Part shown: piece by piece, positions 1 through 64,000 of the stretch | Layout of the letters: each line of letters begins with the position of its first letter | How positions within the stretch are numbered: position 1 is the stretch's first letter | Source of the DNA: Macrostomum lignano | Taxonomy: Eukaryota | Direction of reading: 5' to 3' | Assembly (NCBI GenBank): GCA_002269645.1 | Contig: NIVC01002203.1 | Location: 1-64,000, forward strand | DNA: 64,000 nucleotides | Made by a program: the position numbers and the translations under genes | The notes under the pieces: model-generated | The model's database searches: none | What the model saw: the letters and a program-made list of their open reading frames with translations, nothing else | Told to the model about the DNA's origin: nothing

Positions 1-393
1 ATTACTGTTTCATGATCTGAGAGTGCCGCACGCATCTTAGCGTTCGCATTTTCGCACTGCAATCCAAAAGCAGTTTTGGTTCTGCATTTAAAAATAGTTT
101 CGACCAAAACATCACGTGCGCGCCAGGTTCTTGTTACTGGCATTACATCATGCTACTTCAAGTAGACAATAATACTTAAGCGAATCAAATAGAAGTTAGT
201 GGAGGTTTCTCTTCAACGTGCACCCGATGAAATCTGAGGTCAAAACAATTAAAGAGGTCAGGAGGCAAAACGTTTATATGGGACCAGACTGGGACCTGTT
301 GGTCAGAGAGAACTCTATTCAACTCTATCGGGGAAGATGAAAAGAAACTGCTACTATTATTTCTGTTGCAGTTGCTTTCATTCTTCATCCGCA

Positions 394-1357
394 GTGGAGT
401 TCGAGCAGAGGTCAGCCTCAGCCAGTGCTACTTGTTCCCGAGAGAGGCCCTGCGACTCCTGTGTGGCCGACTACAGCAGCAGCCGGCTCACCAAGTACTG
501 CTTCGCCTTTCCAAGAAGCCGCACCTGCACCACAGAGCCTGGTCGGCTGGACTATGTGAGACAGCTGCGGGACAGCCTGAACCGCTACTGCCCTGGCGCC
601 TTGCCGCCTGTCAGGCCAGTCACCGCGGTTGCTATGGAAACAGCCACAACAACAACAACGGGAGCGGACTCTAGTGTTGCTATGGAAACAACCACAACAA
701 CAACGGGAGCGGACTCTGGTGTTGCTATGGAAACAACCACAACAACAACGACGGGAGCGGACTCTGGTGTTGCTATGGAAACAACCACAACAACAACGAC
801 GGGAGCGGACTCTGGTGTTGCTATGGAAACAACTACAACAACAACAACGGGAGCGGACTCTGGTGTTGCTATGGAAACCAAAAGAACAACGGCAGCGGAC
901 TCTGGTGTTGCTATGGAAACCAAAAGAACAACGGCAGCGGACTCTGGTGTTTGCTATGGAAACCAAAAGAACAACGGGAGCGGACTCTGGTGTTGCTATG
1001 GAAACAAAAACAACAGTTAGCCCAAATTCTGGAGCCGCCAAGACAATCAGCACTCAAAGCAGCAGCCCGGATGCAGATTCAAACGCAACCAACTCAACAA
1101 CAATAGAAGAACGCTCTACCGACACGGAAGCGCCTGCAAACTCAAATAGAGCAATTTCAACACCTTCAATCACTTCCGAATTGGTTGCAAATGACGTCAT
1201 AAAATCTACGGTTCCCATGGCAACGAAAAGCCCTGAACAGGTCAACGAGGAGCCCATTCTAGTCGAGGAGACTGAGACAGTCATCAAGACAGTGAGGAAG
1301 CTGTGGCCGCGTGGCAACAAGTCGGGAAGCTTCATCAAACTTTGTAGCAAATTTTAA
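394..1357 (+). CDS. Probable terminal coding exon of an unknown protein: Cys-rich segment followed by Thr-rich VAMET(T)nGADSG repeats and a Ser/Thr-rich tail; contains a +1 frameshift at ~949
   Basis: Acceptor-like ttcatccgcag|TGG at 393/394. ORF 337-1020 continues into ORF 629-1357 across one extra T in a repeat unit (ggtgtTtgctatgg), which may be an assembly indel. Stop at 1355-1357, AATAAA at ~1540. Upstream exons lie outside the window or were not identified. Confidence 0.5.
628..1005 (+). repeat. 42-48 bp minisatellite, 9 units, each containing GTTGCTATGGAAAC (one unit has an extra T)
   Basis: Units begin at ~628, 676, 721, 769, 817, 865, 907, 949 and 992. Confidence 0.9.
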
Positions 1358-1699
1358 TGCAGAAATTCAATATGTTTGTGCTTTTATTCCAGTTTAAGTA
1401 ATTATCCATTAATCTGAATGTTATTTAATCAAGTACCGATAGCTAAAATAGTAAGAGTACAAATGGGGTATAGGTGTTATAGTAATCATTAATTAGAGTA
1501 AGCTAGCCAGATAGGCACAACTAACCCTTGCCCACTCAAAATAAAGTAACAATAATTACACTATATATAGCGATTGTAGCGATGACACTATACGCTTGTA
1601 CTCCACAAGCAATTAATCATATCTACATCATCACTAGCACTGGGGGGAGCAGAGCAGCTTAGCAGCTGATGCGTCTGTCTCTCGCGCTCGTCTGAGTGT

Positions 1700-1891
<192 letters not shown>

Positions 1892-2452
1892 TTCTTCTTC
1901 TTCAACCGTTTTGTCGCGGCGTACGTGCCCTGCGAGCCACTATTCTCCTCTGCACTTTTTCCTGTGACGCGCCATGTTCGTCAAGGCTAGCATCTTTCCA
2001 CAATCCGGACACGGTCCGGTCTTGCTCCTATACACGCGGGCTGTTACGTTCTGCTCCTCTGCTACCTGTTGTTCCTCGTGCTGTCTGCAGTTCCTCCTGT
2101 GTCTGGATAAGTTCGATTTAGAGACGGTTTTTCCACACGCATTGCAGGTGATTCGGCTTCCTTGCACCTCTTCCCCGCGGCATGCCTTCATGTCTTGAAG
2201 TCCCCGCCGCACTTCGGGCACGGCAGACTGGCTCTGGTCATCACGTGGTGCATGCGGCGCTGGTGCCCTTCCATGGTCTCCTTCCATCTTGTTCGATCAC
2301 GAACTAGCCGTTCAAGATCGAGTTCTTCAACCTTAGCATTTCTTAGCAGTTTCTTCCAGAACGAGATGATGGTCTGTCTTCGGTGCTTCGCTTTCCGAAC
2401 TCCTTCTGGGTCTTTACTCCATCCGAGAACGCACTGCTTCGCTAGGTTGTCA

Positions 2453-4351
2453 TCATGGTAGCCGTAGCACGTGCCCCATTCTCCTCCAGTGTGCCATCTC
2501 AATTTTTGTTGAGATGCTGGTGACTCTAAGATCGTCGCGGACATCCCCGCTGTTGGCACCTTTCTCTTTCATTTCTTTTAGAGGTGGCTTCGTCTTGCTG
2601 CTCCATACGTAACGATATAAGCGGTCCACCGTTTTCTGGAGCGTTTTAGTTTCTGACTTATGGAAAAGCCTGGCGCCGCAGTTGAAGAGCATGGTGCTCT
2701 CGACGCAGGCCTCAACGATCCTAGCTTGGGTTCTCTTAGTAAGTCTAGTCTTTCTGAGCATGTTCCGAACTCCGGCTAATGCTTTCGGGGCCCTCTGCAA
2801 TCTTTGTCCAATATCATTTTTGCGTCCTAGCCAGGTGCCGAGCATCCGTATGTTGTTATTGCTTTCAGTCCCCAGGACAGCGCTCTCTTCTTTGTCATCG
2901 TTAGTAATTTCCTCGAATTCTTTCATTACCTCGTTTATAATTTTTGTTCCTCGCTCAATTTCGTTCGTAGCTCCGATAATCGTTGTATCGTCGGCGAAGA
3001 AAGAGCACGACACGGTTTTCGTTGTCGTTTCCTCATTAAATTTATCCAATCGTTGCGGGGGGAGGCTATGCCCTGAACGACAAGTCCAGCGGATTCCAGC
3101 TATTTCGCCGTCGCTAATGGCCGCGGTTTTTCTCTCTTTCTCGGCAAGGCGTATTGCTGCTTGGTGATAGACGTTAAAGAGTATCGGGGAAGTGGCGCAT
3201 CCTTCTCTTAGACCACGCTGGGGTAGAAGGGTGTGCTCTCCTCGTTGTCCGATATGACTACGTCGTTTCCTCGTGCAGGTCTTTGATCTTGTCAATAATT
3301 CTCGTTGGCATTCCAGCAAGAAGTTGCCTAAAGGGTATGCTTTACGAAGGTCAAGCAGCTTGATACTGGAGTCCAGGTTGTCGGTATGGTCCGGGCTGTC
3401 GCGCAGTTTGCTGGCGTCCTCGTTGAGGCGCCAGATAATCTGAGTGGCGTCCATTGTAGACCGGCCACTGCGGAAGCCTGCCTTGTTCTCATCGAGTGCG
3501 CCAATGTTTTCTGCCCATGCGCTGATTCTTGTTGCTAGGATCCTTGCGATTATTCTGCTAACTAGCGGTAGCAAGCAGATGCCCCTGTAATTGTTCGCGT
3601 TGGCTTGGTCTCCTTTTTTGAAGAGCGGGATGATTTGACTGATTTTCTGATTCTCTCTCCAGTCTTTGGCTGGTGAGTTCCCCAGATGGTGGATTTCCTT
3701 TCTAAGCGATGTTTTCGCCTCCTCACAAGCTTCCTTGATGTACCTTATTCTTACTCCATCAATTCCTGGTGCTCCGTCTTGAATCTTCATCCATTCCCTC
3801 TCGATTTCTTCGTCTTCTAGCGGTGCGTCTAGCTTTTCGTTGGCGTCTCTAACCGTCATGCTGTCCGGTTCGTGAGCTCGTTCCGTTCTGAGTATGCTTT
3901 CTTTGATCAGTTCAGGGGGGTTCTCGTATCGTGAGGCTTGTAAAGTTTCTAGATGGTCTTTAAAATCTTCCGCCAAGAAGAGTGGTGATGCTTTGCTACC
4001 ATTTGCGTTTTGTTGTGTCGCTCTTCCCATCTTCCGCAGACAGTCGTACATCTCTGCGATGTTGCCACAATCACAGTGGTGTTTACATTTATCGGCAATG
4101 TTGACCCACCAAGCATCTTCCCATTCTTGCAGCTTCGTTTTCTTGATCTGTCTGCACACTCTAACGTGTTCGATTGCTGTCGCGATCCTTGTCGTGTTCT
4201 GGTCATCGTCAGGAGACAGGCGTGCACGATCTCTCGCTTGGTCCCGGGCGCTGAGGGCTCTAGCGAGGTTGATGTTGAGCTCCTTCAGTTCCTCCTCATG
4301 TCCAACCATCCAGCTGTTGGTTTGTCTGGTTCTCGGTCCGCATATTTCCAT
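2453..4351 (-). pseudogene. Reverse transcriptase portion of the element A ORF
   Basis: 632-aa ORF with non-LTR RT motifs. Local frameshift around 3300-3230 and frameshifts at both ends. Confidence 0.85.
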
Positions 4352-5661
4352 TGCGTTTTCAAGTAACTTTTTTCGGTCATTTCCCAGTTCATTGCCTCGT
4401 CCCTTTCTCGATTTGGTTCGGCTGTCTCTTCTGTATGTTCAGGTGTTGCTAGCCTCTCCTCTGTCTTCTTCCGAAAACTCTCTTTCACTTCTGGGTCACG
4501 GAGTCTAGTCCATTCGACCTGTTTGGTCTTTGGTCCTTTATGTTTTTGATTATTGTTGGTGTTCCTGGCATTGGGCTGCTTGATGGCGGTGCCTGGTAGC
4601 ACAGACAGCACTTTCGGCAAGTGGTCTGATAGCAAGGTTTCCGAGTGGTCTGTTGAGATTCGTCTCACCATTTTGTGACGGTCTTCCTTGCGCATGGCAA
4701 AGCCATCCAACTCGTACCAGGTGCCCGTGCGGGGGTGTTTCCAAGTTTCGGGTTTGTTCTGGTGATAGTAAGAGCTGACCCACACCATCCGTATGCTTTC
4801 CAACCAGGTTAGGAGGTCGGCGCCTTGTTGGTTGGTCAGGCCTTGGCGGAAACTCCCGGCGCTTCCATACTTGTGATGCAGTCTTTTTCCGACGTTAGAG
4901 TTTCAGTCACCTCCGATGATCATTGGTGAGTTTTGACCTATGGTGTTTAGCAAACGTTCAATTTCCGTACAAATGATTTCCATGTCTTCTTCGTAGGCTG
5001 GACTGTCTTTGATTGGTTGGTAGATCGTCATCACCACTGCTCCGCCAATTTCTATTGCAAGCGTTCTTTCTTGTGGGTGCATTTTTCTTCCTTGCGAGGT
5101 CCATAGGGTCCAGGCGGTGTTCCTTAGCAGAATGCCCACCTTCTGTGAGAATATTAGGTGGCAATCCTCGCCATCGCAGTGATAAGTTCTAATGCCTGTC
5201 GATTTAGTGTCGAGTTCAGTGAATAACGTTAAGTCCCATTTCCGTTAAGCCAGCTTGACCATCTCACCGAAATGCCCCGACATGATGTTAGCCCTTTGTG
5301 CGTTCTAGATGGCGATCTTGATTGACTCTTCTTTCCAACGTTTTTCGGCCAATTCCTGTGTGTGTGTTCTTCTTGCTGTTCTGCGTCTCTCCCTGCGCTT
5401 CTTCTTTCTGGCTTACCTGGCTCGGTTCTGTTGTCTTGTTCTTGGTCCAGGGTTCTTTTCGATCGTCTGGAGTCTGCTAGCGATCTCATTTGTCACTCTT
5501 CTTTCCTCTTCCCTCCTTCTTTCTGTCCTCGCGGGGTTTTTTTCACGTAGATCTTGTTTATAGAGGTGCCAGGGTCCGTTAATCCCTGGCCACTCTGTCG
5601 AGGGAAGGTTTGCCCACAGCTGTCAGAGGTTAGTCTGACTCTGTGGGCCTCTCCCCCCCCC

Positions 5662-5731
5662 GAATGCCTCTTTGCCAACCATTTGGGCTGTCCACTCGGC
5701 ACCTCGAGAAGGTGGAACATTCTTGCCGAAC
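5662..5731 (-). ncRNA. HDV-like self-cleaving ribozyme fold at the 5' end of element A
   Basis: Minus strand: P1 GUUCGGC/GCCGAGU (G1-U wobble); P3 ACC/GGU; L3 UUCUCGA; GG for P1.1; P4 CAGCC/GGUUG with flanking A and G; J4/2 CAAA with the catalytic-position C; P2 GAAUGUUCC/GAGGCAUUC (two G-U pairs, one C-A mismatch). Folded by eye. Confidence 0.8.
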
Positions 5732-5779
5732 CATCATCTTCATCATCATCATCATCATGATTATCATCATGATCATCAT

Positions 5780-6105
5780 CTTCTTCTTCTTCTTCTTCTG
5801 CCCTTTTCTCGCGTGGGACCCCGTTAGGTCGGATGGTTAGTGGTGAGCTCCACAACTTTTTCTGTGCCGTGCCAAGTTCGTTGCCGCTATCTCTCTTCTC
5901 TCTCTTCTATCTTTATCGCTCTCCTTACCTCACAATCGGTGTGTTTGGCCTTGTGTTTTTCGACGTCCGGGTCGGCTACTTCCGTCCGTCGTTTAGAAAA
6001 AGGGCCGGTGCGACAGTCCGGGGTTTCTCTCGTGGCTGTCGTCCGTGCGTCTTCTCCCTTGCAGACTCTTTGCCAGGAGTTGCCTCCCGTCCGCTGGCCT
6101 CCTCG
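5780..6105 (-). mobile_element. 3' fragment of a related non-LTR element (B) with (GAA)6 tail
   Basis: Degenerate terminal finger ...AATNLARHRKSCGAHH*, short 3' UTR with GCGAGAAAAGGG, then a GAA tail. Confidence 0.65.
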
Positions 6106-6112
6106 AGAATCT

Positions 6113-6195
6113 TTATCTCTATCTTTATCATCATCATCATCATCATCATCATCATCGTTATCATCATCATCATAATAATAATAATCATCATCTTC
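6113..6195. repeat. (CAT/AAT)n tract between elements B and C
   Basis: Direct reading. Confidence 0.9.
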
Positions 6196-7775
6196 TTATT
6201 TGGCTCTTTTATCGCCGTGAGGCATGGGTCCCGGGGCTCTCTAGGTTCCGCAATTCCTTCTATGCCTGGCCATGTAGGTAGCTGCTAACATTCGTCTACA
6301 TAAATCACACTGTCTCTGCTTGCGTATGTGTTTCTGGGCTACTTCCGCGTTGTTATCTACGGTTACCCTGAAGGTGTCGTTAGGTTGGTGCAAGTCCTCC
6401 GGTTTCGTGGTAAATTGCTCTTCGTAATCGTTCTACCGCATCCGCCGCATACAACGGAACCAGATGTTGCCTCCTTTTCTCCACGGCATGCTTTGCGGTG
6501 GTTGCGGCAGGTCGCCTCTTGTCCGAATGTCTTAGTGCACCTGTCGCACGTGAAAGTGACCGGTGTTGCTATGGTCCTACGAGTATGCATCCTTTTTTGG
6601 TGAATTGTCAATACCACTTTGCTTTTACAGATTTTGCCGCAGTCCGCGTAGTTGCAGCGATGTCCGGTTAATGTGAGTTCGTCTCTCGGTGGTGGTTGTC
6701 TTCTTTCAACGGTCAGGTCGGGCGTGATGTTCCCTTGTAACTTCTCCCATGCTTCCATGTGATTGACACGTTGTTTAATCCAGTTCCTCCATTCTTCGCG
6801 ATCTAGGACCATCCTTTCCACTTCCGTCGGTTCTAGGCCTCCTTCTCTAAGCAGCTTCTTCCAGTAATTAATCGTGTTGCCCTTCTTCCGTCGTACTTTT
6901 TGTATGCCTTCAAGACCCCGGAACCATCCGAGGACGACGCGTTTCGTCTGGCGGTCGTCGGGCATTCTCAGGACATGTCCCATGCGGATCAGGTGAGCTT
7001 TTTCAATCTTGATGCGTATTGAGCTCACTTGTAGTTCTGATCTCACATCCTGCATATTCATACCTTTGCTCTCCATTTCGCGTAGCGGTTCTATGGTCTT
7101 CGTGCTCCAGATGTGTCGGTAGATACGATCTACGACCCGCTGCAGTGCCTTGATTTCTGATTGGTGCCACGGGCGGATGTTGGCGTGGAAGAGGGCCACG
7201 CTCTCGATACAAGCTTCGACAACCTTAGCCTGAGTCTTTTTGGTCAGACGGCATTTAGCGAAGCGTCTTTTGATAGTCAGCCAACTTTTGGTTGCTCTTT
7301 TTATGCGGTTGCTTAGATCTGTGGTTCTTCCAGTCCAGCTTCCTAGCATTCTGATGTTACCTCCTTCCGTTGTGCCGATATTCATCTCTTCCTCTTTATT
7401 GTCGTTAAGCCGTTCTTCGAATTCCGACATGACTGCCTCCAGTCCATCGGTTATTTCGCCGCGATTGCCTATCAGCGTCGTATCGTCGGCAAACAAGGCA
7501 GTTTGAAGGCTGTGCGTTCGCATCTCGGAGTTGTATTTACTTACTCGCTGCGGTGGTACGTAGTGCGTGTCCGGTCGGGTAGGCCCATTCGATTCCGCAA
7601 ATGTGTTGCTTTTCGTCGGCCAACTGTTTACGCCTTTGCTCTCCTTATGCTGGCTTGGTGATAGATGTTGAAGAGCACGGGGGACGTGGGGCACCCTTCA
7701 CGGAGTCCTCGATCTGGGTACCATTCCTCCCTTGTCCCACCTTTACCGTGTAGGCCGTATACTCATGTAGGTCTT
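6190..7775 (-). mobile_element. 5'-truncated RTE-type element (C): RT C-terminal half plus zinc fingers
   Basis: GLREGCPTSPVLFNIYHQ (~7700-7650), LFADD, CNYADCGKICKSKVVLTIHQKRMH, CDRCTKTF..HRKAC and CGGCGRTITKSN in ORF 6363-7694. Terminal CDLCRRMLAATYMARHRRNC at ~6315-6250. Clearly homologous to A but divergent. Confidence 0.85.
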
Positions 7776-7789
7776 GTCATAATCTTCTT

Positions 7790-8198
7790 CTTCTTCGTCC
7801 CGTTCTCGCCCGGAGGGCATGGGACACCGAGAGCTACGTGCCTCTGCACGTTCTTTTGTGTCTTGCCATATTAGTTTTGGACAGCTCCCGACCACAGTCT
7901 TCACACTTTGCTGTCTCTGCACGATACTTTCTAGCAGCTGTCCGACCCGTCTGGTTGTCTCCTGTTGTTGTTGCCCTTGTTGTCGCCGTTAGCGTTGCCG
8001 TCGCCGGTGTGGTCGTCGATGTTCCTCTCTCTTGACTTTCGATCGCGACTGCCGCTGCCCCTCTGCATGTTCGCCTGTGCCTCGCCAGATTGGATTTCGA
8101 TACCATCGTCTCGCATCTGGTGCACCTTACTGTTTTGGCATTCATTTCTGTTTCACCTTGGCAAGTCTTTCTGTGGTTGAGTAGTGTCGCTTCTTGTC
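7790..8198 (-). mobile_element. 3' fragment of a related element (D) with a 14-bp TSD
   Basis: ORF 7834-8145 with CTRCETMVSKSNLARHRRTC and CEDCGRELSKTNMARHKRTC. GAA tail. Direct repeat GTCATAATCTTCTT at 7776-7789 and 8199-8212. Confidence 0.75.
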
Positions 8199-8345
8199 GT
8201 CATAATCTTCTTTTTCTTCATCATCATCATCATCATAATTATCATCATCATCCTCCTCATCATCACCATCATCATCATCATCACCATCATCCTCATCATC
8301 ACCATCATCCGCACCATCATGCTCATTATCCTGGTCATAATTATC
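8199..8345. repeat. Degenerate (CAT/CAC/CCT)n tract at the 5' end of the retroelement stack
   Basis: Direct reading. Confidence 0.85.
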
Positions 8346-8657
8346 ATGTCAACTTAATTTTGTTATCAACAATAAATCATTCATGCATAAAGCATATCAT
8401 AAAATACCGTTAGCAACTGACATTCCCAGGCTACAATAACGCACCACAGAGAAATCGACTGCGTGACTGCACCTCTCTGAATTGATAAGGAAATCCGCGA
8501 AGTTCCCCAGACTAAGCCAATCAGAATCCAGCATAAGCGAACCTGGCTTCACCTCCCCTTCTCACTCACTCAGCGCAGAAATGCTTGAAATTCCGATGGC
8601 AACGAGTTCCCTGTCCGAATGCGGATTCCGGAAAAAAGAAACACTGACACCGCATTC

Positions 8658-26936
<18,279 letters not shown>

Positions 26937-27176
26937 CTAAATTCTAACCAAATCTTGATGGTTAAACGCTTTACCGCTTCAGATTAGATGTATTGTGCAG
27001 TGATATACTCTATTTAAAAGTTCTACAACAGGTAGAATTTAATTGGCACAAGCTGTTTAAGCTTTGAAACGAATAGGTGTGCCACTCGTGCCACGATAAA
27101 AGTTTGACGTTGGATGGCTACATAATTTAGAGAAGTCACAGATCACAAAGTGACTGGCAAGACTTTTCGAGCTTGT

Positions 27177-27348
27177 CAGTGGCGGTGCAGGGGGGGGGCG
27201 GGGGGGGGCTGTAGCCCCCGGGTGACCACCCCTTTAACAAAAAATTCTTAAAGTATGCACTAGGCCACGAGAATTTTTTTTCTCGTGGGTGGTCACGTGA
27301 CCACCCAACCACCGCCCCCCCCCCAGTGGAAGTGCTGTGCCGCCACTG
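27177..27348. mobile_element. 172-bp hAT-type MITE
   Basis: TIRs CAGTGGCGGTGCAG / CTGTGCCGCCACTG (12 of 14 match). Perfect 8-bp TSD GAGCTTGT at 27169-27176 and 27349-27356. Confidence 0.85.
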
Positions 27349-28614
27349 GAGCTTGTGAAACGCCCCTGCAAAACCTGCAGGTTTTTAATGTTGCTTACTT
27401 GTCTGTTTATTTGTTTAGGCGTAAAATATTTTGCTTTCAAAAACCAGATGAAAAACAGGGCCCATTTAATTGCTGTCTGTTTGCTTCACTTCCCTTCCTT
27501 ACCATGGCAATTTGGGGGTGGGTGGGCTATCGGTATCCAACCCCACAATTCCTACCCCCGTAGGACACCCACCTCACGCCCAAACACCACCCCCCCAATT
27601 TTTAGCTTAGTCGTTTTGTCTCTGATAGCGGCGCGATAAGAAGGGGACATAATAGTATCGTTTGATATTGATTTAGTCTCGTAATCTGTCTGTCTTCATA
27701 ATTAATTAGCTCGTGCTTTGATCAATTTAGTGTTAAAAGTACAAATTATCAGTGTTCAGCCACAGATACTAAAACAACTAGATGGCAACTTACATGCATA
27801 TGCATAGGAAAAGTTTCTACTTCCAGTTCAGTGGCAAAGAAAAATACATTTAGCTATTTTATAAAAACAAAGCCAACTGGATGACTTTGATAAGTTTACA
27901 AGCCCAGCTTTGTAACCAAACCAAAGCAACTTGCTATTGGTTCAAGAATAATGTACATTAGCCAGCACCACTGGAATGTACATTGCAGCCATAAGGCTGG
28001 AACACTGAAGAAGGCAATAAAAGTTAGGCGGCGGGCGGGGGCAGAGGTTTTGTGTGCAAAGACGCTGTTGGAGGGTTAGTAGAGGATAAGAGGGTAAAGA
28101 GCCAATAAATGAGCCTTATGTCATAAAATACAATAAAATGTTTCTGTTTAACATACTACTGAACAGAAAGTAGCTTACACGCAAATGCGCTGGGTGGCTC
28201 ATCTAGTAGTTATTCTAGTATCTGTACTTAACTTAATATTCCGGGAGTCATCATATTAGTTATATACAATTATTTATTTACATATTTATGCGCCCATTCG
28301 CACGAAATCGTCGATAGACTGATATAATTTTATTATAACCGCATAAACAAGATATGTTTCCCGGCTAAATCTGTGTATGCTCGTATTCCTTAATATAATC
28401 TAAGTCTGACTAGTCTTGTCTCCGTTATAACAATCGCTTGCTTGTCTGTAACTTGCGATGCACAAAACATGTTAATCGTTTTGAGCTATCGAACGTAATT
28501 TGAAATCATATTTTATGTAATAATTAAACAGAATCGTCTTTGAAATTTCAAATAATTGAAGTGCCAGGTCGTCTGCTGCACTTGCAGATTGTGGGCTTGG
28601 ATTCAGTTAACGAG

Positions 28615-29937
28615 AGAGGTGAGTAGGTGGAATGCAATGATGGGATGAGGGGTGGGATGCAATGATGGGATGAGGGGTGGGATGCAACGATGGGATGAGG
28701 GGTGGGATGCAATGATGGGATGAGGGTGGGATGCAAGGATGGGATGAGGGGTGGGATGCAATGATGGGATGAGGGGTGGGATGCAAGGATGGGATGAGGG
28801 GTGGGATGCAAGGATGGGATGAGAGTGGGATGCAAGGATGGGATGAGGGGTGGGATGCAAGGATGGGATGAGGGGTGGGATGCAAGGATGGGATGTTGGG
28901 TGGGATGCAAGGATGGGATGTTGGGTGGGATGCAAGGATGGGATGTTGGTTGGGATGCAAGAATGGGATGAGGGTGGGATGCAAGGATGGGATGTTGGTT
29001 GGGATGCAAGGATGGGATGTTGGGTGGGATGCAAGGATGGGATGTTGGTTGGGATGCAAGGATGGGATGTTGGTTGGGATGCAAGGATGGGATGAGGGTG
29101 GGATGCAAGGATGGGATGTGTGGTATGCAAGGATGGGATGAGGATGGGATGCAAGGATGGGATGAGGGTGGGATGCAAGGATGGGATGAGGGTGGGATGC
29201 AAGGATGGGATGTTGGGTGGGATGCAAGGATGGGATGTTGGTTGGGATGCAAGGATGGGATGTGTGGTATGCAAGGATGGGATGAGGGTGGGATGCAAGG
29301 ATGGGATGAGGATGGGATGCAAGGATGGGATGAGGGTGGTATGCAAGGATGGGATGTTGGGTGGGATGCAAGGTGGGATGTGTGGTATATGCAAGGATGG
29401 GATGTTGGGTGGGATGCAAGGATGGGATGTGTGGTATGCAAGGATGGGATGTTGGGTGGGATGCAAGGATGGGATGTGTGGTATGCAAGGATGGGATGAG
29501 GGTGGGATGCAAGGATGGGATGTGTGGTATGCAAGGATGGGATGAGGATGGGATGCAAGGATGGGATGAGGGTGGGATGCAAGGATGGGATGAGGATGGG
29601 ATGCAAGGATGGGATGTGTGGTATGCAATGATGGGATGTGTGGTATGCAAGGATGGGATGAGGGTGGGATGCAAGGATGGGATGAGGGTGGGATGCAAGG
29701 ATGGGATGAGGGTGGGATGCAAGGATGGGATGAGGATGGGATGCAAGGATGGGATGTGGGGTATGCAAGGATGGGATGTGTGGTATGCAATGATGGGATG
29801 TGTGGTATGCAAGGATGGGATGTTGGGTGGGATGCAAGGATGGGATGAGGGTGGGATGCAAGGATGGGATGAGGGTGGGATGCAAGGATGGGATGTGTGG
29901 TATGCAATGATGGGATGTGTGGTATGCAATGATGGGG
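28615..29937. repeat. GGGAT-rich ~23-25-bp minisatellite
   Basis: Unit gggatgcaaggatgggatgaggg(t) and variants; source of many spurious ORFs. Confidence 0.92.
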
Positions 29938-30169
29938 GTTAGAGGGCAATTTTAAATTAACTTCAGTGATCTCCAGAAGAGGAAGAAAAGTCAAACCAGC
30001 ATCACGTGACCACTTTACGAAATTGCATGCGTATACGTGTATTTATTTACATAGCTTTGCCAAACTGCCGCAAGAGAAGGACAAATAGCAATATAGAATC
30101 AATAATAACTAAATCCTTGCAACAGTTACAGCGCATTCAACTGACATTTTTGCCAGTTGCGGTCCAGGC

Positions 30170-33100
30170 TCACACGAAGCTGCTAGTCAGGTAGGGACTG
30201 CCATAGACATAGCCGCCGCTGCTGCCCAGAGTCCGATGCTGCAGCTGGTGCGCCTGCGGCGGCTGCATTGCAGCCAGCGACATGGACGTCGACATTGTCG
30301 GAGCGGCCGCCGCGTTTGCTGCCGGCGTCGCTGACGCAGCTGTCGGTTCGGCTGACGTGGTCGCCATTGTCGGCACCGTCGTCGATTTCGTCGTCCCTCG
30401 ACGCTGCGCCGGCTCGGTGGACGGCGGCCGGGCCAGCGATTTGTAGCCGCCTTTGGCGTCGACGCTCCAACTGGCGTTGAGCGGCGTCGCCCCCGCCGCC
30501 GGCGCGCAGGTGCCGGTGAGCACCTGGTAGTCTCCCGCGGCCGGCTGCCGACTGCGCTGGCGACCCACCCGCTGCACGGTGCCACCGCAGTCAGCCAGTG
30601 TCTGGCAGCGCGCGTCTGCGAGATTTAGTTGCCAAGGGGTTGGGTTTGGGCAGAGCATGATAATAAGGCCTCACTAGCTAGCCTGCAGGGCCTTGCGACT
30701 TAGGAGTTTCAAAAATAGCTCAAAGTTGGCCACAGCTTCTGAAGCTGAGCGAGTGTCTGGTGTCGTGGAAAGTTCTGGTTGGAAAACCCATTGAAAACCC
30801 AAAAGTTTATCTGCCATTTTTTATAATTTACGGGTAACATTCTTGCACCTCCATTTTCTGATTGTTGCGAGGTCGCCTGACAAGGCACCTTTCAAAAGTC
30901 TGTCCAGCTCCCTTTCTTTGCCTCTCCCTCCCTCTCTCTCCCTCTCTCCCTCTCTCACTCTCTCCCTCTCTCCCTCTCCCTCCCCCTCTCTCCATCTTTC
31001 CATCTCTCCATCTGTCCCTCTTTCTATCCATCTCTTCCTTTCTCCCCCTCTCTCCCTCTCTCCCTCTCTGTCTTTCTCTTTCTCTCTTTCTCCCCCTTCG
31101 TCCCTTTCTCTCCCTCTCCCTCTCTCCCTTCCTCTCTCTCTCCCTCTCTCCCTTCCTTTCTCTCCCTCTCTCTCTCTCGCATTGTCCCTTTCTCTCCTTC
31201 TCCCTCTCTCCCCCTCTCCCCCTCTCCCCCTCATTCCCTGTCCCTCTCTCCCTCTCACCCTTTTTCCCTCTCTCCATCTTTCCATCTCTCCATCTGTCCC
31301 TCTTTCCCATCCATCTCTTCCTTTCTCCCCCTTTCTCCCTCTCTCTTTCTCTGTCTTTCTATCTCTCCCTTACTCCCCCTTTGTTCCTTTCTTTCCCTCT
31401 CCCACTCTCCCTCTTCTCTCTCCCTCTTTCTCCCTCTCGCTTTGTCCCTTTCTCTCCCTCCCTCTCTACCTCTCTCTCTCTCACTCTCTCCCTCTCACCC
31501 TTTTCCCTCTCTCCATCTTTCCATCTCTCCATCTGTCCCTCTTTCTCATCCATATCTTCCTTTCTCTTCCTTTCTCTCCCTCTCTCCCTCTCCCTCTCTC
31601 CATCTCTTCCTTTCTCTTCCTTTATCCCCCTCTCTCCCCCTTTCTTCCTCTTTCATCTAGATCATAAAGCCATCATACTTCTGGATAGCCAAGTGGATCA
31701 AACAACAGGGACCGCTGATCCGTGGGCATGACACACACAGGGGCTTAGTGTACCATCAGTTCTAACTTGTTATCGTCAGGTAGTGTATACACGTTCTGTT
31801 GCTTTGGAGCTGACCCTCACGGGCGGTATTGGCACAAGATATGGGTCGAACCCGGATGTGGAATCGAACCCGGATGTGGAATCGAACCCGGATGTGGAAT
31901 CGAACCCGGATGTGGAATCGAACCCGGATGTGGAATCGAACCCGGATGTGGAATCGAACCCGGATGTGGAATCGAACCCGGATGTGGAATCGAACCCGGA
32001 TGTGGAATCGAACCCGGATGTGGAATCAAACCCGGATGTGGAATCGAACCCGGATGTGGAATCGAACCCGGATGTGGAATCGAACCCGGATGTGGAATCG
32101 AACCTGGAGGAGTTTTGGCGGCACTTCAACCATTCATCAATGGCGCATGTTATTCCAATTCCAATGCTCACCAAACGCAGCCAGTCGAGCAATAGTGTCC
32201 CGGTCTGCAGTGTAGTGAGACTCCTGAACTGCTGCAGTTGCCTGTTGAACAAAAAGTTAGTATTGGGTACTCTGCACAGCTGTCAATCAAACGAACGATC
32301 ATCTTCGTGGGTGACTGCCCGCTCTGTTCCCTACTTAAAACAGCTTTTTTTAGGAATTCATTACTAAACCGTCTTCTCAAGAACAAACTTCCCTAATGTT
32401 AGCAGATTTCATTCTAGTTCGATGGGGGGGATTGTTTACTTAGAAAGCACCACTACAATTTGTGAGTAGTGGAGAATTGACTGACTGCAATAGCTAGAAA
32501 ATTATATCCGTTAAACCATCTGTATTACTTTTCATTAGTAGTTATTGATTGATGCAATACGCTCGTATATATAATCGACATATAATCGACATGTTTGGCC
32601 ACAGACTGTTTAGAGTGGAGTGGGGTGGGTGTGGCAGGGGTAGGGGTATAGGAATGTAGTGATGTACATGCTTGGCCACAGACTGTTTAGAGTGGAGTGG
32701 GGTGGGTGTGGCAGGGGTAGGGGTATAGGAATGTAGTGATGTACATGCTTGGCCACAGACTGTTTAGAGTGGAGTGGGGTGGGTGTGGCAGGGGTAGGGG
32801 TATAGGAATGTAGTGATGTACAAGCTTGGCCACAGACTGTTTAGAGTGGAGTGGGGTGGGTGTGGCAGGGTTAGGGGTATAGGAATGTAGTGATGTACAT
32901 GCTTGGCCACAGACTGTTTAGAGTGGAGTGGGGTGGGTGTGGCAGGGGGAGTGGGTGGGTGTGGCAGGGGTAGTGGTATAGGAATGTAGTGATGTACAAG
33001 CTTGGCCACAGACTGTTTAGAGTGGAGTGGGTGGGTGTGGCAGGGGTAGGAGTATAGGAATGTAGTGATGTACAAGCTTGGCCACAGACTATTAGCGGAT

Positions 33101-34055
33101 GAGGGCAAAGTGAGGTGGGGTATGTGGGAACGTTTATGCCTGACGAAACAGCACACCGTTAGGAGTAAAGTGTGCCAACTCACCTCGTTCGCAGACTTAA
33201 TCGGCATCGGATGCGAGATGAGGCTATCACCAGCCGCCAGTCCGCAGGTACCGCCGCTGCCGCCGCGCAACCAGCCTGCAGCTGTCGAACGTCGCAGTCG
33301 TTTGCCGCTGCCGCTCCCGTTGCCAAGGGAGACTCTGGATAGCCAGGCTGGAAGTGCAATAAAAATCAGATTAGAATTTGCAGAATGCTACTCTGAGTAG
33401 GAAAGCGATAAAAAAATTCGCTTATTGGTGCTCTGCCAAGGGGCCGTGTACAGCTGGCACAGGGAGGGGGTCACATGTCATCACGGCAGGTTGAATAGCT
33501 TAATTTTCCACTTGCTCATGGTGGCTGCCTCGAGGGGCTTTGAAAGCCACATTTGCATCTGTGTCTCTATCTGGAGTGCCTATGTACATATACATAAATA
33601 TATGACAGACTTGACAGCCTACCAGAGCTTCTACTGCCAGTCCCGTCCAAGCCGCGAAGGTCGTCAGCGACCATCGTCCCAGCAGCAGCCGCCGACGAGC
33701 GACGGGGCGACTTGCGCAGCTGCAAGTAGTAGCAGAAATAGCCAGCCAGAGTCACCGCGCACAGCAGCACCAGGAAGGACACGGCCACGCACACGGTCAC
33801 CACGATCAAGTCGCGAGCTCCACCGTCTCCAACAGGGCCGCCGCCGTCACCGTCGGGTGTCCCTGACAGCAGCGAGGTGCCACGCGGCCTGGTGTCGGTG
33901 AAGTTGATGAGAAGACGCGCCGACGAGCGTAGAGACGGCTGGCCCCTGTCGAGGGCCTCGACGCTCAAGGCACAGAGGCCGGACGAGTGCGGCGGCGGGC
34001 GCACCAGCAGCAGACGGCCGGTGTCCGACTCCAGGCTAAATTGGCCGGGAGGGCA

Positions 34056-34089
<34 letters not shown>

Positions 34090-36475
34090 GCTGCTGAGAC
34101 GATGCGAAACTCAATGCTGCCATTTTCGCCATCGTCGGGATCGACCGCGGACAGTCGAGCAACGCCGGCGCCGGGACGTTCGCGTGCGCTGACGTTCACG
34201 ACGGCCTCGAGAGCGTCAGCGGCGGCTGGCGGGAATACGAAGCTTGGCGCGTTGTCGTTGACATCTTCGACATCGATTTCAACGACTGTCTGGGCGGCCA
34301 TAGGGGGTCGGCCATGGTCGCGGGCCACCACTCGGAAGCGGTGGCGGCTGCGGCGCTCCCGGTCGAGTTCGCCGAGCAGCAGCAGCTCGCCGGCGCCGGT
34401 GACGCGAAAGGCGGCCGCTCCCGCCGACTCTTCCGAAGTCGTCGCCGGCAGCAGGGCGAAGGACAGACGGCCGTTCTCACCTGCGTCCGCGTCAGTAGCA
34501 ACGATCTGGCCGACAGCGAAGCCCGGCCGTGCGGCTTCGGATACGCTGAAGCGCCGGACACCGTCGGGCGCGCCCGGCTGCTGCGGGAACACCGGCACGC
34601 AGTCATTGACGTCGTCGACATCGATGCGAACAGTGGCGACCGCGGTGAGCTCCGGTTTGGCCGCGTCGGTGGCCAGCAGGTGGCAGCGGAGGCTGGCGTT
34701 CTGCTCCCGATCCAGCGGCGCCAAGGTGTACAGGCTGCCATTTCTCAGGCCGACGCCGATGAGGCTGTCGCAGGGCGGAGGCACCGAGTACAGCGTCTCG
34801 GCCGCCTCGTCCGGGTCGCGGGCCTCGGCTCGGCCGATCGAGGCGCCGGCGGCCAAATTCTCGGGCAGGCGGAAGGCGAACTCGGCGCCGGTTGGAAAGG
34901 CCGGCGGGCTGTCGTTTTGGTCGAGGACGCGGACGGTGAACCGGCGCTCGGCGCGGAGGCCGCCCGTGTCGGCACAGGAGATCCACAGGCGGTGCTCGGC
35001 GACCTCTTCGCGGTCGAGCGGCCGGCGACTGCGCAGTAGCAGGCGGAGAGTTTCACTGCTCGATGACGAGGCCTTGACGACAGCGGGCTCAGGCATCAGC
35101 TCGAACGAGTCGGTGCGATTAAGAAACCCGGCCAGGTCGCAGTCCGGCGGCGGCTGGTGGCGGCTGTCCCGGTCACGGTCGGTAACGAGAAGAAAGCCGA
35201 TGAGCTTTGGCGGGTGGTTCTCGGGCAGGGAGAGGCCCAGGCCGTTGGGTGAGGTGGATACGACTTCGATGCTGGGCGGGTTGTCGTTCACGTCTAACAC
35301 CTGCGGGTTGATGGGCTCTTTTCTGAGTGACAGCCTTTGTCAGAGTGACAGGCTACCGGAGTGACATGCTTTTAGAGTGACAGGCTTCCAGAGTGATAGG
35401 CTTCCAGAGTGATAGGCTTCCAGAGTAACAGGCTTTCAGAGTGACAGGTTTTCAGAGTGACAGGCTTCCAGAGTGACAGGCTTTCGGAATGTCCCGCTTT
35501 CAGAGTGACCGGCTTTCAGAGAGTGACAGGCTTTCAGAGCGATGTGCACTTACAACTGCCAACTGACCTTAACAGTGAGGCTCATAGACGCTGTTCTGGG
35601 CTTCGGGCTGTGGTTGTCGCTGACCAAAACCTCAAAGCGGTACTCCTGCCTGGCCTCGGCGTCCAGCAGCTGCTGCAGGTGGATCTCCCCGCTGACGGGA
35701 TCGATGCGGAACGGCAGCGGCTGTTGTGGCGACTCCGAGCTGCGCAGGCTGTAGCTGAGGTGCCCGGCGGATCTGTAGTCCCTGTCGATGGCGCGGGCGC
35801 GGTACAGCAGGGAGTGCAGCGAGGCGTTCTCCTTGACCTGTGCGGCGAAGGGGTCGGACTATGGCACTGCACTACTCTTCATCTAGTAGGCTGCGCGCGT
35901 TTTATCAGCTAAATTTGCTGAATTTAAATTTAACTTTTTCCTGCAATATGCGCATCAGCTACTCAGATTCATAGTCTATGGCCTACAGCACTTAGAGCTA
36001 GATGGAGCTTTTACCTGTAAGAAACTTGAGAACCATTGATATCCCTAGAAAATAAGGGGATCTTAAGTTACAGGTAAATTACTTAAGTAGAGACTAATTT
36101 AGAAAGCAGGTTCTTTTGCTGGCTCATCTCTTCTCTTCTAGAAGAAACTTGCTTTCCCAACCAAAAGCGTGGGCAGGGCAGAGAGGAGACAAAGACAGGC
36201 AGACAGGCAGGCAGAAGGCAGCCCCGGTCCCGACCATCGCATTGTCGTGCTGTGTCAGCTCGAATTTCCCCGAGCCAAGGGAGACACGACGGGAGGAGGC
36301 CGACTTCTCACGGGGGAGAGAATCGAGGGGATCTCATGCAGCCCGATCCCTGCCGGCTTTGAAAAGAAGAACTAGAAGATCCGGATTGGGAGGGGTTGAC
36401 GCTGACCTGAGTGAGGCCCGGCTGCTCTCTCTGCCTTAACCAGCGGACTGTGCTCTGTGATATATCTGTCTTGTG

Positions 36476-36558
<83 letters not shown>

Positions 36559-36646
36559 TAATCAACCAATCAATCAATCAACCAATCAATCAATCAACCA
36601 ATCAACCAATCAACCAATCAACCAATCAACCAATCAACCAATCAAC

Positions 36647-36695
<49 letters not shown>

Positions 36696-37549
36696 CTTAC
36701 CGGGATAATCTGAACCCGGGACGCGGGCTCGAACTCGGGATCAAAGTCGTTGGTGTTCTCCACGCTCACCAGGACCGTCAGGTTGCCGCCCGCCAACGGC
36801 GGCTCGCCCTCGTCGCTGGCCTGCACCAGCAGGGCAAAGCCTTCGCCCAGCATGGCGGCGGGGCCGTCGCCCTCCTCCTCGAGGTCGAGCTCGCGGACGG
36901 CGCGCAGGACGGGGACTCGAGAGCCGGAGTCCTCGCCAAGGCCGGCCGGATCGGTGAGGATCTCTTCGTCCAGGACAAACAGCGGCGAATGGCTCAGCAG
37001 GGCGTACCGGACGGTGCCGTTGCGTCCGGCGTCCGGGTCGACGGCGAGCGGCAGGCGCAGTCGCTCGGGGCTGTCGTGCTCGCGCAGTCGCCACCGCTGC
37101 ACCCGAGCCGACGCCGGGAATTCTGGCGCGTTATCGTTGACGTCCCCGACGCTGACGATGAGGTCGAGTAGACGGATGTCCGAGCCGGCGGGCCCGGCCG
37201 GCCTGAAAGTGGCCGTCAGCTCCAGCTGGCAGGGGCCGCGGCGCCGGCAGTGACGAATGGACTCGCGGTCGAGCCTCTCGGCGAGGGTCAGCTGGCCGCT
37301 GGCGGCGTCGAGGGCGAATCGACGGCGAGAGTCGACGCCGCCGCCGGAGAGCAGCTGGAATTGGGCCGGCAGCTCGTGCGGCTGCCTTGGCGTTGACCGA
37401 CGCGACACGAGCTTCTCGGCGAGGTCGCAGACGAGTGCACCGGCTGGGAGCTCCTCGCGCACGCTGCAGTGATGCCGCTCGGCGCCGGCTGGGTGGCGGC
37501 AGAGCCAACTGACGCAGAGGACAATGGCTAGAAAGAGGCGAGCGGGCAT
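30170..37549 (-). CDS. Protocadherin with 7 cadherin repeats (delta-protocadherin-like architecture), ~1158 aa
   Basis: Phase-compatible exons 37549-36701, 35837-35568, 35300-33623, 33347-33184, 32241-32172 and 30615-30170 (3477 nt = 1159 codons). Signal peptide MPARLFLAIVLCVSWLC; repeated PE, LDRE, DxD and DVNDNxP motifs; TM LIVVTVCVAVSFLVLLCAVTLAGYFCYYL; low-complexity cytoplasmic tail. Confidence 0.85.
30895..31660. repeat. CT-rich low-complexity tract with internal duplications
   Basis: Direct reading. Confidence 0.85.
31846..32104 (-). repeat. 18-bp minisatellite, 14 units, each containing GGTTCGATTCC on the minus strand
   Basis: Unit tcgaacccggatgtggaa; one variant at ~32027. Confidence 0.95.
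32595..33090. repeat. ~77-bp G-tract-rich minisatellite, ~6 units
   Basis: Unit ttggccacagactgtttagagtggagtggggtgggtgtggcaggggtaggggtataggaatgtagtgatgtacatgc. Confidence 0.9.
33623..35300 (-). CDS. Protocadherin exon 3 (EC4-EC7, TM)
   Basis: ORF 33567-35300; cccgcag|GTG ... TCTG|gtaggc. Confidence 0.92.
35325..36693. repeat. Intronic 16-bp cagagtgacaggcttt array (35325-35538) and (ATCA)n (36475-36693)
   Basis: Direct reading. Confidence 0.88.
35568..35837 (-). CDS. Protocadherin exon 2 (EC3: VKENASLHSLLYRARAIDRD...SLTVK)
   Basis: gcacag|GTC ... GTTAAG|gtcagt; phase 0/0; missed by the ORF track. Confidence 0.88.
36701..37549 (-). CDS. Protocadherin exon 1 (signal peptide, EC1-EC2)
   Basis: ORF 36686-37549; donor CCG|gtaagt. 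Confidence 0.92.
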
Positions 37550-37669
37550 CTCAGCTTCTGGCCCGGCTGCTGCTGATGAAGTTTTCTGTGAGAAGGGGCG
37601 GCTTGATATTAATGTTGCGGAACCTTCAGAGAAGTTTCGGTTTGGTGTCCGCAGGTGTTACCAGCGTCA

Positions 37670-44665
<6,996 letters not shown>

Positions 44666-45388
44666 TGCAGAACCATGGCGCAGGAACTGATTCTGGGCTT
44701 AGGCCTGCATCAAAGTCGATCTGGCCCTCACCAATCGCAGGTACATATACCTGGCGGCTTTATGCAGAAACTGATCCCCTCTACGCCGCATGCCCTGCAG
44801 CTACAACAGGCGGCTTGACACCCTGGCGTACAGGCAGATAATGACTCCTGACTGTGCCTGATAATTGACAGCTTCAGGCCAGGGCGCTGGGGGTGCGAAA
44901 ATCCACAACTTGTCGGATCGAGGAGGGGGTGGGGTTCGGCAGTCGGGTGGGATTCGCGGTTTCCTTGATTCTCTCCTAGCGCTCGGTTGACCTCCGCTGA
45001 CTTCGACGCCGATGAAAAAAACGAAAGAAAATTTCCTGACACACACAAACTGCTTCGCGGAGGTGGCTATTATAAACAAACGGTTCGAATGCAGTTCCGC
45101 AAACATATCGGGAGGAACAAATCTCTATGTTTCTCCATTTTTAGGCAACGGATTAAACTCGCCAGATTGTAATTTGCCTTTGTTTTGGCCAGAAAACATG
45201 CAGAATATTTCTAACTAACAGTGGGTAATGAAAACTGAAATTAAACACAATCAATCGCTTGCCCGTCAGTCAAATTTAAGTCAAAGTCAAGCGTCAAAAA
45301 TCGATCAATATTAAGTTAGCTGGATCTTAAGCTGGCATTCCTACTGCTTAGTAACAAGTTGCAGACATTAACGGTTTTTTTACTGTGC

Positions 45389-45796
45389 GATACTGCCATT
45401 ATTTGACTGCCCGCGGTGAAGCTTCAGGTTAAGGGTTTAGGTTAGGAATTAGTGGCTTTAGGGTCTAGGTTTTTAAGGTTTTTTAAGGTTAGGGTTTTAG
45501 GGTTTCTACGAGTAGTTTTTGGGGCTTTTAGGGTTTTAGGGTTCCAGGTTAGGGTTTAGGCTTTTTAGGGTTTTCAGGGTTTTAGGGTTTTTATGGTTTT
45601 AGGGGTTTAGGTTAGCTTGGGGTTTTTTATGGTTTTAGGGTTTTAGGTTAGCTTGGGGTTTTTAGGTTTTTTAGGGTTAGGGTTTTTGGATTTTAGGGGA
45701 CAGGGTAGGGTTCGGGCTTTAGGGTTAGGGTTTAAGGTTAGGGTAGGGTTAGGGTCTACAGTCAAACTGCTGACAGTAGTCGGCTGTCGTAGACCC
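45389..45796. mobile_element. Putative non-autonomous element with a degenerate TTAGGG-like core
   Basis: Imperfect inverted repeats gatactgccattatttgactg / cagtcaaactgctgacagtagtc flank ~330 bp of TTAGGG/TTTTAGGG-like repeats. 3' inverted pair gggtctac (45752-45759) / gtagaccc (45789-45796). No TSD established. Confidence 0.45.
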
Positions 45797-47106
45797 TTTT
45801 TTCTGTTTGATAATCAACTATGAGTATAATATTGACAATAGTATATCGTAATTAACTACAATCTAACATGTAATAGCGTTTTTATTGCGGATTTATTTAC
45901 ATCTCGTATGTCTCGTCGTCTAGTGGCAGTTGCATGGCAGGTTTTCGCCGAAAAATTAATACACTACGGAGACAGGAAGTTTTTCTTTTTTCGGCACAAA
46001 AAATTGTTATTGCTTTCGATAGGAGGCAGACTCAAGGTTTATCTTTTGATAATTTGTAACTTTCTTATTGCTCTATTAATTTAATATTCATAAAAATGAA
46101 AACTTCCTATCTCAGTAGTGTATTTTTCAGCGAAAACCAGCCTCCTTAGCGCTTAGTTTCCAGTCCTTCTAGTCCTTGATCCAGCTATGTACTCATGCAG
46201 CTTTCACTTTAAACTGCTCTGTCTCTCAAATCAATATATGACTTGCTTTTGTCCATAGACTTCTGCAGGGTAAAGACTTTAGCAGCCCCTCCCTCCCTCT
46301 GCTTCACAGTCGCACTTGGTCTCCGCTCTAACAAGCCTCATTCCCACTTACTGTCAGTTATAGCCAGGTGTCTCAAAGACTGCACCTCCTTGATCAGTGT
46401 TCAGACTTCTCTTTTCCTTGTCTTGTTCTCTTACCATCCTCTCCCTTTGTCTTCTTTCACTACCGTTCCCCTTTACCTCTTCGTAGCCATGGGGCACCAT
46501 TGGTTGTATTGGTCCTTGACGACTCCATCAATTTTTAACAGATGCGCGATACATACTACTTACTGTTCAATGAACAAGTAGATTGGAATTTTCATTAGCA
46601 TTTACCCAGTAAAATGAAATAAGAAACGCGGTGCAACACACTACTCGCAATTGGCATTCAACAGTCCAACTAACAGACCGAGAAGCATAATTACTAACAA
46701 ACGACTCCTTGAAACAACACAAGGTTATGCGAGTTCAATTTTTTTGTTTTATTTTTCTCAATTTTTATTCGACAAACTAACAGCTGACAAAAGACAAGAG
46801 GGAGGGAACAAGTCCGACGGCTTATTAAATGTCTTGTTCACCATCATCATATCGGGATGCATAAAAATATGGCTTGTCCAGATGGGAATATGCTATTATT
46901 TATCGATTGCTAACTACTGTTTGAAGTTTAAAACATCGAAGGTGCTACACGGGGTCAGAGTGGAGTTACACACCGCATCCTGTCTCGCTGCGTGCCCAGG
47001 TTTCCTTTGCAGTTTGCTGCTCAAACCGACTGAAAATAAAATGGATTGGGCATTAACTGGCTGCACTGCTGCCTTCGCTTGTGAAAAACGGAATTCCCGC
47101 ACAATA

Positions 47107-47730
<624 letters not shown>

Positions 47731-48017
47731 CATGTCCTAGTGATTGCCTCCTTATCTTTAAATAAAACAAATATTGGCAGGAGGGCTGTCGGCACCTGGC
47801 ACAATGCGCTGACTGCAATTCTGCCCATTGCGCTGATTCCTGAGCACAACACACAAGCGCGCCAATACTGTACACAGACACACGCTCACACAGGGAGTAC
47901 AGCGGCCCTGGTTTTCTTATCGACAGGCAACTCCCTCCGGACCAATTTGTTTTTCTCCACACAAGAATCGAACCAGGGGTGCTAACCCGACCGCTAAAGC
48001 CCCGCCCGAGCGCTCAC

Positions 48018-48605
48018 CTGGAAATAGTCCTTGCTCTTGACCGGGTCCGGTTTCATAGTCTTGGCGCCGGGCTTCCAGTTGGCCGGGCAGACTTCGCCGT
48101 GCTTGTCGGTGAACTGGAAGGCCTGCACCAGACGGAAAGTCTCGTCAACGGACCGTCCAACAGGCAGGTCGTTGATTGTGATCTGCCTGAGCTGGCCCTT
48201 CTCGTTGATGATGAACAGGCCGCGGAAGGCGATGCCCTCGTCGCCTTTGAGCACACCGTAGGCGCGGCTAATCGCGTGAGACGGATCGGCGAGCAGCGGC
48301 ATGTTGAGCCGGCCGAGTCCGCCGTCCTTGCGAGCCGTGTTGGTCCAGGCCAGGTGGACAAAGTGAGTGTCGGTGCTGCAGGCCACCAGTTCGCAGTTGG
48401 CCTTGCGAAAGTCTTCGGCCCGATCGCTGAAGGCGATGATCTCGGTGGGGCAGACAAAGGTGAAGTCGGCCGGATAGAAGAACAGCACAACATATTTGCC
48501 GCGATAGTTGGCCAGGCTGATGTCGGCGAACGACTGGTCGGGCATGACGGCTTTGCCGGCAAAGTCGGGCGCCTGGCAGCCTGGCAACAGTTGCTGGGCG
48601 GACAT
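48018..48605 (-). CDS. Typical 2-Cys peroxiredoxin (Prx1/AhpC-TSA class)
   Basis: Peroxidatic [14 protein letters not shown], resolving [12 protein letters not shown] motif. Likely start MSAQQLLPG at 48605. Donor-like CAG|gtgagc at 48018, so the last few codons are either in an unlocated exon or read through to the stop at 47994. Confidence 0.92.
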
Positions 48606-48734
48606 CTGGTCGGGCTTGTTAGCTAGCTGGGATGGATGGGGCGGGTTGTACATCAGATTAGTATTGACGGACTTATTCATTCAAAGTTTACTGGATTGCC
48701 ACTTGGTAACTGCGGCGGCTGTTAAGTCTGGCAG

Positions 48735-51100
48735 TTTGGGATTCTTAAGCTGTGTGACAGTTTGGAGGCGATTCTTAAGCTGTGACAGTTTGGAGGCGAT
48801 TCTTAAGCTGTGTGACAGTTTGGAGGCGATTCTTAAGCTGTGTGACAGTTTGGAGGCGATTCTTAAGCTGTGTGACAGTTTGGAGGCGATTCTTAAGCTG
48901 TGTGACAGTTTGGAGGCGATTCTCAAGCTGTGTGGCAGTTTGGGCGATTCTCAAGCTGTGGAACAGTTTGGGGGCGATTCTCAAGCTGTGGAACAGTTTG
49001 GAGGCGATTATCAAGCTGTGGGACAGTTTAAGGGCGATTCTTAAGCTGTGTGCGGTTTGGTGTCGCCTCAAATACAGCAGTTAATAGTAAGTAAGAAACT
49101 TTCCCAAAGCAACAATGCGATAGCTTTATGTTGGCGCCTAAAAAGTACTTTTTAAAAAAGAAGTTTCAGCACGAGAGCGGAGCAGGCAAAGCCTGGTAGG
49201 GGGATTTAACAACAGTACACTCTATATAAAATATTATTCAACACTGCAGAACGTGCCCGTCATGCAGCTTCGGGTCGAGGGCAACGGCAATAGGCCTGGG
49301 ATGGGATTAAAAAGAGCAACGCCAAAAGATGATTGTCAATCCGGCCTATGAGAGATAACACTGGGGCTAAAAAAATCCCTAAATATCCCCCATCCCCCTG
49401 CAAACAGGGACTAGGCAGGTATTGTTACACTGGCTAGATGTTAATTTCGAAGCTAGACGATCCTTCCTATCCTTCATGGTACACGTATAGAATGTTGTAA
49501 ATCCGATTTGGCCATCTGTTACATCCATGTTCAGTGCACACACACATACATATACAGCATATAGTGCCGGCGAAACCCTCTAACGAATCGGACCCGTCAA
49601 GGACAACTTTTGCGTAGATTTCTGGATCGGAAACAGTCCGCACACCAACAAAGGACCGAACTTGACAGAATTGATTCAAGAGATTTTTCTGCACAGCGGG
49701 TCTCCAGTCCAGGTAATAGCCAGAGGTAGGTCCATGGACCAAACTTTCTACAAGGTTCCTTTGCTTTACTAATTAACTGGATGGATGATGAAGGTAAGAG
49801 GTAAAAAATGCTTGGGGGGAGAAATCGAGGGACAAAAAAGAGCCGGGAGCAGCAAGGGATTAAGCAGGGTGAGTAGGCCGGATTTTAATTTAAGTTTCGC
49901 AGCGAACTCAGACCTGGGCCTAGCTGGCTTAACCGCCCCCCCCCTCGCCATCAGGAAGGCTCTGCAGGCAGGAGTAAGATAAGCAGAGTAGTGAGTCGGA
50001 GCGGGAGAACAGAAAAAGTAAAAGCAGAACAACTAGAGCGAGCTCAAATACAAGACATGAAATTCATATGCTTTCGAAAGAAAACATTCGAGTTGCATAT
50101 ACTGAGCTTGATTTATTTATTTCAGTAAATTTATATTTCCACTTTTATTTAAAATTTGGTTTATGAGACATTCTAATATGAGAGATTCTGAGGGCGGTTT
50201 ATGAGAGATTCTGAGAGTGGTTTATGGGAGATTCTGAGGGTTGTTTATGGGAGATTCTGAGGGTTGTTTATGGGAGATTCTGAGGGTTGTTTATGAGAGA
50301 TTCTGAGAGTGGTTTATGGGAGATTCTGAGGGTTGTTTATGGGAGATTCTGAGGGTTGTTTATGGGAGATTCTGAGGGCTGTTTATGGGAGATTCTGAGG
50401 GTTGTTTATGGTAGATTCTGAGGGTTGTTTATGGGAGATTCTGAGGGTTGTTTATGGGAGATTCTGAGGGTGGTGTATGGGAAATTCTGAGGGTGGTTTA
50501 TGAGAGATTCTGAGGGTGGTTTATGAGAGATTCTGAGGGTGGTTTATGGGAGATTCTGAGGGTTGTTTATGGTAGATTCTGAGGGTGGTTTATGGTAGAT
50601 TCTGAGGGTTGTTTATGGGAGATTCTGAGGGTTGTTTATGGTAGATTCTGAGGGTTGTTTATGGGAGATTCTGAGGGTTGTTTATAGGAGATTCTGAGGG
50701 TTGTTTTGTGAGATTCTGAAGGTGGTTTATGTGAGATTTTGAGGGTGGTTTATGTGAGATTTTGAGGGTGGTTTATGGGACATTCTGAGGGTGGTTTTTG
50801 GAGGTTCTGAGAGTGGTTTACGGGAGATTCTGAGGGAGGTTTATGAGAGATTCTGAGGGAGGTTTATGAGAGATTCTGAGGGTGGTTTATGGGACATTTT
50901 GAGGGTGGTTTATGGGAGATTTCGAGAGCGGTTTATGGGACATTCTGAGGGTGGTTTATGGGAGATACTGAGGGTGTTTTTTGGAGGTTCTGAGAGTGGT
51001 TTATGTAAGATTCTGAGTGGTTTACGGGAAATTCTGAGAGTGGTTTATGTCAGATTCTGAGTGGTTTACGGGAGATTCTAAAGGGTGGTTTATGTAAGAT
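48735..51100. repeat. 32-bp array (48735-49050) and 24-bp gagattctgagggttgtttatgg array (50175-51100)
   Basis: Direct reading. Confidence 0.9.
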
Positions 51101-51827
51101 CCTAACACTCGCGAGTCTGTGACTGTAGAAGTCTGAAAGCAAACAGAATGCGGGCAGAATGAGAAAGAACACAGAATCCCTTTGATGACACAGTAATCGC
51201 TTACAGCAGTGAGTGCTGCACTTGACCAAAGTTTTCAGCCAACTCTCGACGACTTTGCAAACTTAGCGTCAGTAAGGGAGAATGATAATAGTAATATAAA
51301 GTTTAGCGCTTAACTGGACAGCAAAGATTTGAGAAGCCGAATTGGAGCAAAGCAGAGAAAGTGAAGCTACAGAAGGCAAGCATTGAGCTTGAGTTAAGGC
51401 TAAGCTTAGTGAAGCACTTAACTATACATAGAACTAATGATCTCCTACCCCGATACATAAACTAACCATCAACGTCCAGTGGGAGACCTTGTACTTTCCC
51501 TGTCACTTTATTCACTGTAGCTTCCTTGACTGCATGCTTAGGACTGCAGGGCCCTCTCTTCCCCACTCTCTTCTCTCTCACATGCACACACGCGAAAGCC
51601 AATCCCGAAGATCACTTTAACAACTGTGAAGACTGGAACAGAAAAGGTTGGCAAACTTTTTTAACATAAGGGCTAGATATTGAAGCTAGCTCATGACTGC
51701 GGACCAGAGCGAGGAGATGCGAGATGAGACAGGAATTGGGAGATGAGGGGAGACAAGGGAGAGAGGGGAGACAAAGAGAGAGGAGAGGAGATGCGAGATG
51801 TGAGAGGAAAGGGGAGATGAGGGGAGA

Positions 51828-52123
51828 CATACATGCGCAACAGTCGGCCGAGTCGGCCGATCTGGCCGACCAATTTGGCAGCCAACCAAGGAAGTCGCAA
51901 AAATGCCCACCCAAAAAAACACAAAGTAGTAGTACTAAGTAGCTGACGAAGCATTTTGGCCTTATAAGACAGTCATAGTTACTCCTGCCGTTTACCCAAA
52001 ATTGCATAAATTTTGCTTTCGGGTTTTTTACATGTAAGTCGCATTTTTGGCCAAAAACTACGTCGCATTTTTGTTAAAACTAAGTCGCACGGCCGACCAA
52101 ATTTTGGAGGTTGCGCATGTATG
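51828..52123. mobile_element. 296-bp hAT-type MITE carrying a 28S rRNA-derived segment
   Basis: Perfect 14-bp TIRs CATACATGCGCAAC / GTTGCGCATGTATG. 8-bp TSD AGGGGAGA at 51820-51827 and 52124-52131. Confidence 0.88.
51934..51997 (-). pseudogene. 64-bp 28S rRNA fragment (helix 69-71 region)
   Basis: Minus strand GGGTAAACGGCAGGAGTAACTATGACTGTCTTATAAGGCCAAAATGCTTCGTCAGCTACTTAGT, compared from memory with the conserved eukaryotic LSU sequence GGGTAAACGGCGGGAGTAACTATGACTCTCTTAAGGTAGCCAAATGCCTCGTCATCTAATTAGT. Confidence 0.85.
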
Positions 52124-53516
52124 AGGGGAGATAAGGGAGAGAGGGGAGACAAAGAGAGAGGAGAGGAGATGCGAGATGAGACAGGAAATGGGAGATGAGG
52201 GGAGACAAGGGAGAGAGGGGAGACAAAGGGAGAGGAGAGGAGATGCGAGATGAGACAGGAAATGGGAGATGAGGGGAGACAAGGGAGAGAGGGGAGACAA
52301 AGGGAGAGGAGAGGAGATGTGAGATGAGAGAGGAAAGGGGAGATGAGGGGAGATAAGGGAGAGAGGGGAGACAAAGAGAGAGGAGAGGAGATGCGAGATG
52401 AGACAGGAAATGGGAGATGAGGGGAGACAATGGAGAGAGGGGAGACAAGGGGAGAGGAGAGGAGATGCGAGATGAGAGAGGAAAGGGGAAATGAGGGGAG
52501 ACAAGGGAGAGGGGAGATGAGGGGAGATAAGGGAGAGAGGGGAGATGAGGGGAGAGAGGAGGGGAGGTATATGAAATGAGAGGAGAGGAGAAAAAATGAG
52601 AGCTGAGAAGACACAAATCTTAAGCGGATCGAGTTTCGAAGGACCAGATAGAGAGGCTTTGCAGACCGGAGTTGCCCCCCCTGGCCCTGCTATAGATGTG
52701 GCGCCAAAATGAGCAGCTTAATTCTTAATTATTACGAGCGCAATTACCAGCTGCATATTTGTTGAATTCTTTATGCTATATATTATTTATTATACATATT
52801 TACACACACACACACAACAAAAAACTATTATTAACCAACGCCGGGAAGCCATAGCTACTATAAGAGAGGGAAGGAATGAATAATAGGCTAGGCAAGGCAT
52901 GTATATATAGAAACTGTATTATCATCCAGGTTATAGTATAGTAAATAAACATACGAGGAAAATGCCGGGCAGAGGGGAGGGGGGTTGGAAGAATAGTGGA
53001 ACGGAAGGCGACTGAAAAGGCGGCGCGAGGTTCTGGAAGAGCCAAAGGAGCGAGGGGGTGGATAGAAATGGATCGAAAGAAGGGAGTTAAGATGCAGGGC
53101 GAAAGCGGCTTCATCTGCCAGGGCAGGAGCACACGCCAACCACCCCAAGACTGCTCACTAATCGGGGGCGGCTGGACACTGACTTAGCTGAGACTTGCCT
53201 GATTCAATTAGCACAGCAGGCAAAGGAAAGGCACAGCGGCTCCTGAGAATCTAAAGATCCTATTTGGCATGATAGAGACGAGATATGCACTCGTTGAGGG
53301 AAGGGTAGGGATACGGCAATTGGCCATCTGAGGCTAGCAGCAGCAGCAGCAGCAACAGCAGTCTTTATGGGTGCCAAGTCTATTCTCTTGCGTTAGTGCC
53401 ATCCTTAATTAATCAGTGGATATACCGTGCTCCAAGATGCTGAAATACACCTGAAAATTTATCACCAAATCAGTGACCCGAAAGCATAACAGATTGGTGG
53501 GATAAAGAATAAAACA

Positions 53517-53790
53517 CAGCTCAGTCAGTGAATCCAGAATTCACACAGTGGCGTGAACAGCTCAGTCAGTGAATCCAGTATTCACACAGTGGCGTGAATA
53601 GCTCAGTCAGTGGATCCAGAATTCACACAGTGGCGTGAACAGCTCAGTCAGTGAATCCAGAATTCACACAGTGGCGTGAATAGCTCAGTCAGTGGATCCA
53701 GAATTCACACAGTGGCGTGAACAGCTCAGTCAGTGGATCCAGAATTCCCACAGTGGCGTGAACAGCTCAGTCAGTGAATCCAGAATTCAG
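53517..53790. repeat. ~43-bp minisatellite, ~6-7 units
   Basis: Unit aacagctcagtcagtg(a/g)atccagaattcacacagtggcgtg. Confidence 0.9.
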
Positions 53791-53819
53791 TGGCGCGAGT
53801 CCCGCATCTTGGGCCTCAC

Positions 53820-54248
53820 CGACACCAGCTGCAGCTGCTGCGCAAAGCCCCGAAGAAGCCGGTCAAGAAGGCGCTGGCCGCCGTCAGCAGCGAGCTCCGC
53901 GGCACCGCAGTTCTCGGTCAGCAGCTCACCGATATCGTCATCCCCGTCGGCCTCGTCATCCTGCTGCTGCATGACCGGACAAGAGCGAGCTACCGGACAG
54001 GGGATAACCATCGAGCACTCGGGATGCTCAAGCAGGCTGACGGGATGCAGATGGCCAACACCTGACACCGTCGACGACGTGGACGCAGCAGCAGCCGCCG
54101 CCGCCGCCGCCGCCGCCATGTCGGGAGGCACAGGCGACGGCGGCGGCCGGCGATGACTTGGCGGACTGCGGACAGTCGGCGAAAATGAGACGTGCCGTTC
54201 GGAGCTCGAGTCGCGAGAGTCCTGCTTGATGATTGGCCGGCAGCTCAT
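53820..54248 (-). CDS. Probable first coding exon of an unknown gene (Pro/Ala-rich N-terminus, acidic DDEADGDDD segment)
   Basis: GC-rich island with exon-like codon usage; cctgcag|tcATG at the start and TCG|gtgagg donor at 53820 (143 codons). Downstream exons not identified; strand choice is a judgement. Confidence 0.5.
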
Positions 54249-56089
54249 GACTGCAGGTTTGCCTGTTCTACTAAGCCTTTTAGCCGACGCAGTACAGCTT
54301 TGAGGTAGGTCGCTCTAACAGCGAGGCGATGCGAGTTCACTCGCTATATTCTCTTTCCAGCCAAGGAAATCTCCCTTCGTCCTCCCGTCTCGCTCTTTTT
54401 TTCCTCTATACAGCTGGCCAATGGCATCGGCGCATCCACGTCGAGGTCAATTTGGTAGGCCATTTGTTTACATGCTTCTAGCACAAGTTCTATTTCAATA
54501 AAATATTTATAAGGTTTGCGCTGCTCTACTTTAAGTAGGAAAGCAAGAAAAAAAAGATTATTCTTGATATGCAAGTCCTCACTTTCCGTCCTAAACTAAC
54601 TTGACAAGTATTCGTTTATATTGTATATCAAATCCACCACCCCTCTGTTCATATTATTTGCACATGAGCGCCGAGCGAGAGAGTGAATTGTGGGACAACT
54701 GGTGGTGAAATAAGCCTGCCCGTCGAGGCACAAGAAAGAAAGCCGGAAATTCAGAAACAGATTTGCTTATTTAGAGTTACTTTGGTAGTATGAACTGACT
54801 AAGCAGTCAAGAGTATAAACTGAAAATGTGTGAAAAATATTAAGATTCGTAAATCATGATGCTTTGGGATCTGTTGGGTGCTCGTTTCCCAATAAATAAC
54901 CCAAATACTGAAATAATCGCCGAGCCTAATAAATATTACAACCAACTAAAAAAGCTAGATTCTCTCTTTACGCTTCAACGAGATAAAGGAGAGATAAGCA
55001 AAAGAAAAAGACAGTAAACTACTAGAAGCTAATAAAAGTAGCCTTTGTCCTAGTAAAGTATTAAATGAATGTTTCAATGACCTTCACTGTTACTGTTAGC
55101 AGGAACGATGATTAATATCAGCTAGAAAAATTTATAATTGAAAAAATCAAACGATAACCACAAAAAACAGTTAATAGAAGAATCAACAATGCTTACCGAT
55201 TGAAAGAGTTTAGAAAATAAAAAGATTTGAGACAAGTCAGGTCTCTAGACTTCAAGTAGAGTGCAGGGAAGAAAGAAAGGCCACAAAGGAGAGCTAGAGA
55301 GACTTGTTCAATTTAGCTAATTTATATAATTACACTGGCTTCGTGTACAATGGATCAATGTACGGCGGAAAAACTCCTAACCCCCCCCCCCCAGACTGAG
55401 TGGGGCAGTGTGTGTGTGGTGGAATTTCACCCAATAAAACCGAAGGAGCGAGTGGGGAGTGGGGACGCGAGGGCTTCAGCGGCGGGCCAGTAAAAGCTGA
55501 GCTAAAGCGGGGGGGGGGGTTATTATAAACATCTCGGGGTCTTCCAGTTGAACTCTTACCGCAAGCCCCGTACCCCTCTGACCATTCCAGACTTGCAATG
55601 TACTTATGTGCAGGATGATTACAATATACAGTGGACACGCACTCGCACACGACACCTAGGGAGGCTCGACTGTTGGCTCATTAATTAAGTTCCATTCAGT
55701 TTAGTTGATATTGAAAAGTTATTATATATTTTTTCTAGAAACTTCTCCTTGACTAAACAATATACTTTACAAAAATTGGAATTTAAATAAACGGGCCTAA
55801 ACTTTTATCTCAATAATAATTAAATTATATAGTTGAAAAATATATTTGTTGAAAACAATGGAATTACAAAACAGCCTGTCTGAGCTTGTTTCATATAGCC
55901 CCGTTCCCCTGTAAACCAAACACAGGCACTATACGAGCGTAAAGGTAATTCAAAGGGTATAAAATAGTTTTGGCCATACATGTAATACTTTGGGCTTGTA
56001 AAAAACCCACTCTCCTCTAAAAAATCATAAAAAATAATACGAGCGTTTTTCAAAAAAGGCTGCTTGACTACTTTAAGTAGTGAATCGCT

Positions 56090-56850
56090 AAGATATCATC
56101 TGGAGCGCTAAGATTTCATCTGGGGCACTAATATCTCATCTGGAGCGCTAAGATCTCATGTACGACGCTAAGATCTCATCTGGGGCGCTAAGATCTCATC
56201 TGGAGCGCTAAGATCTCATCTGGAGCGCTAAGATCTCATCTGGAGCGCTAAGATCTCATCTGGAGCGCTAAGATCTCATCTGGTGCGCTAAGATCTCATC
56301 TGGGGCGCTAAGATCTCATCTGGAGCGCTAAGATCTCATCTGGTGCGCTAAGATCTCATCTGGGGCGCTAAGATCTCATCTGGAGCGCTAAGATCTCATC
56401 TGGAGCGCTAAGATCTCATCTGGTGCGCTAAGATCTCATCTGGGGCGCTAAGATCTCATCTGGGGCGCTAAGATCTCATTTGGGGCTCTAAGATCTCATC
56501 TGGGGCGCTAAGATCTCATCTGGGGCGCTAAGATCTTATCTGAGCGCTAAGATCTCATTTGGGGCTCTAAGATCTCAACTGGGGCACTAAGATCTCATCT
56601 GGGGCGCTAAGATCTCATCTGGAGCACTAAGATCTCATCTGGGGCGCTAAGATCTCATCTGGGGCGCTAAGATCTTATCTGAGCGCTAAGATCTCATTTG
56701 GGGCTCTAAGATCTCATCTGGGGCGCTAAGATCTTATCTGAGCGCTAAGATCTCATTTGGGGCTCTAAGATCTCAACTGGGGCACTAAGATCTCATCTGG
56801 GGCGCTAAGATCTCATCTGGGGCGCTAAGATCTCATCTGGGGCGCTAAGA
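56090..56850. repeat. 21-bp ggcgctaagatctcatctgg(g/a) minisatellite
   Basis: Direct reading. Confidence 0.92.
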
Positions 56851-57432
56851 TGTCTACTTCAGCATACAAATTCAAGGAAGGAATTTTTCTAAATAAATTT
56901 ATTACAGTTTTTACCTACCTGATTAGACACGGAAAACTGTTGAATACGGCTGCTCAGTCCTGTTGCAGCAATCGGGCTGTTTGTTAGCTGCATGTACTGC
57001 CAAGGCCTTGTAACAACCGTGCTCATTGACCTGGGCAGCTGTGTCAGACAGCGGGTCAGGCATAGGCCCGACCTCATAGCTCTGAACGAAGCCACTGAGA
57101 CAGACATGACGCTAAATTGTATATTGAGCTCAAAGCATGCAATGTTTAATTGAGAAATAGTTGCTATTAAACAACTTTTAAACATTGCATTAAACATAAG
57201 AGATAAATACTTCATAATTTAGAAATAAAGTACACAAAAAGGTTTATTGAAGGCCTAATAATTAGTCTAATTTTATTTATACCTATATTTTAAATTAATA
57301 CGAGAAATCAATTGATAAACGGTTACGTTAATAAACAAAGTGAATAATTATTAAAGCTATTTTAGGCTGTTTAAGGTAAATTATTTAACTTCAAGTTAAG
57401 TAGCCTTATTAAAATCTTAATTTTTATCAATA

Positions 57433-57791
57433 TGGCCCTCAAAAGGGCCGTTTTTACAAGACAGAAAAGAAACTTCCTACAACAAACAACTTAATCTCTT
57501 TAAGGATAATACCAGGTATATATACTAGATATCTAACTCAACTCAAGAGGTACAGGTACAGAGTAAATTTTACATTAAGAAAAGTAAAAACAATAATATA
57601 ATAATTATATAATTGGAGGTTTGACGCAACGCCTTCGCCGACATCGCCCCGCAACCTGCCCATTCCGTTATCGCCTAAGCATGCAAGCCCACTAATACTG
57701 TATTCAGGCACGCACTCATACACCCGCTCACATGAATAAGAATGGTAAAGATAACTTTTTTAATTACGGTGGCCCTCAAAAGGGCCGTTTT
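57433..57791 (-). promoter_or_regulatory. Two identical histone-3'-end-type stem-loops (GGCCCT-TTTG-AGGGCC)
   Basis: A 22-bp direct repeat at 57433-57454 and 57770-57791. On the minus strand it reads AAAAC GGCCCT TTTG AGGGCC A. No histone CDS seen upstream. Confidence 0.5.
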
Positions 57792-58537
57792 ACGAAATAA
57801 AATCTACAAAAAAGACCTCAGCTTATGGAAGGAAGGAAAAAAGACTAAATGAAATAGAATACACAAAATTAATTTCAATCAAGGGAAGCAGGCACCAGAA
57901 GTAACTGATTAAAATAAATTTCAAGTTGATGAAGAATAGAAGGGTTAAAGATCGGAACACCCACTTTAATTAGTTATCTGGAGATTTCCTGAGCAATCCA
58001 AAAGCAAAATGACTATTACTCGTTCCACTGACACTAGCTATCGCAAATAGAGAAGGAAAGAAAGTATTATACAATGCGTAGACAGTAGCACGTACATAGA
58101 AATACATAGAAATTCATGTTAATGTTTAAAACCAGGCATGGGCCATAAAATATCAGCCACAAATTCTAAACGGTATGAGCTACAGAATATCTGAAAGTAT
58201 CAAAATAATCAACAAATAAAAATCTATAAAATTACATATTACTCAATAAAATAGCTCAAAGAATACACTAGTTACAATAAAAATAAAATTATCACACTGA
58301 ATTCTAATTGTCAAAACTGAGCCCGAACCCTCCCGCGCGCCGCGCGGGTGGAACACAATGATGCGGTCCAGTTCCTGGCCTAAGGCCTATATATACACGA
58401 GCTCTTGCGGCTCGTTTAGGACCCATATTCACGCCTCTGGCTGACTCTATAAGCGAATTACAGACAGTATTAGGAGAGCTAATTTGCAAGCACGCCAATA
58501 CGAGCCTATTCTGCAGTTGCTATACTATTTCTAAATT

Positions 58538-58897
58538 ATGATGGCTGACAGAAATTCCGACTCTGCTACGCCATCGCCAGTGCCACGTGGACACCGAGAA
58601 ATTGTGCGAAAACTCATCGAAGCTAGAGGCACCCAACTGGACCATATCATGTACAGTCTGAAGCATTACCTGCGTCGAATTAGCATGATGCGACTGGACA
58701 GGCGTCTACCGCAACGAACTCAGGTCATCGCCGCCAAGAGAGCACTTAAGCAGGGCTACAACCGGGTCGAGGCTATGGCAGTCGTCAGGACTATTGCTGA
58801 GGATCTGCGCCGGGACTGGGCTGGCAATGGAGGACCAGTGTACCGCCAGCTGCTAGTAGATGAAGTCAAGTGGCTGCTTGATGACTTTTATAACTGA
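58538..58897 (+). CDS. Orphan single-exon 119-aa basic, helical protein
   Basis: Non-repetitive ATG-to-stop ORF with higher GC than its AT-rich flanks. TATA-like TATATATA at ~58389. No family recognised. Confidence 0.45.
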   Translation: MMADRNSDSATPSPVPRGHREIVRKLIEARGTQLDHIMYSLKHYLRRISMMRLDRRLPQRTQVIAAKRALKQGYNRVEAMAVVRTIAEDLRRDWAGNGGPVYRQLLVDEVKWLLDDFYN

Positions 58898-61800
58898 ATA
58901 ACTGAGTACTGTATATATTTCACTTGTTATATTTCTGTATGTATTACTATATATCAGGCTAGGCCTACTTAATTTTTTTGTTCAAATATTGCTCAGTTTT
59001 ACTGTAAATAAATTCACTATAGTATCACTAATTGCATTTGTTAACTGTATTGTATCTATATGAAGTATACTTTATACTTGCAAATAAAATGGTCTGTCTT
59101 AATGGTAAGCCACCAAACTGCTAAAGTGTTAAAATTTATAATTACTGGAAATATTAACAAAATGAAAAATATAAATTTTAGTGCAAAAAATATGACAAAA
59201 GTCAAATAGAGCAAAGTTGAGGTCTGAAATTTACTAACTACCAAATTTTAATTCTATTTGACTGCTTAACAAAATTCAACTTGAATACTCAGCTTGAACT
59301 ACCAAAGTTTGGTCAAGTATTTGACTTGACCAAAACCTGAGTTTGTCTAGGCTAAATGCTTTAATAGTACTAGCTTATACTAAACTACAAGTTAGGCTAG
59401 TATAGTAGTACTTAATAATATCATTTGACTAGGGATTTTGACTAAATTTTGATTTTGATCATTTTTTAGAGATGATATACAGTGTAGTACCAATGCATTG
59501 TTTCTATACTTAACCTATAATTTTTTTTCATAATCAAAACATTTTGAAACTAAATATTAAACAATGCTATCTAGGTTTTTATTGGTATTAAGATGCAAAG
59601 TTTTGGTATTAGAAAAAAAAGAACAAAATAGGATATTATATCATATCAAAGGTCAAACTTGAAGATATAATTAGAAAGTTGACATGCATGCTATACTTTA
59701 GCATCTGAAAAAATAGATAAAAATCTGAAATAAAACACTAATACAAAAGTTACACATTTTAAGCATCAAAGACCTAAAATGCTAAATAATAATGTGCTAT
59801 GCTAATATACCAAATACATTGGTGACCCTTTGTAAGTGCACTATAATTTTCTACAGCAAAGGCCACCTTGACTATGGGGCTAGTATAATTTTAAATATTA
59901 TAATAAAGTTTAGAAGGCCTAATATGTATACTGTAAAAGATAGGTAAAGAGAATCTTTAGAGAATCTTAGAGATAATCAATATTTCTTTGATTATTAAAT
60001 TGAAGCCAAAAAACTGTTTATATAGTTGCTATTAGTATTGCTCTCATCATTTGTCCTGAACTCCGTGAATTGAATATACTGACATTACATACGATACTAC
60101 TACTACTACTAGCTGACATGAGAGCACTATTGTATCCGTAATAGGTCTGTATCAAGTTAGTCATAGGCCTGTATCAACAATAAATAAATGAGGAACTCCC
60201 ATTTCTATAACTTCTACACTTCAGTCAGTGAAAAATTGATCTGTAGCCATTCTTTGTTGATCAATCAAAACTTGAATGCTGATGCCAGTGATGGTTCATG
60301 TTCATTCTTTGAATAAGAATTTGTTCATTTCGAAGAAACTTCAGCTTTTAATTTCGTGTTCAGTAAATCAATATTATCTAGTTATTATATGTATAAAGCG
60401 GAACTAAACTCTAATGTTATAGATTCTAGTGCAATAAAATTTTCTAGACTATTTTTATTATTAACTGAAATTTTATACACAGTGAGGTGGGGGTGGAGAA
60501 GAAAATAAAAAGGGGGCCCGCGGGTTTTGAAATTGGGAAAAATAAAATTTCGGTTTGTCGTCGGCACGTAAAGCCGGAAAATCGCACAAAATTGCTGCTC
60601 TGATTCTTCTCCTAGGTTACTCCGTCTGCCGGGTCCTCAATTCCGGGGGGAGGGTAGTCGCAATCGCAGTCGAGCGGTCTAGTAGCGGCCCGAGTCGTTC
60701 AGAATGGGTCCTCAGACACCGTAAACTCGTAATTCGTCGAGATTGCTAGTTGTGTTACTCTATGTAGTAAAGTAGCGCTGCCACCACCGTAAATGTCGTT
60801 TTACGGAACGTTGAGGGTCTCAGAGCTTTCTTTGAGTTGAGACTGACTGGTTATTTTACGCCCCGCGGGCAAATGACTCAATAGAAAAACTAAAGGCTTC
60901 GATTCTGAACAACTGTATGGATAATATTAATATTGGCGAGCTTATTAATTATGATTTCGTTATTATTGTTATCGTTACTTATTGTTACTACTACGCGAGA
61001 TAATTGACCAACAACCAACAGAGAGAGAGAGCGGGCGAGCGAGCAAAAATAATAATTAAAAGAAAACACTAACAATCGAACACACACAAAAGCAATCGCA
61101 GTAGTAGCAGAAGGAGGAGGAGGAGAAGGAGGAGGAGGAGGTAAAAGATAAGAGAAGTAAAACGCAACGGTTTTATACATAAAAATTACATAGATCCAAT
61201 AGGGGGGGACACCGAAAGGAACACTGGGTGGAACACCGGGGGGAACACTGGCGGGAAAAAGGGCAAACCCGGAAGGAATACAGCAAAACAAAGCGGGACC
61301 AAGGGAAGGGGCAACTATTGGACCACAGGTAGGGGCAACGAAAGGAAAGCGCACAGTTCAACCGGGGGAGCAGGAGTGACGTCAAGAATATCCCACCGGG
61401 GGAGGCGCTTCGCGCGTCGCCAACCGTTGCAGGAGCCCCAGTGGTAGACCGGCCTACCACACACAGTCTGCACGGTAAAACTGAAAATGGATACAACATG
61501 CTGAGCAACACTTATAACAATTTTAAACCTAAGAGCACCCGAGCTAACATGGAGAGCCAAAATCTCGTAGTATAGCTACGAGTGATAAAGCTGAAGTCAA
61601 AATTTAAATCTGCAACGCTGCAAATGGATTTCACAGAATACGTGTATATATCACATGTACAATATGTAGCTGTGGCAGCTAGGCGCGTCGGTGGGGGGGG
61701 ACATGTCCCCCCCCCCCCCAGTAAAAGCTTTGGGGGTGTCCCCCGACCCCACTTTGTGACCCGTTGTGGTAATCAATTTCTTCAGGACGTCAAAATATAT

Positions 61801-62319
61801 AGCGCCTTCTGCGCCAAAATGCGTGCCTGCGCGCGGCGCGAAAAGGAGTACCTGCGGCGCCAAAATGAGCGCTGACTACACGATTCTCAAAATAATGGAA
61901 ATTTAGGAATTTAGTCATGTACATGTTGAATTCTTGGCTTTGTCTCCCCACCATAAAATCCATGGCGACGCGGGCCCTGGCATATGGGATGTGCAAGCAT
62001 TGCAGATATACATGTACGTATATCGTACATGTTCAAGTGAATATAAAGCTGCCGCAATCAAACGGTTGCTACATTGCGATTTACCTTGCGGGCTACCTTA
62101 CTTCTTTTATTAATCAATACATGTATACATGTACGTGGAACCACCCTTCCCGGAAAAAAACTAGCCGATTTGCAAGCGCGATTCGCTGGCGGCTTTTCGA
62201 GAGGGCATGCACCTTTTATATGTAAGCCTCATTAGGGGCGTCGCCAAAGATTTTATGGCTTGGACAAAAGCTAATAATTTAAGTAACTAAATTCCTACAT
62301 TGTTTTAGGAATTAATGTT

Positions 62320-62965
62320 AGTACTCATTTAGGCGCCGAAGACACTCATTTAGGCGCCGAAGACACTCATTTTGGCGCTTCAGGTAATTTTTTTGGCGCC
62401 GTAGATTCGGCACGATCATCATTTAGCGCAGCAGGCATTCATTCTGGCGCCGCAGGCACTCATTTTGGCACCGCGGGCACTCATTTTGGCGCCGCAGGCA
62501 CTCCTTTTAGCGCCGCAGGCATTCCTTTCAGCACCGCAGGCACTCATTCTGGCGCCGCAGGCACTCATTTTGGCACCGCTGGCACTCATTCTGGCGCCGC
62601 AGGCACTCCTTTTTGCGCCGCAGGCATTCCTTTTGGCACCACAGGCATTCCTTTTAGCACCGCAGGCACTCATTTTGGCGCCGCAGGCACTCCTTTTAGC
62701 ACCGCAGGCACTCATTTTGGAGCCGTAGGCACTCCTTTTAGCACCGCAGGCACTCATTTTGGCGCCGCAGGCATTCCTTTTAGCACCACAGGCACTCATT
62801 TTGGCGCCGCAGGCACTCCTTTTAGCGCCGCAGGCATTCCTTTTAGCGCCGCAGGCATTCCTTTTGGCACCGCAGGCACTCATTTTGGTACAGCGGGCAC
62901 TCATTTTGGTACAGCGGGCACTCATTTTGGTACAGCGGGCACTCATTTTGGAGCCGCAAGCATTC
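62320..62965. repeat. 21-bp ggcgccgcaggcactcatttt minisatellite
   Basis: Direct reading. Confidence 0.9.
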
Positions 62966-63202
62966 CTTTTACGGGACGACGTGCCCGCGAGCGAATGCCC
63001 AAGCCCCACTGACTAACTGCATGCATTGGCCGCGCGTTGTCGTGACAAAAGGCCTCTCTATTTTACAATTGTTCCTCACAAAGCCCCTACTTATACATGT
63101 ACGACGTACAACCGAGCCGTCATGCGAATGTTTGTTATCTAATATATCTGAAAATTGTGCAACTGTCATCTTCCCACTGGACTGCACCAGGGACTGTTCA
63201 TT

Positions 63203-63336
63203 TATATAAGAGGGACTCGCACTTGAAAAACAGTTTGTGACAAAGCCTGACTCTGAACTGAAACTTCTCAGGTAAGATCCCGGCGAATTTCCAGTTGCTC
63301 ATCAAAGTAGAACTTTTGTTACGACCATTGCAACAG
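63203..63336 (+). promoter_or_regulatory. TATA box (TATATAAG, 63203-63210) and 65-bp 5'-UTR intron (63272-63336) of the cystatin gene
   Basis: CAG|gtaaga ... ttgcaacag|AAAAATG; AATAAA at 63919-63924 downstream of the CDS. Confidence 0.6.
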
Positions 63337-63340
63337 AAAA

Positions 63341-63790
63341 ATGAAGTGCGTCATTATGCTATCCGTTGTCGCCTTCTGTCTGGCCGGCGTCGCCATTGGC
63401 TCCCTGATCGGCGGCAAGCGCCCGCTGACACAGGAGGACGTCAAATCGCCTGAGTTCCGCGGCGCCTTGGACATGGCCACGCTGGAGATGAACCGGCTGA
63501 GCAGCCACCCCAGATTCCACGCAGTGCTCAACTTCGTGCGCGGCACCAAACAGGTGGTTGCCGGCGTCCTCTACGAATTCAGCATTGTTTTGCGCGCCAC
63601 CGAGTGCGAGAACCACGAGGCGCAGAACCTGGAGAACTTGGCCAAGTGCGCCCCAGTGAACTTGCTCGGCGCCTCCGAGTTCCACTGCGACTTCAAGGTT
63701 CTCTACCAGCCGTGGTCCGGCAACTCTGAGTACCGGGTTATGAGCGAGCCGTCCTGCGTGTCACCCCGGGAGGTGCCCTTCGCCGGCTAA
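63341..63790 (+). CDS. Secreted type-2 cystatin (cysteine protease inhibitor)
   Basis: Signal peptide, N-terminal Gly (LIGG), QVVAG, PW, and four cysteines consistent with two disulfides. Confidence 0.93.
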   Translation: MKCVIMLSVVAFCLAGVAIGSLIGGKRPLTQEDVKSPEFRGALDMATLEMNRLSSHPRFHAVLNFVRGTKQVVAGVLYEFSIVLRATECENHEAQNLENLAKCAPVNLLGASEFHCDFKVLYQPWSGNSEYRVMSEPSCVSPREVPFAG

Positions 63791-64000
63791 GAGCCCCGAG
63801 GATTACTAGGACTATGGGTCGAATTTCAGTTTTAGTGCACTATAAGCGCGTCTGAGACCGCTTGGTTATCTGCGTACGTGTCTTTGTTGACTTCAGCCCC
63901 TTGGTTTATCAAACATAAAATAAATAGACAACTACAGTAACCGCTAGTTCACATCATTGTTTCATTTATTATTTTTTAAATGGTCAAACGAGCTATCCTT

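Follow-up and report, generated by a model that had tools for sequence, protein, structure and literature searches.

The minus strand of the 64,000-nt stretch of Macrostomum lignano DNA analysed here (the window) encodes, with a probability that we put at roughly 80%, a genuine HDV-like self-cleaving ribozyme. It runs from position 5731 to position 5662 and makes up the first 70 nt of a full-length AP-endonuclease-type LINE (element A), which it would release from longer transcripts by the mechanism proposed below. The kind of device is already familiar, and the element family is new.

A nested double pseudoknot at the start of element A

Read on the minus strand, the upstream sequence ...GATGATGATGAAGATGATG is followed by G5731-TTCGGC AA GAATGTTCC ACC TTCTCGA GGT GCCGAGT GG A CAGCC-CAAAT-GGTTG G CAAA GAGGCATTC, which ends at 5662. 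The initial annotation had placed all the parts of an HDV fold in these 70 nt, namely a 7-bp P1 with a G1-U wobble, a 3-bp P3 with a UUCUCGA loop, GG for P1.1, a P4 hairpin flanked by A and G, a CAAA J4/2 and a P2 with one mismatch. Every one of them was recovered where it had been proposed:

5662-5731, minus strand: candidate HDV-like ribozyme, 70 nt, predicted cleavage 5' of G5731; evidence from a descriptor, three Rfam models and covariation in relatives
5725-5731, minus strand: P1 5' strand GTTCGGC, pairing with GCCGAGT at 5694-5700, 7 bp
A5724 and A5723, minus strand: J1/2, read from the sequence
5714-5722, minus strand: P2 5' strand GAATGTTCC, pairing with 5662-5670 (GAGGCATTC) over 9 positions, with a single C5715.A5669 mismatch
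5701-5713, minus strand: P3, ACC 5713-5711 with GGT 5703-5701, 3 bp, closing a 7-nt L3
5710-5704, minus strand: L3 TTCTCGA, of which T5709 and C5708 form P1.1
5692-5693, minus strand: GG of P1.1, G5693 and G5692 pairing with C5708 and T5709; invariant in 11 of 11 aligned ribozymes
A5691 and G5675, minus strand: unpaired bases flanking P4
5676-5690, minus strand: P4 hairpin CAGCC-CAAAT-GGTTG, 5 bp with a CAAAT loop; relatives have another sequence and length here
5671-5674, minus strand: J4/2 CAAA, with C5674 as the predicted catalytic cytosine; CAAA invariant in 11 of 11 aligned ribozymes

The structural hallmarks of the HDV-like class are all present. P1, P1.1, P2, P3 and P4 follow each other in canonical order as a nested double pseudoknot, as captured by the strict descriptor described below. 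The +1 G opens a P1 of about 7 bp with a G.U wobble (G5731.T5694), which is followed by a T.G wobble. The 3-bp P3 closes an L3 of about 7 nt, whose pyrimidines make the 2-bp P1.1 with the GG that follows P1, and J4/2 starts with a cytosine (C-N-R-A), here C5674 and then AAA. The relatives suggest an alternative reading in which P2 has 7 bp (5722-5716 paired with 5668-5662) and J4/2 is CAAAGA.

In terms of folding energy, a plain MFE fold of the ribozyme region (z = -1.5) is not significant and gives no information, since the method ignores pseudoknots and the fold is disturbed by a competing G-run downstream. This G-run, at 5655-5661 on the minus strand, directly follows the ribozyme and is able to pair with the P3/L3 region in the MFE fold. 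By analogy with a proposal made for L1Tc, it could give rise to an alternative post-cleavage conformation.

Descriptor and Rfam searches

A loose descriptor gave 2075 matches and was useless, and a strict version was used instead. It demanded a P1 starting with G and paired at 7 of 7 positions, a P3 paired at 3 of 3, a 7-nt L3, a 2-bp P1.1, a P4 with 4 or more base pairs, a C-N-R-A J4/2, and a P2 of 6 bp or more in which one mismatch was tolerated. Its L3 motif (a pyrimidine-rich/CG pattern) was taken from the Rfam consensus lines and not from the candidate. On both strands of the 64-kb window, the strict descriptor matched a single site, 5731-5662. In 200 dinucleotide-preserving shuffles, a mean of 0.005 sites was found, with a match in one of the 200. 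A descriptor search of this kind had been put forward as a check in the initial annotation, and the proposed site came through it as the only one in the window. Applied to the relatives introduced below, the strict descriptor and a "relaxed" one found nothing meaningful, because those sequences have long L3 loops, a 6-bp P1 or branched P4 domains.

As for the Infernal HDV models, also suggested at the outset, the outcome is divided: three models align at the expected coordinates, all of them below threshold. In a sensitive scan of 5560-5830, the best local match was RF02682 (HDV-F-prausnitzii), with 28.1 bits against a gathering threshold of 44 (E = 0.0016), followed by RF00094 (HDV_ribozyme; 23.2 bits, threshold 50) and RF01787 (drz-agam-1; 18.2 bits, threshold 37). 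All three HDV-type models align end to end, at 5662/3-5731/3. At the curated gathering thresholds Rfam reports no ribozyme, and in a sensitive scan of the whole window the candidate is the sole ribozyme-type match, with E = 0.37. Since it scores below the gathering thresholds, the candidate belongs to the structural class only and to no curated Rfam family (RF00094, RF02682 or RF01787). Among the relatives, the homologous place in L004 scored 25.9 bits with HDV-F-prausnitzii, part of the ribozyme of L010 scored 19.7 bits with drz-agam-1, and the HDV-type models gave no match in L001, L011 and L012.

A covariance model (R1), trained on the five most distant relatives, gave no match in the window with default filters. 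With filters off, the window site scored 6.6 bits and ranked seventh, not separated from the background. We read this result as uninformative rather than contrary, since a long, family-specific P4 and the sequence of P2 dominate the model.

A match to the HDV motif that arose by chance, in DNA rich in GC and in repeats, would agree with the low Rfam scores, with the whole-window E-value and with the many matches of loose descriptors. It is at odds with the strict-descriptor expectation, and with the fold of ten relatives, described next, which occupies the homologous position and shows compensatory changes.

Conservation and covariation in related elements

Homologues of the RT region show 36-49% protein identity, and most of them come from Tara Oceans and other ENA assemblies. 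Twelve loci encoding such homologues were taken, and all that reach the 5' region carry an NPGP motif. A metagenome scan with an endonuclease alignment yielded just 4 loci, all very distant (22-29% identity), and these were set aside. The relatives' ribozymes were located by means of the 2A motif as an anchor and by eye. The same double pseudoknot can be folded 275-317 nt upstream of NPGP in L001, L003, L004, L005 and L010 to L016. The one closest to that of the window is in L014, with a common and nearly identical ACC-TTCTCG P3/L3; its helices are P1 GCTCGGT/ACCGAGC, P2 TGACTTC/GAAGTCA and P4 CAGGG/CCCTG.

MAFFT misaligns the 3' halves of whole ribozymes, where P4 is variable. The rows were therefore segmented by hand and N-padded, with P4 cut out, and L004 was left out of the second alignment set. 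With 8 sequences, 99.3% of the cells pair, compared to 66.5% when shuffled and at most 48% with slid partners. With 10 sequences, the values are 98.9%, 67.5% and at most 49%. Compensatory changes are seen at 17 of 22 pairs in either alignment; by helix, the ten sequences give 6 of 7 in P1, 8 of 9 in P2 and 3 of 3 scorable pairs in P3. In this larger alignment both P2 and P1.1 pair in 100% of the cells. Covariation across other full-length copies had been named beforehand as something to look for, and is thus present in ten relatives from other assemblies. The initial annotation had also stated that absence of conserved pairings would count against the ribozyme; the fold is kept in the relatives, with GG and CAAA invariant.

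As the rows had been fitted by hand, a control kept each sequence from P3 onward and randomised the 5' segment at the same composition. A perfect P1 and a perfect P2 of at least 6 bp were then required, with equal spacing freedom. Random segments passed in 13-400 of 200,000 trials per sequence, and 8 of the 11 real sequences passed. At 1e-4 to 2e-3 per sequence, the pass rate of random segments is too low for hand-fitting to account for the pairing. The control weighs equally against a chance match, an explanation that is effectively refuted by the conservation data and that we consider hardly credible.

Several relatives depart from the canonical form in having G-C, A.C or C-G as the first pair, a 6-bp P1, a long L3, or a J4/2 of 5-6 nt. 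Relatives with a 7-bp P1 open it with G.U or G-C, and three sequences are exceptions.

The lack of a canonical G.U pair in several relatives would suit a different explanation, in which the conserved structure is an HDV-shaped 5' UTR that never cleaved, or no longer does, and that is bound by the element's protein or promotes translation in the manner of an IRES. The R2 protein binds a 5' pseudoknot RNA, HDV-like ribozymes have been reported to promote translation (PMC6765202), and the ATG-less leader frames of these elements start at or in the ribozyme. However, the positions that matter for catalysis only, the C of the J4/2 CAAA and the GG of P1.1, are invariant, and a non-cleaving structure leaves unexplained why the 5' boundary of the DNA equals the cleavage site in independent insertions (see below). 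We regard this explanation as quite improbable, and a structure that cleaves itself as the better reading of the conserved fold.

Element A and its leader

Element A is a full-length, single-ORF non-LTR retrotransposon with AP-endonuclease, reverse transcriptase and zinc-finger regions. Downstream of the ribozyme, its parts are:

5443-5622, minus strand: leader frame without ATG, ending in the 2A-like motif ..IASRLQTIEKNPGP; NPGP at 5454-5443, 277 nt from the ribozyme start
1940-5484, minus strand: decayed coding region with AP-endonuclease, RT and C-terminal C2H2-type zinc fingers, from Pfam and tblastn; stops and frameshifts
1939-1904, minus strand: 3' UTR, 36 nt
1903-1699, minus strand: (GAA)n(GAT)n tail

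The Pfam domains RVT_1, Exo_endo_phos and zf-C2H2 were found both in the window copy and in intact relatives, which have the architecture AP endonuclease, reverse transcriptase, zinc fingers. The nearest solved structures to the relatives' protein are LINE-1 ORF2p and R2. From 5484 down to 1952, tblastn covers residues ~79-1317 of a 1326-aa relative (intact relatives have 1265-1326 aa). The reading frame of element A has a stop 13 codons past NPGP and further stops, with the final stop at 1940. Because of these stops the copy is dead, so that a present-day function is doubtful; judged by its sequence, it is a dead relic with an intact-looking ribozyme.

The open stretch of the leader frame starts inside the ribozyme or immediately behind it, and the frame has no ATG in the window copy, L003, L004 and L012. 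It carries a conserved peptide motif, ..TEG/W..L[LYF]K[QE]..GEGP, and in the window it ends in ..LQTIEKNPGP. The NPGP motif and its 275-317 nt spacing from the ribozyme are the same in the 12 related loci. A TATAAA-like motif ~180 nt downstream of the ribozyme was considered as an internal promoter, and is better explained as codons of the conserved leader motif L-[LYF]-K-[QE]. The clade of the element is not fixed by the 2A leader, because leaders of this type are known from the CR1, L2, Rex1 and Crack clades as well (PMC3708506).

The 5' boundary coincides with the predicted cleavage site

In the window, the junction reads ..GATGATG|GTTCGGC at G5731. There is one copy of the exact family in the window, and G5732 can be assigned either to (GAT)n or to the element, so that this single-copy junction is fixed within 1 nt. 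A related family provides four independent insertions on different contigs, in all of which the first common base is the very G that opens P1:

L001: ..GATGATAC|GCTTGGC
L013: ..GATGATG|GCTTGGC
L016: ..GATGGT|GCTTGGC
L015: ..GATGATG|GCTTGGC, a subfamily whose P2 is compensatory and whose P4 differs

The upstream bases differ among these four insertions, and the upstream DNA is always a trinucleotide microsatellite. The initial annotation had described the cleavage site as coinciding to the nucleotide with a microsatellite/TSD junction. The coincidence with the junction holds, within 1 nt in the window; the mention of a target-site duplication is unverifiable, since none can be recognised inside a microsatellite.

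Directly upstream of the ribozyme, a composite (GAA)6(GAT)n microsatellite (5732-5798, minus strand) forms the 3' tail of a preceding short element. The same type of composite tail ends element A, a second element in the window (element B; tail 6192-6127), L013 (6380-6457) and L014 (1904-1996), and in front of the tails lies a short 3' UTR end that is conserved, ..GCCGCGACAAAACGG.. or ..CACGCGAGAAAAGGG... Newer copies are located within older tails or at their ends, which results in head-to-tail stacks. That of the window, all on the minus strand, is composed of:

8320-8218, minus strand: tail
8199-7843, minus strand: fragment with the zinc-finger region only
7776-6217, minus strand: 5'-truncated element B, with its tail at 6192-6127
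6110-5799, minus strand: ORF-less element of ~330 nt, with its tail at 5798-5732
5731 to 1699, minus strand: full-length element A

L014 has a stack of the same make-up, with an element end, a tail, a short ORF-less element, a microsatellite and a full-length element.

The short element of the window is headed by a second ribozyme remnant (6061-6110, minus strand), which is 5'-truncated. The remnant keeps L3 ATTCTCGA, the P1 3' strand GGCCAGC, GG, P4 CGGGAG/CTCCTG, CAAA and the P2 3' strand GTCTGC, and is without the 5' strands of P1, P2 and P3. From here the element runs on into leader-like sequence and then into an end that resembles the LINE 3' UTR, followed by its own (GAA)6(GAT)n tail; tblastn with the relatives found no protein homology in 6110-5799. 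The analogous short element in L014 (2012-2400) has a complete ribozyme with a very large P4. Both are probably non-autonomous derivatives that arose by internal deletion, much like the SIDEs of R2 (PMC3414825).

An exact 5' end would also be obtained if an internal promoter at +1 were what mainly sets it at G5731, with the ribozyme as a back-up function, as in Pr77/L1TcRz: promoter and ribozyme predict the same boundary. The first 77 nt of L1Tc are both promoter and ribozyme (PMC3383444), and element A has the L1Tc layout of ribozyme, 2A, endonuclease, RT and C2H2 fingers. On the other hand, the covariation reflects selection on RNA pairing and not on DNA, with P1 and P2 sequences that are almost wholly different between families, and stacking in tails fits a dependence on read-through. 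Both ideas could hold at once, and a boundary set mainly by a promoter is, in our judgement, unlikely.

Proposed mechanism of release and expression

We favour release by ribozyme cleavage, the reading established for ribozyme-terminated LINEs (PMC3774820, PMC6765202). Target-primed reverse transcription would place the elements in microsatellites of the (GAT)n type, in very many cases in the (GAA)n(GAT)n tail of an earlier copy. Insertion into their own tails would therefore pile them up head to tail and leave them with no dependable upstream promoter. Transcription reading in from upstream, from a neighbouring element or a host unit, would produce a co-transcript, in which the ribozyme would fold co-transcriptionally and cut 5' of G5731, with C5674 in J4/2 as the predicted general acid/base beside the G.U pair of the cleavage site. 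The product would be an RNA of unit length that carries a 5'-OH and has the ribozyme at its start. With this processed RNA as the template, full-length DNA copies would begin exactly at G+1. That the element is excised from a co-transcript, in keeping with its stacked surroundings, was already part of the initial annotation; the head-to-tail stacking is there, in the window and in L014, and cleavage and read-through are proposed.

The ribozyme retained on the RNA probably aids cap-independent translation of the leader, AUG-less in several families, as has been reported for R2, RTE and L1Tc, after which the 2A-like NPGP would separate the leader peptide from the endonuclease/RT protein. More speculatively, ribozyme, AUG-less leader and 2A might constitute one ancient cap-independent expression cassette, common to trypanosome L1Tc and to widespread LINEs of metazoa and marine eukaryotes. 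Self-insertion might then build "polycistronic" arrays, in which one upstream promoter feeds many units, among them short ORF-less derivatives reduced to ribozyme, leader and 3' hairpin, and every unit is set free by the ribozyme that it carries. We consider this wider picture possible, and advance it tentatively.

Other features of the window

Outside the LINE stack, an intron-less peroxiredoxin ORF (47994-48680, minus strand) matches a protein of Macrostomum lignano with 100% identity across 90% of its length, which makes this flatworm almost certainly the host. Two matches to the histone 3' UTR stem-loop, at 57410-57454 and 57749-57791 (minus strand), score 33.8 and 32.3 bits against an Rfam gathering threshold of 34, which suggests replication-dependent histone genes near 57410-57791.

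Cadherin/protocadherin-like ORFs and an ORF resembling a C2 domain are found at 33567-35300 (minus strand), 36686-37549 (minus strand) and 21803-22558 (plus strand), as judged by eye from the translations. These are host genes lying among many minisatellites (for example at 628-1015, 8833-9515, 9936-10377 and 11340-11790). Lastly, Rfam gives a marginal tRNA match at 19230-19303 (minus strand; 30.8 bits, threshold 29). The match is doubtful, since ARAGORN calls no tRNA at 19230-19303, and it may represent a tRNA-derived repeat or pseudogene.

Significance

The candidate and its relatives form a new conserved HDV-like family, with predicted catalysis, that lies below the current Rfam thresholds and is present in a flatworm model organism and in marine-plankton assemblies. 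The ribozyme-plus-2A 5' architecture, earlier described for trypanosome L1Tc, is present in animal LINEs too. The main survey of 2A-bearing LINEs makes no mention of ribozymes (PMC3708506), and our literature search found no work connecting Macrostomum lignano with ribozymes.

In practical terms, the ribozyme is a nucleotide-exact annotation marker for full-length 5' ends where microsatellite stacking obscures the boundaries of elements. The family could also serve as a compact system for cap-independent, non-AUG translation coupled to 2A skipping, and there is value as well in its stacked, self-targeting architecture with short derivatives.

Comparison with known systems

HDV-like ribozymes are known at the 5' ends of R2, R4/Dong, RTE, Baggins and L1Tc, where they release the elements from co-transcripts (PMC3774820, PMC6765202, PMC3383444). 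The initial annotation had cited R2 and RTE as precedents of this kind, and these sources document them. Ribozyme-terminated LINEs have the ribozyme at their extreme 5' end, with the cleavage site at the junction, and encode RT and an endonuclease. Here, the predicted cleavage site and the junction coincide within 1 nt in the window and exactly in the four insertions of the related family, and the coding region contains RVT_1 and Exo_endo_phos.

The closest layout is that of L1Tc (ingi clade, Trypanosoma cruzi), with the L1TcRz/Pr77 ribozyme in the first ~70-77 nt (PMC3383444, PMC3185411, PMC3708506). Like L1Tc, these elements have an in-frame 2A-like NPGP, an AP endonuclease, an RT and C-terminal C2H2 fingers in a single ORF, and often occur in tandem. 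Having a 2A-like peptide at the N terminus and C2H2 fingers at the C terminus of one ORF is a feature of the ingi/L1Tc clade. Another such feature, the RNase H present in L1Tc, is missing from what was detected here, with no RNase H domain after the RT at E <= 0.1 in four intact relatives. Furthermore, the hosts are a flatworm and marine eukaryotes and not a kinetoplastid, the tail is (GAA)n(GAT)n instead of poly(A), and there is no sequence similarity to Pr77. L1Tc has promoter activity in the same 77 nt; the likeness here is one of layout.

Dong is specific for a trinucleotide microsatellite. In R4/Dong and RTE/Baggins (drz-Agam, drz-Ppac), cleavage is reported at the exact 5' end of the element (PMC3774820), as predicted here, and the ribozymes of RTE are reported to support cap-free translation initiation (PMC6765202, citing Ruminski 2011). 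In contrast to these elements, the family described here has a 2A leader, C-terminal zinc fingers and another ribozyme sequence (drz-agam-1 at 18.2 bits, threshold 37).

In R2, too, a 5' HDV-like ribozyme releases a promoter-less element from a co-transcript (PMC3774820), and the ribozyme is retained in its SIDEs, short derivatives with internal deletions (PMC3774820, PMC3414825), to which 6110-5799 of the window and 2012-2400 of L014 may be compared. R2 has a restriction-like endonuclease and an rDNA target (28S), whereas here the endonuclease is of the AP type and the target is a microsatellite. R2 RNA of many lineages is cut upstream of the junction, and here the cut is predicted at the junction.

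Finally, twister-variant ribozymes have been reported in non-LTR elements of Schistosoma mansoni (PMC8501958). Their ribozyme is a twister and the one described here is HDV-like; common to both is a flatworm LINE that is processed, here as proposed, by a small self-cleaving ribozyme.
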